From: Escherichia coli
GTDB lineage: Bacteria > Pseudomonadota > Gammaproteobacteria > Enterobacterales > Enterobacteriaceae
Direction: 5' to 3' (one strand)
DNA length: 64,000 nucleotides
Assembly (NCBI RefSeq): GCF_051903065.1
Contig: NZ_CP178438.1
In this document: positions 1 to 64,000 of the stretch, one piece after another
How the letters are laid out: every line of letters begins with the position of its first letter
Numbering within the stretch: the first letter of the stretch is position 1
Notes under the pieces: generated by a model
The model's database searches: none
Seen by the model: only the letters and a program-made list of their open reading frames with translations
What the model was told of the DNA's origin: nothing
Translations under genes and position numbers: made by a program

Positions 1-1631
1 GCCGGAACATTGTCACACGGTTGCTCTTTCGGGCAGATCAAATCCAGCATTTTCAGCGTCACGCCATTGGTCCAGCCAAAGCCATCCTGTAATGGATATT
101 CGCCACCGCCGCCCCCCGTTCCGGTGGTGCTGACATCATACTTTTCCACCAGCTTTTTCTCCCGGTCATAGGTGTGCTGAACATTGGTCAGGAATTGCCA
201 GCTAATGTCCATCGCCACCTCTTTTTGCCCGTAGTTTTGTAATCCTTCTGTCGCGACCCACTGCAACGGTGCCCAGCCATTTGGCGCATCCCATTGTTGC
301 CCACTTTTCACCGACGTGGTGTTCAGGCCGCCGGGTTGTAGCAGATGTGTTTTCGTCGCCGTCGCCATTTTGTTGGCGCGATCTTTCGCTGCCGCATTGA
401 CGTATAGTGGGAACAGGGCGGCAGCGGTTAACTGATTGCGCACTTTATGACTTTTCAGGTCGTAATCGGCATACCAGCCTTGTTGATCGTTCCACAGGTA
501 TTTTTCGATCCCTTTTTGACGGGCATTTGCCAGCGTTTCGTACTGGTTTGCCATCGCGTTATCTCCGGCAGCTTTGCTGGCGCGGGCAAGGATTTTTTCC
601 ATTTTGAACATCAGGCTGTTCAGATCGACCGGTACGATGCTGGTGGTGCGTAAGGTATTTAGTTGCTGCGGATTGTCCATCCAGCGCGAGCTGAAATCCC
701 AGCCAGACGCAGCAGCAGAGCGCAGGTCGCGGTAAATTTCAGTGGCAGGTCGATTCGGATTGCTTTTAGCGGTGGCAATATCTTCCACCCATGACTCTGG
801 TCGTGGCGTATCGCGATCGTCCCAGTAGCGGTTGAGAAGGGTACCATCCTGAAGTTTTACAACGCGTTTTTCCTGTTGTCCGGCTTGCAGGTTTTCAACA
901 CCGTCCATCCAGTAAGCATATTCTTTTTGCATTTGCGGCAGGTATTGCTTCAACGCGGCATCGCCTTCATGCTGCGCCAGTAACTCTACCATCAGGGCAA
1001 AGAAGGGCGGCTGCGAGCGGCTTAAATAGTAACTGCGGTTGCCGTTGGGAATATGACCGTAAGTGTCTATTTCATGAGCAAAATTGGCCACCATATCCGC
1101 GACTTTATCCCAGTGACCGCTTTCGGCAAGTCCTAACATGGTGAAGTAACTGTCCCAGTAATATACCTCGCGAAAACGTCCGCCCGGCACGACATAAGGT
1201 TCCGGCAGCGGTAACAGAGAATCCCATTTTTCGGTGTTTTCGGTAGAACGCGTTAATACCGGCCAAAGTCCGTCAATATGTTCGCGCAGTGACTGTCCCT
1301 CTGGCGGAACATATTTCTCGCCCTCTGTCGGCAGGGTGAAATTGACGTTAACGAAATGGCGCAGATCAAATCCGCTCTGGTTTTGCTGCATCCGATAATC
1401 AGCAAGGATCATCAGCGGATCGCTGTTCGGCACGGCATCGGCAAAGGTTTTTTGGTCCGGAAAAAGTTTGGCGTTTTGCACATCATTAAACAGCGGCCCT
1501 AATAAAATATCAGGCGGCTGTGGCGTTACCGGTGTTTCTTCTGCCTGCACCGATAGCGCAGCGAAACACAAAAAGATGCAGGCTGGAATTAACGCCATTT
1601 TTTGCGGGCGAGAAGGTGCGGGGGATTTCAT
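1..1631 (-). CDS. treA: periplasmic trehalase TreA; 3' end of the gene lies beyond the window start
   Basis: Minus-strand frame opens at ATG 1629-1631 and translates [30 protein letters not shown] (signal peptide), staying open to position 1. C-terminal region seen at window start (..[32 protein letters not shown]). Not in ORF track because it is truncated. Confidence 0.9.
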
Positions 1632-1951
1632 CAATCATTCTCCTTAGGCGAAACCGAATAAAACGGTATTCAAGTATCAGAAAACCTTAGTTCAGGATCG
1701 CACTAGCTGCATGATCGAAATCTCATTCTGCGAACTGTCAGGCATTTTAGAAAAGGGAATTAAAGGGATAAATAACGGCGAAATAGAGTGATCAAATAAC
1801 GTCTGTTTATTAGCCAGCCAGCGGCGTTTGGTTCGCGATTAGCGAAGAAAAAGTCATCATAAATTGGTGAAAAATATAACAGGTAGTTAAAAAACATTAG
1901 TGCTGAGTAAATTGCCGGATGACATCAGAACGATGCCATCCGAACGGTGGC

Positions 1952-3370
1952 TTAACCCTGACGGTTGAAACGTTGCGTTTTAACGTCCAGCGTTAGCTTT
2001 TCTTCTGGTTGTATCGCATACAGTTTCTCACCCTGCTGGCAAATCCAGCCAATCCCCAGTTCACGGGCGATCAGGGCGCTGTGGGATACCGGACTTCCGG
2101 CGCTAAGGCAGATACCTTTTACAACCGCCGGATCCAGTTGCAGTACTGTGGAAGGATAAATGTTCTCCGCCAGTAGAATAGTTGGCGAGTTAAACTGCGG
2201 GAGTTCTTCTTTCGTTTGGGTCAGGTGGACCAGGGCGCGATGCAGAAGATCGTCCACATCAATATAGCGAGCTTGTAGATATTCATCATCCAGTTGCTGG
2301 TATTGCTGGCTAAGTTCTTTAAGAACTTGCTGCCAGGCATATTCTGCCGTGCAATGTTCGTGCTGAAGGAGTTCGCTTGCCGCCGCCAGCAGTTCCGGAT
2401 CATCTAACAGTGTATGGTGACCAGAAAAGATTGCGGCAATATCGTCAAGCCCGCTGGCTTCTGCTTTCGCTGTTAACGTCATCAGATCTAATAACGTGAA
2501 GTCAATGGCCTGGCGTAATCGATCTTGTTCCTCTTCCACGGTCAGGGTTGATTTGGCCTGTACCGTACATAAAACCGGTTGATAATAAAAGGCTTTACCC
2601 GAAACAGGCGGAACGGGACGCAGAGTAGGTGGAGCAACTTCCTCAGTTTCACCAAAGTTATCTTCAGCCAGCTGACGGAAAGCGATCAGTGCCTCTTCAG
2701 CTTCTGGCCCTTTCGCAATCAGGCGCAGCGTATCGTTATAGCGAACTTGTAGTAACGCAATCTGGTTAATACTCTCCGGTGTGACGCATTTGCCGTTTTT
2801 CTCCAGCAACATATCGGCATTAAATGTCGATAAGGTATAAACCAGCCGGGAGGCTGGACGTACATGCAGGCCGTTACGGTTCTTTATGACCACCGCCAGA
2901 GAACGGGCTTCTTCATCGTACGGAGGACATGTGTCAGAGATTTCAGTGTCGGAGGACGGTAAACCCAGTTGTTCACGTTTGGCTTCCAGCGCATGCATGG
3001 CGTCAAAGATAACTTTGTCGATATCCGCCCCCGAGGCCGCGCTGACCGTTGCTGCCAGTGTACCTTCGACCAACGGCGCAGCACACAAACGTACTTTTGC
3101 GGCGATCTCGGGAGCCAGCAATTCCAGCGCAGTTTCAGCACTCAATAATGCGCTACCCATATCCATCATGACCAGCACATGGTCGGCATCGGCAACAGAT
3201 TCTATGGCCTCCATCACTTTGACGGCATCGGTACCAATGGGATTTTGTGGATCGTCAATTCCCGCAGCAATGGCGATTTTACAATTATCACTCATTAACA
3301 TCTGACGGGCTAATTCACCGACACCTTCTCCCAGTCGGCTGCTATGTGAAACTATGACCAGGTTTACCAT
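1952..3370 (-). CDS. dhaM: dihydroxyacetone kinase phosphotransferase subunit DhaM (EIIA-HPr-EI-like multidomain)
   Basis: ORF 1952..3376; trimmed to the start matching the recognised N-terminus MVNLVIVSHSS (472 aa). Confidence 0.93.
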   Translation of the reverse strand: MVNLVIVSHSSRLGEGVGELARQMLMSDNCKIAIAAGIDDPQNPIGTDAVKVMEAIESVADADHVLVMMDMGSALLSAETALELLAPEIAAKVRLCAAPLVEGTLAATVSAASGADIDKVIFDAMHALEAKREQLGLPSSDTEISDTCPPYDEEARSLAVVIKNRNGLHVRPASRLVYTLSTFNADMLLEKNGKCVTPESINQIALLQVRYNDTLRLIAKGPEAEEALIAFRQLAEDNFGETEEVAPPTLRPVPPVSGKAFYYQPVLCTVQAKSTLTVEEEQDRLRQAIDFTLLDLMTLTAKAEASGLDDIAAIFSGHHTLLDDPELLAAASELLQHEHCTAEYAWQQVLKELSQQYQQLDDEYLQARYIDVDDLLHRALVHLTQTKEELPQFNSPTILLAENIYPSTVLQLDPAVVKGICLSAGSPVSHSALIARELGIGWICQQGEKLYAIQPEEKLTLDVKTQRFNRQG

Positions 3371-3380
3371 CACCAATTCC

Positions 3381-4013
3381 TTACTCTTTTGCGGCTAACG
3401 CCAACATTTGCATCATAAACATCACCGAGGTCGCGCCGGGATCCTGGTGACCAATACTGCGTTCACCGAGATAACTGGCGCGGCCTTTGCGGGCTTGCAT
3501 CGTAATCGTACTTTGTGCAGCGGATTCGGCGATGCTACTGGCAGCTTCGAGCGCCGCCGGAACAGAGAGATTTTGCTCGCTGGACTGACGTAACGATTCC
3601 ACCACCGGCACCCACACATCACACATGGTTTTATCGCCAGGTTCGGCTTTCCCGCGACTGATTACGCCGTCCGCGCCATCGCGGAACATCTGATAAAGCT
3701 CTTCCAGCGTCAGGCTTTGCCGTGCCTGGGTCGCCTGTGCGGCGCGGATAAAGAAGGTACCGAACAGCGGACCACTGGCACCACCGACGCTGGAAAGCAG
3801 CGTCATACCGGTATTCTTGAGAATGAAACCGATATCTTTATCTGCGATAGCAGGGAGTTTTTCCACCACTTTGCTAAAGCCTCGGTTCATATTTAGCCCG
3901 TGGTCAGCGTCGCCAATCTCGCGATCCAGTCCGGTAAGATACTCGCTCTCGGTGTTGAAAATATCGCCACAACGAGTGAGCCAGTTAACAATTTGAGTTC
4001 TGCTCAGTGACAT
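3381..4013 (-). CDS. dhaL: dihydroxyacetone kinase ADP-binding subunit DhaL
   Basis: ORF 3381..4091; trimmed to internal Met giving MSLSRTQIVNWLTRCGDIF (210 aa); 10-nt gaps to dhaK and dhaM suggest an operon. Confidence 0.92.
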   Translation of the reverse strand: MSLSRTQIVNWLTRCGDIFNTESEYLTGLDREIGDADHGLNMNRGFSKVVEKLPAIADKDIGFILKNTGMTLLSSVGGASGPLFGTFFIRAAQATQARQSLTLEELYQMFRDGADGVISRGKAEPGDKTMCDVWVPVVESLRQSSEQNLSVPAALEAASSIAESAAQSTITMQARKGRASYLGERSIGHQDPGATSVMFMMQMLALAAKE

Positions 4014-4023
4014 TGCTTTCTCC

Positions 4024-5094
4024 TTATTTACCCCAGTTAAGGGCCGGGGTGTGGACCGGGGCGTCCCAGAGTGCCAGCGTTTCGTCATCAACTTTCAGTA
4101 AGGTGATTGAGAAACCGGTCATATCCAGTGAGGTGCAGTACGCGCCAATTAAATTACGTTCGATAGTCAATCCCGCTTGCTGGCAACGTGTGGTCAGGCG
4201 GTTATAGACGCCGTACAGCTCAGAAAGCGGAGTTGCGCCAAGATTGTTAACCAGTGCAATCACCCGATCGCCAGACTGGAGCGGTTGTTTGGTTTGTGGT
4301 TCTTCCTGCCAGCTGCCTTGTTGATAATCCCAGAAACGCAAAGTGCGATGGTATGAGCCATTTTCCAGCAGGGTGTCGAACATTTCATCGACGGTTTGAT
4401 CAAGGGAAGAGAAGGGGCGGCGGTCAATACCCGGCTCACCATGAATGCCGACGCCAAACTCCATCTCATTATCCGCCAGGGTAAAAGAAGGTTTGCCCGC
4501 GGCAGGAACGGTACAGGCATCGAGAGCGATACCTATTGAGTGGCCTTGATTATTCAACTTACGCCCCAGTTCCGCACAGGCGTCCAGTGAGTCGCCACGC
4601 TCCGCCGCTGCGCCTACGAGTTTTTCAATTAATACGGTGTTGGCAACGCCGCGCCGCCCGGCGGTATAAAGACTGTCTTTTACTGCAACGTCGTCATCAA
4701 TGACCACAGTGGTCACTTTTACGCCGCTATCGTGCAGTAACTCGGTCGCTGTTTCAAAGTTAAGAATATCGCCGGTGTAATTTTTGATAATCAACAGTAC
4801 ACCTTCGCCGCCATCAACTTGCATGGCGCATTCAAAGATTTTATCGGGCGTCGGTGAGGTGAAAATTTCGCCCGGACAGGCCCCCGAAAGCATCCCCTGA
4901 CCGATATAACCACAGTGCATCGGCTCGTGTCCGCTGCCGCCACCCGACAGCAGGGCGACTTTTCCTGCAACAGGGGCATCAGCTCGGGTGACATACACCG
5001 GATCCTGATGCAGTGTCAGCGATGGATGCGCTTTCGCCAGTCCTGCCAGTTGTTCGTCCAGTACGTCTTGCACATCATTGATCAATTTTTTCAT
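4024..5094 (-). CDS. dhaK: dihydroxyacetone kinase DHA-binding subunit DhaK
   Basis: ORF 4024..5124; trimmed to MKKLINDVQDVLDEQLAGLAKAH (356 aa); Dak1 family. Confidence 0.93.
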   Translation of the reverse strand: MKKLINDVQDVLDEQLAGLAKAHPSLTLHQDPVYVTRADAPVAGKVALLSGGGSGHEPMHCGYIGQGMLSGACPGEIFTSPTPDKIFECAMQVDGGEGVLLIIKNYTGDILNFETATELLHDSGVKVTTVVIDDDVAVKDSLYTAGRRGVANTVLIEKLVGAAAERGDSLDACAELGRKLNNQGHSIGIALDACTVPAAGKPSFTLADNEMEFGVGIHGEPGIDRRPFSSLDQTVDEMFDTLLENGSYHRTLRFWDYQQGSWQEEPQTKQPLQSGDRVIALVNNLGATPLSELYGVYNRLTTRCQQAGLTIERNLIGAYCTSLDMTGFSITLLKVDDETLALWDAPVHTPALNWGK

Positions 5095-5209
5095 TATTTT
5101 GCTCCAGCAATTACGGTAGGGCATGGATGATGTTCAACGACACGGCGACCACTGACTGCCGATGAATCCATTGTGCATCAGGCAAGGGAAAAGAAAATTA
5201 GCCCAAATT

Positions 5210-5228
5210 ATGTTTCATAGTGAAACAT
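5210..5228. promoter_or_regulatory. perfect palindrome ATGTTTCA-TAG-TGAAACAT in the dhaK/dhaR divergent promoter region; candidate DhaR operator
   Basis: 8-bp arms with 3-bp spacer read directly; a related imperfect repeat TGTTCCATATTGAAAC lies at 5242-5257. Confidence 0.35.
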
Positions 5229-5321
5229 ATGCTTTAATGAATGTTCCATATTGAAACTTTTACGTGTATTAATACTTAAAATTGCGAGCCGGAACACCTT
5301 TTGTCATAAGGGATGCGGGAT

Positions 5322-7241
5322 ATGAGTGGCGCTTTTAACAACGATGGTCGGGGCATATCTCCCTTAATTGCAACCTCCTGGGAGCGATGCAATAAGCTGA
5401 TGAAACGGGAGACATGGAACGTACCACATCAGGCCCAGGGCGTGACATTTGCTTCTATTTATCGGCGTAAGAAAGCGATGCTGACGCTCGGGCAGGCTGC
5501 GCTGGAAGATGCCTGGGAATATATGGCACCGCGAGAGTGTGCGCTGTTTATTCTCGATGAAACCGCCTGCATTCTCAGCCGTAATGGCGATCCGCAAACC
5601 TTGCAGCAGCTAAGTGCACTGGGATTCAATGACGGCACGTATTGCGCCGAGGGAATTATTGGTACTTGTGCGCTATCGTTAGCGGCTATCTCTGGTCAGG
5701 CCGTGAAAACGATGGCCGATCAGCATTTCAAACAGGCACTCTGGAACTGGGCCTTTTGCGCAACGCCGTTGTTTGACAGCAAGGGCCGATTGACGGGAAC
5801 AATAGCGCTGGCGTGTCCGGTTGAGCAAACTACCGCAGCTGATTTGCCGTTGACGTTGGCAATCGCCCGCGAGGTCGGTAATTTACTGCTGACGGACAGT
5901 TTGCTCGCTGAAACTAACCGTCATTTAAATCAACTTAATGCCCTGTTAGAAAGTATGGATGATGGCGTGATTAGCTGGGACGAGCAGGGTAATTTGCAAT
6001 TTATTAATGCCCAGGCGGCGCGGGTCTTGCGCCTTGACGCGACGGCAAGTCAGGGACGGGCAATCACTGAACTCTTAACGTTACCCGCCGTATTGCAACA
6101 AGCAATAAAACAGGCACATCCGCTCAAACACGTAGAAGCAACCTTTGAAAGCCAGCACCAGTTTATTGATGCGGTGATAACCCTTAAACCGATAATAGAA
6201 ACGCAGGGAACCAGCTTTATTTTGTTGCTCCATCCTGTGGAACAGATGCGGCAGTTAATGACCAGTCAATTAGGAAAAGTCAGCCATACCTTCGCTCATA
6301 TGCCACAGGACGATCCGCAAACCCGCCGCTTGATTCATTTTGGTCGCCAGGCGGCGCGCAGTAGCTTTCCTGTCCTGCTTTGTGGAGAAGAGGGCGTGGG
6401 CAAGGCACTGCTAAGTCAGGCAATTCATAATGAAAGCGAGCGTGCTGCAGGTCCTTATATCGCCGTCAATTGTGAGTTATATGGTGATGCGGCACTGGCG
6501 GAAGAATTTATTGGCGGCGATCGCACGGACAATGAAAATGGCCGTCTGAGTCGGCTGGAACTGGCGCACGGCGGCACGCTGTTTCTTGAAAAGATTGAAT
6601 ATCTGGCGGTGGAGTTACAGTCTGCTTTGCTTCAGGTTATCAAGCAGGGTGTTATCACGCGACTGGATGCGCGGCGTTTAATACCAATTGATGTCAAAGT
6701 GATTGCCACAACGACCGCGGACCTCGCAATGCTGGTGGAACAAAATCGTTTTAGTCGCCAGCTGTATTACGCGCTGCATGCATTTGAAATTACCATCCCG
6801 CCTCTGCGTATGCGGCGTGGCAGCATTCCGGCTCTGGTGAATAACAAATTACGCAGTCTTGAAAAACGCTTCTCTACGCGGCTGAAAATTGATGACGATG
6901 CCCTCGCTCGCCTGGTTTCCTGTGCATGGCCTGGCAACGATTTTGAACTTTACAGCGTCATCGAGAATCTTGCTCTGAGTAGTGATAATGGGCGCATTCG
7001 CGTCAGTGATTTGCCGGAACATCTGTTTACCGAGCAGGCAACAGATGATGTCAGCGCCACACGCCTTTCCACCAGTCTGTCATTTGCGGAAGTTGAAAAA
7101 GAGGCAATTATTAACGCAGCCCAGGTCACAGGCGGTCGCATTCAGGAAATGTCGGCTTTACTTGGAATCGGCCGCACTACGCTGTGGCGGAAAATGAAGC
7201 AACATGGCATTGATGCAGGGCAGTTTAAGCGCCGGGTATGA
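5322..7241 (+). CDS. dhaR: transcriptional regulator DhaR (enhancer-binding-protein family, C-terminal HTH)
   Basis: ORF 5313..7241; start moved to MSGAFNNDGRG (639 aa); divergent from dhaKLM. Confidence 0.92.
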   Translation: MSGAFNNDGRGISPLIATSWERCNKLMKRETWNVPHQAQGVTFASIYRRKKAMLTLGQAALEDAWEYMAPRECALFILDETACILSRNGDPQTLQQLSALGFNDGTYCAEGIIGTCALSLAAISGQAVKTMADQHFKQALWNWAFCATPLFDSKGRLTGTIALACPVEQTTAADLPLTLAIAREVGNLLLTDSLLAETNRHLNQLNALLESMDDGVISWDEQGNLQFINAQAARVLRLDATASQGRAITELLTLPAVLQQAIKQAHPLKHVEATFESQHQFIDAVITLKPIIETQGTSFILLLHPVEQMRQLMTSQLGKVSHTFAHMPQDDPQTRRLIHFGRQAARSSFPVLLCGEEGVGKALLSQAIHNESERAAGPYIAVNCELYGDAALAEEFIGGDRTDNENGRLSRLELAHGGTLFLEKIEYLAVELQSALLQVIKQGVITRLDARRLIPIDVKVIATTTADLAMLVEQNRFSRQLYYALHAFEITIPPLRMRRGSIPALVNNKLRSLEKRFSTRLKIDDDALARLVSCAWPGNDFELYSVIENLALSSDNGRIRVSDLPEHLFTEQATDDVSATRLSTSLSFAEVEKEAIINAAQVTGGRIQEMSALLGIGRTTLWRKMKQHGIDAGQFKRRV

Positions 7242-7340
7242 AAGACAGAAACGATTTCTGATACATCAGAGTGATCTGTATTTCATTCCGGCGCACGCTA
7301 ACATTTTTCAGCATCGTTTAAGGGCTTGTCTATCCCGCAC

Positions 7341-10226
7341 TTAAAAGCTGAAGCGATATCCTCCGTTGACTTGCTTCTGATCAAAGAGGTTACCCTGCGT
7401 GTAATCCGCTTCGAGGTAGAATGTGTGCTGTTTGTTATACTGTGCACTGACTCCCACGCCGTTATTCCAGCCATTACCTTTGAAACTGTACTTCTCCCGG
7501 GAGTTATTCAACTGATATTCTGTATCCCCTGAAAACTCGCGGATAGCGGCAGTCTTCACATACATATTCAGCTGGCTGTTGCCTGCGGTGATGTCATATC
7601 CCAGTATCATGCTGGCACGCCCCAGCAGCGATTCGTAGTGATTCAGATGTATATTGAGACCATTGCTCGCCTTCATAGCCATCTCATTCTGGTGGCTGTA
7701 TGTGAGCTGGGTTTGCGGCTCTATATAGAACCCATAACCAGTAGGGGTCAGGTTGAACCTCTGCCCGGCTTCCAGGGAGATGCTCAATCCATTCGCAGTG
7801 CCGTTGGCGTTAACGCCGTTGTTCTGACTGTCACGTACGTGGAAACTATTTTTCTGGCGCGATGCTTTTACAACGAGATCGCTGTAAAAACCGCTGTGTG
7901 CCATGTAACTGGCGTACATTCCCATGTAGTCTGAACGTGCGGTACCGTCGCCTCCACTATAGTCCGGCGATGCATGTGTTGAGCCAATATACAGACCGAC
8001 ATACAACGGCATTTCATCAGAGAGACGTTTATCCCCACCAAACTGGATACCGCTGTAACCCATGTCAAAGCCGCTCAGTTTGCCACTGGCGAAGGAGTCC
8101 AGGCTTCCCCCATAACTGCGCAGCCAGATATTACCGTCTTTACTCTGATTTCGCAGGTCACCCATTCGTTGCATCAGCGTACGGTTTTCAACATAGTTTA
8201 ATAAGTAACCGACATTGAGATAATTGCCGCCAGCATCTGCGGTCGTGGTGGGTTTAGGTGTGGGAGTGGGGTTAGGCGTAGGATCGGGTTCAGGCGTAGG
8301 ATCGGGGTTGACTATGGGAGGCTGAGCGGGAGCTGGTGTTGGTTCAGGATTAGGAGTCGGTTCCGGAACTGTCCCGGAAGCGTAAAGCTCCCAGTTAGTG
8401 CCATTTTTACGCACATCGTACAGATATCCCCCCAACTCAACCTGAGAAGACGCGCTGAACGAGGCCGCACCGTCAGTGGTTTTTACCACTGTCAGAACTT
8501 CATTTCCCGTTGTGGCCTCGCTGCCCTGGTTGCGGATAGCCAATACGTGATTACCAGCACTACTCCCGCTGATATTCAATAAATCCCCTTTATTATTAAC
8601 GCCATTACCCTCGCCAACAACATCAGCACGCATAATAAAGGTACTGTTACCGCTCAGGTTCTCTACGTTTAATGTGGTAAATGTGCCGGCAGTTGACCCG
8701 TGGCTGGCAAAATCGACAGTTGAATGGCTCAGCGCCAGTGTGTCGAGATTAGAATTACTTGTTACGTTCCAGACGCTGTTATTCATTGCAACGTCCAGTT
8801 TCCCGTCATTGACATTATCGCTAAGGGAGGAACCTGTCCAAACCGACCCAGAGTGCATATCCAGATTGATTAGCCCACCTTTGGAAAGAACGCTACCGTT
8901 GATAAGCATACGACCCGAGGCGTTGATGCGGCTGGCGGCATAACCATCGTCATGTTGCGTTGCGATGGCCATCTGGTCGGGTGTACTCATATCAATGACC
9001 AGATCGCTCGTGAGGTCGATCTGGCTGTTGGTCATGGCATAAATCCCCCTGGCTCCTGCCGCGCCGGTGATAGCCAAACTGTCTCCGGTTATTCTACCGC
9101 CGCTGAGTGCCCACAAACCCAGCGCCAGACTGCCATTACGATCAACCGTAATATCCGTATTTTGCATGTTGATAACAGCCGTTGCCGTCTGGGCCGAGGC
9201 ACCATAAGAACCGCCGGAAAAGATGCTGTTTCGTTGCGCTGCCGTGCCAGAAAAATTGATTGTCGCGTCTGAACCACTGGTGACGAGGCCACCGCCCTGC
9301 GCGGAAGAAATATGGCTATCTGCACCGATAGTGGTTGTACCACCACGAACTTCGACGCCATTGGCCGCGGCTCCAGTTACATCAACAGTGAGTGCATTCG
9401 CGCTAACCTGGCCAAAGCTCCAGAGGCCGTGAGCATTATCGCCATTGGTTTTAATGGTACTGTTTGTTCCGAGATCGACAACAGAGTTTTTCTGTACGTT
9501 TATCCCCATGGCGCTGTAGCCCTGAACATCGATTGTCAGGTCTGTCGCCGTAAAACGCGCAGGACCATTGGCGTTATTGCCGTTGAGACCACCGATATAA
9601 ACACCTGTACTTCCATCGGTCTTGATTTTACTTCCGCTTCCAAGATCGACACTGGTGCCATAGTCATTGATGGTTAGGCCTATACCGTTCGAGTTTTCAA
9701 TGGTGAATTGAGTGGCTGTTAGTGTTGAGCTATGCCCAATAATGATGCCGTCATCGTTACTCTTAATGGTGCTGCCTGTGCCTAAGTCAGCATGGGTATA
9801 GTCACCAATTAAATTAATGCCGATGGCAGAGGTTTGACCAACAACATCTACTGTGAGTCGGTTAGCTGTCAGGGAGCTTTTTTTGCCCTGAATAATGATT
9901 CCTTTTGCATATCCAGAGGCGTCGTTGACATTGACGGTGACATCATTACCCAGGTTGATATTGCCAGGCGTGTTTCCTGCTGGGGTCATTACACCATAGA
10001 GGTTTCCTGATGGATCGGCGGTATCTCCTGTAATTCTGTCACCATCATTAATAGTAATATTGGTGCCATATTGACTTCCTGTATCAGCAGCTATCAGCAG
10101 GGGGGAAAAGATAATTGCATTCAAACCAATAGCGCCAAATTTTATCAGTTGAATTGAGGGCGAACGGATTTTTAATTCAGCGAGACGATCGGCTTTGGTA
10201 TTCCCATTGTGTTGTTTGATGCCCAT
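7341..10226 (-). CDS. ycgV: autotransporter adhesin YcgV (passenger repeats, Pro/Thr-rich linker, C-terminal beta-barrel)
   Basis: 961-aa ORF with Gly/Thr/Ser/Asn-rich repetitive passenger region, linker PEPTPNPEPTPAPAQPPIVNPDPTPEPDPTPNPTPTPKPTT and C-terminal ..GGYRFSF. Exact start codon uncertain. Confidence 0.85.
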   Translation of the reverse strand: MGIKQHNGNTKADRLAELKIRSPSIQLIKFGAIGLNAIIFSPLLIAADTGSQYGTNITINDGDRITGDTADPSGNLYGVMTPAGNTPGNINLGNDVTVNVNDASGYAKGIIIQGKKSSLTANRLTVDVVGQTSAIGINLIGDYTHADLGTGSTIKSNDDGIIIGHSSTLTATQFTIENSNGIGLTINDYGTSVDLGSGSKIKTDGSTGVYIGGLNGNNANGPARFTATDLTIDVQGYSAMGINVQKNSVVDLGTNSTIKTNGDNAHGLWSFGQVSANALTVDVTGAAANGVEVRGGTTTIGADSHISSAQGGGLVTSGSDATINFSGTAAQRNSIFSGGSYGASAQTATAVINMQNTDITVDRNGSLALGLWALSGGRITGDSLAITGAAGARGIYAMTNSQIDLTSDLVIDMSTPDQMAIATQHDDGYAASRINASGRMLINGSVLSKGGLINLDMHSGSVWTGSSLSDNVNDGKLDVAMNNSVWNVTSNSNLDTLALSHSTVDFASHGSTAGTFTTLNVENLSGNSTFIMRADVVGEGNGVNNKGDLLNISGSSAGNHVLAIRNQGSEATTGNEVLTVVKTTDGAASFSASSQVELGGYLYDVRKNGTNWELYASGTVPEPTPNPEPTPAPAQPPIVNPDPTPEPDPTPNPTPTPKPTTTADAGGNYLNVGYLLNYVENRTLMQRMGDLRNQSKDGNIWLRSYGGSLDSFASGKLSGFDMGYSGIQFGGDKRLSDEMPLYVGLYIGSTHASPDYSGGDGTARSDYMGMYASYMAHSGFYSDLVVKASRQKNSFHVRDSQNNGVNANGTANGLSISLEAGQRFNLTPTGYGFYIEPQTQLTYSHQNEMAMKASNGLNIHLNHYESLLGRASMILGYDITAGNSQLNMYVKTAAIREFSGDTEYQLNNSREKYSFKGNGWNNGVGVSAQYNKQHTFYLEADYTQGNLFDQKQVNGGYRFSF

Positions 10227-10983
10227 ACCACTCCTATATAGTACCCAGGCTATGGGTCTATGGATTTTGTCATTTTGTTTAAGTCAATGAATAATATCCT
10301 CTTATCATCATGATATTTGTATGGTGCAATCATGATGAGCTTCTCTGAGAATAATTCTCTATTACCGGGCAAAATCAGGAACACAGGAATTAATATATAT
10401 TTAACATCCCCCTTACAAAGGTGAGTTTAGATCAAGTTATTCCCTAAGTTGTCGTTACTTATTCCAATTCGTTACTATGAATATGACAAAAACATTACAC
10501 CAAACAGCGGTTAAATAATTTGGTAATATTTTTGGTAATAATCCTAATTAGTTATGGAATTTTCGCTCGATGTATCTGCATAACAAAAACAATATGCGCC
10601 ATTTTTGCATTACTAATAAGAAAAAGCAAAAAACATCGATATTCATTTTTGATCAATGATTTTTCTGGCATATCGTTATTATCGTGCTATTGGTTATCAT
10701 TTTCATCTTGCCAGGATCGCACGTAATCTCATTATTCGGGGACTTTATCTGCGGGATATTACCCTTCAGGTAAGTCCTTTTCTCGCCAGCATATTGGAGC
10801 GTGATCAATATTGATCGGCTGTGAAGGGGGTGATGTGTAGTGGAACAAAAACTGACGTTATATCACTACTAATGAGATATCCGTCATCTGAACACTGATG
10901 TCTTTAATTATTCTGGTGGTTCACTGTAGGCAATAAGCACAAAAGTGTAGGATGTTACAAGAATGATTAGGACTCGGTGAAAT

Positions 10984-11011
10984 GAAAAATCCACGCAATT
11001 GCGTGGATTTT
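10984..11011 (-). terminator. intrinsic terminator downstream of ychF
   Basis: Perfect hairpin AAAATCCACGCAATTGCGTGGATTTT, followed by a U-run on the minus strand. Confidence 0.6.
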
Positions 11012-11067
11012 ATATACTTTTGCGCTCTTCATGAGATTTAGCGAAACCTCATGAGACAACAAATTAA

Positions 11068-12159
11068 TTAGACGTTGAAAAGGAAGTTCATCACATCGCC
11101 ATCTTTAACGATGTAATCTTTACCTTCTGCACGCATTTTGCCTGCTTCTTTCGCGCCTTGTTCACCTTTGTAAGTGATGAAATCTTCAAACGAGATGGTT
11201 TGTGCACGGATAAAGCCTTTTTCAAAATCAGTATGGATTTTGCCCGCTGCCTGCGGCGCGGTTGCTCCAACCGGAATGGTCCATGCACGCACTTCTTTCA
11301 CCCCAGCGGTGAAGTAAGTTTGCAGGTTCAGCAGCTTATAACCGGCACGGATCACACGGTTCAGGCCCGGCTCTTCCAGCCCAAGCTCCTGCATAAACTC
11401 GTCACGTTCTTCGTCGTCCAGTTCGGCAATGTCTGCTTCAACAGCAGCACAAACCGGAACCACAACAGAACCTTCTTTCGCCGCGATTTCACGCACCTGG
11501 TCAAGATATGGGTTGTTTTCAAAACCGTCTTCGTTGACGTTGGCGATGTACATTGTTGGTTTCAGCGTCAGGAAGCTCAGGTAACGAATAGCCGCTTTCT
11601 CTTCAGCGCTTAAATCCAGCGCGCGCAGCATACCTGCGTTTTCCAGCTGGGGCAGGCATTTTTCCAGGACCGCCAGCTCAGCTTTCGCGTCTTTATCGCC
11701 ACCTTTGGCTTTCTTCTGTACGCGATGAATCGCACGTTCGCAGGTGTCGAGGTCTGCCAGCGCCAGTTCGGTGTTGATAACTTCAATATCGTCAGCCGGG
11801 TTAACTTTGCCGGAAACGTGAATGATGTTGTCATTTTCAAAGCAGCGAACAACGTGACCGATCGCTTCGGTTTCACGGATGTTGGTCAGGAACTGGTTAC
11901 CCAGACCTTCGCCTTTCGATGCGCCTTTTACCAGACCGGCGATATCGACAAATTCCATGGTCGTGGGAAGCGTACGTTGCGGTTTTACGATTTCAGCCAG
12001 TTGATTCAGGCGAGGATCAGGCATTGGTACGACGCCTGTGTTCGGCTCAATGGTGCAGAATGGAAAGTTGGCCGCTTCAATACCGGCTTTGGTCAGCGCG
12101 TTGAACAGGGTAGATTTCCCGACGTTGGGCAAACCGACGATACCGCATTTGAATCCCAT
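11068..12159 (-). CDS. ychF: ribosome-binding ATPase YchF (Obg-family P-loop NTPase)
   Basis: 363-aa ORF beginning [23 protein letters not shown] (G1 motif). Confidence 0.96.
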
Positions 12160-12275
12160 GATTTAAATCACCTTAATATCTTAATAATCAACCTGTTATT
12201 GCTAACAGATTGCAGAAATGGAAATAACTTTGCCTATTATACACGGCACTCGGCAAAAATGCCGCAGACAACGAC

Positions 12276-12860
12276 TTATTGCGCTTTAAAGGCGTGCAAT
12301 CGGTTCGTTGCTTTGGTCAAGCCATCTGTAAACCACATTTCAGTACAACGCGCCGCTTCGTCGATGGCTTCATCAATTAACTTCTGTTCACTAACAGGCG
12401 GTTTGCCTAACACAAAACCGACAACTTTATTTTTATCGCCCGGATGACCGATTCCGATGCGTAAACGGTGAAAGTTAGGGTTATTACCCAATTTACTGAT
12501 GATGTCTTTCAGTCCATTGTGACCACCATGGCCACCGCCCAACTTAAATTTGGCGACGCCAGGAGGCAGATCCAGTTCGTCGTGGGCCACAAGAATTTCG
12601 TCCGGATTAATGCGGAAAAAACTGGCCATCGCCGCAACGGCTTTGCCGCTGAGATTCATAAATGTAGTCGGGACTAACAGGCGGACATCTTCGCCTCCAA
12701 GGGTGACTCGCGAAGTATAACCAAAGAATTTAGCCTCTTCGCGCAGCGGAGCGCGCAAACGCTCTGCCAGTAAGTCAACGAACCAGGCACCAGCATTATG
12801 TCGCGTTGCGGCGTATTCAGCACCGGGGTTCGCCAGGCCGACAATCAATTTAATCGTCAC
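12276..12860 (-). CDS. pth: peptidyl-tRNA hydrolase
   Basis: 194-aa [30 protein letters not shown]. Confidence 0.96.
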
Positions 12861-13137
12861 GTTTTTTTGTCCTGAGTGTGTACATAACTGGCGCGTAGTT
12901 TACTGGTTGCGGCCCCGCTTGACAAAAAACTGCGTATCAAATGCAGATAACGTAATAATTGCCTGAGTGGACTATTAGAAAGTCAAGGTGTTCAGGCGTT
13001 TATTTGTAAAGTTTTGTTGAAATAAGGGTTGTAATTGTGATCACGCCCGCACATAACCCACAGGGTGTTGTCTATACTTTACACATAAGGAAGAGGGGTA
13101 TTCCCTGTTACAACCCAGAAAGTTCCGGAGGTGACAT

Positions 13138-13416
13138 ATGAAACGCAAAAACGCTTCGTTACTCGGTAACGTGCTCATGGGGTTGGGTCTGGTGGTAATG
13201 GTGGTCGGCGTGGGGTATTCAATCCTCAACCAGTTACCACAGTTTAATATGCCCCAGTATTTCGCACATGGTGCAGTGCTAAGTATTTTCGTCGGTGCCA
13301 TTCTCTGGCTGGCGGGTGCCCGTGTTGGCGGGCATGAACAGGTGTGCGACCGTTACTGGTGGGTTCGCCACTATGACAAACGTTGCCGCCGTAGCGATAA
13401 TCGCCGTCATAGCTAA
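13138..13416 (+). CDS. ychH: small stress-induced membrane protein YchH
   Basis: 92-aa ORF MKRKNASLLGNVLMGLGLVVMVVGVG with hydrophobic segments; GGAGG SD just upstream. Confidence 0.85.
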   Translation: MKRKNASLLGNVLMGLGLVVMVVGVGYSILNQLPQFNMPQYFAHGAVLSIFVGAILWLAGARVGGHEQVCDRYWWVRHYDKRCRRSDNRRHS

Positions 13417-13470
13417 CAAATAATGCAGTTTGCTGACCAGTCAGTTTGCGCTGACTGGTCAATCTCGTAC

Positions 13471-15150
13471 TTATAAATCCGCCATCGCCGCGCGACGATT
13501 CGGGAAGAACGCGAGGCGTCCCGGGATCGGTTGAATGCCTGCGCGAGCCATAGTGCGCAGTGGCTGGAATTCCACGTTGCACACGCGCAGTTCACATCCT
13601 TCGGGCAGACGCTTCACAAAACGCTGGAACGCATCAAGACCACCAGCATCAAGTACCGGAACGGCATCCCACTTCAGAATCACAATCCGTTTGCCTTCAA
13701 GACGTGACTCCAGGTCCGTGAATAAGCCTTCAGCAGCAGCAAAAAACAGCGGGCCAATAACGCGCAGAACCAGGACATCGTCTGGAACATCTACGACTAC
13801 CGGTGCCAGGCGAGTCATACGTGCGATACGACGCATAAACAGCAGCGATGCCAGCACGATCCCCACGCTGATGGCAATAACCATATCAAACAGCACGGTC
13901 AGCGACATGCACAGCAGCATGACAATGATGTCATCTTTCGGTGCATGACGCAGCAAGTCGACCACTTTATGCGCTTCACTCATGTTCCACGCCACCATCA
14001 ACAGCAGGGCTGCCATAGCGGAAAGCGGCAGCCAGGAGAGCAGCGGTGCCAGTACCAGCAGGGCAAGAATAACCAGAATAGAGTGGATCACCGCCGAGAT
14101 AGGGGAAGTTGCCCCGGCACGGACGTTAGCGGCAGAACGCGCGATGGCAGCGGTAGCGGTAATACCACCAAAGAACGGAGCGATGATATTCCCCAGTCCC
14201 TGTCCAACCAGTTCGCTATTCGCCTTGTGTTTCGTCCCGGTCATACCATCCAGCACCACGGCGCAGAGCAGAGATTCGATTGCGCCGAGCATTGCCATTG
14301 AGAATGCCGCAGGCAGCAGTGTGCGAATAGAATCCCAGGTTAGCGTGAATTCTGAATCAGGCAGATCCCACGGCAGCACCAGTTGCGGCAGCAGTTGCGG
14401 AATACCGTTACCCTGAGAACCATCGGCCAGGACGTAGTGGAATTGCGAACCGATGGTTGCAACATGTCCGCCGAGCAGGTTAACAATCCCCATCACCGCG
14501 CAACCAGCCAGCAAGGCCGGAAGGTGGCCAGGTAAACGAATGCCCAGACGCGGCCAGAAAACCAGAATGCCAAGCGTCACAATGCCAATGGCAGCATCAC
14601 CCACATTAATGGTCGGCAGCGCCATAAATAATGCACCGACTTTTTGTAGATAATGTTCCGGGACATGGGCCATTTGCAGACCGAGAAAATCTTTAATCTG
14701 CATGGTACCGATGGTGATCCCGATACCCGAGGTGAAACCTAAGGTGACGGAAACCGGAATATACTCAATCAGGCGACCAAAGCGTGCCAGACCCATCAGA
14801 ATCAAAAAGATCCCCGACAGCAAGGTCGCAACCAGCAGTCCTGCCAGCCCAAACTGTTGCGAAACGGGATAGAGAATTACCACAAATGCCGCAGTCGGAC
14901 CGGAAACGCTAAAGCGTGACCCACCCGTCAGAGCAATGACAATCCCCGCAACAGCAGCGGTATATAAACCGTACTGGGGTGCCACACCACTACCAATAGC
15001 CAACGCCATCGCCAGCGGGATAGCAATAATCCCGACGGTTATCCCGGCAATCAGGTCACGGGTAAACCGTGCGGCAGTATATTTTTCTTTCCAGCAAGCG
15101 TCGATCAGAGCGCGGAAAGGCATCACATGTGAGGAAAATATTTTGTTCAC
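13471..15150 (-). CDS. dauA: SulP-family C4-dicarboxylate transporter DauA (YchM) with C-terminal STAS domain
   Basis: 559-aa polytopic membrane ORF. Confidence 0.92.
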
Positions 15151-15232
15151 AATAATGTTTCATCCGTGAGCGCATCATCTGTCAACTAAATGGCAGGTGA
15201 AGGAGGCATAGGTCATACAAATGGATATTACA

Positions 15233-15258
15233 GACAAAAAAACCCGCCGCAGCGGGTC
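15233..15258 (-). terminator. intrinsic terminator downstream of prs
   Basis: Hairpin CCCGCCGCAGCGGG preceded on the plus strand by A8 (U-run on minus strand). Confidence 0.6.
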
Positions 15259-15274
15259 TTTGAGCCGGGTTCGA

Positions 15275-16348
<1,074 letters not shown>

Positions 16349-16372
16349 TCACCGAAACTCAGCTTGCCCGGC

Positions 16373-17223
16373 TTAAAGCATGGCTCTGTGCAATGGGGAA
16401 AGATTAACGCCTTTCGCCACAAAGCCATTGAGCCATTCCGGGGCTTGCTCTAGCACCTGGCGGGCTTCAGACTCTGTATCAAATTCAGCAAAGACACAGG
16501 CCCCTGTCCCAGTCAGGCGCGACGGGGCGTATTCTAACAGCCAGGAAAGCACCGCATCAACCTCGCGAAAACGTTTTCTTGCGATAACCTCGCAATCATT
16601 GCTGAATTCACATTTTAGCAACGTTTCTATTGACCTTTTTGGCGTATTGCGCGGGAGTTCAGGATCTTTAAAAATCACCGGAGTCGGGATACTTACACCA
16701 GGGTGCGCCACCAGATACCACTTCTCTGGCGGATCCACCGGCGTTAGTATTTCACCAACGCCTTCGGCAAACGCGGCATGCCCCCGAACAAAGACAGGAA
16801 CATCTGCGCCCAGCGTCAGCCCCATTTCCGCCAGCTCATCCATGCTTAGTCCGCATTGCCAGAGATGATTTAACGCCACCAGAACCGTCGCGGCATTGGA
16901 TGAACCACCGCCGAGACCGCCGCCCATCGGCAAACGCTTGTCAATGCTGATATTCGCACCGCTTCCCGTCGGAAGACGCCCGCTGTCTGCCGCAGTTTTC
17001 ATCAACAACCGCGCTGCGCGAACGATCAGGTTATCTTCATGTTCCACGCCTTCAACGGGCGTTAACAGACGAATATCTCCATCGTCACGAAGCTCAATGC
17101 TAATGGTGTCGCCGTAATCAAGAAACTGAAACAGCGTTTGCAGCGTGTGGTAACCATCCGCACGCTGACCGGTAATGTATAAAAACAGATTAAGTTTTGC
17201 CGGAGAGGGCCACTGTGTCCGCA

Positions 17224-17224
<1 letters not shown>
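16373..17224 (-). CDS. ispE: 4-diphosphocytidyl-2-C-methyl-D-erythritol kinase
   Basis: 283-aa [29 protein letters not shown]; start overlaps lolB stop by 1 nt. Confidence 0.95.
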
Positions 17225-17916
<692 letters not shown>

Positions 17917-18060
17917 CTATGTTCAAGTTGTCTTAATTGCCAGAATCTAACGGCTTTCGGCAATTACTCCAAAAGGGGGCGCTCTCTTTTATTGATCTTA
18001 CGCATCCTGTATGATGCAAGCAGACTAACCCTATCAACGTTGGTATTATTTCCCGCAGAC

Positions 18061-19317
18061 ATGACCCTTTTAGCACTCGGTATCAACCATAAAACGGCAC
18101 CTGTATCGCTGCGAGAACGTGTATCGTTTTCGCCGGATAAGCTCGATCAGGCGCTTGACAGCCTGCTTGCGCAGCCGATGGTGCAGGGCGGCGTGGTGCT
18201 GTCGACGTGCAACCGCACGGAACTTTATCTTAGCGTTGAAGAGCAGGATAACCTGCAAGAGGCGTTAATCCGCTGGCTTTGCGATTATCACAATCTTAAT
18301 GAAGAAGATCTGCGTAAAAGCCTCTACTGGCATCAGGATAACGACGCGGTTAGCCATTTAATGCGTGTTGCCAGCGGCCTGGATTCACTGGTTCTTGGGG
18401 AGCCGCAGATCCTCGGTCAGGTTAAAAAAGCGTTTGCCGATTCGCAAAAAGGCCATATGAAGGCCAGCGAACTGGAACGCATGTTCCAGAAATCTTTCTC
18501 TGTAGCGAAACGCGTTCGCACTGAAACAGATATCGGTGCCAGCGCTGTGTCTGTCGCTTTTGCGGCTTGTACGCTGGCGCGGCAGATCTTTGAATCGCTC
18601 TCTACGGTCACAGTGTTGCTGGTAGGCGCGGGCGAAACCATCGAGCTGGTAGCGCGTCATCTGCGCGAACATAAAGTACAGAAGATGATTATCGCCAACC
18701 GCACTCGCGAACGTGCCCAAATTCTGGCAGATGAAGTCGGCGCGGAAGTGATTGCCCTGAGTGAGATCGACGAACGTCTGCGCGAAGCCGATATCATCAT
18801 CAGTTCCACCGCCAGCCCGTTACCGATTATCGGAAAAGGCATGGTGGAGCGCGCATTAAAAAGTCGTCGCAACCAACCGATGCTGCTGGTGGATATTGCC
18901 GTTCCACGCGATGTTGAGCCGGAAGTTGGCAAACTGGCGAATGCTTATCTTTATAGCGTTGATGATCTGCAAAGCATCATTTCGCACAACCTGGCGCAGC
19001 GTAAAGCCGCAGCGGTTGAGGCGGAAACTATTGTCGCTCAGGAAACCAGCGAATTTATGGCGTGGCTGCGAGCACAAAGCGCCAGCGAAACCATTCGCGA
19101 GTATCGCAGCCAGGCAGAGCAAGTTCGCGATGAGTTAACCGCCAAAGCGTTAGCGGCCCTTGAGCAGGGCGGCGACGCGCAAGCCATTATGCAGGATCTG
19201 GCATGGAAACTGACTAACCGCTTGATCCATGCGCCAACGAAATCACTTCAACAGGCCGCCCGTGACGGGGATAACGAACGCCTGAATATTCTGCGCGACA
19301 GCCTCGGGCTGGAGTAG
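18061..19317 (+). CDS. hemA: glutamyl-tRNA reductase
   Basis: ORF 17863..19317; trimmed to ATG at 18061 giving [21 protein letters not shown] (418 aa). Confidence 0.95.
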
Positions 19318-19358
19318 CAGTACATCATTTTCTTTTTTTACAGGGTGCATTTACGCCT

Positions 19359-20441
19359 ATGAAGCCTTCTATCGTTGCCAAACTGGAAGCCCTGCATGAA
19401 CGCCATGAAGAAGTTCAGGCGTTGCTGGGTGACGCGCAAACTATCGCCGACCAGGAACGTTTTCGCGCATTATCACGCGAATATGCGCAGTTAAGTGATG
19501 TTTCGCGCTGTTTTACCGACTGGCAACAGGTTCAGGAAGATATCGAAACCGCACAGATGATGCTCGACGATCCTGAAATGCGTGAGATGGCGCAGGATGA
19601 ACTGCGCGAAGCTAAAGAAAAAAGCGAGCAACTGGAACAGCAATTACAGGTTCTGTTACTGCCAAAAGATCCTGATGACGAACGTAACGCCTTCCTCGAA
19701 GTCCGAGCCGGAACCGGCGGCGACGAAGCGGCGCTGTTCGCAGGCGATCTGTTCCGTATGTACAGCCGTTACGCCGAAGCCCGCCGCTGGCGGGTAGAAA
19801 TCATGAGCGCCAGCGAGGGTGAACATGGTGGTTATAAAGAGATCATCGCCAAAATTAGCGGTGATGGTGTGTATGGTCGTCTGAAATTTGAATCCGGCGG
19901 TCATCGCGTGCAGCGTGTTCCTGCTACGGAATCGCAGGGTCGTATTCATACTTCTGCTTGTACCGTTGCGGTAATGCCAGAACTGCCTGACGCAGAACTG
20001 CCGGACATCAACCCAGCAGATTTACGCATTGATACTTTCCGCTCGTCAGGGGCGGGTGGTCAGCACGTTAACACCACCGATTCGGCAATTCGTATTACTC
20101 ACTTGCCGACCGGGATTGTTGTTGAATGTCAGGACGAACGTTCACAACATAAAAACAAAGCGAAGGCGCTTTCAGTGCTCGGTGCTCGCATCCACGCTGC
20201 TGAAATGGCAAAACGCCAACAGGCCGAAGCGTCTACCCGTCGTAACCTGCTGGGGAGTGGCGATCGCAGCGACCGTAACCGTACTTACAACTTCCCGCAG
20301 GGGCGCGTTACCGATCACCGCATCAACCTGACGCTCTACCGCCTGGATGAAGTGATAGAAGGTAAGCTGGATATGCTGATTGAACCGATTATCCAGGAAC
20401 ATCAGGCCGACCAACTGGCGGCGTTGTCCGAGCAGGAATAA
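19359..20441 (+). CDS. prfA: peptide chain release factor 1
   Basis: 360-aa ORF containing the GGQ motif (..[15 protein letters not shown]..). Confidence 0.97.
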
Positions 20442-21274
20442 TGGAATATCAACACTGGTTACGTGAAGCAATAAGCCAACTTCAGGCGAGCGAAAGCCCG
20501 CGGCGTGATGCTGAAATCCTGCTGGAGCATGTTACCGGCAGAGGGCGTACTTTTATTCTCGCCTTTGGTGAAACGCAGCTGACTGACGAACAATGTCAGC
20601 AACTTGATGCGCTACTGACACGTCGTCGCGATGGTGAACCCATTGCTCATTTAACCGGGGTGCGAGAATTCTGGTCGTTGCCGTTATTTGTTTCGCCAGC
20701 GACCTTAATTCCGCGCCCGGATACGGAGTGTCTGGTGGAGCAGGCACTGGCGCGGTTGCCTGAACAACCTTGCCGTATTCTCGATCTCGGGACGGGTACC
20801 GGGGCGATTGCGCTTGCGCTGGCTAGCGAGCGCCCGGACTGCGAAATTATCGCTGTAGATCGTATGCCTGATGCTGTCTCCCTGGCACAACGTAATGCCC
20901 AGCATCTGGCGATCAAAAATATCCACATTCTGCAAAGCGACTGGTTTAGCGCGCTAGCCGGGCAGCAGTTTGCGATGATTGTCAGCAATCCGCCGTATAT
21001 TGACGAGCAGGACCCACATCTTCAACAAGGCGATGTCCGCTTTGAGCCGCTCACTGCGCTGGTTGCGGCAGACAGTGGAATGGCAGACATCGTGCATATC
21101 ATCGAACAGTCGCGTAACGCGCTGGTATCCGGCGGCTTTCTGCTTCTGGAACATGGCTGGCAGCAGGGCGAAGCGGTGCGACAGGCATTTATCCTCGCGG
21201 GGTATCATGACGTCGAAACCTGCCGTGACTATGGTGATAACGAGCGCGTAACGCTCGGCCGCTATTATCAATGA
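20441..21274 (+). CDS. prmC: release-factor glutamine N5-methyltransferase PrmC (HemK)
   Basis: 277-aa ORF with NPPY motif (IVSNPPYI); ATG overlaps prfA stop (TAATG). Confidence 0.95.
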   Translation: MEYQHWLREAISQLQASESPRRDAEILLEHVTGRGRTFILAFGETQLTDEQCQQLDALLTRRRDGEPIAHLTGVREFWSLPLFVSPATLIPRPDTECLVEQALARLPEQPCRILDLGTGTGAIALALASERPDCEIIAVDRMPDAVSLAQRNAQHLAIKNIHILQSDWFSALAGQQFAMIVSNPPYIDEQDPHLQQGDVRFEPLTALVAADSGMADIVHIIEQSRNALVSGGFLLLEHGWQQGEAVRQAFILAGYHDVETCRDYGDNERVTLGRYYQ

Positions 21275-21663
21275 CAAGTTTTTCTACACTGCTTAGTGTT
21301 CATCTTATTAGTATCGCGCTTTCTGTTGGGCTATTAACCTTACGTTTCTGGCTACGTTATCAGAAGCATCCACAGGCATTTGCTCGCTGGACGCGCATTG
21401 TGCCGCCGGTTGTCGATACGGTGTTATTGTTAAGCGGCATTGCGTTGATGGCTAAAGCGCACATCCTGCCATTTTCCGGGCAGGCACAGTGGCTGACTGA
21501 AAAGCTGTTTGGAGTTATCATTTATATCGTTTTGGGTTTTATTGCACTCGATTATCGTCGTATGCACAGTCAGCAGGCGCGCATTATTGCCTTCCCGCTG
21601 GCGTTGGTGGTGCTGTACATCATCATTAAACTCGCCACCACAAAAGTACCGTTACTGGGGTAA
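21271..21663 (+). CDS. sirB2: inner-membrane protein SirB2 (YchQ)
   Basis: 130-aa hydrophobic ORF; 4-nt overlap with prmC. Confidence 0.85.
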   Translation: MTSFSTLLSVHLISIALSVGLLTLRFWLRYQKHPQAFARWTRIVPPVVDTVLLLSGIALMAKAHILPFSGQAQWLTEKLFGVIIYIVLGFIALDYRRMHSQQARIIAFPLALVVLYIIIKLATTKVPLLG

Positions 21664-21666
21664 GTC

Positions 21667-22476
21667 ATGAGATCGTTAGCTGATTTCGAATTTAATAAAG
21701 CGCCATTGTGCGAAGGCATGATCCTGGCTTGCGAAGCAATCCGCCGCGATTTTCCCTCGCAAGATGTTTACGACGAACTGGAGCGTCTCGTTAGTCTGGC
21801 GAAGGAAGAAATCAGCCAGCTTCTGCCTTTAGAAGAGCAGCTGGAAAAACTGATCGCGCTGTTTTACGGCGACTGGGGATTTAAAGCCTCACGCGGCGTT
21901 TATCGTCTTTCCGATGCATTATGGCTGGACCAGGTGTTAAAGAATCGACAGGGCAGTGCGGTATCATTAGGTGCGGTTTTATTATGGGTCGCGAATCGTC
22001 TCGATTTGCCGCTGCTGCCGGTGATTTTCCCTACGCAGCTGATATTGCGCATTGAATGTCCGGATGGCGAAATTTGGCTGATTAATCCTTTTAACGGTGA
22101 ATCGTTAAGCGAACATATGCTGGACGTATGGTTAAAGGGAAATATCAGCCCGTCGGCGGAACTGTTTTATGAAGACCTTGATGAAGCTGATAACATTGAG
22201 GTAATCCGCAAATTGCTGGATACACTCAAAGCCTCGTTGATGGAAGAAAATCAGATGGAGCTGGCGTTACGCACCAGCGAAGCTTTATTACAATTCAACC
22301 CTGAAGATCCCTATGAAATTCGCGATCGCGGGTTGATTTATGCGCAACTGGATTGCGAACACGTTGCGTTGAACGATTTAAGTTATTTCGTTGAACAGTG
22401 TCCGGAAGACCCGATCAGCGAAATGATCCGTGCGCAAATAAATAACATCGCGCATAAACATATTGTGCTGCATTAA
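21667..22476 (+). CDS. sirB1: SirB1 (YchA), transglutaminase-like/TPR-like protein
   Basis: 269-aa ORF directly following sirB2. Confidence 0.85.
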   Translation: MRSLADFEFNKAPLCEGMILACEAIRRDFPSQDVYDELERLVSLAKEEISQLLPLEEQLEKLIALFYGDWGFKASRGVYRLSDALWLDQVLKNRQGSAVSLGAVLLWVANRLDLPLLPVIFPTQLILRIECPDGEIWLINPFNGESLSEHMLDVWLKGNISPSAELFYEDLDEADNIEVIRKLLDTLKASLMEENQMELALRTSEALLQFNPEDPYEIRDRGLIYAQLDCEHVALNDLSYFVEQCPEDPISEMIRAQINNIAHKHIVLH

Positions 22477-22502
22477 TTAATCGACATTTTACTCAAGATT
22501 AA

Positions 22503-23366
<864 letters not shown>

Positions 23367-23387
23367 TCTTTTTGTTTGAAAAATAAA

Positions 23388-23417
23388 GTCTTAGCGTTCT
23401 GCGTTAAGACTTTTTTT
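23388..23417 (+). terminator. kdsA intrinsic terminator
   Basis: Hairpin GTCTTA..TAAGAC followed by T7. Confidence 0.5.
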
Positions 23418-23513
23418 ATGGGTGCCGGATACAAAAAGGGCCGCAGGCTGTTACCCCTGCGGCCGGTTTCGGGCGCATATTGCCATCACGGCAGCCTGAC
23501 GCCCGTTTTCATC

Positions 23514-23621
23514 TTACTTCCGGTTACGCCACCAGCTGACAATCGCTGCGGTAATAATTCCCGCCAGGATCGGTGCTGCCAGGTCGTGCCAGAAAATCAT
23601 GGCAAACTGCGCGAGCGTCAT
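23514..23621 (-). CDS. ldrA: type I toxin Ldr (35-aa membrane peptide), copy 1
   Basis: Minus-strand ATG..TAA translating MTLAQFAMIFWHDLAAPILAGIITAAIVSWWRNRK; followed on the minus strand by hairpin GGCCGCAGG..CCTGCGGCC plus U-run (23430-23464). Confidence 0.9.
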   Translation of the reverse strand: MTLAQFAMIFWHDLAAPILAGIITAAIVSWWRNRK

Positions 23622-23668
23622 ATAGCCGCCTTGTTGTAATGACAACATTTTGCGGCTATTCTTGAATT

Positions 23669-23736
23669 GTTGATGGTTCAAGATTAGCCCCCGTTCTGTT
23701 GTCAGGTTTTACCTCTCAACGTGCGGGGGTTTTCTC
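23669..23736 (+). ncRNA. rdlA: Rdl antisense RNA (antitoxin), copy 1; ends approximate
   Basis: Plus-strand promoter-like TTGTAA-17bp-TATTCT (23634-23662), then about 66 nt ending in hairpin GCCCCCG..CGGGGG plus TTTTCTCTTT (23687-23740). Lies in the ldr leader on the opposite strand. Placement inferred from sequence; not confirmed against a reference. Confidence 0.45.
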
Positions 23737-24049
23737 TTTCCAGCAACCAATGCCACCAGGGATAAAGCCCCCGCAACATTGCGCCTCACCGGATAACGCC
23801 GGCTTGGTGTGGATACTACGACTCAATTCATCTTCACTTCATCCCTGAAATGTTTGCAATGAAGAGTGCATTCCGGTTTTTCAACAGCTGTTACAGTCGT
23901 TTCATGAGTGCTCTGGATGATGCTTCCAGCTCGGGTTGCCAATATTTACTTGTGGAAGTGATAAAGACAAAAATGGCCGCAGGCTGTTACCCCTGCGGCC
24001 GGTTTCGGGCGCATATTGCCATCACGGCAGCCTGACGCCCGTTTTCACC

Positions 24050-24157
24050 TTACTTCCGGTTACGCCACCAGCTGACAATCGCTGCGGTAATAATTCCCGC
24101 CAGGATCGGTGCTGCCAGGTCGTGCCAGAAAATCATGGCAAACTGCGCGAGCGTCAT
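24050..24157 (-). CDS. ldrB: type I toxin Ldr, copy 2 (identical peptide to copy 1)
   Basis: Same 108-nt ORF 536 bp downstream of copy 1. Confidence 0.9.
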   Translation of the reverse strand: MTLAQFAMIFWHDLAAPILAGIITAAIVSWWRNRK

Positions 24158-24204
24158 ATAGCCGCCTTGTTGTAATGACAACATTTTGCGGCTATTCTTG
24201 AATT

Positions 24205-24272
24205 GTTGATGGTTCAAGATTAGCCCCCGTTCTGTTGTCAGGTTTTACCTCTCAACGTGCGGGGGTTTTCTC
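24205..24272 (+). ncRNA. rdlB: Rdl antisense RNA, copy 2; ends approximate
   Basis: Same promoter and terminator arrangement, shifted 536 bp. Confidence 0.45.
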
Positions 24273-24585
24273 TTTCCAGCAACCAATGCCACCAGGGATA
24301 AAGCCCCCGCAACATTGCGCCTCACCGGATAACGCCGGCTTGGTGTGGATACTACGACTCAATTCATCTTCACTTCATCCCTGAAATGTTTGCAATGAAG
24401 AGTGCATTCCGGTTTTTCAACAGCTGTTACAGTCGTTTCATGAGTGCTCTGGATGATGCTTCCAGCTCGGGTTGCCAATATTTACTTGTGGAAGTGATAA
24501 AGACAAAAATGGCCGCAGGCTGTTACCCCTGCGGCCGGTTTCGGGCGCATATTGCCATCACGGCAGCCTGACGCCCGTTTTCACC

Positions 24586-24693
24586 TTACTTCCGGTTACG
24601 CCACCAGCCGACAATCGCTGCGGTAATAATTCCCGCCAGGATCGGTGCCGCCAGGTCGTGCCAGAAAGTCATGGCAAACTGCGCGAGCGTCAT
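24586..24693 (-). CDS. ldrC: type I toxin Ldr, copy 3 (variant peptide)
   Basis: Translates MTLAQFAMTFWHDLAAPILAGIITAAIVGWWRNRK; differs from copies 1 and 2 at two residues (I9T, S29G). Confidence 0.9.
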   Translation of the reverse strand: MTLAQFAMTFWHDLAAPILAGIITAAIVGWWRNRK

Positions 24694-24740
24694 ATAGCCG
24701 CCTTGTTGTAATGACAACATTTTGCGGCTATTCTTGAAGT

Positions 24741-24808
24741 GTCTGGTTTCAAGATTAGCCCCCGTTTTGTTGTCAGGTTTTACCTCTCAACGTGCGGGGG
24801 TTTTCTCT
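24741..24808 (+). ncRNA. rdlC: Rdl antisense RNA, copy 3; ends approximate, 5' region diverged
   Basis: Terminator hairpin conserved (AGCCCCCG..CGGGGG + TTTTCTCTTT) but the upstream 20 bp differ from copies 1 and 2 (GAAGTGTCTGGTTTCAAG versus GAATTGTTGATGGTTCAAG). Confidence 0.4.
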
Positions 24809-25097
24809 TTCCAGCAACCAATGCCACCAGGGATAAAGCCCCCGCAACATTGCGCCTCACCGGATAACGCCGGCTTGGTGTGGATACTACGTCTCAATTC
24901 ATCTTCACTTCATCCCTGAAATGTTTGCAATAAAGAGTACATTCCGGCTTTTCAACAGCTGTTGCAGTGGTTTCGTGCAGGTTGTGGTACAGGCTCGCAA
25001 TTCTGATTAACGACCTGTCCAGGTAGTATGAAGAAATACAATAAGCAGGAATTTATATTATCTCCCCCGATTTCCGTCATCGGAGGAGATATAACTG

Positions 25098-26198
25098 TCA
25101 GGCAAATATCGTCATCAAATAGGCGGCAAACAGTGCCAGATGCGCTGCGCCATTGAGCACGTTAGTACGTCCGGTGGAGAAGGAGATATGGCACAGCACT
25201 AAAGAGGCCACCATCACCACCATTTCTGGCGCACCAAGTGCAAACTGCAATTCGTTACCCGTCATAAATGCAATTAGCGTGACGACAGGTACGGTAAGCG
25301 AAATTGTTGCTAACACTGAACCAAAGAACAGATTCATCGCGCGCTGGACCTGGTTGTTCAACACTGCTTTTAATGCACCTAAACCTTCCGGCGACAGAAT
25401 CAACAGTGCCACCAGGAAGCCAGTAAAGGCGACAGGGGCATTCATGCTGTCGAGCAAAGTCTCCAGCGGGCTGGCGTTCATTTTGGTGACTGCAATAACG
25501 GCAATCAGGTGGATAATCAACCAGATAGCATGCCACAGGCTGCTATGGGCAGACGGTTTACCGTGGTGCGGGTCGTCGTCATCACTGTCATCTTCGTGCT
25601 CGTAGACAAACAAACTTTGATGCGTTTTGGTCTGGATCAGCAAAAATACGCCATACATTGCCGCAGAAATTAATGCTACCAGTAACGCCTGACCGGTTGA
25701 AAAATTCGCCGCAGGCAGAGCCATTGGAAATACCAGTACGATTATCGCCAGGGGGAACAGCGCAATTAAATACTGCTTAATACCAAACAGATTCATATAT
25801 TGGGTGGCAAACTTACGACCGCCCAACAATAATGAAAAGCCGACCAGCCCACCGGTAACAATCATAATGATCGAATAGAGCGTATCACGCATTAGCGTTG
25901 GCGCGGCGTCGCCGGTTGCCATTAAAGCTGAAATCAAACTGACTTCAAGAATAACCACTGAAAGGCTAAGAATAAGCGAACCGTAAGGTTCTCCCAGGCG
26001 ATGGGCTAATACGTCCGCATGACGGACAACACTAAAGGCGCTACTTAAAATACCAATAAGCGCAAGAAGATTGATGGCAATGACCACTGGTAGTGTCTGG
26101 CTGCTTCCCCACAGGAACAGCACTACCAGCGCCAGAACCGGGAAAATAAGCGAAGTCTCCTTGTGGCGGGTTTTTACCGCCTCTTGAGCATTTGACAT
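25098..26198 (-). CDS. chaA: Na+/K+(Ca2+):H+ antiporter ChaA
   Basis: ORF 25098..26285; trimmed to MSNAQEAVKTRHKETSLIFPVLALVVLF (366 aa). Confidence 0.93.
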   Translation of the reverse strand: MSNAQEAVKTRHKETSLIFPVLALVVLFLWGSSQTLPVVIAINLLALIGILSSAFSVVRHADVLAHRLGEPYGSLILSLSVVILEVSLISALMATGDAAPTLMRDTLYSIIMIVTGGLVGFSLLLGGRKFATQYMNLFGIKQYLIALFPLAIIVLVFPMALPAANFSTGQALLVALISAAMYGVFLLIQTKTHQSLFVYEHEDDSDDDDPHHGKPSAHSSLWHAIWLIIHLIAVIAVTKMNASPLETLLDSMNAPVAFTGFLVALLILSPEGLGALKAVLNNQVQRAMNLFFGSVLATISLTVPVVTLIAFMTGNELQFALGAPEMVVMVASLVLCHISFSTGRTNVLNGAAHLALFAAYLMTIFA

Positions 26199-26467
26199 TA
26201 TGGTTATCCCTTTGCAGATGAATTTATCGAAAATGTAAAAAATAGGTAGGAAAAATAACAGAAAGTGTCTGGATATCGGTAACATTTTACGAATTTTTAC
26301 CCCGTTGTCGATTTTTTACTCATTGGGGCATAAAAATAAGTAATACGTTTAGACAATGTTTGTTTTAGCGTTTCTTAAGAACAGTCTGACATGAAAATTC
26401 TTATGTTTTGGCAAGAGTAGATATTGTTGACCACACTTAATGTTCAACTTTGTAAAAGGAGTCAACG

Positions 26468-26698
26468 ATGCCGTATAAAACGAAAAGCGACCTGCCGGAA
26501 AGCGTAAAGCACGTTCTACCGTCTCATGCCCAGGATATCTATAAAGAAGCGTTCAACAGCGCATGGGATCAATATAAAGATAAAGAAGATCGGCGTGATG
26601 ACGCCAGTCGCGAAGAAACCGCGCATAAAGTGGCCTGGGCTGCTGTGAAGCATGAATATGCCAAAGGGGATGATGATAAATGGCATAAAAAATCGTAA
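26468..26698 (+). CDS. chaB: cation-transport regulator ChaB
   Basis: 76-aa ORF MPYKTKSDLPESVKHVLPSHAQDIYKEAF. Confidence 0.93.
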   Translation: MPYKTKSDLPESVKHVLPSHAQDIYKEAFNSAWDQYKDKEDRRDDASREETAHKVAWAAVKHEYAKGDDDKWHKKS

Positions 26699-26855
26699 AA
26701 CCGGTAGCTTAGTTAAAGCTATTCGTGCGGTGTTGCCTTGCAAGTGGTCCGTGGATTGCATATTGTCCCGTTAGTGGTTTCAAAATGAGCAGTAAAAATG
26801 TCCGGAAGACACCAAATAGTTGTCGCAGGGAAGTATGCAGTGGCGGAGGTGTAAG

Positions 26856-27551
26856 GTGATAACGCGTGATTTCTTGATGAATGCCGATTGTAAAACGGCA
26901 TTTGGTGCCATTGAAGAATCACTCTTATGGTCAGCAGAACAACGGGCGGCTTCGCTGGCGGCGACGCTGGCTTGTCGACCTGATGAGGGACCGGTGTGGA
27001 TCTTCGGTTATGGATCGTTGATGTGGAATCCGGCACTGGAGTTTACCGAGTCGTGCACCGGTACACTGGTTGGATGGCATCGTGCGTTTTGCCTGCGCCT
27101 GACCGCCGGGCGCGGGACTGCGCTCCAGCCGGGACGGATGCTTGCACTGAAAGAGGGCGGACGCACCACAGGCGTCGCCTATCGACTGCCAGAAGAGACG
27201 CTGGAGCAGGAACTAACCCTGTTGTGGAAGCGCGAGATGATTACCGGCTGTTATCTGCCAACCTGGTGTCAGCTTGATCTTGATGATGGACGCACAGTAA
27301 ACGCCATTGTGTTTATTATGGACCCGCGACATCCAGAATATGAATCTGACACTCGCGCTCAGGTCATCGCGCCGTTGATTGCGGCGGCGAGCGGTCCGCT
27401 GGGAACCAACGCACAATACCTGTTTTCACTGGAACAGGAGCTTATCAAACTGGGAATGCAGGACGATGGGCTGAATGATTTGCTGGTATCGGTAAAAAAA
27501 CTGCTGGCGGAGAATTTTCCGGATGGTGTGTTACGGCCGGGATTCGCCTGA
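26856..27551 (+). CDS. chaC: glutathione-specific gamma-glutamylcyclotransferase ChaC; GTG start
   Basis: ORF 26820..27551 opens at TTG; the recognised N-terminus (M)ITRDFLMNADCKTAFGA starts at GTG 26856 (231 aa). Confidence 0.88.
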   Translation: MITRDFLMNADCKTAFGAIEESLLWSAEQRAASLAATLACRPDEGPVWIFGYGSLMWNPALEFTESCTGTLVGWHRAFCLRLTAGRGTALQPGRMLALKEGGRTTGVAYRLPEETLEQELTLLWKREMITGCYLPTWCQLDLDDGRTVNAIVFIMDPRHPEYESDTRAQVIAPLIAAASGPLGTNAQYLFSLEQELIKLGMQDDGLNDLLVSVKKLLAENFPDGVLRPGFA

Positions 27552-27594
27552 GTAAACTTCCCTCATCGTGGGGCGTCAGACGCCCCCTTAAACA

Positions 27595-27948
27595 TTAAAA
27601 TGTGAGCACTTTATCGGCTGACAGCGTCCATTGCGCCAGTTCCACAAGAGTACCGATTTCCACCCCATCAATCAGAGGAAGTGTACTAATCCCGCGCCCG
27701 TCGGTACAGGTTTTGCACAATTTCACCGGTACATTCTGAGCGGTAAGGATCTCCAGCATTTGCTGAATGTTGTAGCCTTCCCCTGGTTTTTGCCCGCGCA
27801 ACCCGGCTGTGACCGCATCAGACATCAGGAACAGACGCAGATCCAGATTGCTCTCCTGCTCTCGTAACGCAATGGCCAGCCGCAAGCTGTTAAACAAGGA
27901 TTCGCTCCCGTAAGGTGCGCCATTGGCAACGATCACGATTTTTTGCAT
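27595..27948 (-). CDS. ychN: DsrE/DsrF-like protein YchN
   Basis: 117-aa ORF MQKIVIVANGAPYGSESLFNSLRLAIAL. Confidence 0.93.
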   Translation of the reverse strand: MQKIVIVANGAPYGSESLFNSLRLAIALREQESNLDLRLFLMSDAVTAGLRGQKPGEGYNIQQMLEILTAQNVPVKLCKTCTDGRGISTLPLIDGVEIGTLVELAQWTLSADKVLTF

Positions 27949-27965
27949 TATTTACTCCTGTATTC

Positions 27966-28069
<104 letters not shown>

Positions 28070-28070
28070 T

Positions 28071-29528
<1,458 letters not shown>

Positions 29529-30179
29529 TCAGAAAATGCGCTCCTGATGCACCCATACCGCTGCTTCCACGCGAGACTTGAGCTTCATTTTCTTCAGCAT
29601 GTGCTTGACGTGCACTTTTACTGTGCTTTCGGTGATGTCCAGGCGGCGGGCAATCATCTTGTTCGGCAAACCCTGGGCAATCAGCTTGAGAATATCGCGC
29701 TCGCGTGGGGTTAACTGGTTAACATCGCGCTCAGTCGTGGCACGGTTAGCGCGCAAGCTGGCGGCCAGAACAGGCGTTAATGCTTCGCTTAATACCATTT
29801 CGCCAGCAGCTGCCTGATGCAATGCTTTCAGCAGATCTTCCGGTTCCATATCTTTTAACAGATAGCCATCCGCGCCGCGTTTCAGTGCGGTGACCACATC
29901 TTCTTCATGGTTAGAGACGCTGAATACCACAATGCGCCCTGAGAGGGACTTTTCGCGCAGTTTATCCAGCGTTTCCAGACCGTTCATGCCGGGCATATTG
30001 AGATCTAACAGGATCAGATCGGGATCAAGAGATTCCGCCAGTTCAATACCCTGTTCGCCATTACTCGCTTCGCCAACCACGGTGATATCTGGTGCCATAC
30101 TGATAAGCTGTTTTACGCCAGTTCGCAGCATCGGGTGATCGTCAATCAGCAGGATAGTAGCCGGTTCCTGATTACTCAT
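29529..30179 (-). CDS. narL: nitrate/nitrite response regulator NarL
   Basis: ORF 29529..30293; trimmed to [24 protein letters not shown] (216 aa); receiver plus LuxR-type HTH. Confidence 0.96.
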
Positions 30180-31968
30180 GGGTATCTCCTTGGACGTCTG
30201 TGAAAGTTTTTTCGGGAATAAAGGTGACCACCACTTCGGTGCCACCTGATTCACGACGGCGGACGCGGCAATCGCCTCGTAAACTTTGCGCACGGTCGCG
30301 CATTATTATCATGCCGTAGTGATTGCTGCGGATGGCATTTTCAGGCACGCCGCAGCCGTTATCCTGGACGGTCAGTTTGACCTGATTATCGTTTTGCGCC
30401 ACCGTCACCACGACCTCACTCGCTTGCGAATGTTTGAGGGCGTTACTTAATGCCTCACGGGCAATTTGCAACAAGTGGATTGCCTGATGCGAAGGCACCA
30501 GACGAGGCGGCAATTGATAATCCAGCTTCACCGGGAAGCCAAATTTGGCGCTGTACTCTTCGCAACTCGCCTCCAGCGCCGGACGTAATCCAGGCTCGGT
30601 GAGCTGCAAGCGGAATGTGGTGAGCAATTCACGCAACTGCGCCCAGGATGCATTCAGTTCGTTACGGATCTGACTTAACAGTTCGCGGCTGCTTTCTGGC
30701 AGCGCATCGCCCTGCATCTGTAAACAACTCACCTGCATCTTCATGCAAGAGAGAGATTGGGCAATAGAATCATGCAGTTCGCGCGCAATGGTGGCACGCT
30801 CTTCCATCACGATCAACTGTTGCTGACGTTCCTGATGCCGATCCAGCGCCAGCGTGGCGGTGAGTTGTTCAACCAGGGTATCCACCAGTTGTTGTTGATC
30901 ATGGCTAAGATGACGCCCCTGCGGCAGGGTCGCCAGCAAAATACCGTACTGCGTATGAGAGTCAGCCAGCCGCCACTTCAGGGTCGTGCCGCGATCACCA
31001 ACGGGTAATACGCCGCGCGGGCAGAGCTGGCAGCCTTTATCATCACAAGTCATATCTGGCTGGCAGGTAAACTCCTGATGATTCTCTTCATCATCAGTGT
31101 CATACACCCGCAGTTCGATATCACGTAGCAGGGTTAAATTCTGTAAGCCGTTGAGTACAGGTGACAGGCGTTCACACAGCGGGGCGCGGGAATGCAAACG
31201 GCGGTTAGCCTGCCATAAAAAAGAGAGGATCTGATTTTTATGCTCCAGCCCGGCGGTTTTCTCCTGAACCCGCTGCTCAAGTACGGCATAACTTTCGGCC
31301 AGTTCTGCAGACATATTGTTCAACGCAGTTCCAAGCATCGCCATTTCGTTGCGCCCGCTGATGTTTGCGCGTTGGGTAAAATCGCGATGGCTGACGGCAC
31401 TCGCCATTGCCAGCAGTTGCCGCCACGGTTGTAGCAGTCGCGCCCGCAACCAGATAATAGTGAACACCAGTAAAAGTGCCATAAATACCGCCATTACCCG
31501 ATGGACCAGTACCACTGTCTCAATACGCATTTCCGTGGTGCGGTCAAAACCAGATACCAGCTGATCAAGCCCGGCAACAAACTGGCTGACATCCGCTGAT
31601 ACCGTTTCTCGGTTTTGCGCCCGCATCAGCGCAGGGATCAGTTCATTACGCCAGTAATCTTGTAAACCCTGTAATTGCGCCAGTTGTCCGTCTCGTTCTG
31701 CTGCTCGAGTCAACTCGGCGCTAAATGCCGTTTGTTCCATCTCTTTAATTAAGGGCTTGTCTTTCTCGCTTAATGGCACTGCTGCCAACAGACGGTAACT
31801 TTGCATGCGCAGCGATCCCGCTTTGTTGATCGCATGGGCGCTGCCCTGAACGCCTTGCACCAGCCAGCCAGAAACCGCCATCCCTGCCAGTCCAATAGCA
31901 GTAGAAAGCAACACAATAAGCGCAACCTGATTAACCAGGGTGAGCGGAGAGAGACAACGTTTAAGCAT
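30172..31968 (-). CDS. narX: nitrate/nitrite sensor histidine kinase NarX
   Basis: 598-aa ORF with two N-terminal TM segments, HAMP and HisKA_3/HATPase region; overlaps narL start by 8 nt. Confidence 0.96.
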
Positions 31969-32233
31969 GTAAACCTCTTCCTTCAGGCTTTAAATGAGCA
32001 ATAACCTTAATGAATGTGACGATACATTCTGGAATGGCAGTATTCTCGGCTATTGGCTGAAGTATACCCATACCCGGAAAGAGTTACTCCTTATTTGCCG
32101 TGTGGTTAGTCGCTTTACATCGGTAAGGGTAGGGATTCTACAGCACCGTGAAAAATCTCATAATTTTTATGAAATCACTGTACTCACTATGGGTAATGAT
32201 AAATATCAATGATAGATAAAGTTATCTTATCGT

Positions 32234-32247
32234 TTGATTTACATCAA
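32234..32247 (+). promoter_or_regulatory. FNR box TTGAT-TTAC-ATCAA in the narK promoter
   Basis: Perfect consensus half-sites read directly, about 60-70 bp upstream of the narK ATG; NarL-like heptamers (TACCCAT, TACTCCT) lie further upstream at about 32075-32095. Confidence 0.7.
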
Positions 32248-32306
32248 ATTGCCTTTAGCTACAGACACTAAGGTGGCAGACATCGAAACGAGTATCAGAG
32301 GTGTCT

Positions 32307-33698
32307 ATGAGTCACTCATCCGCCCCCGAAAGGGCTACTGGAGCTGTCATTACAGATTGGCGACCGGAAGATCCTGCGTTCTGGCAACAACGCGGTCAAC
32401 GTATTGCCAGCCGCAACCTGTGGATTTCCGTTCCCTGTCTGCTGCTGGCGTTTTGCGTATGGATGTTGTTCAGCGCTGTTGCGGTGAACTTACCGAAAGT
32501 CGGTTTTAATTTTACGACCGATCAGCTATTTATGTTGACTGCGCTGCCTTCGGTTTCTGGCGCGTTATTACGTGTTCCATACTCCTTTATGGTTCCTATC
32601 TTCGGTGGTCGTCGCTGGACGGCGTTCAGCACCGGTATTCTGATTATTCCTTGCGTCTGGCTGGGGTTTGCCGTGCAGGATACCTCCACGCCTTATAGCG
32701 TCTTCATCATCATCTCTCTGCTGTGCGGCTTTGCTGGCGCGAACTTCGCTTCCAGTATGGCAAACATCAGCTTCTTCTTTCCGAAACAGAAGCAGGGTGG
32801 CGCGCTGGGTCTGAATGGTGGTCTGGGCAACATGGGCGTCAGCGTCATGCAGTTGGTTGCTCCGCTGGTGGTATCACTGTCGATTTTCGCAGTATTTGGT
32901 AGCCAGGGCGTCAAACAGCCGGATGGGACTGAGCTGTATCTGGCGAATGCGTCCTGGATATGGGTGCCGTTCCTTGCCATCTTCACCATTGCGGCGTGGT
33001 TTGGCATGAACGATCTTGCTACCTCGAAAGCCTCCATCAAGGAGCAGTTGCCGGTACTCAAACGGGGTCATCTGTGGATTATGAGCCTGCTGTATCTGGC
33101 AACCTTCGGCTCCTTTATCGGCTTCTCCGCGGGCTTTGCGATGCTGTCAAAAACGCAGTTCCCGGATGTTCAGATTCTGCAATACGCTTTCTTCGGGCCG
33201 TTTATTGGTGCGCTGGCGCGTTCTGCAGGTGGTGCATTATCTGACCGTCTGGGCGGAACTCGTGTCACGCTGGTGAACTTTATTCTGATGGCGATTTTCA
33301 GCGGCCTGCTGTTCCTGACCTTACCGACTGACGGGCAGGGCGGAAGCTTCATGGCGTTCTTCGCGGTCTTCCTGGCGCTGTTCCTGACAGCTGGGCTGGG
33401 TAGTGGTTCCACTTTCCAGATGATTTCAGTGATCTTCCGTAAACTGACAATGGATCGCGTGAAAGCAGAAGGGGGGTCTGACGAACGTGCGATGCGTGAA
33501 GCGGCAACCGACACGGCGGCGGCGTTGGGTTTCATCTCTGCGATTGGCGCGATTGGTGGCTTCTTTATCCCGAAAGCGTTCGGTAGCTCGCTGGCATTAA
33601 CGGGTTCGCCAGTCGGCGCAATGAAAGTATTTTTGATTTTCTATATCGCCTGCGTAGTGATTACCTGGGCGGTATATGGTCGGCATTCTAAAAAATAA
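32307..33698 (+). CDS. narK: nitrate/nitrite antiporter NarK (MFS)
   Basis: ORF 32301..33698; start set to MSHSSAPERATGAVITDWRPEDPAFW (463 aa). Confidence 0.95.
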   Translation: MSHSSAPERATGAVITDWRPEDPAFWQQRGQRIASRNLWISVPCLLLAFCVWMLFSAVAVNLPKVGFNFTTDQLFMLTALPSVSGALLRVPYSFMVPIFGGRRWTAFSTGILIIPCVWLGFAVQDTSTPYSVFIIISLLCGFAGANFASSMANISFFFPKQKQGGALGLNGGLGNMGVSVMQLVAPLVVSLSIFAVFGSQGVKQPDGTELYLANASWIWVPFLAIFTIAAWFGMNDLATSKASIKEQLPVLKRGHLWIMSLLYLATFGSFIGFSAGFAMLSKTQFPDVQILQYAFFGPFIGALARSAGGALSDRLGGTRVTLVNFILMAIFSGLLFLTLPTDGQGGSFMAFFAVFLALFLTAGLGSGSTFQMISVIFRKLTMDRVKAEGGSDERAMREAATDTAAALGFISAIGAIGGFFIPKAFGSSLALTGSPVGAMKVFLIFYIACVVITWAVYGRHSKK

Positions 33699-33720
33699 AT
33701 CTTAATATTTGATTATCCTT

Positions 33721-33747
33721 TGCGCGGCATGATGTCGCGCTTTTTTT
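33721..33747 (+). terminator. narK intrinsic terminator
   Basis: Hairpin GCGCGGCATGATGTCGCGC followed by T7. Confidence 0.6.
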
Positions 33748-33858
33748 ATACGTTATTTAGTTACAACATACTAATGTTATATAGCTTATTTCGCCGGATT
33801 TCAGGTGATGCTGCCAACTTACTGATTTAGTGTATGATGGTGTTTTTGAGGTGCTCCA

Positions 33859-34134
33859 GTGGCTTCTGTTTCTATCAGCTGTCCCTCCTGTTCAGCTACT
33901 GACGGGGTGGTGCGTAACGGCAAAAGCACCGCCGGACATCAGCGCTATCTCTGCTCTCACTGCCGTAAAACATGGCAACTGCAGTTCACTTACACCGCTT
34001 CTCAACCCGGTACGCACCAGAAAATCATTGATATGGCCATGAATGGCGTTGGATGCCGGGCAACAGCCCGCATTATGGGCGTTGGCCTCAACACGATTTT
34101 ACGTCACTTAAAAAACTCAGGCCGCAGTCGGTAA
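33859..34134 (+). CDS. insA: IS1 InsA (DNA-binding regulator/transposase N-terminal part)
   Basis: 91-aa [43 protein letters not shown] (zinc-finger-like). Confidence 0.95.
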
Positions 34135-34556
34135 CCTCGCGCATACAGCCGGGCAGTGACGTCATCGTCTGCGCGGAAATGGACGAACAGTGGGGCTATG
34201 TCGGGGCTAAATCGCGCCAGCGCTGGCTGTTTTACGCGTATGACAGGCTCCGGAAGACGGTTGTTGCGCACGTATTCGGTGAACGCACTATGGCGACGCT
34301 GGGGCGTCTTATGAGCCTGCTGTCACCCTTTGACGTGGTGATATGGATGACGGATGGCTGGCCGCTGTATGAATCCCGCCTGAAGGGAAAGCTGCACGTA
34401 ATCAGCAAGCGATATACGCAGCGAATTGAGCGGCATAACCTGAATCTGAGGCAGCACCTGGCACGGCTGGGACGGAAGTCGCTGTCGTTCTCAAAATCGG
34501 TGGAGCTGCATGACAAAGTCATCGGGCATTATCTGAACATAAAACACTATCAATAA
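34053..34556 (+). CDS. insB: IS1 InsB frame (expressed as an InsAB' fusion by -1 frameshift)
   Basis: 167-aa ORF in the -1 frame overlapping the insA 3' end; ..[22 protein letters not shown].. Confidence 0.9.
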
Positions 34557-34598
34557 GTTGGAGTCATTACCGGATTTCATTAAGAGCCATTAATATGT

Positions 34599-34628
34599 TA
34601 CCCATGGGGAATACTCCTTAATACCCAT
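34599..34628 (+). promoter_or_regulatory. NarL heptamer cluster of the narG upstream activating region
   Basis: TACCCAT (34599-34605), TACTCCT (34612-34618), TACCCAT (34622-34628) fit the TACYYMT consensus; roughly 180-210 bp upstream of the inferred narG transcription start. Confidence 0.6.
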
Positions 34629-34761
34629 TTGCATAAAAATCTTAATAGTTTAAATAGCTACAGGTATAAAACGTCTTAATTTACAGCATGTTATGCTGTA
34701 ACTGTTAATTATCCTAAAGGGGTATCTTAGGAATTTACTTTATTTTTCATCCCCATCACTC

Positions 34762-34775
34762 TTGATCGTTATCAA
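34762..34775 (+). promoter_or_regulatory. FNR box TTGAT-CGTT-ATCAA of the narG promoter
   Basis: Perfect FNR consensus about 90 bp upstream of the narG ATG. Confidence 0.75.
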
Positions 34776-34866
34776 TTCCCACGCTGTTTCAGAGCGTTAC
34801 CTTGCCCTTAAACATTAGCAATGTCGATTTATCAGAGGGCCGACAGGCTCCCACAGGAGAAAACCG

Positions 34867-37800
34867 ATGAGTAAATTCCTGGACCGGTTTCGCTACTTCA
34901 AACAGAAGGGTGAAACCTTTGCCGATGGGCATGGCCAGCTTCTCAATACCAACCGTGACTGGGAGGATGGATATCGCCAGCGTTGGCAGCATGACAAAAT
35001 CGTCCGCTCTACCCACGGGGTAAACTGCACCGGCTCCTGCAGCTGGAAAATCTACGTCAAAAACGGTCTGGTCACCTGGGAAACCCAGCAGACTGACTAT
35101 CCGCGTACCCGTCCGGATCTGCCAAACCATGAACCTCGCGGCTGCCCGCGCGGTGCCAGCTACTCCTGGTATCTTTACAGTGCCAACCGCCTGAAATACC
35201 CGATGATGCGCAAACGCCTGATGAAAATGTGGCGTGAAGCGAAGGCGCTGCATAGCGATCCGGTTGAGGCATGGGCTTCTATCATTGAAGACGCCGATAA
35301 AGCGAAAAGCTTTAAGCAGGCGCGTGGACGCGGTGGTTTTGTTCGTTCTTCCTGGCAGGAGGTGAACGAACTGATCGCCGCATCTAACGTTTACACCATC
35401 AAAAACTACGGCCCGGACCGTGTTGCTGGTTTCTCGCCAATTCCGGCAATGTCGATGGTTTCTTACGCATCGGGTGCACGCTATCTCTCGCTGATTGGCG
35501 GTACTTGCTTAAGCTTCTACGACTGGTACTGCGACCTGCCTCCTGCGTCTCCGCAAACCTGGGGCGAGCAAACTGACGTACCGGAATCTGCTGACTGGTA
35601 CAACTCCAGCTACATCATCGCCTGGGGTTCAAACGTGCCGCAGACGCGTACCCCGGATGCTCACTTCTTTACTGAAGTGCGTTACAAAGGGACCAAAACT
35701 GTTGCCGTCACGCCGGACTACGCTGAAATCGCCAAACTGTGCGATCTGTGGCTGGCACCGAAACAGGGCACCGATGCGGCAATGGCGCTGGCAATGGGCC
35801 ACGTAATGCTGCGTGAATTCCACCTCGATAACCCAAGCCAGTATTTCACCGACTATGTGCGTCGCTACACCGACATGCCGATGCTGGTGATGCTGGAAGA
35901 ACGCGACGGTTACTACGCTGCGGGTCGTATGCTGCGCGCTGCTGATCTGGTGGATGCGCTGGGTCAGGAAAACAATCCGGAATGGAAAACTGTCGCCTTT
36001 AATACCAATGGCGAAATGGTTGCGCCGAACGGTTCTATTGGCTTCCGCTGGGGCGAGAAGGGCAAATGGAATCTTGAGCAGCGCGACGGCAAAACTGGCG
36101 AAGAAACCGAGCTGCAACTGAGCCTGCTGGGTAGCCAGGATGAGATCGCTGAGGTGGGCTTCCCGTACTTTGGTGGCGACGGCACGGAACACTTCAACAA
36201 AGTGGAACTGGAAAACGTGCTCCTGCACAAGCTGCCGGTGAAACGCCTGCAACTGGCTGACGGCAGCACCGCTCTGGTGACCACCGTTTACGATCTGACG
36301 CTGGCAAACTACGGTCTGGAACGTGGCCTGAACGACGTTAACTGTGCAACCAGCTATGACGATGTGAAAGCTTATACCCCGGCCTGGGCCGAGCAGATTA
36401 CCGGCGTTTCTCGCAGCCAGATTATTCGCATCGCCCGTGAATTTGCCGATAACGCTGATAAAACGCACGGTCGTTCGATGATTATCGTCGGTGCGGGGCT
36501 GAACCACTGGTATCACCTCGATATGAACTATCGTGGTCTGATCAACATGCTGATTTTCTGCGGCTGTGTCGGTCAGAGCGGGGGCGGCTGGGCGCACTAT
36601 GTAGGTCAGGAAAAACTGCGTCCGCAAACCGGCTGGCAGCCGCTGGCGTTTGCCCTTGACTGGCAGCGTCCGGCGCGTCACATGAACAGCACTTCTTATT
36701 TCTATAACCACTCCAGCCAGTGGCGTTATGAAACCGTCACGGCGGAAGAGTTGTTGTCACCGATGGCGGATAAATCCCGTTATACCGGACACCTGATCGA
36801 CTTTAACGTCCGTGCGGAACGCATGGGCTGGCTGCCGTCTGCACCGCAGTTAGGCACTAACCCGCTGACTATCGCTGGCGAAGCGGAAAAAGCCGGGATG
36901 AATCCGGTGGACTATACGGTGAAATCCCTGAAAGAGGGTTCCATCCGTTTTGCGGCAGAACAACCAGAAAACGGTAAAAACCACCCGCGCAACCTGTTCA
37001 TCTGGCGTTCTAACCTGCTCGGTTCTTCCGGTAAAGGTCATGAGTTTATGCTCAAGTACCTGCTGGGGACGGAGCACGGTATCCAGGGTAAAGATCTGGG
37101 GCAGCAGGGCGGCGTGAAGCCGGAAGAAGTGGACTGGCAGGACAATGGTCTGGAAGGCAAGCTGGATCTGGTGGTTACGCTGGACTTCCGTCTGTCGAGC
37201 ACCTGTCTCTATTCCGACATCATTTTGCCGACGGCGACCTGGTACGAAAAAGACGACATGAATACATCGGATATGCATCCGTTTATTCACCCGCTGTCTG
37301 CGGCGGTCGATCCGGCCTGGGAAGCGAAAAGCGACTGGGAAATCTACAAAGCCATCGCGAAGAAATTCTCCGAAGTGTGCGTCGGCCATCTGGGTAAAGA
37401 AACCGACATCGTCACGCTGCCTATCCAGCACGACTCTGCCGCTGAACTGGCGCAGCCGCTGGATGTGAAAGATTGGAAAAAAGGCGAATGCGACCTGATC
37501 CCAGGCAAAACTGCACCGCACATTATGGTCGTAGAGCGCGATTATCCAGCGACTTACGAACGCTTTACCTCTATCGGCCCGCTGATGGAGAAAATCGGTA
37601 ATGGCGGTAAAGGGATTGCATGGAACACCCAGAGCGAGATGGATCTGCTGCGTAAGCTCAACTACACCAAAGCGGAAGGTCCGGCGAAAGGCCAGCCGAT
37701 GCTGAACACCGCAATTGATGCGGCAGAGATGATCCTGACGCTGGCACCGGAAACCAACGGTCAGGTAGCCGTGAAAGCCTGGGCTGCCCTGAGCGAGTTT

Positions 37801-38610
37801 ACCGGTCGTGACCATACGCATCTGGCGCTGAATAAAGAAGACGAGAAGATCCGCTTCCGCGATATTCAGGCACAGCCGCGCAAAATTATCTCCAGCCCGA
37901 CCTGGTCTGGTCTGGAAGATGAACACGTTTCTTACAACGCCGGTTACACCAACGTTCACGAGCTGATCCCATGGCGTACGCTCTCTGGTCGTCAGCAACT
38001 GTATCAGGATCACCAGTGGATGCGTGATTTCGGTGAAAGCCTGCTGGTTTATCGTCCGCCGATCGACACCCGTTCGGTGAAAGAAGTGATAGGCCAGAAA
38101 TCCAACGGCAACCCGGAAAAAGCGCTCAACTTCCTGACGCCGCACCAGAAGTGGGGTATCCACTCCACCTACAGCGACAACCTGCTGATGCTGACTTTAG
38201 GTCGCGGTGGTCCGGTGGTCTGGTTGAGTGAAGCCGATGCCAAAGAGCTGGGTATCGCCGATAACGACTGGATTGAAGTCTTCAACAGCAACGGCGCTCT
38301 GACTGCCCGTGCGGTTGTCAGCCAGCGTGTTCCGGCAGGGATGACCATGATGTACCACGCGCAGGAACGTATCGTTAACCTGCCTGGTTCGGAAATTACC
38401 CAACAGCGTGGTGGTATCCATAACTCGGTCACCCGTATCACGCCGAAACCGACGCATATGATCGGCGGCTATGCCCATCTGGCATACGGCTTTAACTACT
38501 ACGGCACCGTAGGTTCTAACCGCGATGAGTTTGTTGTAGTGCGTAAGATGAAGAACATTGACTGGTTAGATGGCGAAGGCAATGACCAGGTACAGGAGAG
38601 CGTAAAATGA
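34867..38610 (+). CDS. narG: respiratory nitrate reductase A alpha subunit
   Basis: 1247-aa ORF; N-terminal HGVNCTGSCSWK FeS-binding motif; molybdopterin oxidoreductase family. Confidence 0.97.
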   Translation: MSKFLDRFRYFKQKGETFADGHGQLLNTNRDWEDGYRQRWQHDKIVRSTHGVNCTGSCSWKIYVKNGLVTWETQQTDYPRTRPDLPNHEPRGCPRGASYSWYLYSANRLKYPMMRKRLMKMWREAKALHSDPVEAWASIIEDADKAKSFKQARGRGGFVRSSWQEVNELIAASNVYTIKNYGPDRVAGFSPIPAMSMVSYASGARYLSLIGGTCLSFYDWYCDLPPASPQTWGEQTDVPESADWYNSSYIIAWGSNVPQTRTPDAHFFTEVRYKGTKTVAVTPDYAEIAKLCDLWLAPKQGTDAAMALAMGHVMLREFHLDNPSQYFTDYVRRYTDMPMLVMLEERDGYYAAGRMLRAADLVDALGQENNPEWKTVAFNTNGEMVAPNGSIGFRWGEKGKWNLEQRDGKTGEETELQLSLLGSQDEIAEVGFPYFGGDGTEHFNKVELENVLLHKLPVKRLQLADGSTALVTTVYDLTLANYGLERGLNDVNCATSYDDVKAYTPAWAEQITGVSRSQIIRIAREFADNADKTHGRSMIIVGAGLNHWYHLDMNYRGLINMLIFCGCVGQSGGGWAHYVGQEKLRPQTGWQPLAFALDWQRPARHMNSTSYFYNHSSQWRYETVTAEELLSPMADKSRYTGHLIDFNVRAERMGWLPSAPQLGTNPLTIAGEAEKAGMNPVDYTVKSLKEGSIRFAAEQPENGKNHPRNLFIWRSNLLGSSGKGHEFMLKYLLGTEHGIQGKDLGQQGGVKPEEVDWQDNGLEGKLDLVVTLDFRLSSTCLYSDIILPTATWYEKDDMNTSDMHPFIHPLSAAVDPAWEAKSDWEIYKAIAKKFSEVCVGHLGKETDIVTLPIQHDSAAELAQPLDVKDWKKGECDLIPGKTAPHIMVVERDYPATYERFTSIGPLMEKIGNGGKGIAWNTQSEMDLLRKLNYTKAEGPAKGQPMLNTAIDAAEMILTLAPETNGQVAVKAWAALSEFTGRDHTHLALNKEDEKIRFRDIQAQPRKIISSPTWSGLEDEHVSYNAGYTNVHELIPWRTLSGRQQLYQDHQWMRDFGESLLVYRPPIDTRSVKEVIGQKSNGNPEKALNFLTPHQKWGIHSTYSDNLLMLTLGRGGPVVWLSEADAKELGIADNDWIEVFNSNGALTARAVVSQRVPAGMTMMYHAQERIVNLPGSEITQQRGGIHNSVTRITPKPTHMIGGYAHLAYGFNYYGTVGSNRDEFVVVRKMKNIDWLDGEGNDQVQESVK

Positions 38611-40145
38611 AAATTCGTTCACAAGTCGGCATGGTGCTGAATCTCGATAAGTGCATCGGCTGCCACACCTGTTCAGTTACCTGTAAAAACGTCTGGACCA
38701 GCCGTGAAGGCGTGGAATACGCGTGGTTCAACAACGTGGAAACCAAGCCGGGCCAGGGCTTCCCGACTGACTGGGAAAACCAGGAAAAATACAAAGGCGG
38801 CTGGATCCGTAAAATCAACGGCAAACTGCAGCCGCGCATGGGTAACCGTGCCATGCTGCTGGGTAAAATCTTCGCTAACCCGCATCTGCCGGGGATCGAC
38901 GATTATTACGAGCCGTTCGATTTTGACTATCAGAACCTGCATACCGCGCCGGAAGGCAGCAAATCGCAGCCGATTGCCCGTCCGCGTTCGCTGATTACCG
39001 GGGAACGGATGGCGAAAATCGAAAAAGGGCCGAACTGGGAAGATGACTTGGGCGGTGAGTTTGACAAACTGGCGAAAGACAAGAACTTCGACAACATCCA
39101 GAAGGCGATGTATAGCCAGTTCGAAAACACCTTCATGATGTATTTGCCGCGCCTGTGCGAACACTGCCTGAACCCGGCATGTGTGGCGACCTGCCCGAGC
39201 GGTGCGATTTACAAGCGTGAAGAAGATGGCATCGTCCTGATCGACCAGGATAAATGCCGTGGCTGGCGTATGTGCATCACCGGATGCCCGTACAAAAAAA
39301 TCTACTTCAACTGGAAGAGCGGTAAGTCTGAGAAGTGCATCTTCTGCTATCCGCGTATTGAAGCGGGTCAGCCGACCGTGTGCTCAGAAACCTGTGTCGG
39401 TCGTATCCGTTATCTTGGCGTGCTGCTGTACGATGCCGACGCGATTGAACGTGCAGCCAGCACCGAGAACGAGAAAGATCTCTACCAGCGTCAGCTGGAG
39501 GTGTTCCTCGATCCGAACGATCCGAAAGTCATCGAGCAGGCGATTAAAGACGGTATTCCGCTGAGCGTTATTGAAGCTGCACAGCAGTCGCCGGTTTATA
39601 AAATGGCAATGGAATGGAAACTGGCGCTGCCGCTGCATCCAGAATATCGCACACTGCCGATGGTCTGGTACGTGCCGCCTCTGTCTCCGATTCAGTCTGC
39701 AGCAGACGCGGGTGAGCTGGGTAGCAACGGCATTCTGCCAGACGTCGAAAGCCTGCGTATTCCGGTACAGTATCTGGCGAATCTGCTGACCGCCGGTGAT
39801 ACCAAACCGGTACTGCGCGCGCTGAAACGTATGCTGGCGATGCGTCATTACAAACGTGCTGAAACCGTTGACGGTAAAGTTGATACCCGTGCGCTGGAAG
39901 AGGTCGGTCTGACCGAAGCCCAGGCACAGGAGATGTACCGTTATCTGGCGATTGCTAACTACGAAGATCGCTTTGTGGTGCCGAGTAGTCATCGTGAACT
40001 GGCACGGGAAGCCTTCCCGGAGAAAAATGGCTGCGGCTTTACCTTTGGTGATGGCTGCCACGGTTCAGATACCAAATTCAATCTGTTCAACAGCCGCCGT
40101 ATCGATGCCATCGACGTAACCAGCAAAACGGAGCCGCACCCATGA
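38607..40145 (+). CDS. narH: respiratory nitrate reductase A beta subunit (FeS)
   Basis: 512-aa ORF with multiple Cys clusters (CIGCHTCSVTC, CEHCLNPACVATCP); 4-nt overlap with narG. Confidence 0.97.
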   Translation: MKIRSQVGMVLNLDKCIGCHTCSVTCKNVWTSREGVEYAWFNNVETKPGQGFPTDWENQEKYKGGWIRKINGKLQPRMGNRAMLLGKIFANPHLPGIDDYYEPFDFDYQNLHTAPEGSKSQPIARPRSLITGERMAKIEKGPNWEDDLGGEFDKLAKDKNFDNIQKAMYSQFENTFMMYLPRLCEHCLNPACVATCPSGAIYKREEDGIVLIDQDKCRGWRMCITGCPYKKIYFNWKSGKSEKCIFCYPRIEAGQPTVCSETCVGRIRYLGVLLYDADAIERAASTENEKDLYQRQLEVFLDPNDPKVIEQAIKDGIPLSVIEAAQQSPVYKMAMEWKLALPLHPEYRTLPMVWYVPPLSPIQSAADAGELGSNGILPDVESLRIPVQYLANLLTAGDTKPVLRALKRMLAMRHYKRAETVDGKVDTRALEEVGLTEAQAQEMYRYLAIANYEDRFVVPSSHRELAREAFPEKNGCGFTFGDGCHGSDTKFNLFNSRRIDAIDVTSKTEPHP

Positions 40146-40852
40146 TCGAACTCGTGATTGTATCGCGTCTCCTTGAATATCCGGATGCTGCCTTATGGCA
40201 GCATCAACAAGAGATGTTTGAGGCGATTGCCGCGTCGAAAAATCTGCCAAAAGAGGATGCCCATGCGCTGGGCATTTTCCTGCGCGATTTAACGACGATG
40301 GATCCGCTCGATGCCCAGGCGCAGTACAGCGAACTGTTCGACCGTGGCCGCGCCACGTCACTGTTGCTGTTTGAACATGTGCACGGCGAATCCCGCGACC
40401 GCGGCCAGGCGATGGTGGACCTGCTGGCGCAGTACGAGCAGCACGGCTTGCAGTTAAACAGCCGCGAATTGCCGGACCATCTGCCGCTGTATCTGGAGTA
40501 CCTGGCGCAGCTACCGCAAAGCGAAGCCGTGGAAGGTTTGAAAGATATCGCGCCGATTCTGGCATTGCTGAGCGCGCGTCTGCAACAGCGTGAAAGCCGT
40601 TATGCCGTGCTGTTTGATCTGCTGCTGAAACTGGCGAATACCGCTATCGACAGCGACAAAGTGGCGGAAAAAATTGCCGACGAAGCGCGCGATGATACGC
40701 CGCAGGCGCTGGATGCTGTCTGGGAAGAAGAGCAGGTTAAATTCTTTGCTGACAAAGGCTGCGGTGATTCAGCAATCACTGCTCATCAGCGTCGCTTTGC
40801 CGGTGCCGTCGCGCCGCAATATCTGAATATCACCACCGGAGGACAGCACTAA
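40142..40852 (+). CDS. narJ: nitrate reductase assembly chaperone NarJ
   Basis: 236-aa ORF; 4-nt overlap with narH. Confidence 0.95.
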
Positions 40853-41529
40853 TGCAATTCCTGAATATGTTCTTCTTTGATATCTACCCGTACATAGCCG
40901 GGGCGGTCTTCCTGATTGGTAGCTGGCTGCGTTATGACTACGGGCAGTACACCTGGCGCGCGGCGTCCAGCCAGATGCTGGATCGCAAAGGGATGAACCT
41001 GGCGTCGAACCTGTTCCATATCGGTATTCTGGGGATTTTTGTCGGTCACTTCTTCGGTATGCTGACGCCGCACTGGATGTATGAAGCCTGGCTGCCGATT
41101 GAAGTGAAACAGAAAATGGCGATGTTTGCTGGTGGTGCCAGCGGCGTGCTGTGTCTGATTGGCGGCGTACTGTTGCTTAAGCGTCGTCTGTTCAGCCCAC
41201 GCGTGCGTGCAACCACTACCGGAGCGGATATCCTGATCCTGTCGCTGCTCGTTATCCAGTGCGCGCTGGGCCTGTTGACCATTCCGTTCTCCGCCCAACA
41301 TATGGACGGTAGCGAGATGATGAAACTGGTTGGCTGGGCGCAGTCGGTGGTGACCTTCCACGGTGGCGCTTCTCAACACCTCGATGGTGTGGCGTTTATC
41401 TTCCGTCTACACCTGGTGCTGGGGATGACGTTATTCCTGCTGTTCCCGTTCTCGCGTCTGGTACACATCTGGAGCGTACCGGTGGAGTATCTGACACGTA
41501 AGTACCAGCTGGTGCGCGCTCGTCACTAA
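40852..41529 (+). CDS. narI: respiratory nitrate reductase A gamma subunit (cytochrome b)
   Basis: 225-aa polytopic ORF; start overlaps narJ stop. Confidence 0.96.
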
Positions 41530-41549
41530 GCGAATTTTAGTTCACATAG

Positions 41550-41574
41550 ACCCTGCTTCGGCGGGGTTTTTTTA
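41550..41574 (+). terminator. narGHJI intrinsic terminator
   Basis: Stem ACCCTGC/GCGGGGT with UUCG loop followed by T7. Confidence 0.6.
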
Positions 41575-41593
41575 TGGGCACGGTGCGGGGTGA

Positions 41594-41675
41594 GTTGTCG
41601 GATGCGCTTCGCTTATCCGACCTACAGGGGAGGATATTGTAGGTCCGGTAAACGCGGTGCCATCGGGCAAAATTA
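41594..41675. repeat. REP/BIME-like extragenic palindromic element
   Basis: GTCGGATGCGCTTCGCTTATCCGACCTACA resembles the REP consensus; inverted copy of GACCTACA / TGTAGGTC 11 bp apart. Confidence 0.5.
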
Positions 41676-41712
41676 GCTCGGAGTAACAGGTTTTGAGTAT
41701 TTCAGGAAGTAA

Positions 41713-41882
41713 TGGTGGTGGGGGAAGGATTACTAGCGCTTCGCCCTTCGGGTCGTTGCCTGCGGCAACGCTTTCTCGCTGGCGCTCGAGTCGAACCTTA
41801 GTCGAAGCTTCTCATCCTTCCCCGCTTGGGCAGAATATTTAATTACGGATTCGTTTGAGAGTTCAGGGACTTTTGAAAGTGA
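41713..41882 (-). repeat. tyrT-operon 3' repeat unit (rtT/tpr region), ending in a 19-nt copy of the tRNA-Tyr 3' end
   Basis: TGGTGGTGGGGGAAGGATT at 41713-41731 repeats the tRNA 3' end about 170 bp downstream of tyrV; only about one unit is present here. Confidence 0.6.
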
Positions 41883-41967
<85 letters not shown>

Positions 41968-42001
41968 AGGGGTAATTCAAATTTCGAGGTAATGCTTGAG
42001 A

Positions 42002-42086
<85 letters not shown>

Positions 42087-42135
42087 ACGGGGTAATGCTT
42101 TTTACTGGCCTGCTCCCTTATCGGGAAGCGGGGCG

Positions 42136-42164
42136 CATCATATCAAATGACGCGCCGCTGTAAA
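42136..42164 (-). promoter_or_regulatory. tyrT promoter (-35 TTTACA, 16-bp spacer, -10 TATGATG, GC-rich discriminator)
   Basis: Minus strand reads TTTACAGCGGCGCGTCATTTGATATGATGCGCCCCGCTTCCCG, placing +1 about 41 nt upstream of the mature tRNA 5' end. Confidence 0.8.
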
Positions 42165-42245
42165 GTGTTACGTTGAGAAAAATGAACTGGTTGCGTAATT
42201 TTCATCCGTAACGGATTAAAGGTAACCAGTTATTTTTGCTGGCGA

Positions 42246-43088
42246 TTAAAGAATAATCGTCCGATTACCGTAAACAAAGACGCGCTGCGCCAGTACTTTG
42301 TAGAGCGCGCGACTTAAGACGTTTTTCTCGACGTCACGACCTGCACGCATCATATCTTCAGCTGTGTAGGTATGATCGACATGAATAACGTCCTGCATGA
42401 TGATTGGGCCTTCGTCCAGATTGTCATTAACATAGTGAGCTGTTGCGCCAATAATCTTCACGCCACGTTCATAGGCCTGGTGATAAGGACGTGCGCCGAT
42501 AAACGCTGGCAGGAAGGAATGGTGAATATTGATGATCTTATTCGGGAAGCGTGACACAAATTCCGGTGTTAATACCCGCATATACTTCGCCAGCACCACG
42601 TAGTCAGGTTGATAAGCATCAATGGCATCCGCCATCTTTTGATCGTGCTCGTTGCGGCTTAACCCTTCATGGCTTACCAGCTCAAACGGTATATCAAAAC
42701 GCTCAACCAGAGAACGTAAAGTATCGTGGTTACCAATCACTGCCGCGATTTCGACATCCAGGCCGCCGTAATTGGCTTTCATCAACAAATCGCCAAGGCA
42801 ATGCGCTTCTTTAGTGACCAGAATCACTATCCGGCGACGACCGGCAGGATTCAGCTCACGCACGGAGCCTTCTGGCAATGCGCTATCGAGATCCGCCAGC
42901 AGGGTGGAATCATTAAAAATCCCTTCCAGTTCCGTGCGCATAAAAAAGCGCCCGGTACGGTGATCAACAAATTCATTGTTCTGTACGATATTTAACTCGT
43001 GCTTGTAGCAAATATTGGTAATACGTGCGATCAGACCTTTTTGGTCCGGACAAATAGTACGCAGAACTTTACGTTGGAGTGAATGCAT
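42246..43088 (-). CDS. purU: formyltetrahydrofolate deformylase
   Basis: 280-aa ORF MHSLQRKVLRTICPDQKGLIARITNICYKHELNIV (ACT domain plus formyltransferase domain). Confidence 0.96.
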   Translation of the reverse strand: MHSLQRKVLRTICPDQKGLIARITNICYKHELNIVQNNEFVDHRTGRFFMRTELEGIFNDSTLLADLDSALPEGSVRELNPAGRRRIVILVTKEAHCLGDLLMKANYGGLDVEIAAVIGNHDTLRSLVERFDIPFELVSHEGLSRNEHDQKMADAIDAYQPDYVVLAKYMRVLTPEFVSRFPNKIINIHHSFLPAFIGARPYHQAYERGVKIIGATAHYVNDNLDEGPIIMQDVIHVDHTYTAEDMMRAGRDVEKNVLSRALYKVLAQRVFVYGNRTIIL

Positions 43089-43137
43089 TGCTGGAAAAAC
43101 CTTGTTGAGAGTGTTTGCTAAACCGTACCGTCAACCA

Positions 43138-43596
43138 TTATTGGCCGCAGCACTTTTTAAATTTTTTACCTGAACCACAAGGGCAGGGATCGTTGCGGCC
43201 AAACTGCGGACGTGTACCGTCAATATAGTACCATTGACCGTTTTCTTTCAAAAATCGCGAACGTTCAATTATTGCACCTGTTTTGCCACCTTCGGTAAAT
43301 CGAGCAACAAAACTGACGAATCCGATATTGTCGGCGTCCTGCCAACAATGTTCAAATACGGTCAATCCCAACCATTCAGTATGCGCAAATCCGGCAATCA
43401 ATTCGGCACGTAACGCCGCTGCTCCACAAGATGGATGCCAGGTCTTTATTAAATAATCTGCGTCTTGCATCACAAAAGCGCAGTAACGCGAACGCATGAG
43501 ATGTTCTGGATCAGGTGCAACCTTTTCACCAGACACATAAGGGTGGCAACATAGGCTATACTCGACAGCACTACCACAGGGACAAAGCTGAGACAC
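43138..43596 (-). CDS. ychJ: UPF0225 protein YchJ (SEC-C motif); GTG start
   Basis: ORF 43138..43617; recognised N-terminus (M)[19 protein letters not shown] begins at an in-frame GTG; C-terminal [15 protein letters not shown]. Confidence 0.85.
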
Positions 43597-43708
43597 AAAT
43601 AATCTCCCTGGAAACAATAACGGCGTATTAACCGCCTGAGTAGCACTATGTTAACCGAGCAGTAGCGATGTGGCTACGATTGCATTCCAGGGGAATCTTG
43701 CGGGAATA

Positions 43709-44614
43709 ATGAGAAAGATAAAAATAGGGCTGGCGCTGGGATCTGGCGCGGCGAGAGGTTGGTCGCATATTGGCGTTATTAATGCGCTAAAAAAAGTGGG
43801 TATTGAAATTGATATCGTTGCAGGATGTTCAATTGGTTCGCTGGTGGGCGCTGCCTATGCATGCGATCGATTATCTGCGCTGGAAGATTGGGTGACCTCT
43901 TTCAGTTATTGGGATGTTTTACGCCTGATGGATCTCTCCTGGCAGCGCGGTGGGTTACTGCGTGGCGAGCGTGTCTTCAATCAATACCGCGAAATAATGC
44001 CGGAAACAGAGATCGAAAATTGTTCCCGTCGCTTCGCGGCTGTTGCCACCAATTTAAGTACTGGGCGTGAATTATGGTTTACTGAAGGCGATCTCCATCT
44101 TGCTATTCGCGCATCATGCAGTATTCCAGGACTAATGGCACCCGTTGCGCATAACGGCTACTGGCTGGTTGATGGGGCAGTCGTTAACCCAATTCCTATT
44201 TCGCTCACGCGTGCATTGGGTGCTGATATTGTGATAGCGGTCGACCTGCAGCACGATGCTCATTTGATGCAACAAGATTTGCTCTCCTTTAATGTCAGTG
44301 AAGAAAATAGCGAGAATGGTGATTCTCTGCCGTGGCATGCGCGTCTGAAAGAAAGGTTAGGCAGCATAACGACACGTCGGGCGGTGACAGCACCAACGGC
44401 AACAGAGATTATGACCACTTCTATCCAGGTGCTGGAGAACCGCCTTAAAAGGAACCGCATGGCAGGTGATCCGCCCGATATTCTGATTCAACCTGTTTGC
44501 CCGCAAATATCTACGCTTGATTTCCATCGCGCGCACGCTGCCATTGCGGCCGGACAGCTGGCAGTGGAAAAGAAAATGGACGAACTTTTGCCGTTGGTAC
44601 GCACCAACATTTGA
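43709..44614 (+). CDS. rssA: patatin-like phospholipase RssA
   Basis: ORF 43670..44614; start set to MRKIKIGLALGSGAARGWSHIGV; GxSxG motif (GCSIGS). Confidence 0.9.
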   Translation: MRKIKIGLALGSGAARGWSHIGVINALKKVGIEIDIVAGCSIGSLVGAAYACDRLSALEDWVTSFSYWDVLRLMDLSWQRGGLLRGERVFNQYREIMPETEIENCSRRFAAVATNLSTGRELWFTEGDLHLAIRASCSIPGLMAPVAHNGYWLVDGAVVNPIPISLTRALGADIVIAVDLQHDAHLMQQDLLSFNVSEENSENGDSLPWHARLKERLGSITTRRAVTAPTATEIMTTSIQVLENRLKRNRMAGDPPDILIQPVCPQISTLDFHRAHAAIAAGQLAVEKKMDELLPLVRTNI

Positions 44615-44705
44615 CCAGAATTTTTATCTACACTTAAGTTAATTCTGACAGGCGCAGGTGGCAATAGCATGCCACTATTGAGTAAAGCCAGTCAGGGGAG
44701 AGAAC

Positions 44706-45719
44706 ATGACGCAGCCATTGGTCGGAAAACAGATTCTCATTGTTGAAGATGAGCAGGTATTTCGCTCGCTTCTGGATTCGTGGTTTTCCTCATTGGGAGC
44801 GACAACGGTACTGGCGGCTGATGGGGTGGATGCCCTTGAGTTGCTGGGAGGTTTCACTCCAGACCTGATGATATGTGATATCGCGATGCCACGAATGAAC
44901 GGGCTTAAACTGCTGGAGCATATACGTAACAGAGGCGACCAGACCCCAGTTCTGGTGATATCTGCCACTGAAAATATGGCAGATATTGCCAAAGCGTTAC
45001 GTCTGGGCGTTGAAGATGTTTTGCTGAAACCAGTTAAAGATCTGAATCGCTTGCGCGAGATGGTTTTTGCCTGTCTCTATCCCAGCATGTTTAATTCGCG
45101 CGTTGAGGAAGAGGAAAGGCTTTTTCGCGACTGGGATGCAATGGTTGATAACCCTGCCGCAGCGGCGAAATTATTACAGGAACTACAACCGCCGGTTCAG
45201 CAGGTGATTTCCCATTGCCGGGTTAATTATCGTCAATTGGTTGCCGCGGACAAACCCGGCCTGGTGCTTGATATTGCCGCACTTTCGGAAAACGATCTGG
45301 CATTTTATTGCCTTGATGTAACCCGAGCTGGACATAATGGCGTACTTGCTGCCTTGTTATTACGCGCATTGTTTAACGGATTATTACAGGAACAGCTTGC
45401 ACACCAAAATCAACGGTTGCCAGAGTTGGGCGCGTTATTGAAGCAGGTAAACCATTTACTCCGTCAGGCCAATCTGCCGGGGCAGTTTCCGCTATTAGTT
45501 GGCTATTATCATCGCGAACTGAAAAATCTCATTCTGGTTTCTGCGGGTCTGAATGCGACGTTAAATACCGGCGAACACCAGGTGCAAATCAGTAATGGTG
45601 TTCCGTTAGGCACTTTAGGTAACGCTTATTTGAATCAATTGAGCCAGCGATGCGATGCCTGGCAATGCCAAATATGGGGAACCGGTGGTCGGCTGCGCTT
45701 GATGTTGTCTGCAGAATGA
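44706..45719 (+). CDS. rssB: RpoS-degradation adaptor RssB (response regulator)
   Basis: 337-aa ORF with N-terminal receiver domain (..ILIVEDEQVFRSLL.., DIAMPRMNGL). Confidence 0.95.
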   Translation: MTQPLVGKQILIVEDEQVFRSLLDSWFSSLGATTVLAADGVDALELLGGFTPDLMICDIAMPRMNGLKLLEHIRNRGDQTPVLVISATENMADIAKALRLGVEDVLLKPVKDLNRLREMVFACLYPSMFNSRVEEEERLFRDWDAMVDNPAAAAKLLQELQPPVQQVISHCRVNYRQLVAADKPGLVLDIAALSENDLAFYCLDVTRAGHNGVLAALLLRALFNGLLQEQLAHQNQRLPELGALLKQVNHLLRQANLPGQFPLLVGYYHRELKNLILVSAGLNATLNTGEHQVQISNGVPLGTLGNAYLNQLSQRCDAWQCQIWGTGGRLRLMLSAE

Positions 45720-45920
45720 GCAAACGATAACGCGGGCTAAATTTGCATTACCAGCTAATGTCGGCTGGTGGTACTATCGTCGCCATTCGTATAAGTAATT
45801 GTCTTAATTATGCTAACTCGCATCCTTTTCAGAACTTAGCCCCTCCGGTGTGCTGATATACTGGGATGCGATACAGAAATATGAACACGTTCAAAACACG
45901 AACAGTCCAGGAGAATTTAA

Positions 45921-46829
45921 ATGGCTGCCATTAATACGAAAGTCAAAAAAGCCGTTATCCCCGTTGCGGGATTAGGAACCAGGATGTTGCCGGCGACGAA
46001 AGCCATCCCGAAAGAGATGCTGCCACTTGTCGATAAGCCATTAATTCAATACGTCGTGAATGAATGTATTGCGGCTGGCATTACTGAAATTGTGCTGGTT
46101 ACACACTCATCTAAAAACTCTATTGAAAACCACTTTGATACCAGTTTTGAACTGGAAGCAATGCTGGAAAAACGTGTAAAACGTCAACTGCTTGATGAAG
46201 TGCAGTCTATTTGTCCGCCGCACGTAACTATTATGCAAGTTCGTCAGGGGCTGGCGAAAGGCCTGGGACATGCGGTATTGTGTGCTCACCCGGTAGTGGG
46301 TGATGAACCTGTGGCTGTTATTTTGCCTGACGTTATTCTGGATGAATATGAATCCGATTTGTCACAGGATAACCTGGCAGAGATGATCCGCCGCTTCGAT
46401 GAAACGGGTCATAGCCAGATCATGGTTGAACCGGTTGCTGATGTGACCGCATATGGCGTTGTGGATTGCAAAGGCGTTGAATTAGCGCCGGGTGAAAGCG
46501 TACCGATGGTTGGCGTGGTTGAAAAACCAAAAGCGGATGTTGCGCCGTCTAATCTCGCTATTGTGGGTCGTTACGTACTTAGTGCGGATATTTGGCCGTT
46601 GCTGGCAAAAACCCCTCCGGGAGCTGGTGATGAAATTCAGCTCACCGACGCAATTGATATGCTGATCGAAAAAGAAACGGTGGAAGCCTATCATATGAAA
46701 GGGAAGAGCCATGACTGCGGTAATAAATTAGGTTACATGCAGGCCTTCGTTGAATACGGTATTCGTCATAACACCCTTGGCACGGAATTTAAAGCCTGGC
46801 TTGAAGAAGAGATGGGCATTAAGAAGTAA
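45921..46829 (+). CDS. galU: UTP-glucose-1-phosphate uridylyltransferase
   Basis: 302-aa ORF; [26 protein letters not shown] nucleotidyltransferase motif. Confidence 0.96.
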
Positions 46830-46853
46830 CATCCGTATCGGTGTTATCCACGA

Positions 46854-46884
46854 AACGGCGTTGAGCAATCGACGCCGTTTTTTT
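46854..46884 (+). terminator. galU intrinsic terminator
   Basis: ACGGCG..CGCCGT hairpin followed by T7. Confidence 0.6.
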
Positions 46885-46920
46885 ATAGCTTATTCTTATT
46901 AAATTGTCTTAAACCGGACA

Positions 46921-46950
46921 ATAAAAAATCCCGCCGATGGCGGGATTTTA
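46921..46950 (-). terminator. hns intrinsic terminator
   Basis: ATCCCGCCGATGGCGGGAT hairpin flanked by an A-run and T-run. Confidence 0.65.
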
Positions 46951-46972
46951 AGCAAGTGCAATCTACAAAAGA

Positions 46973-47386
46973 TTATTGCTTGATAAGGAAATCGTCGAGG
47001 GATTTACCTTGCTCATCCATTGCTTTTTTGATTACAGCTGGAGTACGGCCCTGGCCAGTCCAGGTTTTAGTTTCGCCGTTTTCGTCAACGTAGCTATATT
47101 TTGCCGGACGCTGAGCACGTTTAGCTTTGGTGCCAGATTTAACGGCGGCAAGGCTATTCAGCAGTTCGTTCGGGTCAATACCGTCAGCGATCAGCATTTC
47201 GCGATATTGCTGCAGTTTACGAGTGCGCTCTTCAACTTCAGCAGCAGCCGCGCTTTCTTCTTCGCGACGTTCGTTAACAACAACTTCTAATTTTTCCAGC
47301 ATTTCTTCCAGCGTTTCAAGTGTACATTCTCTTGCCTGCGCACGAAGAGTACGGATGTTGTTCAGAATTTTAAGTGCTTCGCTCAT
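46973..47386 (-). CDS. hns: nucleoid-associated protein H-NS
   Basis: 137-aa [44 protein letters not shown]. Confidence 0.98.
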
Positions 47387-47989
47387 TGTAGTAATCTCAA
47401 ACTTATATTGGGGTGGTTTGTTGAGGTAATAATAGAGCCTTAAATTCAGTTGTGCAATAGCCAGGAATGTAAGGAATTCAAAATTGTTCTTTATTTTGTG
47501 CCGCCAATAAATATCTTTTCATAAAATTAGCCAGAAAAGACGCGGCATATAGCCCTATTTGTACCGATGATTTCGCAGCACGTGAGGTTAAAACTTCCTG
47601 ATTCATGTCACATTTTATGGGGAGATTATCGTAGGCTGACGACCTTTCAGTCTTCTGTATTAGTCGTGTTTACGAGAATTCCCTATTAAGCGAATGATGA
47701 AAAGTAGAACAGTCGCAATAAGAGCAGGGACTTAGTATTGCACTATCTCCTGGAGGTCAACAGAGGGCTATTACTTGCGCAACAGGTTAAAGATTGTGAA
47801 TAGTTACCAGCAGTCATTTACCCGCTTATAACAAGCGAGGCAGTTGTAATGATAGCTCAGAAGGATTATGCAAGGCTTCGTAAGGGAGAACGCATATACC
47901 ACTTCTGTGCATACTGTTGAGCTGAAAAACTGACGAATTATGATAAACTCCAGCCAACTTTATTTCATATCATTGAGGGCCTGTGGCTG

Positions 47990-48607
47990 ATGGCACAGCT
48001 ATATTTCTACTATTCCGCAATGAATGCGGGTAAGTCTACAGCATTGTTGCAATCTTCATACAATTACCAGGAACGCGGCATGCGCACTGTCGTATATACG
48101 GCAGAAATTGATGATCGCTTTGGTGCCGGGAAAGTCAGCTCGCGTATAGGTTTGTCATCGCCTGCAAAATTATTTAACCAAAATTCATCATTATTTGCCG
48201 AGATTCGTGCGGAACATGAACAGCAGGCAATTCATTGTGTACTGGTTGATGAATGCCAGTTTTTAACCAGACAACAAGTATATGAATTATCGGAGGTTGT
48301 AGATCAACTCGATATACCCGTACTTTGTTATGGTTTACGTACCGATTTTCGAGGTGAATTATTTATTGGTAGCCAATACTTACTGGCATGGTCCGACAAA
48401 CTGGTTGAATTAAAAACCATCTGTTTTTGTGGCCGTAAAGCAAGCATGGTGCTGCGTCTTGATCAAGCAGGCAGACCTTATAACGAAGGTGAGCAGGTGG
48501 TTATTGGTGGTAATGAACGCTACGTTTCTGTATGCCGTAAACACTATAAAGAGGCGTTAGAAGTCGGCTCATTAACGGCTATTCAGGAAAGGCATCGCCA
48601 CGATTAA
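47990..48607 (+). CDS. tdk: thymidine kinase
   Basis: 205-aa [33 protein letters not shown] (P-loop). Confidence 0.96.
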
Positions 48608-48870
48608 TAAGAATTTCTTTACTGACAGGGTGAGCAGGGCGTTTTTATCCTGTCAGTCCGTTTTACGCACTTCCTCTGGGTTATACACCCTTCGCGGTAG
48701 TTTTTAACGCCGCTATACGCCTCACAGAGCGTTTAAGCACCGATATGACCTGTAAAGTACACTATCGCTGTGTGTAGGCGTTATACATCGCTGCAATTAT
48801 GATGAAGGCTAATGCTGTCGGTTTATGGAATAGTTGCTTTGGGTAAACAAAAAAACGGCCCCAGAAGGGG

Positions 48871-50296
48871 TAATGCCGATCAGTTAAGGATCAGTTGACC
48901 GATCCAGTGGCTGTGTAAGAATCCGGAAACGCTCACTCGTTTCCGGATTTTTTTATGCACATTGGACAGGCTCTTGATCTGGTATCCCGTTACGATTCTC
49001 TGCGTAACCCACTGACTTCTCTGGGGGATTACCTCGACCCCGAACTCATCTCTCGTTGCCTTGCCGAATCAGGTACTGTAACGCTACGCAAGCGCCGTCT
49101 TCCCCTCGAAATGATGGTCTGGTGTATTGTTGGCATGGCGCTTGAGCGTAAAGAACCTCTTCACCAGATTGTGAATCGCCTGGACATCATGCTGCCGGGC
49201 AATCGCCCCTTCGTTGCCCCCAGTGCTGTTATTCAGGCCCGCCAGCGCCTGGGAAGTGAGGCTGTCCGCCGCGTGTTCACGAAAACAGCGCAGCTCTGGC
49301 ATAACGCCACGCCGCATCCGCACTGGTGCGGCCTGACCCTGCTGGCCATCGATGGTGTGTTCTGGCGCACACCGGATACACCAGAGAACGATGCAGCCTT
49401 CCCTCGCCAGACACATGCCGGGACCCCGGCGCTCTACCCGCAGGTCAAAATGGTCTGCCAGATGGAACTGACCAGCCATCTGCTGACGGCTGCAGCCTTC
49501 GGCACGATGAAGAACAGCGAAAATGAGCTTGCTGAGCAACTTATAGAACAAACCGGCGATAACACTCTGACGTTAATGGATAAAGGTTATTACTCACTGG
49601 GATTGTTAAATGCCTGGAGCCTGGCGGGAGAACACCGCCACTGGATGATCCCTCTCAGAAAGGGAGCTCAATATGAAGAGATCAGAAAACTGGGTAAAGG
49701 CGATCATCTGGTGAAGCTGAAAACCAGCCCGCAGGCACGAAAAAAGTGGCCGGGACTGGGAAATGAGGTGACAGCCCGCCTGCTGACCGTGACGCGCAAA
49801 GGAAAAGTCTGCCATCTGCTGACGTCGATGACGGACGCCATGCGCTTCCCCGGAGGAGAAATGGCGGATCTGTACAGTCATCGCTGGGAAATCGAACTGG
49901 GATACAGGGAGATAAAACAGACGATGCAACTGAGCAGGCTGACGCTGAGAAGTAAAAAGCCTGAGCTTGTGGAGCAAGAGCTGTGGGGTGTCTTACTGGC
50001 TTATAATCTGGTGAGATATCAGATGATTAAAATGGCGGAACATCTGAAAGGTTACTGGCCAAATCAACTGAGCTTCTCAGAATCATGCGGAATGGTGATG
50101 AGAATGCTGATGACATTGCAGGGCGCTTCACCGGGACGTATACCGGAGCTGATGCGCGATCTTGCAAGTATGGGACAACTTGTGAAATTACCGACAAGAA
50201 GGGAAAGGGCCTTCCCGAGAGTGGTAAAGGAGAGGCCCTGGAAATACCCCACAGCCCCGAAAAAGAGCCAGTCAGTTGCTTAACTGACTGGCATTA
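48871..50296 (+). mobile_element. IS4 insertion sequence (1426 bp), intact
   Basis: 18-bp imperfect terminal inverted repeats TAATGCCGATCAGTTAAG (48871-48888) and CTTAACTGACTGGCATTA (50279-50296); flanked by 12-bp direct repeat CCCCAGAAGGGG (48859-48870 and 50297-50308); contains a 442-aa transposase ORF. Confidence 0.92.
48955..50283 (+). CDS. insG: IS4 transposase (DDE family)
   Basis: 442-aa [43 protein letters not shown]..., recognised as the IS4 transposase. Confidence 0.9.
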
Positions 50297-50337
50297 CCCC
50301 AGAAGGGGCCGTTTATGTTGCCAGACAGCGCTACTGA

Positions 50338-53013
50338 TTAAGCGGATTTTTTCGCTTTTTTCTCAGCTTTAGCCGGAGCGGCTTCTTTTTTCGCTGCAGT
50401 TTCACCTTCTACATAATCACGACCGTAGTAGGTATCCAGCAGAATCTGTTTCAGCTCGGAGATCAGCGGGTAACGCGGGTTAGCGCCAGTGCACTGGTCA
50501 TCGAATGCATCTTCAGACAGTTTATCCACGTTCGCCAGGAAGTCTGCTTCCTGAACGCCAGCTTCACGGATAGATTTCGGAATACCCAGTTCAGCCTTCA
50601 GCGTTTCCAGCCATGCCAGCAGTTTCTCGATCTTAGCAGCAGTACGGTCGCCCGGTGCGCTCAGACCCAGGTGGTCGGCAATTTCAGCATAACGACGGCG
50701 AGCCTGCGGACGGTCATACTGGCTGAATGCAGTCTGCTTGGTCGGGTTGTCGTTCGCATTGTAGCGAATAACGTTACAAATCAGCAGGGCGTTTGCCAGA
50801 CCGTGCGGAATATGGAACTGGGAACCCAGTTTGTGCGCCATTGAGTGACATACACCCAGGAAGGCGTTCGCAAACGCGATACCCGCGATAGTCGCTGCAC
50901 TGTGAACACGTTCACGCGCTACCGGATTTTTAGACCCTTCGTGGTAGGACGCTGGCAGATATTCTTTCAGCAGTTTCAGTGCCTGCAGAGCCTGACCATC
51001 AGAGAACTCAGATGCCAGTACAGAAACATAAGCTTCCATGGCGTGAGTTACTGCGTCCAGACCACCGAAAGCACACAGGGACTTCGGCATGTCCATAACC
51101 AGGTTGGCGTCGACAATCGCCATATCCGGGGTCAGCGCATAGTCCGCCAGCGGGTATTTCTGACCAGTAGCGTCGTCAGTTACAACCGCAAACGGAGTGA
51201 CTTCAGAACCTGTACCAGAAGTGGTGGTGACAGCAATCATTTTCGCTTTCACGCCCATTTTCGGGAACTTGTAGATACGTTTACGGATATCCATAAAGCG
51301 CAGCGCCAGCTCTTCGAAGTGAGTTTCCGGATGTTCGTACATAACCCACATGATCTTCGCGGCGTCCATCGGGGAACCACCACCCAGCGCGATAATCACG
51401 TCTGGTTTGAAGGAGTTTGCCAGTTCTGCACCTTTACGAACGATGCTCAGGGTCGGGTCCGCTTCTACTTCGAAGAAGACTTCAGTTTCAACGCCTGCTG
51501 CTTTCAGTACGGAAGTGATCTGATCAGCATAACCATTGTTGAACAGGAAGCGGTCAGTCACGATGAGCGCACGTTTGTGGCCATCAGTAATCACTTCATC
51601 CAGCGCGATTGGCAGGGAGCCACGGCGGAAGTAGATAGATTTCGGAAGTTTGTGCCACAACATGTTTTCAGCTCGCTTAGCAACGGTTTTCTTGTTGATC
51701 AGGTGTTTCGGACCAACGTTTTCAGAGATGGAGTTACCACCCCAGGAACCACAACCCAGAGTCAGGGAAGGTGCGAGTTTGAAGTTATACAGGTCACCGA
51801 TACCACCCTGAGAAGCCGGGGTGTTAATCAGGATACGAGCCGTTTTCATTTTCTGACCGAAGTAAGAAACGCGAGCCGGTTGGTTATCCTGGTCAGTGTA
51901 CAGGCAAGAGGTATGACCGATACCACCCATAGCAACCAGTTTCTCTGCTTTTTCTACCGCGTCTTCGAAATCTTTAGCGCGGTACATTGCCAGAGTCGGG
52001 GACAGTTTTTCATGTGCGAACGGTTCGCTTTCATCAACAACGGTCACTTCACCGATCAGAATCTTGGTGTTTTCTGGTACAGAGAAGCCTGCCAGTTCAG
52101 CAATTTTATAGGCTGGCTGACCTACGATAGCCGCGTTCAGCGCACCGTTTTTCAGGATAACGTCCTGAACAGCTTTCAGCTCTTTACCCTGCAATAGATA
52201 GCCGCCGTGGGTTGCGAAACGTTCACGTACTGCGTCATAAACAGAGTCAACAACAACAACAGACTGTTCAGAAGCACAGATTACGCCGTTGTCGAAGGTT
52301 TTGGACATCAGTACAGATGCAACTGCACGTTTGATATCAGCAGTTTCATCAATAACAACTGGAGTGTTACCCGCGCCTACACCGATAGCTGGTTTACCGG
52401 AGCTGTATGCGGCTTTAACCATGCCCGGACCACCAGTCGCGAGGATCAGGTTGATGTCTGGGTGGTGCATCAGTGCGTTAGACAGTTCAACAGAAGGTTG
52501 ATCGATCCAGCCGATCAGATCTTTCGGAGCACCTGCAGCGATAGCAGCCTGCAGAACGATATCAGCCGCTTTGTTGGTGGCATCTTTTGCACGCGGGTGC
52601 GGGGAGAAGATAATGGCGTTACGGGTCTTCAGACTGATCAGCGATTTGAAGATAGCAGTTGAAGTCGGGTTAGTAGTCGGAACGATACCGCAAATAATAC
52701 CGATTGGTTCAGCGATAGTGATGGTACCAAAAGTGTCGTCTTCAGACAGAACACCACAGGTTTTTTCATCTTTATAGGCGTTGTAGATATATTCAGAAGC
52801 AAAGTGGTTTTTGATCACTTTATCTTCGACGATACCCATGCCGGATTCGGCAACGGCCATTTTCGCGAGTGGGATTCGAGCATCTGCAGCAGCCAGAGCG
52901 GCGGCGCGGAAGATTTTGTCTACTTGCTCTTGAGTGAAACTGGCATATTCACGCTGGGCTTTTTTTACACGCTCTACGAGTGCGTTAAGTTCAGCGACAT
53001 TAGTAACAGCCAT
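50338..53013 (-). CDS. adhE: bifunctional acetaldehyde-CoA/alcohol dehydrogenase
   Basis: 891-aa [38 protein letters not shown]. Confidence 0.98.
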
Positions 53014-53489
53014 AATGCTCTCCTGATAATGTTAAACTTTTTTAGTAAATCATCTGCTCGAATACGAGAGTATAGTCAGTGCGGTGATGATTTGCTTAAC
53101 CGATGAAAATCAAAAGCTTACTCGCGCTCACACTCACTGTGATTTACTAAAAGAGTTTAAACATTAGAGTTATTATCTCTAATGCGTCACTTCCAGGTGG
53201 CGTAAGCAAGATTACTCACTTCTGGGTACTGATTACGTGATCCAAATCAAATTTTTGCAAAGCTGACACCTTTCAGCATCGCTTTTCGCCATTATAGCTA
53301 ACAGTTAATAAATTGTAGTATGATTTGGTGGCTACATTAGCATGTTTTGCACAACTAGATAACAATAACGAATGATAGCAATTTTAAGTAGTTAGGAGGT
53401 GAAAAATGCTGTCAAAAGGCGTATTGTCAGCGCGTCTTTTCAACCTTATTTATGGCTAACATTATCCGGCTTTTGCTTCGGAGCTAACC

Positions 53490-54137
53490 GTGATTCAGAC
53501 CCTTTTTGATTTTCCCGTTTACTTCAAATTTTTCATCGGGTTATTTGCGCTGGTCAACCCGGTAGGGATTATTCCCGTCTTTATCAGCATGACCAGTTAT
53601 CAGACAGCGGCAGCGCGAAACAAAACTAACCTTACAGCCAACCTGTCTGTGGCCATTATCTTGTGGATCTCGCTTTTTCTCGGCGACACGATTCTACAAC
53701 TTTTTGGTATATCAATTGATTCGTTCCGTATCGCCGGGGGTATCCTGGTGGTGACAATAGCGATGTCGATGATCAGCGGCAAGCTTGGCGAGGATAAACA
53801 GAACAAGCAAGAAAAATCAGAAACCGCGGTACGTGAAAGCATTGGTGTGGTGCCACTGGCGTTGCCGTTGATGGCGGGGCCAGGGGCGATCAGTTCTACC
53901 ATCGTCTGGGGTACGCGTTATCACAGCATTAGCTATCTGTTTGGTTTCTTTGTGGCTATTGCATTGTTCGCTTTATGTTGCTGGGGATTGTTCCGCATGG
54001 CACCGTGGCTGGTACGGGTTTTACGCCAGACCGGCATCAACGTGATTACGCGTATTATGGGGCTATTGCTGATGGCATTGGGGATTGAATTTATCGTTAC
54101 TGGTATTAAGGGGATTTTCCCCGGCCTGCTTAATTAA
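53490..54137 (+). CDS. ychE: MarC-family (UPF0056) inner-membrane protein YchE; GTG start
   Basis: 215-aa hydrophobic ORF (M)IQTLFDFPVYFKFFIGLFALVNPVGIIPVFISM. Confidence 0.9.
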   Translation: MIQTLFDFPVYFKFFIGLFALVNPVGIIPVFISMTSYQTAAARNKTNLTANLSVAIILWISLFLGDTILQLFGISIDSFRIAGGILVVTIAMSMISGKLGEDKQNKQEKSETAVRESIGVVPLALPLMAGPGAISSTIVWGTRYHSISYLFGFFVAIALFALCCWGLFRMAPWLVRVLRQTGINVITRIMGLLLMALGIEFIVTGIKGIFPGLLN

Positions 54138-54147
54138 TTCCTTTCAA

Positions 54148-54175
54148 ATGAAACGGAGCTGCCATGCTCCGTTTA
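54148..54175 (+). terminator. ychE terminator-like hairpin
   Basis: AAACGGAGC-TGCCAT-GCTCCGTTT perfect stem, followed by ACTTCG (weak U-tract). Confidence 0.45.
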
Positions 54176-54874
54176 CTTCGTCATTATTTTTACTTTGTTC
54201 CCGCGCAGTTATCAAAAGCAAAAGGAATAGGTAAAAATATTCTTCTCAAATTACAGTTAGTTATAAGGATTTCCTTAACTGCTTCTCCTCACCATCATGT
54301 TATTTTCGCCACATCATAATCCTGGGCTTGCTGAAGAATAATTGAAATGATATTAGTAATTCCACTGCCTTTGGTAGAGGAAAGTGCTAAATAATAATCA
54401 ATTGTTAAATTATTGTGCATTTCACTGCTGGAACTGTAATCAGAAAAGATAGACATGCTTAACCAATCTCTATTTGATTGAATTTAAAGATGTTTGTTAA
54501 GACATGGAAGCAAGCTATAGATTCTGATACGGTCAATAAAAGAGAATTGCTTAACAATTTTGCAAAATGTATTGGCGAGTAAGAAGCGCATTTGGTACTT
54601 TCCGGGCAACCGCCAGGCGATTCTTTATTGGTAATGAGAATAATTAACAATTAAAGAGCGTCGCGAAAGAATAATGTGTCTCGACAGGGGAGACACAGTA
54701 CGAATCGACATAAGGTGATCGTCTGAATCACCAGAATAAATAAAGTCGGTGATAGCAATCCGTAACGATAAAGTAACCTGACAGCAGAAAGTCTCCGAGC
54801 CTGTGCAGGGTCCCATTCCGGGATTACACATGCTGGTTAATACCAGTAATTATAATGAGGGAGTCCAAAAAACA

Positions 54875-56506
54875 ATGACCAACATCACCAAGAGAAGTTT
54901 AGTAGCAGCTGGCGTTCTGGCTGCGCTAATGGCAGGGAATGTAGCGCTGGCAGCTGATGTACCCGCAGGCGTCACACTGGCGGAAAAACAAACGCTGGTA
55001 CGTAACAATGGTTCAGAAGTTCAGTCATTAGATCCGCACAAAATTGAAGGTGTTCCGGAGTCTAATATCAGCCGAGACCTGTTTGAAGGCTTACTGGTCA
55101 GCGATCTTGACGGCCATCCGGCACCTGGCGTCGCTGAATCCTGGGATAATAAAGACGCGAAAGTCTGGACCTTCCATTTGCGTAAAGATGCGAAATGGTC
55201 TGATGGCACGCCAGTCACAGCACAAGACTTTGTGTATAGCTGGCAACGTTCTGTTGATCCGAACACCGCTTCTCCGTATGCCAGTTATCTGCAATATGGG
55301 CATATCGCCGGTATTGATGAAATTCTTGAAGGGAAAAAACCGATTACCGATCTCGGCGTGAAAGCTATTGATGATCACACATTAGAAGTCACCTTAAGTG
55401 AACCCGTTCCGTACTTCTATAAATTACTTGTTCACCCATCAACTTCACCGGTGCCAAAAGCCGCTATCGAGAAATTCGGCGAAAAATGGACCCAGCCTGG
55501 TAATATCGTCACCAACGGTGCCTATACCTTAAAAGATTGGGTCGTAAACGAACGAATCGTTCTTGAACGCAGCCCGACCTACTGGAACAACGCGAAAACC
55601 GTTATTAACCAGGTAACCTATTTGCCTATTGCTTCTGAAGTTACCGATGTCAACCGCTACCGTAGTGGTGAAATCGACATGACGTATAACAACATGCCGA
55701 TCGAATTGTTCCAGAAGCTGAAAAAAGAGATCCCGGACGAAGTTCACGTTGATCCATACCTGTGCACTTACTATTACGAAATTAACAACCAGAAACCGCC
55801 ATTCAACGATGTGCGTGTGCGTACCGCACTGAAACTAGGTATGGACCGCGATATCATTGTTAATAAAGTGAAAGCGCAGGGCGACATGCCCGCCTATGGT
55901 TACACTCCACCGTATACTGATGGCGCAAAATTGACTCAGCCAGAATGGTTTGGCTGGAGCCAGGAAAAACGTAACGAAGAAGCGAAAAAACTGCTGGCTG
56001 AAGCGGGTTATACCGCAGACAAACCGTTGACCATCAACCTGCTGTATAACACCTCCGATCTGCATAAAAAGCTGGCGATTGCTGCCTCTTCATTGTGGAA
56101 GAAAAACATTGGTGTAAACGTCAAACTGGTTAACCAGGAGTGGAAAACGTTCCTCGACACCCGTCACCAGGGTACTTTTGATGTGGCCCGTGCAGGCTGG
56201 TGTGCTGACTACAACGAACCAACTTCCTTCCTGAACACCATGCTTTCGAACAGCTCGATGAATACCGCGCATTATAAGAGCCCGGCCTTTGACAGCATTA
56301 TGGCGGAAACGCTGAAAGTGACTGACGAGGCGCAGCGCACAGCTCTGTACACTAAAGCAGAACAACAGCTGGATAAGGATTCGGCCATTGTTCCTGTTTA
56401 TTACTACGTGAATGCGCGTCTGGTGAAACCGTGGGTTGGTGGCTATACCGGCAAAGATCCGCTGGATAATACCTACACCCGAAATATGTACATTGTGAAG
56501 CACTAA
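54875..56506 (+). CDS. oppA: periplasmic oligopeptide-binding protein OppA
   Basis: ORF 54803..56506; start set to MTNITKRSLVAAGVLAALMAGNVALA (signal peptide; 543 aa). Confidence 0.96.
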   Translation: MTNITKRSLVAAGVLAALMAGNVALAADVPAGVTLAEKQTLVRNNGSEVQSLDPHKIEGVPESNISRDLFEGLLVSDLDGHPAPGVAESWDNKDAKVWTFHLRKDAKWSDGTPVTAQDFVYSWQRSVDPNTASPYASYLQYGHIAGIDEILEGKKPITDLGVKAIDDHTLEVTLSEPVPYFYKLLVHPSTSPVPKAAIEKFGEKWTQPGNIVTNGAYTLKDWVVNERIVLERSPTYWNNAKTVINQVTYLPIASEVTDVNRYRSGEIDMTYNNMPIELFQKLKKEIPDEVHVDPYLCTYYYEINNQKPPFNDVRVRTALKLGMDRDIIVNKVKAQGDMPAYGYTPPYTDGAKLTQPEWFGWSQEKRNEEAKKLLAEAGYTADKPLTINLLYNTSDLHKKLAIAASSLWKKNIGVNVKLVNQEWKTFLDTRHQGTFDVARAGWCADYNEPTSFLNTMLSNSSMNTAHYKSPAFDSIMAETLKVTDEAQRTALYTKAEQQLDKDSAIVPVYYYVNARLVKPWVGGYTGKDPLDNTYTRNMYIVKH

Positions 56507-56516
56507 TGGCAATACG

Positions 56517-56556
56517 TGGGGCAGGAGTGTCCTGCTCCACGGTGTCTGATTTTTAT
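56517..56556 (+). terminator. oppA-oppB intergenic stem-loop (partial terminator/attenuator)
   Basis: GGGGCAGGAGTGTCCTGCTCC hairpin, then a T-run at about 56550; fits the usual excess of oppA over oppBCDF. Confidence 0.45.
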
Positions 56557-56591
56557 CGCATTACAGAAGGCACAGGCCAGAAGGTAGGGCA

Positions 56592-57512
56592 ATGTTAAAA
56601 TTTATTCTACGTCGCTGTCTGGAAGCGATTCCGACGCTATTTATTCTTATTACTATTTCGTTCTTTATGATGCGCCTCGCGCCGGGAAGCCCTTTTACCG
56701 GCGAACGTACTTTACCGCCGGAAGTAATGGCCAATATCGAAGCGAAATATCATCTTAATGATCCGATCATGACACAGTATTTCAGCTACCTGAAACAACT
56801 GGCGCATGGCGATTTCGGTCCATCGTTTAAATATAAAGATTATTCGGTCAATGACCTGGTTGCATCCAGTTTTCCCGTTTCTGCCAAACTGGGAGCCGCA
56901 GCATTTTTCCTTGCGGTAATACTGGGTGTTAGTGCTGGCGTTATTGCCGCATTAAAACAAAACACCAAATGGGACTATACCGTGATGGGGCTGGCAATGA
57001 CCGGGGTTGTTATCCCCAGTTTTGTGGTTGCGCCATTATTAGTCATGATATTTGCGATCATTTTGCATTGGCTGCCGGGCGGTGGCTGGAATGGTGGGGC
57101 GCTTAAATTCATGATATTGCCGATGGTGGCGTTGTCACTCGCCTATATCGCCAGTATTGCGCGTATTACCCGTGGCTCTATGATTGAAGTATTACACTCC
57201 AACTTTATTCGTACTGCCCGGGCGAAAGGGTTACCTATGCGGCGGATCATTTTACGCCACGCATTAAAACCTGCTCTGTTACCCGTGCTCTCTTATATGG
57301 GCCCCGCATTTGTCGGCATTATTACCGGTTCTATGGTTATCGAAACCATTTATGGTTTGCCGGGGATTGGACAACTGTTCGTTAATGGCGCATTGAACCG
57401 TGACTATTCCTTAGTGTTAAGCCTGACCATCCTGGTTGGTGCTTTAACCATTTTGTTTAATGCCATTGTCGATGTGCTATATGCGGTTATCGACCCGAAA
57501 ATCCGTTACTGA
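56592..57512 (+). CDS. oppB: oligopeptide ABC transporter permease OppB
   Basis: 306-aa polytopic ORF. Confidence 0.96.
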   Translation: MLKFILRRCLEAIPTLFILITISFFMMRLAPGSPFTGERTLPPEVMANIEAKYHLNDPIMTQYFSYLKQLAHGDFGPSFKYKDYSVNDLVASSFPVSAKLGAAAFFLAVILGVSAGVIAALKQNTKWDYTVMGLAMTGVVIPSFVVAPLLVMIFAIILHWLPGGGWNGGALKFMILPMVALSLAYIASIARITRGSMIEVLHSNFIRTARAKGLPMRRIILRHALKPALLPVLSYMGPAFVGIITGSMVIETIYGLPGIGQLFVNGALNRDYSLVLSLTILVGALTILFNAIVDVLYAVIDPKIRY

Positions 57513-57526
57513 TACTGGAGCTCGCG

Positions 57527-58435
57527 ATGATGTTAAGTAAGAAAAACAGCGAGACGCTGGAAAATTTCAGTGAAAAGCTGGAGGTCGAAGGGCGCAGCTT
57601 GTGGCAGGACGCACGTCGACGTTTTATGCATAACCGTGCGGCGGTTGCCAGTCTGATAGTGCTGGTGCTGATCGCGTTATTTGTAATCCTGGCACCGATG
57701 CTTTCGCAGTTTGCCTATGACGATACTGACTGGGCGATGATGTCCAGCGCACCGGATATGGAGTCAGGTCACTACTTTGGTACTGACTCATCCGGTCGCG
57801 ACCTGCTTGTGCGCGTTGCGATTGGTGGGCGTATCTCACTCATGGTCGGTGTTGCTGCGGCACTGGTGGCAGTGGTCGTGGGGACACTTTATGGTTCGCT
57901 TTCCGGTTATCTGGGCGGTAAGATGGATTCGGTAATGATGCGTCTGCTGGAAATCCTCAACTCCTTCCCATTCATGTTCTTCGTCATTTTGCTGGTGACC
58001 TTTTTCGGCCAAAACATCCTGCTGATTTTCGTGGCGATAGGCATGGTTTCCTGGCTGGATATGGCTCGTATTGTGCGTGGGCAAACCCTGAGTCTGAAGC
58101 GCAAAGAGTTTATTGAGGCGGCACAAGTTGGCGGTGTATCGACGCCGGGCATTGTTATTCGCCACATTGTGCCGAACGTACTCGGTGTGGTGGTGGTCTA
58201 CGCATCGCTACTGGTGCCCAGCATGATCCTCTTTGAATCTTTCCTTAGCTTCCTGGGGTTGGGTACGCAAGAGCCGTTAAGCAGCTGGGGGGCATTGCTG
58301 AGTGATGGCGCGAACTCGATGGAAGTCTCTCCATGGTTACTGTTGTTCCCAGCGGGATTCCTCGTGGTGACGCTGTTTTGTTTCAACTTTATCGGCGATG
58401 GCTTGCGTGATGCCCTCGACCCGAAAGATCGTTAA
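57527..58435 (+). CDS. oppC: oligopeptide ABC transporter permease OppC
   Basis: 302-aa polytopic ORF. Confidence 0.96.
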   Translation: MMLSKKNSETLENFSEKLEVEGRSLWQDARRRFMHNRAAVASLIVLVLIALFVILAPMLSQFAYDDTDWAMMSSAPDMESGHYFGTDSSGRDLLVRVAIGGRISLMVGVAAALVAVVVGTLYGSLSGYLGGKMDSVMMRLLEILNSFPFMFFVILLVTFFGQNILLIFVAIGMVSWLDMARIVRGQTLSLKRKEFIEAAQVGGVSTPGIVIRHIVPNVLGVVVVYASLLVPSMILFESFLSFLGLGTQEPLSSWGALLSDGANSMEVSPWLLLFPAGFLVVTLFCFNFIGDGLRDALDPKDR

Positions 58436-58446
58436 GGAGTGCAGCC

Positions 58447-59460
58447 ATGAGCGTAATTGAAACTGCAACTGTGCCGCTCGCACAACAACAGGCTGACGCA
58501 CTGCTGAACGTGAAAGATTTGCGTGTCACCTTTAGTACCCCGGACGGCGACGTCACGGCGGTCAATGATTTAAATTTTTCCCTACGTGCCGGAGAAACGC
58601 TGGGCATTGTAGGTGAGTCTGGTTCGGGTAAATCGCAAACTGCATTTGCGTTGATGGGCCTGTTGGCTGCCAACGGACGCATTGGCGGATCGGCAACCTT
58701 CAATGGGCGTGAAATCCTCAATTTGCCAGAGCGTGAACTCAATAAACTGCGCGCTGAACAAATCTCAATGATTTTTCAGGACCCAATGACTTCGTTGAAT
58801 CCCTATATGCGCGTCGGTGAGCAGTTGATGGAAGTGCTGATGCTGCATAAGAACATGAGCAAAGCTGAGGCGTTTGAAGAGTCGGTGCGGATGCTCGATG
58901 CGGTAAAAATGCCGGAAGCGCGTAAACGCATGAAAATGTACCCGCACGAATTTTCTGGCGGCATGCGTCAGCGAGTCATGATTGCGATGGCATTGCTATG
59001 TCGGCCTAAGCTGCTGATTGCGGATGAACCCACTACTGCGCTGGACGTCACCGTACAGGCGCAGATCATGACGCTATTAAATGAACTGAAGCGGGAATTT
59101 AATACCGCCATCATTATGATCACCCACGATCTTGGCGTGGTGGCGGGGATCTGCGACAAAGTGCTGGTAATGTACGCCGGGCGCACGATGGAATATGGCA
59201 ACGCGCGCGATGTCTTTTATCAACCTGTTCATCCTTATTCTATCGGTTTGCTCAACGCGGTGCCTCGTCTCGATGCGGAAGGTGAAACAATGTTGACTAT
59301 TCCGGGTAATCCGCCAAACCTGCTGCGATTACCGAAAGGTTGCCCGTTCCAGCCACGTTGTCCGCATGCGATGGAAATTTGTAGTAGCGCACCGCCGCTG
59401 GAAGAGTTTACGCCTGGCCGTCTGCGTGCTTGCTTTAAACCGGTGGAGGAACTGTTATGA
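58447..59460 (+). CDS. oppD: oligopeptide ABC transporter ATP-binding protein OppD
   Basis: 337-aa ORF with Walker A GESGSGKS and signature FSGGMRQR. Confidence 0.96.
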   Translation: MSVIETATVPLAQQQADALLNVKDLRVTFSTPDGDVTAVNDLNFSLRAGETLGIVGESGSGKSQTAFALMGLLAANGRIGGSATFNGREILNLPERELNKLRAEQISMIFQDPMTSLNPYMRVGEQLMEVLMLHKNMSKAEAFEESVRMLDAVKMPEARKRMKMYPHEFSGGMRQRVMIAMALLCRPKLLIADEPTTALDVTVQAQIMTLLNELKREFNTAIIMITHDLGVVAGICDKVLVMYAGRTMEYGNARDVFYQPVHPYSIGLLNAVPRLDAEGETMLTIPGNPPNLLRLPKGCPFQPRCPHAMEICSSAPPLEEFTPGRLRACFKPVEELL

Positions 59461-60461
59461 ATGCTGTAACCGAAGGAAGAAAAGTCCTCCTCGAAATCGC
59501 CGATCTGAAAGTGCACTTTGAAATCAAAGATGGCAAACAGTGGTTCTGGCAACCACCGAAAACTCTCAAAGCCGTAGATGGTGTAACTCTTCGCCTGTAT
59601 GAAGGGGAAACATTAGGTGTGGTAGGGGAATCGGGATGCGGTAAGTCCACCTTTGCTCGCGCCATCATCGGTTTGGTCAAGGCGACCGACGGTCATGTTG
59701 CCTGGTTAGGTAAAGAGTTGCTGGGCATGAAGCCCGATGAATGGCGTGCCGTTCGCAGTGATATTCAGATGATTTTCCAGGATCCGTTGGCATCGCTAAA
59801 CCCGCGTATGACCATCGGCGAGATCATCGCTGAACCACTGCGTACTTATCATCCGAAAATGTCACGCCAGGAAGTTCGCGAGCGCGTGAAGGCGATGATG
59901 CTGAAAGTCGGGTTATTGCCTAACCTGATTAACCGCTATCCGCATGAGTTCTCTGGTGGGCAGTGCCAGCGTATCGGGATTGCGCGTGCTCTTATTCTTG
60001 AACCGAAGCTGATTATCTGTGATGAGCCGGTATCGGCGCTGGACGTGTCAATTCAGGCACAGGTGGTCAACCTGCTCCAGCAGTTACAACGTGAGATGGG
60101 ATTGTCATTAATTTTTATCGCTCACGACCTGGCCGTGGTAAAACACATTTCCGATCGTGTGTTGGTGATGTATCTCGGCCATGCGGTAGAACTGGGGACC
60201 TATGATGAGGTCTACCACAATCCACTACATCCTTACACCAGGGCATTGATGTCGGCAGTCCCCATACCTGATCCGGATCTGGAGAAGAACAAAACCATCC
60301 AGTTACTGGAAGGGGAATTACCGTCGCCGATCAACCCGCCTTCCGGTTGTGTTTTTCGTACCCGTTGCCCGATTGCCGGTCCGGAGTGTGCCAAAACACG
60401 TCCTGTGCTGGAGGGGAGTTTCAGACACGCCGTTTCTTGCCTGAAAGTCGATCCGCTTTAA
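59457..60461 (+). CDS. oppF: oligopeptide ABC transporter ATP-binding protein OppF
   Basis: 334-aa ORF with Walker A GESGCGKST and signature FSGGQCQR; 4-nt overlap with oppD. Confidence 0.96.
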   Translation: MNAVTEGRKVLLEIADLKVHFEIKDGKQWFWQPPKTLKAVDGVTLRLYEGETLGVVGESGCGKSTFARAIIGLVKATDGHVAWLGKELLGMKPDEWRAVRSDIQMIFQDPLASLNPRMTIGEIIAEPLRTYHPKMSRQEVRERVKAMMLKVGLLPNLINRYPHEFSGGQCQRIGIARALILEPKLIICDEPVSALDVSIQAQVVNLLQQLQREMGLSLIFIAHDLAVVKHISDRVLVMYLGHAVELGTYDEVYHNPLHPYTRALMSAVPIPDPDLEKNKTIQLLEGELPSPINPPSGCVFRTRCPIAGPECAKTRPVLEGSFRHAVSCLKVDPL

Positions 60462-60465
60462 ACAC

Positions 60466-60495
60466 AAAAAGGGCTGACAGTTGTCAGCCCTTTTT
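60466..60495. terminator. bidirectional intrinsic terminator between oppF and yciU
   Basis: AAAAAGGGCTGACAGTTGTCAGCCCTTTTT: perfect hairpin flanked by A5 and T5. Confidence 0.7.
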
Positions 60496-60513
60496 CACGC
60501 CGAAAGTGATTAT

Positions 60514-62338
<1,825 letters not shown>

Positions 62339-62480
62339 AGATTAGAAATCCTTTTGAAAGCGCATTGTTATGAGTTTACGCATATGGATTCATCTGGCAA
62401 ATAAAAACGCGGGAAAAGCACTGGTCAGCGTCGGGGGCGGGGGTATAATGACCATTCTGTTATTGCATAGAGTAGTTAAC

Positions 62481-62654
62481 ATGAAGCGGAGTAGAACGGA
62501 AGTGGGGCGCTGGCGCATGCAGCGTCAGGCTAGCCGACGTAAATCGCGTTGGCTTGAGGGGCAATCGCGCCGAAATATGCGTATCCACAGCATCAGGAAG
62601 TGCATTCTAAACAAACAGCGTAACTCGTTATTGTTTGCGATCTACAATATCTAA
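62481..62654 (+). CDS. yciY: small basic protein YciY (57 aa)
   Basis: ATG at 62481 gives MKRSRTEVGRWRMQRQASRRKSRWLEGQSRRNMRIHSIRKCILNKQRNSLLFAIYNI; the ORF-track entry 62370..62654 is an upstream extension of it. Confidence 0.45.
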   Translation: MKRSRTEVGRWRMQRQASRRKSRWLEGQSRRNMRIHSIRKCILNKQRNSLLFAIYNI

Positions 62655-62708
62655 ATGTACTGGGCACCATTGCGGTGCCCAATAAGTTTACTCTTCCGTC
62701 TTTAAACT

Positions 62709-63962
62709 CTATTTTTGCGCCGATTCTTTACTGTCAGCTTTCGTTTCTTGTTCATCGTTATCGCTGAAAATGCCATGACCGGAGTTCAACAACATTGAAA
62801 CGAGCATATCATTATTAATCTCTTCACCATTTAAAACTCGCGCCAGAATTTCGCTGCCAAACAGTTGCGGTGAGAGAATGATATCCGGATGTACCATCTT
62901 AATCTTATTCAGGTTTTTGCTATCACTGACGGCGAGAACTGTTTTGACATCACTGCTCATATCTTTTGCCGAGAGTACAACAAACGCGTTATCTGCATCG
63001 TTATCACTCAGCGCCAGAATGGCCCGGCAACGATCGATTCCCGCTTTCTTTAATACAGAACTGTCATTACTGTCACCGGGGATAACATCAGCGTTATCGC
63101 CTAAGCGTTGCTCAAGTTGCTTGATATCATCTTCAGGCAAGTTGCTGATAACCGTTACGTTTTGTCCGCGTTGATTCAGTTGCAGGATCGTATTGATAGC
63201 GAGAATCGAATGTCCGCAAACAATAAAATGATCTTTACGATGCATTGTATGATTGTTTCCTTTTACAAGTTTGTTGAATCCCCCGCGGATAAGCGGACCA
63301 AAAATTGAGGTCATAGATGTGGCAAAAACGGTAATGCCGGAAATAATGACCGAAATAGTGAACAATCGTGCTGATTCAGAAACAGGGACAATATCTCCAT
63401 AGCCGACGGTTGACATGGTTTCTATCGAAAAATAGAACGCGGTCATCAAACTTTCTATTCGCGGATTAAAACCTTCGCTTAAATAAAGCGCACCGTAGGT
63501 TGAGTAAAACAGTAATGTCGTGAAACTAATAAATGCAAAAATTGTCCCGGCTGCGGCGCTACTGTGGGAGAAGTCTTTGCGCAGTATCAGCAAAAACACC
63601 AGCGTAAAAATGCAAAATCCAATACTAAATTTCAGCCAGGGATAAAAATGCAGGGTGTAAATTAGCGCTATCAACAACAAAATGATACTGATTGCCCATG
63701 CGAGCTTTGCCCGGAACAGTAAGCCAATGGAGTTCAGGACAAGAAAGACGCCGAGCATAAATAGTGGGGCGTTTGCCAGCAAGGAGAGATCCAACTCTGA
63801 AAATGCTTTGATATGGAAAATATCAAGCAAATTGACCGACATACCATAGATTGTTTTAAAAATAAGCAATCCATTTAAAAAGACGGCCAGCGCGAGAATG
63901 TCGTGCCGTAGGGTCACCCATAAATTTGTTGCTGTTTGTTTGAATGTAGCCCAGTGACTCAC
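62709..63962 (-). CDS. kch: voltage-gated K+ channel Kch (RCK/TrkA-N domain); GTG start
   Basis: ORF 62709..63980; recognised N-terminus (M)SHWATFKQTATNLWV at an in-frame GTG; selectivity filter TVGYGD present. Confidence 0.9.
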   Translation of the reverse strand: MSHWATFKQTATNLWVTLRHDILALAVFLNGLLIFKTIYGMSVNLLDIFHIKAFSELDLSLLANAPLFMLGVFLVLNSIGLLFRAKLAWAISIILLLIALIYTLHFYPWLKFSIGFCIFTLVFLLILRKDFSHSSAAAGTIFAFISFTTLLFYSTYGALYLSEGFNPRIESLMTAFYFSIETMSTVGYGDIVPVSESARLFTISVIISGITVFATSMTSIFGPLIRGGFNKLVKGNNHTMHRKDHFIVCGHSILAINTILQLNQRGQNVTVISNLPEDDIKQLEQRLGDNADVIPGDSNDSSVLKKAGIDRCRAILALSDNDADNAFVVLSAKDMSSDVKTVLAVSDSKNLNKIKMVHPDIILSPQLFGSEILARVLNGEEINNDMLVSMLLNSGHGIFSDNDEQETKADSKESAQK

Positions 63963-64000
63963 TGATACCTCTGTAACCACAATTTTGTTTAATTATCTTA

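Follow-up and report, generated by a model that had tools for sequence, protein, structure and literature searches.

An IS1A-type insertion in the narK-narG spacer of a rare Escherichia coli clone, probably neutral or nearly so for nitrate reductase regulation

An IS1 element stands between narK and the nitrate reductase operon narGHJI in the 64,000-nucleotide stretch of Escherichia coli DNA analyzed here (hereafter the window), which raises the question of whether the element affects nitrate reductase regulation or occupies a spacer without consequence. A literature search on IS1 at narG found no relevant paper. Judged from the sequence, the element is very probably an ordinary, lineage-specific IS1 that would be neutral, or nearly so, for nitrate reductase regulation. 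It is a new site for a common insertion sequence in an IS-rich clone and not a new kind of thing, and RefSeq already annotates the same insertion in three genomes. The element and its parts are located as follows.

33804-34571, plus strand: IS1 of the IS1A type, 768 bp, read from the sequence, with a left end that is single-copy in the window
33804-33826, plus strand: IRL, the left terminal inverted repeat (repeat finder pair I1), where the element's own promoter is located
34549-34571, plus strand: IRR, the right terminal inverted repeat (repeat finder pair I1 and sequence)
33859-34134, plus strand: insA, an open reading frame of 91 aa matching NF050000 (Zn-binding domain) and positions 1-81 of NF033558
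34053-34556, plus strand: the insB frame, 167 aa, the catalytic part of InsAB', matching positions 75-199 of NF033558 (E=1.8e-42)
34110-34116, plus strand: A6C slippery motif (motif search) for the -1 programmed frameshift to the InsAB' transposase
33796-33803, unstranded: left copy of the target duplication GGATTTCA (sequence and repeat finder)
34572-34579, unstranded: right copy of the target duplication GGATTTCA, at -238 to -231 of narG (sequence and repeat finder)

In the sequence read from 33600 to 35000, the element starts with GGTGATGCTGCCAACTTACTGATTTAGTG and extends between the termini GGTGATGCTGCCAACTTACTGAT...AAGTTGGAGTCATTACC in the same orientation as narK and narG. The terminal inverted repeats are imperfect and about 23 bp long (GGTGATGCTGCCAACTTACTGAT / GGTAATGACTCCAACTTATTGAT), which together with the length of about 768 bp is characteristic of the IS1 family. 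Alignment with IS1A of MG1655 gave near-identity to the reference (767 of 768 nt, the lone change being G versus T at position 444), and both termini were identical to those of the MG1655 element. RefSeq labels the identical sequence in the genomes 23CRST027 and ECNB21-M121 as 'IS1-like element IS1A family transposase, programmed frameshift'. The left end of IS1 occurs once in the 64-kb window, against zero occurrences expected by chance, and a search for a second IS1 copy across the same 64 kb found none.

The coding content is likewise that of IS1, consisting of insA, an overlapping insB' frame and an A6C -1 frameshift signal. Profile searches matched both open reading frames to NCBIfam NF033558 (IS1 family transposase) and insA also to the IS1/IS1595 zinc-binding domain (NF050000), and translation with a -1 shift at A6C (34110) led to an open InsAB' frame of 232 aa. 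The insA product is a zinc-finger and helix-turn-helix repressor, and the IS1 promoter is weak and repressed by InsA. As far as can be read from the DNA, all sequence requirements for transposition are intact in this copy. The first-pass annotation had described a complete 768-bp IS1 with canonical termini and intact insA and insB, flanked by a direct repeat, and this description was borne out: the length is exactly 768 bp, both reading frames are open, the InsAB' frame is uninterrupted, and GGATTTCA stands on both sides. A mismatch of the termini to IS1, which it had named as grounds for abandoning the assignment, did not arise, and its coordinates of 33796-34579 comprise IS1 plus both copies of the target repeat.

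The raw direct repeat returned by the repeat finder is 10 bp long (CCGGATTTCA, D7), appearing so because IS1's own end is CC, and the true duplication is 8 bp, in line with the 8 or 9 bp that are normal for IS1 (PMC12428005). The empty site with a single GGATTTCA is found in SCU-316, whose spacer is 100% identical, and in K-12. The added length relative to the empty site of SCU-316 is 776 bp, equal to 768 + 8, and the single GGATTTCA in these IS1-free spacers therefore indicates that the insertion added 776 bp.

To define the distribution of the insertion, 33650-34750 was used as a megablast query against 5,426 complete E. coli genomes. The exact insertion was present in at least 3 of the 5,426, namely ECNB21-M121 (meat, China) and 23CRST027 and 23CRST031 (human faeces, Ecuador); in this survey of complete genomes the carrier counts are lower bounds, alignments being taken up to 40 pieces per record, a number reached in 416 IS1-rich records. 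Over 41 kb, ECNB21-M121 differed from the window by 10 mismatches, 23CRST027 by 1 (plus 1 gap) and 23CRST031 by 1, versus a divergence of 1-1.8% over the same comparison for LR-24, an unrelated carrier of IS1 in this spacer. A 1,426-bp interval with an IS4 transposase gene, at about 48871-50296 of the window between tdk and adhE, is common to the window clone and the three carriers, and LR-24 and SCU-316 lack it. Alignment of LR-24 gives an overlap of about 12 bp at the IS4 junction, which would fit a target duplication. The 1-10 mismatches per 41 kb and the shared IS4 therefore place the window and the three genomes in one clone that inherited the insertion by descent, with the tdk-adhE IS4 as a second marker of this clone.

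A complementary query with the 392-bp empty site (narK stop to narG ATG, without IS1) met no interruption in 5,408 of 5,415 genomes, MG1655 and DH1 among them. Accordingly, the BLASTN check over E. coli genomes that had been proposed, run here as megablast, gave a rare insertion that is not in all references; K-12 MG1655 indeed has no IS1 at this site, and the expectation of a strain-specific insertion held, being confined among the carriers of the exact insertion to one clone with the window. More precisely, the insertion would be called clone-specific rather than strain-specific. It could serve as a clone marker, with a 1.2-kb versus a 0.4-kb PCR product over narK-narG, for a rare lineage from Chinese meat and Ecuadorian human faeces. 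The narL, narX and narK products have the same WP accessions in LR-24, and the nar proteins are the same in carriers and non-carriers. That isolates from two continents retain the insertion speaks against its being strongly costly.

IS1 occupies 28-37 places on each carrier chromosome (median per genome, 11), a number that suggests recent activity of the IS1 family. Such a multicopy state is also the setting in which an assembler might misplace an IS1 repeat, but both junctions are clean, the 8-bp duplication is perfect, and the same structure recurs in three complete genomes that were sequenced independently and come from two countries, leaving an assembly artefact exceedingly improbable. In 23CRST031 (L006, 20210-20906) the IS1 copy is 1 nt short and labelled a frameshifted pseudogene, owing either to genuine decay or to faulty assembly. 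Further variation was observed elsewhere in the window. Three tandem repeats of about 535 bp at 23431-24974, each with an Ldr-family type I toxin gene (the ldr locus), show slight sequence differences among clone members. The tyrT-rtT region is also polymorphic (about 41700-42100 of the window versus 28010-28922 of L007), the window clone having one rtT repeat, with two tRNA-Tyr genes, versus four annotated in LR-24.

Whether the insertion could matter for narGHJI depends on its position relative to the elements on either side of it, of which the following were located.

33722-33747, plus strand: intrinsic terminator of narK, an 8-pair stem (6 of the pairs GC) at 33722-33740 followed by a T7 run, upstream of IS1 and undisturbed
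34599-34628, plus strand: NarL heptamers TACCCAT, TACTCCT and TACCCAT read from the sequence, centred at -208, -196 and -185, intact
34762-34775, plus strand: FNR box TTGATcgttATCAA of the narG promoter read from the sequence, centred at -41.5

The stop codon of narK is at 33698 and the ATG of narG at 34867. IS1 starts 56 bp past the T-run of the narK terminator, which ends at 33747, and ends 296 bp before the narG ATG, both distances from the first-pass annotation holding on re-measurement. Setting the centre of the FNR box at -41.5 would place the narG start (+1) at 34810, and under this assignment the NarL heptamers, including AGGGGTA at 34718-34724 (centre -89), agree with the published -195 and -89 regions, where NarL-P footprints were reported on narG (PMC4549865). 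The right end of IS1 then lies at about -239, 27 bp upstream of the first NarL heptamer. The full-length narG promoter fragment in use covers -223 to +70, and its upstream segment alone gives strong nitrate induction (PMC9314961); IS1 is therefore just outside everything known as needed. The sequence from -223 to +70 is unbroken in the window and contains the FNR box at -41.5 as well as NarL heptamers at both the -195 and the -89 region. Alignment showed that the heptamers and the FNR box, which had been described as intact, have the same sequence as in K-12.

The IHF-site region of narG (34681-34701) is a perfect palindrome with a 9-bp stem in the window, TTACAGCATGTTATGCTGTAA, versus TTACAGTCTGTTATGTGGTGG in K-12, from which it differs at 7 clustered positions. 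This palindrome is a natural allele present in about 325 records (at least 99% identity over 106 nt), including O157:H7 ATCC 43894, and most genomes have the K-12-type region.

On the narK side, the small RNA NarS is the narK 3'UTR up to the terminator (PMC7038943), and since it ends upstream of IS1, it is untouched. An Rfam scan of 33000-35000 found no RNA gene disrupted by IS1; NarS has no Rfam model. The L20-leader match in that scan (25 bits versus a gathering score of 58.7) is sub-threshold and was rejected as spurious. A repeat-like insert of about 123 bp directly follows the narK stop, in the narK 3'UTR/NarS region, in K-12 (DH1) and LR-24, and it is absent from the window clone and SCU-316 (window 33699-33704 versus 2873-3000 of L002 and 473-600 of L014). 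This insert may be ERIC-like. An insertion near the narK stop codon in E. coli was noted in the NarS study (PMC7038943). The DH1 record (L014) lists narG as a pseudogene interrupted by an internal stop.

Considering that the known cis elements are contiguous and intact, the insertion is most likely neutral or near-neutral. The competing explanation, that IS1 changes narGHJI expression and that the change was selected, is improbable. It might operate by three routes: read-out from IS1 or a hybrid promoter, IHF-bound bent DNA at the NarL -200 cluster, and insulation from narK read-through. Read-out would be favored by the co-directional arrangement of IS1 and narG, by the absence of a terminator between insB and the narG control region (terminator scan and sequence), and by an outward-facing -35-like TTGGAG at 34558-34563 within IRR. 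For a hybrid promoter to form, a -10 must stand at the right spacing from the -35 of the IS1 end. The junction candidate is TTGGAG-17-TAAGAG, in which the -10 is poor and without the final T; the hexamers 16-18 bp from TTGGAG (TTAAGA, TAAGAG and AAGAGC) match TATAAT at no more than 3 of 6 positions, none with the final T. A consensus scan of 33600-34900 detected neither an outward nor a hybrid promoter at the right-hand junction, the sole promoter-like site in this interval being CTGCCA-16-TATGAT at 33811-33838, which is directed inward and is IS1's own. An IS-created hybrid promoter, combining a -35 in the IS end with a flanking -10 at 16-18 bp, was rejected as a candidate, and a usable one is not expected at the IS1-narG junction from its sequence. 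The earlier suggestion of outward transcription or altered topology is consequently unsupported, considering this poor junction and the position of IS1 upstream of the -223 to +70 functional fragment.

Two subtler influences may be considered. The narG promoter requires IHF to loop the -200 NarL sites, and IHF is also bound by the ends of IS1. An IHF-binding, bent IS1 end 27 bp upstream of the NarL -200 cluster could therefore have a modest architectural effect on narG. In addition, weak transcripts from the IS1 promoter, being co-directional, could enter the narG control region, and the narK terminator upstream should limit read-through into insA. The binding of IHF to IS1 ends and the outward -35 they carry, located in the inverted repeat, were described previously (PMC12428005, PMC8764528), and the context of IS1A behind the rpsT terminator reportedly restricts the activation of transposition by read-through (PMC12428005). 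The outcome of a same-orientation upstream IS1 in ST131 varied with the gene, afaA being up, osmB down and ugd unchanged (PMC8764528).

The first-pass annotation was right that an IS1 is present between narK and narG and missed its recurrence, with at least six independent IS1 events in the spacer. Chimeric queries composed of 1 kb of narK, IS1 in either orientation and 1 kb of narG, which recover IS1 anywhere between the two genes, identified at least 5 genomes with forward and at least 3 with reverse IS1. Junction mapping resolved these into at least six independent events in the 392-bp spacer, three forward and three reverse, listed here by empty-site position (position 1 is the first base past the narK stop).

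66-74, minus strand: P276M, duplication CAACATACT
98-105, plus strand: window clone, duplication GGATTTCA
98-106, minus strand: EC2641, duplication GGATTTCAT, the same target as in the window clone
108-116, minus strand: MEC2025-PR, duplication AAGAGCCAT
114-121, plus strand: LR-24, duplication CATTAATA
240-248, plus strand: FDAARGOS_943, duplication CTAAAGGGG, at -96 to -88 of narG

The other IS1 copies share 98.6-99.7% identity with that of the window, and these sequence differences indicate independent events. The five other insertions thus involve the same IS1 family and the same 392-bp spacer as the window. EC2641 carries its IS1 at the target of the window clone in the opposite orientation, MEC2025-PR and LR-24 carry theirs 10 and 16 bp farther downstream, the elements of EC2641, MEC2025-PR and P276M are reversed relative to the window, and most of the five left 9-bp duplications. 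Coverage of the spacer fell below 80% in seven genomes, exactly the IS1 carriers except P276M, whose insertion lies near the edge; therefore, every central-spacer interruption among the 5,415 genomes is IS1.

All the independent insertions but one keep the NarL, IHF and FNR elements contiguous. The exception is FDAARGOS_943, in which IS1 (L008, 3749-4516; equivalent to window 34714-34722) stands between the NarL -200 cluster with the IHF region on one side and the FNR box with the core promoter on the other. This insertion retains the -89 heptamer, and its junction TTGGAG-17-TATCTT is a plausible candidate hybrid promoter. By its position and junction, the FDAARGOS_943 insertion would be far more likely than that of the window to change narG regulation.

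The recurrence bears on both the selective explanation and another one, in which local DNA sequence or structure sets a preferred IS1 target. Four of the six starts fall within 17 bp (P of about 0.004 for a uniform null over 392 bp), and two events share a start (P of about 0.04 for the same null). This clustering may reflect a true local hot-spot or selection. An intrinsic hot-spot would also be consistent with the double use of the target GGATTTCA/GGATTTCAT by different IS1 variants in opposite orientations, with the AT content of the spacer (64% versus 50% for the window), and with the fact that IS1 alone, of all insertion sequences, accounts for the seven central-spacer interruptions among 5,415 genomes. 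However, five of the six events lie inside a gap of about 65 bp, from the narK terminator to the first NarL heptamer, that is free of known elements, and when the null was restricted to this gap, the clustering gave P of about 0.18 and the shared start P of about 0.15. The clustering is unremarkable once so restricted, and no special targeting mechanism need be invoked. Moreover, the most AT-rich part of the spacer (76-84%, 34619-34655) contains no IS1 insertions.

At the level of the region, at least 8 carrier genomes compare with about 5 expected per 392 bp under a uniform distribution of 64,347 chromosomal IS1 places. Control spacers taken from the window were interrupted in 0 (narX-narK), 1 (adhE-ychT) and 10 (chaA-chaB) genomes. 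A region-level hot-spot or region-level selection was rejected, the count being near expectation and within the control range of 0-10. The chaA-chaB spacer (window 26200-26468, 269 bp) is interrupted or partly missing in 10 of 5,423 genomes, more than narK-narG. With no regional excess, an intrinsic hot-spot is a rather doubtful reading; it is nevertheless compatible with an ordinary, near-neutral insertion, since it addresses why IS1 landed here and not what effect it has.

Selection for altered expression could likewise draw on a spacer hit at least six times independently, four of them within 24 bp and with an identical target once. Against it, the three forward and three reverse events fit poorly with an orientation-dependent promoter effect and argue against its selection, the regional count lies near expectation and inside the range of the control spacers, and each insertion is limited to one genome or clone without a sweep. 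A stronger version, in which IS1 insertions next to the NarL -200 cluster were recurrently selected for retuning narGHJI expression, is very improbable. If true, the retuning would act via the IHF-binding IS1 end or through upstream sites isolated from narK, and it would be an advantage for certain gut or food-chain clones in nitrate-rich niches. More generally, an insertion that altered nitrate reductase expression would count as natural variation in the regulation of a trait tied to gut fitness, and there is no pointer to that here.

For the favored explanation, an ordinary and near-neutral insertion, the following course is proposed. The InsAB' transposase of an IS1A-type copy would have inserted the element into the AT-rich, element-free narK-narG spacer, leaving the 8-bp duplication. 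This would have happened once, before the members of a rare and IS1-rich E. coli clone diverged, and the clone has inherited the insertion since. The narK terminator with NarS on one side, and the NarL -200 cluster, IHF region, NarL -89 site, FNR box and core promoter on the other, have stayed contiguous and intact. IS1 presumably reaches the spacer at an ordinary rate, and insertions would persist mainly where nothing is broken. We infer that purifying selection limits the survival of insertions to free spacer and that the phenotype of the narK-narG IS1 is near-neutral. The element would then be one more case of IS1 in a dispensable, AT-rich spacer and matter little. The five of six events in the 65-bp gap amount to a natural 'insertion footprint', in accord with the experimental upstream limit of the narG promoter at about -223.

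IS1-generated hybrid promoters were reportedly described by Prentki et al. in 1986. As in the afaA case of ST131 (PMC8764528), an outward TTGGAG in the window faces a co-directional downstream operon; unlike such hybrid promoters, the window junction is without an acceptable -10 and lies 230 bp upstream of the native start. The closest counterpart among the systems compared is IS1A of MG1655 (19796-20563, insA1/insB1), which has the same 768-bp length, termini, insA, insB and A6C site as the window copy. The MG1655 element is situated in the nhaR-rpsT region, whereas the window copy is in the narK-narG spacer with one substitution (position 444) and an 8-bp duplication. Both elements share a comparable setting, IS1A of MG1655 standing downstream of the rpsT terminator and the IS1 of the window likewise just past an intrinsic terminator in the same orientation.

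Follow-up and report, generated by a model that had tools for sequence, protein, structure and literature searches.

The 178-bp repeat array of the Escherichia coli K-12 tyrT locus, said to comprise '3.14 repeats', was reportedly described by Egan and Landy in 1978 and by Rossi et al. in 1981, and Altman et al. are said to have named tpr as a gene within it in 1981 (Cell 26:299). Among the K-12 annotations carried by these repeats are the RtT RNA (Rfam RF00391; rttR, b4425) and the 'protamine-like protein' gene tpr (b1229). To our knowledge, modulation of the stringent response is the sole role that has been proposed for RtT in the literature, and we know of no sponge activity or base-pairing target for it, unlike 3'ETS-leuZ, which we take to be a functional RNA cut from a tRNA precursor. 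The two are alike in description, each being a stable RNA that originates in a tRNA operon, from its spacer or its trailer. That the tyrT primary transcript yields a stable RNA is known for K-12 only, through citing papers, and the stringent-response proposal dates from 1991, as quoted in a preprint (bioRxiv 10.1101/2024.07.17.603846). In a biofilm and motility screen, overexpression of RttR had no effect (PMC4606813), and a 2025 paper lists 3'ETS-leuZ among its sRNAs and places rttR among REP-associated sRNAs (PMC12306157). The tpr entry of the Keio update reads merely 'predicted protamine-like protein'. A literature search for evidence of Tpr translation yielded database-style mentions only, and a phrase search for literature on polymorphism of the locus yielded nothing relevant.

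The window analyzed here is a stretch of 64,000 nucleotides of E. coli DNA (contig NZ_CP178438.1), in which the tyrT locus lies between narI and purU; the features of the region are collected in Table 1. A sequence-only reading of this DNA had placed the region in the distal part of the tyrT operon, a placement that is borne out. Positions 41500-42250 (751 nt) are 100% identical to E. coli ECNB21-M121 (NZ_CP083585.1), in whose RefSeq (PGAP) annotation the element after tyrV is labelled 'RtT sRNA, processed from tyrT transcript' and tpr is not annotated. The promoter-like site precedes the 5' end of tyrT by ~50 nt and, from this position and prior knowledge, is presumably the tyrT promoter. A scan of the window found no intrinsic terminator on the minus strand after RtT, and termination at the tyrT operon of K-12 is Rho-dependent according to the older literature. 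The short spacer between the two tRNA genes is without the diverged 175-nt RtT-like unit that K-12, BL21, C, and HS carry at this site. On the narI side of RtT, the REP-like sequences form an inverted pair, GTCGGATGCGCTTCGCTTATCCGACCTAC and GTAGGTCCGGTAAACGCGGTGCCATCGGGCA, with a BIME-like look.

Table 1. Features of the tyrT region in the window.
Feature	Position	Strand	Basis or detail
narI	40852-41529	plus	terminator at 41548-41569
REP-like pair	~41590-41665		between narI terminator and RtT
tpr-like frame	41702-41815	minus	ATG 41813-41815; TAA codon 6 at 41798-41800; next in-frame stop 41702-41704
Distal repeat unit, 170 nt, beginning immediately after the CCA of tyrV and ending with that of the tRNA-end copy	41713-41882	minus	direct repeats, K-12 comparison, module parsing
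RtT RNA core (Rfam RF00391)	41713-41836	minus	full-length covariance-model match
Exact 19-nt copy of the 3' end of tRNA-Tyr	41713-41731	minus	direct-repeat family D2
Length-difference site relative to the 178-nt unit	41734-41740		pairwise alignments
tyrV-position tRNA-Tyr(GTA)	41883-41967	minus	ARAGORN; Rfam
tyrT-tyrV spacer, 34 nt	41968-42001	minus	module parsing of 21 loci
tyrT-position tRNA-Tyr(GTA)	42002-42086	minus	ARAGORN; Rfam tRNA 53.4 bits; annotated tRNA-Tyr in identical NZ_CP083585.1
Promoter-like TTTACA-16 nt-TATGAT, TG before -10	42137-42164	minus	consensus scan, 10/12 matches
purU	42246-43088	minus	

Exactly one distal unit follows tyrV in the window; there is no second head-to-tail copy and hence no tandem array. 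This agrees with the single repeat of ~170 bp, ending in a mimic of a tRNA 3' end, that had been read from the sequence, the mimic being the 19-nt copy AATCCTTCCCCCACCACCA, so that the unit is flanked on both sides by tRNA-Tyr 3'-end sequence, that of tyrV itself (41883 onwards) and that of the copy. The RtT core within the unit matches all 130 positions of the RF00391 model, scoring 118.9 bits where the gathering threshold is 45 (E = 1.2e-25), with every consensus pair formed and zero non-canonical pairs flagged in the cmscan alignment; its closing helix is made by CCUUCCCC, within the tRNA-end copy, paired with GGGGAAGG. Its location is likewise that of RtT, in the tyrT operon, 3' of a tRNA-Tyr gene and on the same strand, with a copy of the tRNA 3' end at its terminus. 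The element is the known and already annotated RtT sRNA. It is present as a rare length variant, whose exact unit was found in 3 of 5426 complete E. coli genomes, and as a single copy, an arrangement that several other sampled strains share. Within the core, two adjacent motifs at 41788-41810 on the minus strand, AAGCTTCGACT and AAGGTTCGACT, resemble the tRNA-Tyr T-arm AAGGTTCGAATC (direct-repeat family D3). Descent of the core from a decayed tRNA-Tyr copy was also considered and is unsupported, the global alignment beyond the shared 19 nt scoring about the same as shuffled sequences (z = 1.2).

In E. coli K-12 MG1655, three 178-nt units follow tyrV, in line with the number given in the sequence-only reading, and a fourth, diverged RtT element occupies the tyrT-tyrV spacer, which is 209 nt long. 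All four are detected by Rfam, with scores of 133-138 bits, the spacer unit at 2064-2195 of the extracted locus (L001). The RtT element of the window resembles the K-12 RtT RNA in the full-length model match, the site after tyrV, the strand, the 19-nt copy, and the helices; the annotated rttR starts 7 nt past tyrV and ends at the CCA, and the surroundings of this 5' end are identical in the window. The locus differs in having a unit of 170 nt rather than 178 nt, in having one copy rather than three, and in having none in the tyrT-tyrV spacer. With the classical 178-bp repeats, it shares units bounded by the tRNA 3' end, the first of them directly after tyrV, but has a single unit and no array, a one-unit state that is common to E. 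coli B, C, and HS. Pairwise alignment resolves the 8-nt shortening into two deletions, one of 1 nt and one of 7 nt, the larger lying between direct AGCGC repeats. The 1-nt deletion is also present in OkiPb01695, whose single unit likewise has TAA at codon 6 of the tpr-like frame, and the 7-nt deletion occurs by itself in two other strains, in the final unit of each. Together, the deletions take away a small hairpin, AGCGC-GCA-GCGCU, and the K-12 tpr stop codon, at a cost of ~10-18 bits in Rfam score (119 versus ~128-137 for other units) and with no consensus pair lost.

The K-12 gene tpr is a reading frame in the tyrV-adjacent unit, and the frame in the window has the same start, position, and phase, with 26 of the first 27 sense codons giving the same residue. 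Translation from 41815 confirms what had been read on the minus strand, namely an ATG opening MRSFD, then TAA, then an arginine-rich continuation in frame. It had been proposed that codon 6 be checked against reference tpr, and it proves to be CAA in K-12 and TAA in the window. Relative to K-12 tpr, the window carries a C to T change that makes codon 6 a stop, a G to A change at codon 15 (GAG in K-12, AAG at 41771-41773; E15K), and an 8-base shortening close to the 3' end, because of which the frame overruns the K-12 stop. An uninterrupted 29-codon Tpr frame is not present in the window, owing to the TAA at codon 6 and to the 3' frameshift that results from the deletion. The 7+1-nt deletion, E15K, and the missing RtT-like unit between tyrT and tyrV had gone unnoticed in the sequence-only reading. 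The bases of the window at codons 6 and 15 are those of the family majority, and those of K-12 tpr are the minority ones; K-12 itself has TAA at codon 6 in its unit 2 and TGA at codon 10 in its unit 3. The suggestion that the strain bears a tpr-like ORF with a premature stop holds insofar as the frame is that of K-12 tpr with TAA in place of CAA; it does not hold as a case of gene loss, TAA being present in K-12 unit 2 and in 107 of 153 elements of the wider family.

The arrangement of the locus was surveyed in 20 sampled E. coli genomes, picked for structural spread and not at random (21 loci parsed). The tyrT locus is made up of modules that each end in TCCTTCCCCCACCACCA, these being a tRNA gene, a spacer unit of 175 nt, a tRNA gene together with a 34-nt gap, and distal units of 178 nt, and the 20 genomes possess one or two tRNA genes, zero to two spacer units, and zero to three distal units. 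Two closely spaced tRNA genes followed by one distal unit are found in the window, H19, GmF067, and strain 779, and one distal unit occurs in other combinations in BL21(DE3), C, HS, and OkiPb01695. The three-unit state of K-12 is only one allele among several arrangements. Across 5426 E. coli genomes, the number of places with an RtT unit ranges from 0 to 9 per genome and has a median of 2 where any is found; ~730-1150 genomes, depending upon the query used, are without RtT, and about 730 have no match to the tpr-like frame. Units in E. coli are 95% identical to one another. These searches of E. coli genomes placed 14-18 RtT-like matches on plasmids rather than chromosomes.

Several of the sampled loci display additional differences. 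RtT is absent from two of the sampled genomes, CCUG 73778 and AVS0970 (L012 and L013), in which fatty-acid/sterol desaturase genes, and not narGHJI, adjoin the tRNA-Tyr genes. At the tyrT locus, AVS0970, L005, L016, and L019 each have one tRNA-Tyr gene instead of two. Insertion sequences are present between narI and RtT, near REP-like sequences, in two loci, an IS4-family element in L006 (1-1105) and an IS621 (IS110-like) element in L007 (329-1309).

In E. coli strains, the tpr-like frame is often closed. Among 31 distal units from 16 of the other genomes in the sample, it is open in 13, stopped by TGA at codon 10 in 11 and by TAA at codon 6 in five, and one codon short in two; BL21(DE3), HS, C, H19, an O157:H7 strain, and OkiPb01695 have no open frame. 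When exact 90-nt alleles were counted among the 5426 complete genomes, the closed allele with TGA at codon 10 was found in 2646 records, the K-12 open allele in 2029, and an open F4L allele in 579; the two main open alleles together therefore account for at most 2608 of the 5426 genomes, an approximate ceiling in which rarer open variants are uncounted.

A scan across species, using one genome per species and a fixed 27-nt pattern in which the first base of codon 6 was left free, detected 153 RtT-like elements at 97 Enterobacterales loci (Citrobacter, Enterobacter, Klebsiella, Salmonella arizonae, Kosakonia, Serratia, and others), with the pattern itself forcing a conserved look on codons 1-5 and 7-8. 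Codon 6 is TAA in 107 of these elements, CAA in 40, and GAA in six. An ATG followed by at least 25 open codons is found in only 22 of the 153, among which there are two different downstream frames, and in 61 of 116 aligned elements a loop that is 1 nt shorter shifts the frame. Column entropy at codon positions 1, 2, and 3 is 0.45, 0.37, and 0.47, respectively, with no three-base periodicity. The stretch that is shortened in the window is length-variable in other genera as well, with 4-nt and 7-nt gaps (alignment columns 101-112). Conservation of the Tpr frame among relatives, as expected of a protein family, was therefore not found; neither Pfam nor NCBIfam holds a model for a Tpr family, and PGAP makes no tpr call in 18 RtT-bearing genomes other than K-12. 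The frame being unconserved in the family, the reference gene b1229 is itself doubtful on this comparative evidence.

The same scan gave some observations on copy number and distribution. Five-unit tandem arrays of RtT-like elements are present in Enterobacter ludwigii (L085 1615-2430, period 167 nt) and Leclercia adecarboxylata (L094 2088-3238), and thus copy-number expansion is not peculiar to E. coli K-12. Outside the Enterobacterales, two typical RtT units were found in a locus labelled Chryseobacterium sp. 18061 (L095), which probably reflects contamination or mislabelling, and a poor match to the RtT pattern was found in a Cellvibrionaceae MAG (L042).

The RNA structure of the element is conserved. 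When the Rfam RtT structure is imposed on the alignment of 116 sequences, 99.1% of positions assigned to pairs can pair, versus 40-56% when the partners are slid, and compensatory changes are observed at six RtT pairs. Column entropy is three times lower in paired than in unpaired columns (0.19 versus 0.59), and helix 1, the closing helix that includes the tRNA-end copy, is 99.7% paired. The AAGG that precedes the ATG of the tpr-like frame, together with the U of the AUG, lies inside this closing helix. An invariant G is the partner of the first base of codon 6, the pair being U-G in 83 sequences and C-G in 32, and the C of codon 10, which is T in the TGA alleles, also pairs with a G. As either C or U at these two positions keeps the pair with G, both 'nonsense mutations' are structure-neutral C-to-U changes. 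Variation tracks RNA pairing and not codon position. Single-sequence folding was uninformative (z = -1.9 for the window RNA and -1.1 for K-12), and the structural argument is carried by the comparative pair counts. The TAA in K-12 unit 2, the family-majority TAA, the frame-shifting indel, and the switch from G-C to G-U together indicate that the conserved object is the RtT RNA and not a Tpr protein, the tpr frame very probably being a by-product of the RNA sequence.

If, instead, tpr were a real gene for a 29-aa arginine-rich protein, then the window would contain a loss-of-function allele, inactivated by the nonsense change at codon 6 and by the 3' frameshift. Such a reading draws on the match of frame position and start to annotated b1229, on the frequency of open alleles in E. 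coli, and on a 1981 paper, present as a reference in PMC11623569, in which tpr was called a gene. Against it stand the interruption of two of the three K-12 units, the lack of any open copy in BL21, C, and HS, which are laboratory and commensal strains, a TAA majority at codon 6 across the 97 loci of other species together with an indel that shifts half of the elements, the missing codon periodicity, nonsense changes that are both C to U with the pair to G kept, a start codon within a 99.7%-paired helix, and the absence of a Pfam or NCBIfam family and of PGAP calls. We consider a functional Tpr protein lost from this strain to be very unlikely; the frame in the window is probably not the remnant of a lost gene, as comparison with relatives finds it broken in most of them too. 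Even smaller is the chance that the single unit is an assembly artefact into which several 178-nt repeats have collapsed. Short-read assemblies can indeed merge tandem repeats that are 95% identical, but the 751-nt arrangement is reproduced without a mismatch in a complete genome, the exact unit is present in three complete genomes, one-unit arrangements are found in the well-finished BL21(DE3), HS, and C, and collapse would not produce the private 7+1-nt deletion, all of which leaves this explanation with next to no probability.

It could also be supposed that a shortened RtT in one copy is a functionally altered regulatory allele, in which lower dosage and the lost 3' hairpin would affect, for example, the stringent response. 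The range of 0 to 9 RtT places per genome, the loss of AGCGC-GCA-GCGCU from the window, and an Rfam score below that of other units are in keeping with this idea; on the other side, the many E. coli genomes (~730-1150) without any RtT make it clear that its dose is not critical, length variation of the deleted stretch is seen between genera (the 4-nt and 7-nt gaps), and RttR overexpression was without effect in the biofilm and motility screen (PMC4606813). An altered allele of this kind is unlikely. Bolder proposals, in which RtT units are mimics of the tRNA 3' end and their copy number and allele tune a dosage-dependent activity, such as one directed at tRNA-end processing enzymes or at the stringent response, or in which the open tpr allele encodes a micropeptide that only some strains possess, so that the rare window allele, with its single copy, lost hairpin, and closed frame, would represent a natural hypomorph, are highly improbable.

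The region is, very probably, the 3' trailer of the tyrT-tyrV tRNA operon with one copy of RtT, the tpr frame being a by-product of the RNA. Under this explanation, the unit would be co-transcribed from the tyrT promoter within the tRNA precursor and presumably cut out during tRNA maturation. The tRNA-end copy, including its CCA, pairs with GGGGAAGG and closes the long conserved stem structure, as comparison of the aligned sequences shows, and trimming of the 3' end to CCA, as in a tRNA, may then leave a predicted stable RNA of ~163 nt (41875 to 41713), by analogy with the 171-nt K-12 RNA. Differences in module number have probably arisen by unequal recombination between the tRNA-end copies that bound every module. 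The window allele differs further by a 1-nt deletion and a 7-nt slippage deletion, both within a stretch of the RNA that varies in length. Some observations sit less comfortably with this explanation. In E. coli, open frames of 29 codons are no rarity (13 of 31 sampled units; 2029 genomes with the exact K-12 allele), which might reflect weak selection, but recent duplication of units that are 95% identical, together with gene conversion between them, accounts for the frequent open frames equally well. Translation of tpr in K-12 is possible, and the 8-nt shortening removes the small hairpin and brings the Rfam score down to 119 bits.

The locus is a textbook example of a polymorphic tRNA operon trailer, and as ordinary, annotated biology it matters little in itself. 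The lesson is one of annotation, in that K-12 tpr is best viewed as a frame that is open by chance in one unit of a structured RNA repeat and not as a conserved gene. Since the frames of tpr, and of ychS on the opposite strand, ride on repeats, 'premature stops' in them should not be counted as pseudogenes in strain comparisons. K-12 ychS (b1228; L001 1410-1685, plus strand) starts with MVVGEGLL, which is the antisense of the tRNA-3'-end copy, and spans RtT units 3 and 2; it looks likely to be a by-product of the repeats of the same kind as tpr. The ychS remnant in the window amounts to 29 aa only (41712-41801, plus strand).

Follow-up and report, generated by a model that had tools for sequence, protein, structure and literature searches.

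An IS4 element in the terminator hairpin of adhE in Escherichia coli and the probable end point of adhE transcripts

The window analysed here, a stretch of 64,000 nucleotides of Escherichia coli DNA (assembly GCF_051903065.1, contig NZ_CP178438.1), was found to carry an insertion sequence between the convergent genes tdk and adhE. The fermentation gene adhE is strongly expressed and has often been engineered, and the locus raises the question of where its transcripts end once the hairpin downstream of the gene has been split, and of whether such an insertion is one event or a recurrent one. The locus has the following features.

47990..48607, + strand: tdk (thymidine kinase, 205 aa), from the ORF list and the annotation of NZ_CP083585.1.
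48622..48664, + strand: tdk-proximal terminator-like hairpin, consisting of CTGACAGG, a 19-nt loop, CCTGTCAG and then TCCGTTTT, from the sequence and from a K-12 homologue with a mapped 3' end.
48849..48858, no strand: outer remnant of the split terminator on the left side, A7 and CGG, which on the adhE strand is the U7 tract detached from adhE, from comparison with the empty site of strain PapM-32-1 (L007).
48859..48870, no strand: target-site duplication CCCCAGAAGGGG, left copy, from a repeat search.
48871..48888, + strand: left inverted repeat (IRL) of IS4, TAATGCCGATCAGTTAAG, with a 16/18 match to the right inverted repeat (IRR).
48917..48954, + strand: inward-facing hairpin of the IS4 left end (15-bp stem) with T7, reaching the transposase ATG, from an inverted repeat and fold.
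48955..50283, + strand: IS4 transposase ORF (InsG type, 442 aa), from the ORF list, PF13006 with PF01609, and NF033592.
50259..50292, - strand: inward-facing terminator of the IS4 right end, with an 11-bp stem GCCAGTCAGTT/AACTGACTGGC, loop AAGC and tail TCTTTTTC, from terminator scan, fold and K-12 term-seq.
50279..50296, - strand: IRR of IS4, from the inverted repeat against IRL.
50297..50308, no strand: target-site duplication CCCCAGAAGGGG, right copy, from the repeat search.
50309..50314, no strand: outer remnant of the split terminator on the right side, CCG and TTT, from the sequence and the comparison with L007.
50338..53013, - strand: adhE (aldehyde/alcohol dehydrogenase, 891 aa), from the ORF list and RefSeq annotation.

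The element was identified as a complete copy of IS4 of 1426 bp (48871-50296, + strand), the termini of which, TAATGCCGATCAGTTAAG and the reverse complement of CTTAACTGACTGGCATTA, form imperfect inverted repeats of ~18 bp matching at 16 of 18 positions. The direct repeat abutting both boundaries (48859-48870 and 50297-50308) is exact at 12 of 12 positions, and the presence of such a repeat precisely at both edges of the element is not a matter of chance (4^-12). An earlier interpretation made from the sequence alone (the sequence-only reading) had described an IS4 of 1426 bp with imperfect 18-bp repeats and a 12-bp duplication, and it was correct on all of these points. The single ORF of the element (48955-50283, + strand, 442 aa) is intact. 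Its product scored 304.5 bits against the NCBIfam model NF033592 (IS4 family transposase), for which the cut-off is 115 bits, and it contains the Pfam domains PF13006 (Nterm_IS4) and PF01609 (DDE_Tnp_1). Compared with the IS4 resident in K-12, 14 of the 1426 positions are mismatched (99.0% identity), and the element passes the threshold for a shared IS name, which is at least ~95% nucleotide identity. Its length, terminal repeats, DDE ORF and a duplication within 10-14 bp are those of the IS4 subgroup. The RefSeq record NZ_CP083585.1 (E. coli ECNB21-M121) is 100% identical across 2.4 kb and is annotated in the order tdk, 'IS4-like element IS4 family transposase', adhE. The copy in the window is complete and, to judge from these sequence data, probably active; its ORF is intact, and other genomes have near-identical IS4 copies (0-2 differences) at other sites and in the reverse orientation. 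Both the element and the type of target are already known, and the insertion involves neither a novel class of element nor a novel mechanism.

The target of the insertion can be seen uninterrupted in strain PapM-32-1, in which AAAAAAACGGCCCCAGAAGGGGCCGTTT lies between tdk and adhE and is, letter for letter, the empty site reconstructed by removing the element. On the - strand of this strain, the terminator scan identified a hairpin of 10 pairs (seven of them G-C) with a 4-nt loop followed by TTTTGTTT, the stem of which begins 23 nt beyond the adhE stop codon. It is predicted to fold with an energy of -21.6 kcal/mol (z = -4.9 against shuffles), and on the adhE strand it is a textbook intrinsic terminator. 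The proposal that the target was a palindromic hairpin between an A-run and a T-run was therefore confirmed, as was the empty site itself: alignment to strains lacking the insertion returned it exactly in PapM-32-1, and ~2200 genomes matched the 310-bp empty-site query with at least 80% coverage. It is proposed that a complete IS4 moved into this hairpin by cut-and-paste DDE transposition, with staggered cuts 12 bp apart and centred on the dyad of the hairpin, which would have duplicated the loop and 4 bp of each stem arm. The stem has been split and the adhE side parted from its U-tract, as had been claimed, with U7 now at 48849-48855. The native adhE terminator is destroyed, because the adhE-proximal half-stem and U7 now lie 1438 bp apart.

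The sequence-only reading had further taken the hairpin to be a bidirectional terminator serving tdk as well as adhE, for which no support was obtained. The terminator scan picked out the empty-site hairpin on just one strand, that of adhE; on the tdk (+) strand, where its tail is UUUAUGUU / TTTATGTT, the same scan did not flag it. The hairpin sits ~240 nt past the tdk stop, and immediately past that stop (48622-48664) tdk has a hairpin and U-tract of its own. Term-seq of K-12 MG1655 (Adams et al. 2021, PMC7815308 supplementary file 1) placed a 3' end on the + strand at 1294198, inside the U-tract of the K-12 homologue of the tdk hairpin and 54 nt past the tdk stop. Since the scan matched the adhE strand only and the tdk 3' end is at tdk's own hairpin, the hairpin hit by IS4 is assigned to adhE as its terminator. 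Transcripts of tdk would accordingly be expected to stop at the hairpin next to their own gene, and the adhE hairpin, when uninterrupted, may act as a back-stop for those leaking past it. Any such leak-through would now meet the hairpin at the left end of IS4, ahead of the transposase ATG, and this should halt transcripts arriving from the tdk side. The left-end hairpin was obtained from the fold and is absent from the output of the terminator scan, which missed it because stems are extended maximally into the T-run. When window positions 46800-53600 were scanned against Rfam (E <= 0.1), neither the tdk-adhE spacer nor the UTRs matched a known RNA family.

On the adhE side, an alternative to be considered is that termination of both adhE and tdk has been abolished, so that the abundant transcription from adhE continues deep into IS4 or right across it, antisense to the transposase gene, and that adhE mRNA stability, IS4 activity or tdk is affected. 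The separation of the native stem from U7 favours such read-through, as does the leftover CCCC/GGGG core, which amounts to a weak hairpin of 4 bp. Against it, the adhE strand reads GCCAGTCAGTT-AAGC-AACTGACTGGC and then TCTTTTTC (also rendered UCUUUUUC) from 5 nt within the right end of IS4. This perfect 11-bp hairpin, with its T-rich tail, was detected on the adhE strand by the terminator scan (50292->50267) and seen also in the fold, and its 48-nt sequence is identical in the K-12 resident IS4. In K-12 (PMC7815308) a 3' end was mapped at 4502126/4502127(+) under each of the three growth conditions, exactly in the tail of that hairpin. The right end of IS4 thus has a hairpin, a T-run and a mapped 3' end, the last measured in K-12 and there on weak incoming transcription (~1000-2500 units). 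A Rho-dependent termination region has also been reported in K-12 at 4502176(+), ~50 nt further into IS4 and antisense to insG (PMC7815308), which indicates that some transcripts get past the right-end hairpin and to that extent favours read-through. Because adhE is ~50-100x more abundant than the transcription entering the right end of the K-12 IS4, a modest leak past the hairpin could yield substantial antisense RNA over the transposase gene.

A second source of evidence is K-12 itself, in which the adhE terminator hairpin between tdk and adhE is occupied by ISZ' (the insZ pseudogene). In comparison with the IS4 of the window, ISZ' is in the opposite orientation, is a truncated pseudogene of ~990 bp, and is flanked by a duplication of 10 bp (CCCAGAAGGG) as opposed to 12 bp. 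It is an IS4-subgroup element, with its terminal 35 nt matching the left end of IS4 at 33 of 35 positions, and it has a hairpin and T-run right before the transposase start, in the same position as in the IS4 left end but with a different sequence. The possibility that ISZ' is a deleted IS4 was considered and rejected, as the two elements resemble each other in DNA over just ~38 nt at one end, and the ISZ' product is no more than 31% identical in amino acids to residues 23-243 of the IS4 transposase. A strong 3' end was mapped in K-12 at 1295324(-) in three conditions (51,000-100,000 units) and labelled 'orphan' (PMC7815308). It is 122 nt downstream of the adhE stop and 82 nt inside ISZ', at a hairpin borne by ISZ', and we read it as the end of the K-12 adhE mRNA. 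Zero 3' ends are listed by K-12 term-seq in 1295400-1295499, a range that includes the split hairpin, from which it follows that transcripts pass the split hairpin, in keeping with the read-through alternative. However, these transcripts stop at a terminator carried by the IS.

Given the terminator at the right end of IS4 and the 3' ends of K-12, the adhE 3' end is therefore expected to be shifted by ~50 nt rather than to give way to open-ended read-through. The analysis places the predicted end in the window at ~50259-50260, ~79 nt past the stop and ~38 nt inside IS4. The suggestion of the sequence-only reading that adhE transcripts may read into IS4 thus held in that entry is to be expected, and was overstated in that only ~38 nt of the element are expected to be transcribed from this side. 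Extensive read-through is also opposed by the ending of tdk at its own proximal hairpin, and by the frequency of IS4-family elements in the adhE terminator, which are present there in ~59% of the complete E. coli genomes and speak against a serious cost. Taken together, we consider loss of termination to be improbable. Instead, it is highly likely that IS4 inserted into the adhE terminator, which is a recurrent hot spot, that adhE now ends at a terminator borne by the element, and that Rho clears the residue. Under this preferred account, putative inward-facing terminators (hairpin and T-run) at both ends of IS4 would receive the transcripts from either side, and residual antisense read-through from adhE would be removed by Rho. 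The insertion probably changes little because IS4 brings its own terminators, and its effect on fitness would be close to neutral.

The target preference of IS4 was examined next. Through two exact-protein look-ups, 13 distinct IS4 sites were reconstructed, all from sequenced genomes and therefore representing insertions already past selection, not de novo events. The sites share one layout: an A-run, ~3 bp, a duplication of 11-14 bp, ~3 bp and a T-run. The base composition of the flanks and examples of the sites are as follows.

Positions -9 to -4: A at 77-100% of the 13 sites.
Positions -3 to -1: A at 15% of the 13 sites.
Positions +1 to +3: T at 0-8% of the 13 sites.
Positions +4 to +8: T at 62-92% of the 13 sites.
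Site bamD/raiA: AAAACGG[CAGCCCTTGAGCTG]CCGTTTTTTT
Site mug/rpoD: AAAAAAACGC[CACCGAAAAGGTG]GCGTTT
Site priC-side/mscK: AAAGGG[CGGCATCACTGTCG]CCCTTT
Site ssb/yjcB: GAAGC[CTCCGTTATGGAG]GCTTC
K-12 resident site: AAACAC[CAGAACCAAGAT]GCCTATTT

Measured against 36-mers drawn at random from the window, seven of the 13 sites are beyond the 5th percentile in folding, and two, the K-12 resident site and hsdM/hsdS, show barely any fold. As these two barely fold, the common requirement appears to be the frame of A-run and T-run, not the hairpin itself. The check that had been put forward, whether IS4 has the same palindromic target elsewhere, was thus positive in the form of the A-run/T-run pattern. A pseudo-palindromic target consensus, AAA-N20-TTT, was reportedly given for IS4 by Mayaux et al. 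in 1984, and the pattern observed here agrees with it. The classical sites, which are said to include the galT hot spot, the pheST attenuator and the K-12 resident site (from work attributed to Habermann et al. in 1979, Klaer et al. in 1980/81 and Mayaux et al. in 1984), share with the 13 sites an A-run and a T-run around a duplication of 11-14 bp, and terminator or attenuator hairpins as targets. To our knowledge, the tdk/adhE site is not discussed in the classical papers on IS4 targets. The 13-site pattern is also in agreement with the 'spectacular' specificity in the target arms that has been described for the IS4 subgroup (PMC2266710); a further publication provides background on IS4 in Shigella, without target data (PMC7373316). 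The target preference of IS4 would correspond to the way in which a two-sided intrinsic terminator is built, and it would follow that the adhE hairpin is a recurrent hot spot for both IS4 and ISZ', in either orientation.

The state of the adhE hairpin was then compared among 5426 complete E. coli genomes, 5413 of which could be classified.

Hairpin empty: ~2200 of 5426, with at least 80% of a 310-bp empty-site query covered.
Hairpin with ISZ' (K-12 type): 1890 of 5426.
Hairpin with IS4 in the opposite orientation to the window: 1134 of 5426, pooling the full-length element and a 1145-bp deleted form (as in ST131); the search joins pieces across the 281-bp deletion.
Hairpin with IS4 in the orientation of the window: 189 of 5426, the rarest state.

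The IS4 copies in this hairpin are of several kinds. The copy in WCHEC020031, which shares the orientation of the window, differs from it at 13 positions, while one in the opposite orientation (genome L009) differs at a single position. A third IS4 variant (genome L016), again in the opposite orientation, is identical to copies of its own genome at bamD/raiA and higA/fdnI, and the ST131 copy has 24 mismatches in addition to its 281-bp deletion. All IS4 copies in the adhE hairpin share one 12-bp duplication. A group of genomes at 98.2% identity was examined as a candidate for another insertion position and was rejected, since position, orientation and duplication are all equal and the differences comprise a variable spacer after tdk and 13 substitutions within IS4. 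The simplest reading of these sequences is that several independent insertions into the adhE hairpin have occurred, and gene conversion among IS4 copies could be behind part of the variety seen within one orientation. That a single ancient insertion was instead inherited vertically and remodelled by gene conversion, in-place inversion and internal deletion, with no hot spot, is very improbable: it would fit the identical 12-bp duplication of every IS4 copy, and the half-hairpin and terminal-repeat arms form a 36-nt inverted repeat (83% complementary) that could mediate inversion, but ISZ' is another element (31% amino-acid identity) with a 10-bp duplication, the adhE-hairpin copy of CP104613.1 has identical counterparts at two further terminator-like sites of its own genome and so points to recent transposition, the equal pattern at 12 other IS4 sites means that independent events should themselves produce identical cuts, and intact empty sites persist in ~2200 genomes.

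Recurrent insertion, the reading preferred here, has consequences for the study of adhE. Four structural states of its 3' UTR and terminator are present in E. coli, and in reference K-12 the mapped adhE-strand 3' end is inside the defunct ISZ'. These states matter when adhE 3' ends, mRNA stability or RNAs derived from the 3' UTR are compared among strains. The practical importance is small; the locus serves as a natural illustration of the strong preference of IS4 for terminator-shaped targets and of the way in which terminators borne by an IS limit the damage of insertion. IS4-subgroup elements appear to patch the terminators that they split. A bolder proposal, which we entertain tentatively and with the balance tipped slightly against it, is that these elements are dedicated 'terminator homers' that recognise the A-run/T-run geometry of two-sided terminators and patch the split with terminators of their own. 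If this were true, cuts would be made ~3 bp inside each run, so that the length of the duplication (11-14 bp) would track the spacing of the runs; insertion would be nearly neutral, explaining the ~59% occupancy of the adhE terminator; and the 3' end of the reference K-12 adhE mRNA, the 'orphan' of term-seq, would be supplied by a dead insertion sequence.

Of the known systems, the closest is the K-12 IS4 (insG; IS4 in ISfinder, the type element of the IS4 family), which like the element of the window is 1426 bp in length, with 1412 of 1426 bases identical, and has the same terminal repeats, 442-aa DDE transposase and left- and right-end hairpins. Its resident copy likewise has a 12-bp duplication, and the duplications at the 12 IS4 sites other than that of the window are of 11-14 bp. 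It differs in its location, near yjgZ/nanX, and by 14 substitutions. More distant parallels are Tn7, which inserts downstream of glmS, and IS elements that target REP/BIME palindromes. These resemble IS4 in their use of non-coding, palindromic intergenic DNA at the ends of genes, which limits damage to the host, whereas their transposase families and recognition mechanisms differ. Unlike Tn7 and the REP-targeting elements, IS4 splits the hairpin itself and supplies terminators of its own.

Between strains, the spacer that separates the tdk terminator from the adhE hairpin (the intrinsic terminator 3' of adhE) was found to vary much more than the flanking genes:

Window 48665-48848: spacer, tdk terminator to adhE hairpin, roughly 190 bp.

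Identity to K-12 is about 92% in the spacer compared with about 98% in the flanks, and an 8-bp indel at window position 48743 separates it from strain WCHEC020031, which carries IS4 at the same site and in the same orientation. Within the spacer, neither an Rfam family nor a noteworthy ORF was found. In the public "complete" genome of strain d1-58 (L006, NZ_AP040927.1), the part of the spacer where the hairpin is expected has been replaced (locus ~3400-3500) by sequence resembling Illumina TruSeq adapter read-through (..GGAAGAGCACAC..CCAGTCAC..GCCGTCTTCTGCTTGAAAAAAAAAAA), which is probably an artefact of assembly or polishing.

In strain AHM8C212RI (CP104613.1), IS4 is present in identical copies at three sites that resemble terminators, namely adhE/tdk, higA/fdnI and bamD/raiA (L016, L017, and L018), and the same sites are occupied by IS4 again in other genomes, which together suggests that E. 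coli has a short list of favoured IS4 landing sites. A distinct form of the element was identified at the adhE site in ST131 (L004, NZ_CP157672.1):

L004 755-1899, reverse strand: ST131-type IS4.

This copy lacks 281 bp (IS4 positions 980-1260) and is labelled in RefSeq as a frameshifted pseudogene. At each end it has a terminal repeat of the type of the right inverted repeat, IRR (TAATGCCAGTCAGTTAAG), and the two ends therefore form a perfect inverted repeat.

In K-12 (L001, NC_000913.3) the adhE hairpin holds a different insertion, the insZ pseudogene relic ISZ':

K-12 about 1294417-1295405: ISZ' relic.
K-12 1294426-1295405: ISZ feature as annotated in RefSeq.

On the tdk side, the RefSeq feature appears to leave out ~9-10 nt of the terminal repeat, CAATGCCGTTCACTTAAG. 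A very strong 3' end, tagged "orphan", has been reported by term-seq at 1295324(-) in K-12 (Adams et al., 2021, PMC7815308, supplementary file 1). This position lies inside ISZ', 122 nt past the adhE stop codon, and the hairpin and U-tract found there are part of the relic. We read it as the 3' end of the adhE mRNA in K-12, in which case the adhE terminator of the K-12 reference comes from an insertion sequence.

The terminal 35 nt of ISZ' match the left end of IS4 at 33 positions, whereas the two transposases share only 31% amino-acid identity. Both elements carry a hairpin and T-run immediately 5' of the transposase ATG, and the stem sequences of these hairpins are unrelated.

Follow-up and report, generated by a model that had tools for sequence, protein, structure and literature searches.

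The 17-codon open reading frame upstream of Escherichia coli ychE is the known small-protein gene ychT and overlaps a conserved DNA block

The 17-codon open reading frame that lies immediately upstream of ychE in the 64-kb stretch of Escherichia coli DNA analyzed here (the window) is, with near certainty, the known gene ychT, and it is a real gene that is translated. ychT is present in both the K-12 reference annotation and RefSeq and is not a new gene. We estimate a probability of roughly 0.85 for the best explanation of the locus as a whole, namely that it holds the known, translated ychT, with a possible role for its translation as a leader in cis graded separately and held much more tentatively. 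What we add to the published record is a comparative picture of the locus, in which codons 1-10 of ychT coincide with a DNA block conserved across Enterobacteriaceae and with an FlhDC site reported previously.

Results

An initial annotation of the window, made from the raw sequence, had described an AGGAGG motif followed by an ATG that opens a 17-codon frame ending 30 nt before the GTG start of ychE, and all of its coordinates are exact (Table 1). The Shine-Dalgarno (SD) sequence is separated from the ATG (53406-53408) by the 6-nt spacer TGAAAA, and the codons that follow read ATG CTG TCA AAA GGC GTA TTG TCA GCG CGT CTT TTC AAC CTT ATT TAT GGC TAA. The same annotation had called this ribosome-binding site the strongest of the adhE-ychE region, and our duplex calculations agree: UAGGAGGUGA forms the best anti-SD duplex of the adhE-ychE spacer on either strand (-11.5 kcal/mol), compared with -7.4 kcal/mol for the SD of adhE itself. 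The bare pattern, AGGAGG-N4-9-ATG, occurs once in the window, while dinucleotide shuffles predict 2.06 ± 1.3 occurrences and 90 of 100 shuffles contain at least one. Because the pattern lies within chance expectation, the significance of ychT rests on external evidence and not on the pattern.

Table 1. Positions in the window of ychT, ychE, and the features that overlap or adjoin them.
Feature	Coordinates	Strand	Basis or remark
Shine-Dalgarno sequence of ychT, UAGGAGGUGA	53392..53402	+	AGGAGG core 53394-53399
ychT CDS, 17 sense codons plus TAA (53457-53459), product MLSKGVLSARLFNLIYG	53406..53459	+	
Spacer from ychT stop to ychE start, 30 nt	53460..53489	+	Sequence
ychE, 215 aa, GTG start at 53490	53490..54137	+	ORF list; RefSeq annotation
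Overlapping alternative ORF, GTG start, 36 codons	53399..53509	+	ORF list
Conserved nucleotide block, ~36 nt, over the ychT start and codons 1-10	53399..53436	.	Alignments, Fitch counts
Published candidate FlhD4C2 box, AATGCTGTCAAAAGGCGTATT-GTCAGCGCGTCTTTTCAACCTTA	53405..53448	.	ychT codons 1-14; PMC9962212 Table 1

Downstream of ychT, the short spacer carries the SD of ychE (GGAG, 53480-53483), and TCCGG (53465-69) can pair there with TCGGA (53478-82) in a weak hairpin. The presumed downstream cistron encodes YchE, which RefSeq describes as a NAAT/MarC-family inner-membrane protein and which is itself uncharacterized. ychT and ychE share a reading frame, with their starts 84 nt, or 28 codons, apart (53406-53492) and the TAA at 53457 as the sole separator. 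In several Citrobacter and other genomes, one or the other of the upstream frames is open into ychE (243-245 codons); an N-terminally extended YchE is formally possible in those genomes, and the open run-through is probably due to chance. The alternative ORF with a GTG start, to which the initial annotation makes no reference, lies in the +1 frame relative to ychT, begins inside the ychT SD, and overlaps the start of ychE by 20 nt.

Two further features of the neighborhood differ among strains. Directly downstream of adhE, the window carries an intact IS4-family transposase of 442 aa (Nterm_IS4 and DDE_Tnp_1 domains; 48955-50283, + strand); the same site is occupied in K-12 by no more than the insZ pseudogene remnant and in strain 536 by an IS4 transposase with a frameshift. 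The ychE-oppA spacer of the window contains a 53-aa ORF (54295-54456, - strand) that corresponds to the RefSeq hypothetical protein WP_000021850.1 of strain 504239 and has no Pfam match. Elsewhere, this spacer holds an IS5 insertion in K-12 and a different hypothetical protein, WP_001211511.1, in strain 536.

The frame, which the initial annotation suggested could encode a small protein or serve as a translated upstream ORF, coincides with an annotated gene. The 17-codon frame corresponds to positions 1298514..1298567 of NC_000913.3 (offset 1245108), which is ychT of MG1655 (b4771, YP_010051181.1). Although the window derives from an E. coli other than K-12, its ychT sequence and that of MG1655 are identical, with two SNPs elsewhere in the 507 nt compared. 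The same CDS is annotated as "protein YchT" (WP_211180492.1) in strains 504239, A10, BL21(DE3), and 536. By megablast, the adhE-ychE spacer is present in 5,423 of 5,426 complete E. coli genomes, and the feature annotated there is "protein YchT". The RefSeq PGAP annotation labels the YchT CDS as gene 'ychE', doubling the name of its neighbor, and this mislabel has been carried into published tables, where the BL21 and 536 YchT entries of Fesenko et al. appear under 'ychE'.

Mapping of translation starts at 53406, which the initial annotation had proposed as a check, has already been published, and with a positive outcome. In RiboReport (PMC8921622), ychT appears under "experimentally verified novel sORFs", with Table 1 of Weaver et al. 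2019 (mBio 10:e02819-18) given as the source. According to the preprint of the latter study, Onc112 and retapamulin profiling was combined with chromosomal SPA tagging; candidates were required to have both Onc112 and retapamulin start peaks of >5 rpm together with elongating-ribosome density; immunoblots were positive for 36 of 38 SPA-tagged candidates; and the legend of Table 1 reads "New small proteins detected". In an independent re-analysis, Table S4 of Fesenko et al. (PMC11188072) reports a retapamulin TIS value of 743 and an RPF value of 58 for ychT in MG1655, and values of 1449 and 369, respectively, in BL21. The same study scored ychT as differentially regulated in stress, assigned YchT the labels nonTM, nonCDD, and nonDis, and reported within-cluster values of 3e-5 for dN and 0.013 for dS, the resulting dN/dS of 0.002 being based on very few sites. 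The supplement of the Stringer et al. preprint and a Salmonella small-protein census have no entry for the ychT locus. It is this published initiation and tagging evidence that establishes ychT as a real gene, which the bare sequence could not have done. As a calibration, a reader working from raw sequence nonetheless picked out a 17-codon gene that had already been validated and proposed the very experiment that validates it.

We compared 80 ychE loci from Enterobacteriaceae, one genome per species (a set from which E. fergusonii is absent), together with MG1655, for a total of 81. adhE and ychE are divergent neighbors separated by a spacer of ~476 nt in nearly all of the 80 fetched loci. Conservation of the frame in relatives, raised in the initial annotation as a further check, is borne out within Escherichia, where all copies are intact, and only in part across Enterobacteriaceae. 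A canonical start followed by at least 10 open codons is found in 57 of 81 loci (43 with ATG, 14 with GTG). The frame stops at codon 3 (GTG-CTG-TGA) in 8 loci, from C. amalonaticus, C. sedlakii, Atlantibacter, and Siccibacter, and the start codon is absent in the remaining 16 (ATA, GTT, ACG, and others). In these 24 loci that lack the frame, ychE keeps its SD and GTG start. The strong ychT SD (-11.5 kcal/mol) is found only in 7 Escherichia and 2 Citrobacter of the 81 loci, the others having only GGTGA (about -2.8 kcal/mol), and by this comparison it appears to be essentially Escherichia-specific.

Substitution patterns across these loci do not resemble those of a coding sequence. Codons 1-10 of ychT show no third-position excess (80/66/78 Fitch steps by codon position in 81 loci), whereas ychE, on the same tree, gives 17/11/119, 23/0/170, and 1/0/152 steps in 30-nt windows and 510/123/3984 over the whole gene. 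An N-terminal MLxK(G/S)V(S/L)SAR is widespread among the loci. Conservation is absent from the 3' half of ychT and from most of the ychT-ychE spacer, and it resumes at the CGGAG SD of ychE, which is itself nearly invariant (0-4 Fitch steps). The upstream frame ends at -2 or +4 relative to the ychE start in most Citrobacter, Enterobacter, and Raoultella. Judging from these alignments, the peptide sequence is probably not what selection preserves.

Within the genus, all 7 Escherichia lineages and E. coli N96 keep both SD and ATG, followed by an ORF that spans 15-27 codons (lengths of 15, 17, 26, or 27). The SD, ATG, and codons 1-10 are invariant except for codon 3. Codons 11-17 differ, encoding LFNLIYG, IFTLFYG, or IFTLVQR, and indels in some Escherichia shift the C-terminus to ...MANIIRLLLRS, such that the frame ends 2 nt before the ychE GTG. 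In E. coli N96, a 1-nt deletion produces MRLKGVLSARLFNLFMANIIRLLLRS, which also terminates 2 nt short of the GTG and carries no YchT annotation; in Escherichia E69, the stop of the ychT frame is likewise close to the ychE start (-2 or +4). The ychT-ychE spacer is invariant within Escherichia but for one base, and 5408 of 5424 E. coli records are at least 99% identical over the 111-nt ychT region.

What is conserved beyond Escherichia is a nucleotide block. It has the consensus GTGAA..TGC..AAA..GCGTAT(C/T)(T/G)TC.GC, is found in more than 20 enterobacterial genera, and occurs as a single copy in the window. Its columns accumulate 0-5 Fitch steps, compared with 12-27 in the flanks; its conservation is non-periodic and is seen with or without an intact ychT ORF. 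By eye, none of sigma70 (GTGAAG-N17-TATCTT), sigma32, sigma54, sigmaE, CRP, FNR, Cra, Fis, or NarL fits the block convincingly.

The block overlaps the published candidate FlhD4C2 box. Takada et al. (PMC9962212) observed an FlhDC genomic-SELEX peak with an intensity of 26 in the adhE-ychE spacer. In the same study, a gel shift was positive and mutation of flhD slightly lowered adhE mRNA, the expression data covering adhE and not ychE. The FlhD4C2 consensus is AAYGSSNNAAATAGCG-N10-12-CGCTATTTNNSSCRTT, with key positions A1, A2, G4, and A9-A13, and the left half of the E. coli box matches 6 of these 8. AAA 53414-16 of the left half is nearly invariant, A1 and A2 (53405, 53406) differ among genera (8 and 14 Fitch steps, respectively), and the right half is poorly matched and unconserved. 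Klebsiella and Raoultella are non-motile genera. Since A1 and A2 vary, the right half-site is unconserved, and the block is kept in Klebsiella and Raoultella, FlhDC alone is not sufficient to account for conservation of the block.

The position of the block relative to mapped transcription start sites (TSSs) is consistent with a regulatory site for adhE. The SMRT-Cappable-seq supplement (PMC6131387) places minus-strand adhE TSSs at 53037, 53147, 53286, 53326, and 53363, the most distal of which is 43 nt from the ychT ATG. The block would lie at about -36 to -73, and the FlhDC box at about -42 to -85, from this distal TSS, a typical position for an activator. A DNA-level role of the block is plausible. 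Forward-strand TSSs for ychT or ychE are absent from the SMRT-Cappable-seq tables (PMC6131387), a Cappable-seq supplement (PMC4782308) has no TSS near the locus, and a scan for consensus promoters found none on the + strand upstream of ychT.

The adhE leader also contains a perfect-ended inverted repeat, GCTGACACCTTTCAGC (53262-53277), that is highly conserved across genera and that our scan flagged as terminator-like on the + strand. We take this repeat to resemble a Cra (FruR) operator. Cra is a known repressor of adhE.

Explanations of the block at the RNA level fail, because we found no Rfam match, no folding above that of shuffled sequences, and no consensus pairs. Specifically, an Rfam scan of 52900-53700 at E<=1 returned no known RNA family and only sub-threshold chance matches to SCARNA7 and rliB; the MFE of the leader is -26.2, where shuffled sequences average -28.4 (z = +0.62); at -5.9, the local hairpin does no better than its shuffles (-6.9); and RNAalifold on 37 genera yielded 0 consensus pairs. 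This last result also gives no support to a GCUGA/UCAGC inverted repeat at the ychT start codon as an RNA structure. The terminator scan returned only 52940 and 53262, with no terminator-like site between ychT and ychE.

Discussion

That ychT is translated leaves the question of what its translation is for. The reading that we rank first, at odds somewhat short of even, is that the act of translating ychT matters in cis and the peptide does not. Its rank reflects two features: all Escherichia keep the strong SD, the ATG, and the open frame, and the upstream frame in many lineages stops at -2 or +4 of ychE. In such a scheme, ychT would be the first cistron of a ychT-ychE leader. Its strong SD would recruit ribosomes, which would finish 30 nt upstream of the ychE GTG start and GGAG SD, or 2 nt upstream of the ychE start in natural frameshift variants and most Citrobacter. 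Translation of ychT would thereby keep the leader covered with ribosomes, deliver ribosomes beside a non-AUG start codon, and tune the initiation of ychE, and the 17-aa YchT would have no sequence-specific role in trans.

Several observations weigh against this leader role. Translational coupling typically calls for a stop codon that overlaps or lies within a few nucleotides of the downstream start, or for sequestration of the downstream initiation region. In the window and in K-12, the gap is 30 nt, and neither the leader (z = +0.62) nor the local hairpin (-5.9 vs -6.9) is more stable than shuffled sequence; with no conserved pairs either, there is nothing obvious for ribosomes to unmask. The SD of ychE itself is nearly invariant, and ychE retains it, along with the GTG, in the 24 loci without the frame, which indicates that there is no general need for ychT. 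Co-transcription of ychT and ychE is assumed, the SMRT-Cappable-seq tables having no forward TSS. Finally, invariance of the ychT start region is explained equally well by the conserved DNA block.

This last point is the core of the reading that we place second and regard as almost equally plausible, in which translation of ychT is incidental. Under this explanation, the block is a cis-regulatory DNA element of the adhE/ychE region, for example an upstream activator site such as an FlhDC box; in Escherichia an SD happens to precede an ATG within it; and the peptide is functionless. In its favor, the conservation is blocky, at the nucleotide level, without periodicity, and persistent where the ychT ORF is broken. 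The strong SD is confined to Escherichia and two Citrobacter, chance would supply about two SD-ATG patterns of this kind in 64 kb, FlhDC binding and a slight decrease of adhE mRNA upon flhD mutation have been reported, and the block is suitably placed upstream of the distal adhE TSS. On the other hand, incidental translation does not readily explain why the SD, ATG, and open frame are kept in every Escherichia lineage examined, why almost all E. coli records are so nearly identical over the region, or why the published within-cluster dN/dS is so low, although that ratio reflects very few sites. The variability of A1 and A2, the unconserved right half-site, and the presence of the block in non-motile genera argue against the FlhDC version in particular. 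A more specific proposal, which we consider somewhat unlikely, is that the block is a cis-regulatory DNA element shared by the distal promoter of the divergent adhE and by ychE, and that ychT is a young ORF of the Escherichia lineage that arose on top of it by gain of the strong SD. If true, the locus would be a dual-use sequence and would offer an example, open to dating, of a small gene born de novo.

We next consider whether YchT is a 17-aa protein that acts in trans and whose sequence matters, for example as a modulator of YchE or of another neighboring protein. YchT is a detected and annotated protein, it is nearly invariant in E. coli (again with a published dN/dS of 0.002 from very few sites), and its N-terminal motif is widespread. 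However, the C-terminal half is unconserved even among Escherichia, natural variants of E. coli and Escherichia carry frameshifts in it, 24 of 81 loci have no frame or a truncated one, and coding periodicity is lacking. Given this variable C-terminus, dispensable frame, and lack of a coding signature, we regard a trans-acting peptide as unlikely and rank it last among the serious options. The AlphaFold-Multimer screen of neighboring proteins by Fesenko et al. (PMC11188072) bears on both sides of the question. Its only above-cutoff pairing for YchT, at 0.81, is with WP_024174317, which is OppA; YchT-YchE scored 0.42, under the authors' cutoff of 0.75, and YchT is not a TM helix. Since OppA binds oligopeptides generically and does so in the periplasm, whereas YchT lacks a signal peptide, the YchT-OppA score is most simply viewed as a docking artefact.

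Two other readings fare far worse. One holds that the GTG-initiated frame, with its (V/M)(K/N)xAxK(R/K/Q)RIF(S/C)A... product, is the ancestral gene and that the ychT frame is secondary. This frame has a GTG or ATG start and at least 10 open codons in 68 of 81 loci (13 lack a start), more than the 57 of 81 that hold an intact ychT frame, and it opens with ATG in Klebsiella, Raoultella, and Kosakonia. Its openness is uninformative, however, because conserved flanking bases bar stop codons at the variable positions. None of the 81 loci has a usable SD for it (the best is -4.2 kcal/mol), and in E. coli its GTG lies within the SD of ychT itself. Its substitutions are not periodic (88/88/84 Fitch steps), it has no Pfam match, and the published TIS assignment and annotation go to the ATG. 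We therefore reject the 36-codon ORF as a gene and consider its ancestral status very improbable. The other reading, a transcription-attenuation leader peptide that senses an amino acid on behalf of the putative amino-acid transporter YchE, draws on the position of a short ORF ahead of a NAAT-family gene, within its 5' leader, and on Leu at 4 of 17 codons, but it is effectively refuted by the lack of a tandem run of regulatory codons, of a terminator-like site between ychT and ychE, of a stable or conserved alternative structure, and of peptide conservation.

For functional work on YchT, the lack of peptide conservation past the first ~10 residues, and the overlap of those codons with the block and the reported FlhDC site, suggest testing for effects in cis on ychE and adhE before seeking a partner for the peptide.

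Comparison with known systems helps to place ychT. Like trpL, hisL, and thrL, ychT is a very short leader ORF with a good SD; unlike them, it has no run of regulatory codons, no terminator or antiterminator, and no conserved RNA structure. AcrZ, KdpF, and MgtS are small proteins that bind and regulate transporters. YchT resembles this class in being encoded beside a gene of a membrane-transporter family, but it differs in that it is not predicted to be transmembrane, its C-terminal half is unconserved, and its score with YchE is sub-threshold. A third comparison is with the other upstream small ORFs described in the preprint of Weaver et al. 2019, for which changing the start codon to a stop codon altered expression of a downstream lacZ fusion. 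The preprint text contains no lacZ-fusion test of ychT-ychE. As with those small ORFs, profiling revealed ychT as a short frame that is translated ahead of a larger gene, within its 5' leader.

Follow-up and report, generated by a model that had tools for sequence, protein, structure and literature searches.

The window analysed here is a 64-kb stretch of DNA from E. coli, in which adhE is encoded on the minus strand, ychE occupies positions 53490-54137 and the ATG of oppA is found at 54875. The intergenic region between ychE and oppA extends from 54138 to 54874, and the length of 737 bp that an earlier note on this DNA had given for it was confirmed. The region was 100% identical to that of strain A30 and was found in 5423 of the 5426 complete E. 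coli genomes. Two oppA promoters, P1 (+1) and P2 (+246), have been mapped (Carrier, Lalaouna & Masse 2023; PMC9988348), and the published oppA numbering was fixed on the window via the primers and oligonucleotides of the same study. Primer EM4528 sets the start of the '+341' RNA, whose T7 template opens with ATCGACATAAGG (ATCGAC), at position 54704; the segment +372 to +393 reads AATAAATAAAGTCGGTGATAGC, is complementary to the 5' end of MicF and falls at 54735-54756; and the published deletion at +399 gives a start at 54762, in agreement with the other two anchors. The numbering fixed in this way puts P1 at 54364, P2 at 54609 and the oppA ATG at +512. The position of P1 was therefore taken from the published numbering, and its hexamers were read off the sequence.

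54328-54364, plus strand: oppA promoter P1, with the -35 hexamer TTGCTG at 54328-54333, the -10 hexamer TATTAG at 54351-54356 and the start at A54364.
54572-54609, plus strand: oppA promoter P2, with the -35 hexamer TTGGCG at 54572-54577, an 18-nt spacer, the -10 hexamer TACTTT at 54596-54601 and the start at A54609 (+246).
54630-54648, no strand assigned: Fur-box-like palindrome GGTAATGAGAATAATTAAC (core ATGAGAAT), at +22 to +40 of the P2 transcript.

The block around the -10 hexamer of P2 (TTGrTACTTTCCGG) was recovered with at most two mismatches in 60 of 79 leaders of other genera. The palindromic block GGTAATGAGAATAATTAAC lies near the apex of the first hairpin predicted in the P2 leader; it matches the classical Fur box at 15 of 19 positions, a score that was reached at only two positions within the 64-kb window, and its core ATGAGAAT was at least 90% conserved across genera. 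In MG1655 (U00096.3) an IS5 element is inserted at CTAA (54387-54390), 24 nt downstream of P1; beyond this element MG1655 and the window are collinear, and both hairpins described below are identical.

The earlier note had pointed to a GC-rich hairpin in this region, with a stem of 7 bp (GTGTCTC/GAGACAC) at 54676-54695. The stem is present, with the two arms of its 7-bp core at 54676-54682 and 54690-54696, so that the core ends at 54696, and an extra T-A pair extends it to 8 bp. The loop, previously given as the 6-nt GACAGG, is in fact the 7-nt GACAGGG.

54675-54697, plus strand: hairpin 1, with the 8-bp stem UGUGUCUC/GAGACACA and the 7-nt loop GACAGGG at 54683-54689.

Hairpin 1 (aataaTGTGTCTCgacagggGAGACACAgtacg in the window) corresponds to +312 to +334 from P1 and to +67 to +89 from P2, and it belongs to the primary transcripts of both promoters. 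Folded as plus-strand RNA it had a free energy of -12.2 kcal/mol (z = -4.6), none of 200 shuffled sequences was equally stable, and it was also present in the folds of the whole P1 leader and of the whole P2 leader. RefSeq annotates no feature under it. An Rfam 15 scan of 53000-56000 with E values up to 10 found no family, the matches to C0299, MIR399 and ceN106 being at chance level (C0299 scored 17 bits with E = 7.2, its gathering score being 40). When the intergenic region was subjected to 2000 dinucleotide shuffles, a perfect stem of at least 8 bp with a loop of 3-8 nt appeared in 8.75% of them and a perfect stem of at least 7 bp in 29%. Judged from the sequence alone, hairpin 1 is not beyond chance, and it was accepted as real because of its compensatory evolution across genera, which is described below.

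Downstream of hairpin 1 lies a group of elements, part of them mapped by experiment and part predicted here.

54698-54709, plus strand: single-stranded linker with the RNase E-dependent site, cut between A54703 and A54704 (GA↓AUCGAC, the arrow marking the cut; AATCGAC at 54703-54709).
54704-54709 and 54745-54750, plus strand: predicted helix AUCGAC/GUCGGU enclosing hairpin 2, from an RNAalifold consensus.
54714-54732, plus strand: hairpin 2, with GGUGAU at 54714-54719, AUCACC at 54727-54732 and the loop CGUCUGA.
54735-54756 (+372 to +393), plus strand: MicF pairing site AAUAAAUAAAGUCGGUGAUAGC, published with lead-probing and compensatory mutations.
54872-54887, plus strand: GcvB R1 site at the oppA start codon, known from the literature.

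The 5' end at +341 had formerly been mapped as a transcription start (promoter P3) by Igarashi's group, as recounted by Carrier et al. 2023 (PMC9988348), who found it to be rne-dependent (rne-3071) and XRN-1-sensitive, with no promoter. The expectation that transcript ends or starts would be found near the hairpins was thereby borne out, since this RNase E-dependent end, at 54704, falls between the two (PMC9988348). The core of hairpin 1 ends 7 nt upstream of the cut, and the cut lies 14 nt downstream of the loop. The distance from P2 to the cut is about 95 nt and is conserved across most genera. RNase E prefers the sequence RN↓WUU, and the cut GA↓AUC agrees with it in the purine at -2, the A at +1 and the U at +2. 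As hairpin 1 lies upstream of the cut, it is lost on processing by RNase E, and the mature leader of 171 nt retains hairpin 2 together with the MicF site and the R1 site for GcvB. The published in vitro E. coli oppA RNA likewise starts at +341 and does not include hairpin 1 (Carrier et al. 2023; PMC9988348), and hairpin 1 is discussed neither in the main text of that paper nor in its supplementary legends, the words 'hairpin' and 'stem-loop' being absent from the main text.

Hairpin 2 corresponds to +351 to +369 of the published leader and is located between the cut and the MicF site. A second palindrome had been noted earlier at 25 bp downstream of the first; the plus-strand palindrome GGTGAT/ATCACC was indeed found, starting 17 nt after hairpin 1. 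The helix AUCGAC/GUCGGU predicted to enclose it overlaps the 5' end created by the cut as well as the MicF site. Pairing was possible in 99.8% of the alignment cells of this helix and both of its strands are invariant, for which reason covariation is silent for or against it.

The MicF site was established by lead-probing and compensatory mutations (Carrier et al. 2023; PMC9988348), and the segment GUCGGUGAUAGC was free of mismatches in all of 78 leaders bar a handful. Pairing with small RNAs was then assessed by a scan of the P2 leader in which the energy of the duplex is combined with penalties derived from the unpaired probabilities of each RNA, and which was validated on three published sites; it replaced a plain sliding duplexfold search without accessibility terms, which was uninformative and gave many spurious long duplexes. 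The top MicF site of the accessibility-aware scan was 54735-54756 (-13.4 kcal/mol), and no MicF site was obtained at hairpin 1. The R1 site at the start codon was recovered with GcvB nt 67-85 at -10.6 to -12.3 kcal/mol. The published numbering, with +341 and the MicF site as its anchors, identifies hairpin 1 as part of the sense-strand leader RNA of oppA.

For the comparative analysis, 80 OppA loci from 80 Enterobacteriaceae species were collected, and the same leader module was seen in 78 of them. Its parts are, in order, a variable stem whose loop ends in CAGGG, some 7 nt of spacer, (G/A)AUCGACG, a second variable stem, an A-rich stretch and GUCGGUGAUAGC. The spacer from hairpin 1 to AUCGAC measured 7 nt in 46 and 8 nt in 16 of the 80 leaders, and ATCGAC was invariant in 79 leaders. 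A covariance model of the module gave exactly one match in each of 81 sources, on the plus strand upstream of oppA, and no further match within the 64-kb window. The 101-nt module was found once in 5423 of the 5426 complete E. coli genomes, with at least 99% identity in 5236 of them; unlike REP/BIME elements with their many dispersed copies, it occupies one place per genome (median) in these 5423 genomes.

Covariation was counted twice, once on 79 sequences aligned plainly with MAFFT and once on an alignment fitted to the covariance model. In hairpin 1, changes on both sides of the pair were detected at all seven core pairs, and pairing was retained in 90.1% of the cells in the MAFFT alignment and in 94.7% in the model-fitted one. 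Hairpin 2 showed compensatory changes at five of its six pairs, with 96.7% (MAFFT) and 96.9% (refitted) of the cells pairing. As a control, the partner strand was slid by 1-3 columns and pairing fell to 30-62%; furthermore, none of 500 control shuffles matched the observed covariation score. The stem of hairpin 1 is thus maintained by compensatory evolution across Enterobacteriaceae, and the suggestion that the oppA leader carries regulatory RNA structure was upheld for both hairpins, which are kept by compensatory substitutions in about 79 Enterobacteriaceae. It is the lower stem of hairpin 1 that drifts freely, while sequence conservation is seen at its apex (CUC-GACAGGG-GAG): the 3' part of the loop, CAGGG, was kept in 75 of 80 leaders, with loop lengths ranging from 7 to 10 nt. 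In four genomes (L012, L014, L020 and L021, including Cedecea davisae DSM 4568, Enterobacter sp. Ag1 and Enterobacteriaceae bacterium RIT693) the hairpin is in place with the unrelated loop CCACGCAA, from which it follows that the loop motif is dispensable.

The substitutions also reveal which strand is under selection. G·U pairs exceeded A·C pairs by 63 to 22 in hairpin 1 and by 77 to 1 in hairpin 2, and since a G·U pair on one strand is a C·A mismatch on the other, this excess identifies the selected structure as RNA of the oppA sense. Such a bias bears directly on the minus-strand reading, in which hairpin 1 would terminate transcription independently of Rho or would mark where an antisense small RNA ends. 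The earlier note had described a T-rich tract following the stem on the minus strand, and the tail ATTATTCTTT is there as claimed; a consensus scan flagged TGTGTCTCCCCTGTCGAGACACA together with TTATTCTTTC as terminator-like on that strand, where the hairpin has a predicted energy of -10.9 kcal/mol. However, the scan returned one site against 0.9 expected from shuffles, no gene converges from the oppA side, the minus-strand tail UUAUUCUUUC is nothing other than the non-conserved sequence upstream of the stem, and the G·U pairs of the plus strand become C·A mismatches on the minus strand. Nor does the plus strand carry the features of a terminator, for the tail AGUACGAAUCG has no U tract.

Transcript 3' ends were looked up in the Term-seq tables of Adams et al. 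2021 (MG1655, three conditions). At hairpin 1, a position of the window is converted to MG1655 (U00096.3) by adding 1,246,307. On the plus strand the 3' ends near the locus were at 1299498 (the IS5 junction), 1300818, 1300918/21 and 1301236, the last two being nearest to the hairpin; no minus-strand 3' end was recorded between 1299498 and 1301236 under any of the three conditions, and on neither strand was a 3' end recorded at hairpin 1 (MG1655 1300982-1301004) or at the cut (1301010). The absence of a Term-seq 3' end on either strand indicates that hairpin 1 is no terminator. It resembles a Rho-independent terminator in its G+C-containing stem-loop and in the T-rich flank on the minus strand, and differs from one in lacking a plus-strand U tract and a mapped 3' end and in the non-conservation of that flank. 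With a T tract that is not conserved, G·U pairs that favour the plus strand and no Term-seq 3' end on either strand, the minus-strand terminator implied earlier had to be given up, and we consider a terminator or antisense end to be exceedingly improbable.

Almost as little credit can be given to the proposals that the element acts at the DNA level, as an operator palindrome or as the old 'P3' promoter, that it is a chance hairpin, or that it marks the start of a small upstream ORF. The arms of the hairpin vary and yet stay complementary, which is the opposite of how an operator behaves, and chance is excluded by the covariation. For a promoter one could cite the sigma-70-like sequence TTAACA-17-AAGAAT at 54644-54672 as well as the start once mapped at +341 by Igarashi's group; on the other hand, the start predicted from these hexamers would lie near 54680 and not at 54704, the hexamers are not conserved, and the +341 end is rne-dependent and XRN-1-sensitive. 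An ATG at 54674 overlaps the 5' arm and opens a frame of 14 codons (MCLDRGDTVRIDIR), but this ATG and its reading frame are confined to Escherichia, and the loop varies in length from 7 to 10 nt.

Taken together, hairpin 1 is probably best explained as a sense-strand stem-loop in the 5' leader of oppA, rather than as a gene, terminator or DNA operator. In the mechanism that we propose, hairpin 1 on one side and hairpin 2 with the helix AUCGAC/GUCGGU on the other would act as bookends around the A-rich single-stranded linker. By holding the linker single-stranded at a fixed distance they could plausibly define the RNase E cut and with it the mature leader, and hairpin 1 may in addition insulate the regulatory module downstream, which is conserved, from the variable part of the leader upstream. 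By analogy, and as far as OppX is described in the papers that cite its discovery, this cleavage would presumably create the short form of that small RNA in Salmonella. Such an architectural role fails to explain why CAGGG is kept in the loop of 75 of 80 leaders and why the three CUC/GAG pairs at the top of the stem are conserved. In the proposed mechanism the conserved loop would be an exposed recognition surface, for which seed R3 of GcvB would be the best candidate partner.

A protein might equally be thought of as the partner, with the loop serving as a recognition site for CsrA, Hfq, ProQ or ribosomal protein S1, for example, and controlling leader processing or translation. A conserved apex (CUC-GACAGGG-GAG) on a variable stem is typical for hairpins that are recognised by proteins. 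The SELEX core of CsrA is ACA-R-GGA and a CsrA site presents GGA in a hairpin loop; the segment ACAGGGGA resembles this core. Nevertheless, GGA was found in only 55 of the 80 leaders, where it straddles the junction of loop and stem, and it was absent in the other 25, which include loops such as UACAGGGU, as in Buttiauxella. The conserved loop GGA in a short hairpin that defines a CsrA site was therefore not what the alignment contained, and recognition by a protein appears improbable to us.

Somewhat better placed, yet still tentative, is the reading in which hairpin 1 is mainly a docking loop for the GcvB seed R3. Over its full 7 nt, the loop GACAGGG is exactly complementary to nt 152-158 (CCCUGUC) of MG1655 gcvB, and it would, on sequence complementarity, pair with this segment. 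GcvB is an established repressor of oppA and acts via R1 at the translation-initiation region. The R3 core is delimited by the mutation 'mutR3', which replaces GcvB nt 154-158; R3 is a validated seed, described as conserved, through which phoP, lrp, panD, ydeE and map are regulated, and it is also the site of the sponge SroC (G160). Rfam draws R3 as part of the large, unpaired loop of stem-loop 4 in GcvB. The segment of contiguous complementarity to GcvB nt ~150-165 is predicted to be accessible in both RNAs.

In the scan of the P2 leader, the loop paired with R3 at -10.7 kcal/mol, compared with -10.6 kcal/mol for the validated R1 site and -5.8 kcal/mol for the next independent site, and for MicF the same scan retrieved both the site that has been validated and the weak contact with the SD that has been published. 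None of 5000 random 7-mers and none of 40 shuffled GcvB sequences did as well, and among 105 permutations of the loop the only one as good was the loop itself. With E. coli GcvB as the partner throughout, the R3 site ranked first in 33, second in 21 and among the top five in 70 of the 79 leaders, and at least 6 bp could be formed by 76 of 80 loops, in which A-to-G and C-to-U variants pair via wobbles.

If the docking takes place, GcvB would grip the unprocessed leader twice, by its seed R3 at the hairpin and by its seed R1 at the start codon, and the RNase E cut at +341 would break the link between these sites; in another version, GcvB would be titrated by the leader or by OppX-type fragments of it. 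A kissing-loop contact of this kind, which would make oppA a dual-seed (R1 and R3) target of GcvB only while its leader is unprocessed, is a possibility that we put forward with reserve from the complementarity and the predicted accessibility. It is compatible with the architectural explanation preferred above, and the two are not mutually exclusive.

Several observations weigh against it. The GcvB literature consistently gives oppA as an R1 target, and no R3 site is reported in the part of it covered here, key primary sources lying outside that coverage; for OppA-LacZ, the published gcvB deltaR1 mutant equals delta-gcvB, which suggests that R1 is required. Known R3 sites are at ribosome-binding sites, whereas the loop of hairpin 1 overlaps none, being 186-192 nt upstream of the ATG, and seven base pairs within a 7-nt loop would impose steric strain. 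The match was noticed post hoc, after several small RNAs had been inspected. The 3' part of OmrA/B also carries CCCUGUC, and MicF carries ACCCCU. As for the phylogenetic argument, E. coli GcvB stood in for every genus, the Rfam consensus shows lower conservation of the CCC of R3 across the family, four genomes carry a different loop, and the conserved CUC/GAG top of the stem is left unaccounted for.

Were the docking real, oppA would join the dual-seed targets of GcvB, and RNase E processing of the leader would be tied to small-RNA sensitivity and to cross-talk between MicF, GcvB and the leader. Leader fragments once detached, or the longer OppX forms of Salmonella, could then titrate GcvB besides MicF, and the contact could bear on the requirement of GcvB for the activation of oppA by MicF.

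Compared with what has been published, the system itself is already known. Hairpins 1 and 2 both fall inside the E. coli oppA leader mapped by experiment at this same locus (Carrier et al. 2023; PMC9988348), to which the present analysis adds the covariation evidence and the complementarity to R3. For annotation, the finding is explained and is neither a new gene nor a terminator. What the comparison of about 80 species contributes is that the two hairpins and GA↓AUCGAC form one conserved RNA module, with neither an Rfam family nor a RefSeq annotation, together with a concrete and cheaply testable hypothesis, that the conserved loop may be a binding site for seed R3 of GcvB.

The leader of Salmonella gives rise to OppX, a sponge RNA for MicF derived from the oppA 5' UTR (Matera et al. 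2022, as described in citing papers), which is there reported as a stable, Hfq-associated small RNA. The E. coli module shares with it the sense strand, the oppA 5' UTR, the position downstream of P1 and P2 and a MicF-complementary site, and the homologous leader of Salmonella enterica subsp. diarizonae keeps the MicF site, AUCGAC and both hairpins. The OppX isoforms are quoted second-hand as 410, 190 and 109 nt long; going by these reported lengths, and by analogy, hairpin 1 would be expected within the longer isoforms only, the fit being approximate (95 nt from P2 to the cut in S. enterica subsp. diarizonae against a difference of 81 nt between the M and S isoforms). In E. coli K-12, by contrast, a probe for the MicF site revealed no stable fragment of the leader, and the effect of MicF is to activate translation of oppA (PMC9988348). 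The idea of an unannotated small transcript holds, therefore, insofar as RefSeq and Rfam 15 have no entry for the element and the Salmonella leader yields OppX, but it does not extend to a stable fragment in K-12.

As regards GcvB, the loop of hairpin 1 complements the same accessible segment (nt 152-163) that is used by the R3 partners gdhA, cstA, sucC and SroC. The first three are published dual R1 and R3 targets (Miyakoshi et al. 2015, 2022), and oppA resembles them in being an R1 target already. The known R3 sites are found at translation-initiation regions and have been proven by compensatory mutations, whereas the candidate in oppA lies about 185 nt upstream, in the loop of a hairpin.

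The leader of oppA (ATG 54875) was compared across oppA loci fetched from other genomes, and natural variation was found at hairpin 1 (54675-54697, loop GACAGGG). In four of the loci (L012, L014, L020 and L021, from Enterobacter sp. Ag1, Enterobacter sp. Cy-643, Enterobacteriaceae bacterium RIT693 and Cedecea davisae), a hairpin of ~8 bp was retained at this position, about 215-190 nt 5' of oppA, but its loop sequence was unrelated: GCCGUCGA-CCACGCA-(A)UCGGCGGC. In Klebsiella and Raoultella, the conserved GGGG was taken up by the stem (CCCC-GGACA-GGGG). Together with this form, the four altered-loop genomes provide natural variants of use in probing the function of the hairpin 1 loop.

A separate observation concerned locus L067, whose contig is labelled 'Chryseobacterium sp. 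18061'; it carried an Enterobacteriaceae-type oppA (84% identity), and its conserved leader module (1170-1272) was situated ~115 nt farther 5' than in all other loci. The probable explanation is that the L067 assembly is contaminated or carries the wrong label, and that its leader has acquired an insertion.

To the 3' side of the hairpins, whole-leader RNAalifold predicted that GGUGA at 54748-54752, an invariant part of the MicF site, can pair with UCACC at 54885-54889, which lies in oppA codons 4-5 and falls within the GcvB R1 target region. This helix showed no covariation, since both partners are invariant. In E. coli, a further possible partner of the MicF-site segment 54748-54753 is the 3' arm of hairpin 2 (54727-54732). 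The predicted long-range helix between the MicF site and the translation-initiation region might have a bearing on MicF-dependent activation.

Published Term-seq data place plus-strand 3' ends at MG1655 1300918 and 1300921, corresponding to 54611 and 54614 in the window, 2-5 nt from the start site of the second oppA promoter, P2 (54609). No obvious terminator hairpin was found 5' of these ends. They may belong to transcripts from the upstream promoter P1 (start site 54364) that stop on reaching the P2 promoter complex, or they may have arisen by processing. In the K-12 MG1655 reference (U00096.3), an IS5 (insH21, 1299499-1300693) is inserted at CTAA, equivalent to window 54387-54390, 24 nt 3' of P1; the window is without this IS5. 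Because a further published plus-strand 3' end, at 1299498, coincides with the exact IS5 junction, P1 transcripts seem to terminate at IS5 in the MG1655 stock used for Term-seq.

The P1-P2 region is also annotated on the minus strand, in many RefSeq E. coli genomes, with a 98-aa 'hypothetical protein' (WP_001211512.1). In the window (54295-54650, minus strand) a stop codon divides this frame into ORFs of 53 and 63 aa, and WP_001211512.1 is probably a spurious gene call on the oppA leader.

Two features were located around ychE:

53406-53459, small ORF ychT, 17 codons (MLSKGVLSARLFNLIYG), just 5' of ychE, annotated in MG1655 (b4771)

54151-54174, perfect 9-bp hairpin AAACGGAGC-TGCCAT-GCTCCGTTT, 14 nt 3' of the ychE stop codon

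The hairpin is likely the ychE terminator, and it was missed by the terminator scan because the T run is not directly adjacent.

Finally, a conserved element lies in the P2 leader:

54630-54648, palindromic block GGTAATGAGAATAATTAAC, P2 +22 to +40

Its core, ATGAGAAT, was at least 90% conserved across genera. Either a transcription factor (Fur or Lrp) could bind this block, or the block could be the conserved loop of the first hairpin in the leader. When compared with the classical Fur box, it matched at 15 of 19 positions, a score attained at only two positions across the 64-kb window.

Follow-up and report, generated by a model that had tools for sequence, protein, structure and literature searches.

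The small arginine-rich open reading frame (ORF) at 62481–62654 on the plus strand of the window, the whole 64,000-nucleotide stretch of E. coli DNA that was analyzed, is yciY, a gene that is already annotated and known and for which translation evidence has been published. Purifying selection and the published translation data indicated that YciY is a translated small protein and not a chance ORF. This analysis added codon-level selection, a multi-family distribution and a head-to-head pairing with cls at fixed spacing. It also added an invariant TATAAT, a 3′ hairpin, an Escherichia-specific kch neighbor and a mis-called long start. The best explanation as a whole is a translated yciY with its own promoter, encoding a polyanion-binding helix. 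We hold it tentatively, at a little short of an even chance.

Identity of yciY and conservation of its frame

A preliminary description of this DNA had pointed to a 57-codon frame encoding a highly basic peptide, alone between cls and kch, and had recognized it as yciY. These points were confirmed. The frame has 57 codons plus stop, starting with the ATG at 62481 and ending with the TAA at 62652–62654, and the RefSeq CDS of yciY ("YciY family protein", WP_001309467.1) coincides with it base for base in a 100%-identical E. coli chromosome. Its product, MKRSRTEVGRWRMQRQASRRKSRWLEGQSRRNMRIHSIRKCILNKQRNSLLFAIYNI, is a protein of 57 residues and 7.1 kDa. It contains 13 Arg (23%), 4 Lys and 2 Glu, giving a net charge of +15 and a pI of 12.0. 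The gene is the only one annotated in the 370-nt gap between cls (clsA, cardiolipin synthase; 60878–62338, minus strand) and kch (minus strand; 62709–63980 as an ORF, 62709–63962 as annotated). The same description had called cls and kch convergent, which was wrong. Both are on the minus strand and are thus co-directional; yciY points away from cls and toward kch.

The protein of K-12 b4595, printed in tables of PMC4909307 and PMC10746267, is identical to the window protein. The NCBIfam HMM NF033701 (yciY_fam; cutoff 30 bits) matched it with 109.8 bits (E = 5e-32), covering residues 1–55 of the 56 profile positions. PF26518 ("YciY") was assigned to all homologues in precomputed tables. A Pfam-A scan of YciY gave no match, and the Pfam copy used was presumably older than PF26518. 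The window protein has the length of the family (56–60 residues) and its N-terminal core, MKRSRxEVGRWRMxRQ...RWLExQSRRNMRI. All 19 invariant columns of a 28-sequence YciY alignment are present in it. Compared with the YciY family (NF033701; PF26518) and K-12 b4595, it is the type member, with no difference, the same length and the same position beside cls. On every point that could be checked, the window protein belongs to the YciY family.

The YciY region was found in 5419 of 5426 complete E. coli genomes, and its annotation was uniform among the rows sampled. In the E. coli collection, 13 of 5432 matching places were on plasmid-labeled records, and some genomes had up to three places. These places may represent duplicated regions, chromosomal DNA carried on plasmids or replicons with a wrong label. 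YciY sequences were also found under the labels Listeria monocytogenes (a 252-nt contig), Chryseobacterium sp. 18061 and "uncultured Raoultella"; these records look like contaminating or mislabeled enterobacterial DNA. In the literature on yciY, only one paper was found with relevant main text. The supplements of a Salmonella small-protein census did not name yciY.

Conservation of the frame was analyzed across species. A one-genome-per-species pattern scan gave 338 species with a relative; the 80 best loci were studied, together with one E. coli record. The ATG start and an intact frame without internal indels were present in 81 of 81 Enterobacteriaceae loci, with 57 codons in 73 of them and 59 codons in 8. 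For the 79 distinct sequences, the pairwise Nei–Gojobori dN/dS was 0.083 in frame versus 1.65 and 2.39 in the shifted frames. It was 0.049 for codons 1–40 and 0.176 for codons 41–57. Variation was concentrated at third positions (53 of 57 variable, versus 28 first and 22 second positions), and the entropy was 1.08 at third positions versus 0.37 at first and 0.23 at second positions. The yciY frame was the only one open in all 79 distinct sequences. The best antisense frame was open in 25 of them, indicating that there is no conserved overlapping gene at yciY.

The length of the frame alone is not significant: when the 370-nt cls–kch gap was shuffled with dinucleotides preserved, 22% of the shuffles contained an ATG-initiated ORF of at least 57 codons. 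Unlike ORF length, the conservation of yciY exceeds chance. An exhaustive profile search and cluster look-ups extended the family to Morganella, Providencia, Brenneria, Pectobacterium, Symbiopectobacterium, Erwinia and Rouxiella. With these relatives beyond Enterobacteriaceae, the YciY family spans much of the order Enterobacterales, and it was found in at least five families of the order. It is practically certain that yciY is a real, translated protein-coding gene.

Disruptions of the frame in relatives were sought, and the only case was an IS1 insertion in one E. coli strain. In E. coli C3728 (NZ_CP196347.1, 2682–3555), IS1A is inserted after codon 40 of yciY, and the gene is annotated as a pseudogene. 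This record covered less than 80% of the yciY query; all others in the sampled rows covered at least that much. The insertion indicates that yciY is dispensable in at least that background.

Some codon choices were also conserved. Arg5 (codon 5, 62493–62495) was AGA in 70 of the 79 distinct sequences, and Arg39 (codon 39, 62595–62597) was AGA or AGG in 72 of them. The remaining Arg codons were nearly all CGN. The first ten codons showed lowered synonymous variation. Selection acting on the translation-initiation region, or on the speed of decoding, may lie behind the AGA/AGG bias and the low early synonymous variation.

Published data support translation in K-12. The preliminary description had considered expression not evident from the sequence alone, a fair caution, and had named ribosome profiling, tagged-protein detection and frame conservation as checks. 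The conservation is given above, and the other two are available in the literature. In PMC4909307 (Nakahigashi et al. 2016), the yciY ATG (K-12 position 1306812) is among the start sites from tetracycline-inhibited ribosome profiling (TetRP). Its row there carries the values 192.4, 4.17 and 46.0; YneM and YncL, two small proteins that have been validated, have similar values in that table. In that work, Venus fused to the chromosomal yciY fluoresced, and the fusion served as a positive control. Table S3 of PMC10746267 (Schumacher et al. 2023) gives ribosome footprints for yciY of 50–84 RPKM at pH 7.6, 79–112 at pH 5.8 and 166–229 at pH 4.4. The mRNA values are 104–176, 454–687 and 445–787 RPKM, respectively, and the translation efficiency is 0.2–0.5. 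Thus, in acid (pH 5.8 and 4.4) the mRNA was about 3–5 times and the footprints were 1.5–3 times higher than at pH 7.6. These values indicated that yciY is transcribed and translated at a moderate level in K-12.

The cls–yciY locus and its expression signals

The arrangement of yciY with cls was constant. The two genes were divergent in 81 of 81 Enterobacteriaceae loci, and the distance between their start codons was 136–146 bp in 80 of them. Divergence from a 486-residue PLD-type cls was also observed in Morganella, Brenneria and one further relative. The pairing was present in all 84 distinct loci examined. The other side of yciY varied, with kch, yciI, a chemoreceptor gene or an unknown gene as the downstream neighbor. 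Of the 81 loci, only the six from Escherichia had kch beside yciY, and no kch homologue was found within the flank in the other 75. Therefore, kch looks like an insertion in the Escherichia lineage between yciY and yciI. Outside Escherichia, the next gene was usually a 98-aa ORF (yciI-like) or something else.

Two cls genes were odd. In Citrobacter amalonaticus AUH_CA_2023_1, the cls match spans only residues 155–486, beside an intact yciY. The cls of Kluyvera genomosp. 3 YDC799 is 68% identical, versus 93% in a sister Kluyvera, and yciY is intact there too. Both may be assembly errors or damaged genes.

The spacer between cls and yciY, 142 bp of intergenic DNA in the window, was aligned for 23 loci, representing 22 distinct genomes as one of them duplicates the window. 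A consensus scan predicted a yciY promoter with a −35-like hexamer TGGTCA (62422–62427, plus strand), a 16-nt spacer and a perfect −10 hexamer TATAAT (62444–62449, plus strand), with 10 of 12 consensus matches. The TATAAT was invariant in all 23 aligned loci within variable surroundings, and the −35 region is in a conserved block, GAAAA-N-CGCTGGTC. Back to back with it, the scan predicted a cls promoter (TTGCCA, 16 nt, TAAACT; 62373–62400, minus strand; 9 of 12 matches). Its hexamers are within the conserved blocks GAGTTTACGCA and TCTGGCAAATAAAAAC (plus-strand letters), and the two −35 hexamers are 21 bp apart. The ribosome-binding site of cls is likewise conserved. yciY would be transcribed from this sigma-70-type promoter of its own, with a predicted transcript start near 62455. 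The invariant divergence of cls and yciY would most simply reflect two interlocked promoters that are hard to separate, and it may also couple the expression of both genes.

A longer ORF of 94 aa, called by many pipelines and starting from the ATG at 62370 (62370–62654, plus strand), was considered and rejected as non-coding. It runs through the invariant TATAAT of the yciY promoter, which is read as G-I-M in Escherichia and Klebsiella and as G-Y-N or V-Y-N in other genera. Because the TATAAT falls in different frames in different genera, the extension was rejected. It is conserved only at promoter elements, and the TetRP start in PMC4909307 is the ATG of the 57-aa frame. Many database entries for Escherichia, Klebsiella, Trabulsiella and metagenomes have long versions of YciY (93–98 aa). 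As the extension is not conserved as protein, their starts are mis-called and read through the promoter of yciY itself.

The Shine–Dalgarno (SD) sequence of yciY is weak, as the preliminary description had noted. An SD-like GAG (62470–62472, plus strand) is located 8 nt before the ATG, and almost every one of the 81 loci has (A)GAG at this distance. Within positions −20 to −1, the strongest pairing with the anti-SD had −2.4 kcal/mol; the median was −2.7 at random positions and −5.5 at 44 long ORFs in the window. The start region is unstructured (folding z +0.86), which fits initiation with a weak SD. Translation would start at this ATG despite the weak GAG, aided by the unstructured, A/U-rich start region.

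A GC-rich hairpin, UGGGCACC-AUUGC-GGUGCCCA (62661–62681), follows the yciY stop by 7 nt. Its free energy is −17.7 kcal/mol on the plus strand and −20.6 kcal/mol on the minus strand (z about −4.1), and none of 200 shuffles was as stable. The core GGGCAC(C)/(G)GTGCCC was found 3–10 nt past the stop in 81 of 81 Enterobacteriaceae loci, whichever gene was downstream, with variable loops. An A-run and a T-run on its two sides give it the form of a bidirectional terminator in many genera. The E. coli hairpin has no good U-tract on either strand; a terminator consensus scan missed it because the T-run is absent. The folding and comparative data show that the hairpin is real despite this miss. It is likely a bidirectional terminator or a 3′-end stabilizer common to yciY and kch, and in this role it would close the yciY transcript. 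In Brenneria, another terminator, a canonical one, occupies this position.

The stem GGGCACC/GGTGCCC is nearly invariant across genera in which synonymous sites are saturated (dS about 1.2). Its sequence conservation, in contrast to that of the variable loop, exceeds what a generic terminator needs. A scan with Rfam 15 gave nothing at or above the gathering score, and no match in 62339–62708. Two sub-threshold matches, CRISPR-DR35 (62766–62801, minus strand, inside kch; 21.8 bits versus 35, E = 0.6) and STnc320 (60467–60494, plus strand, just past oppF; 21.5 bits versus 50, E = 0.89), are most likely chance.

The YciY protein

The 3D structure of YciY was modeled using AlphaFold2 with the 28-sequence alignment. 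The model is one continuous helix of residues 5–56 with a mean pLDDT of 91, a confidence that, for an isolated helix, does not prove a helix in solution. The 19 invariant positions include R10-W11-R12-M13, R23-W24-L25-E26 and Q28-S29-R30, and both Trp residues are invariant. These runs imply that invariant residues face all sides of the predicted helix. The hydrophobic residues are spread around it as well.

No transmembrane segment was found in YciY; the maximum 19-residue Kyte–Doolittle mean was 0.09, versus roughly 1.6 needed. No amphipathic face was found either, as the 18-residue hydrophobic moment was at most 0.53 at a mean hydrophobicity of −0.8 to −0.9. These values are below the Eisenberg line for surface-seeking helices. 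YciY is predicted to be cytoplasmic. The small membrane proteins of E. coli found by Hemm, Storz and Rudd, cited in PMC4909307, are like YciY in being small, late-annotated and validated by tagging or profiling. They are mostly single-pass membrane proteins, whereas YciY has no hydrophobic segment.

A tandem construct of two YciY copies gave no confident packing in AlphaFold2 (pTM 0.27, mean pLDDT 59.6), the linker construct being a weak test, and its C-terminal ends were below pLDDT 50–60. No heptad pattern was found in residues 41–57, where the tail SLLFAIYNI has consecutive hydrophobic residues (LLFAI). A sequence and profile search of the PDB found no YciY chain in any entry. The match to mitochondrial uS14 was not significant (E = 0.66 with the single sequence and 0.24 with the profile, about 33 residues); it is a local likeness of the type WRMxRxxxRRK...RIxSxRK to the N-terminal helix region (residues 26–63). 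Foldseek of the model against the PDB gave 0 matches, a result that is uninformative for a single helix. Searches of PHROGs and PADLOC found no family at E up to 1. YciY is not a leader peptide by its context, with a downstream gene that is convergent (kch) or variable and a hairpin 3–10 nt past the stop. Thus, YciY falls outside the small-membrane-protein, zipper, uS14, leader-peptide, phage and defense classes.

Possible partners of YciY

YciY is not expected to hold a stable helix on its own, because its net charge is +15 and just two of its residues are acidic. Alone, the peptide is probably disordered, and it probably takes up its fold on a polyanionic partner wrapped around the helix; the constraint on every helix face suggests that it folds inside this partner. 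A polyanion is favored over a bilayer because YciY has no hydrophobic surface. The partner would most likely be RNA, either rRNA or the ribosome, or an mRNA. This reading draws on analogy. Arginine-rich-motif RNA-binding peptides, such as those of lambda N and HIV Rev/Tat, share with YciY a high Arg content, helical propensity, Trp and Gln amid Arg and the expected folding on binding. YciY differs from them in having no sequence homology and in being a free-standing protein of 57 residues with a 52-residue predicted helix, versus a motif of 15–20 residues. The small basic ribosome-associated E. coli proteins Sra/bS22, RMF, bL34 and bL36, compared by composition, also have 45–60 residues, a pI above 11 and no fold of their own. 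However, the sole resemblance of YciY to an RNA-binding protein is the non-significant one to mitochondrial uS14 (E = 0.24–0.66). By analogy, then, YciY may bind a polyanion, specifically RNA or the ribosome, and we consider this possible, with the balance leaning against it.

Binding to RNA leaves the invariant cls linkage across the order unexplained. This linkage fits better with the main rival, in which YciY acts with ClsA or with an anionic phospholipid (cardiolipin or phosphatidylglycerol) and tunes the synthesis or localization of cardiolipin. It is the only reading that uses the divergence from cls in 81 of 81 loci at a spacing of 136–146 bp, a pairing kept in Morganella, Brenneria and one further relative while the downstream gene changes. 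The net charge and the two invariant Trp residues would suit anionic head groups. A precedent is ClsC, which needs co-expressed YmdB for full activity; the two pairs are alike in having a small gene constantly beside a cardiolipin synthase gene. They differ in that YmdB is a macrodomain protein co-transcribed with clsC, whereas yciY diverges from clsA, and its sequence is unrelated. In addition, transcription of clsA is stress-induced according to a review, and yciY mRNA rises 3–5 times in acid (PMC10746267). Against this, YciY has neither a hydrophobic face, given its low moment and very low hydrophobicity, nor a membrane segment, and its invariant residues are on all helix faces instead of one lipid-facing side. 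Linkage within one order can also be inherited synteny locked by overlapping promoters. We consider this rival unlikely.

Alternatively, YciY could be an effector of a less specific kind, a stress-induced peptide with a polycationic, toxic or antimicrobial-like effect. Its Arg/Trp-rich composition is like that of cell-penetrating and antimicrobial peptides, and its mRNA and footprints rise in acid stress (PMC10746267). The low translation efficiency and the weak SD would keep its level modest. The conserved rare AGA/AGG codons at Arg5 and Arg39 also fit this reading. A non-specific role, however, needs neither 19 invariant positions nor a dN/dS of 0.049 over residues 1–40. No antisense RNA or toxin–antitoxin partner was evident at yciY, and the defense-system (PADLOC) and phage (PHROGs) libraries gave no match. 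Such a role is improbable.

Bacterial regulators are commonly divergent from the genes that they regulate, and yciY has this arrangement with cls as a candidate target. YciY could then be a DNA-binding regulator of the divergent cls–yciY promoters, resembling a basic-region/zipper protein, with the N-terminus contacting DNA and the C-terminus pairing. The single long predicted helix, basic over its first two-thirds and more hydrophobic and variable in its tail, and the tightly constrained intergenic length are consistent with this. The absence of confident pairing in the tandem model, itself a weak test, and the absence of a heptad in the tail argue against it. Moreover, the conserved intergenic blocks are all explained by two promoters and two ribosome-binding sites, and no extra palindrome was seen. 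We regard regulation of this kind as quite improbable.

Finally, it is very improbable that the locus matters as a promoter or transcript (modulating cls, as a leader ORF or through a 3′-derived small RNA) with an incidental peptide: the invariant TATAAT, the constant distance to the cls promoter, the conserved hairpin and the non-significant ORF length would fit, but this reading is largely refuted by codon-level selection (dN/dS 0.083 versus more than 1.6 off frame), and it is also opposed by the lack of a co-directional downstream gene, the hairpin directly past the stop, the absence of an Rfam family match and the expressed YciY protein fusion (PMC4909307).

The favored explanation remains a translated YciY whose helix would bind a polyanion. 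A broader proposal, which we regard as rather unlikely, is that YciY is an order-wide dedicated partner of the cls locus. It would bind ClsA, or the anionic lipid that ClsA uses or makes, or control the shared promoter, and thereby set cardiolipin levels under stress. If true, this would explain why yciY is kept beside cls while the other neighbor changes. YciY is a well-defined target, with 57 residues, strong purifying selection and a head-to-head position with the main cardiolipin synthase gene. If it acts on the ribosome or RNA, or modulates cardiolipin synthesis, a gap would be closed among the catalogued small proteins of the best-studied bacterium.
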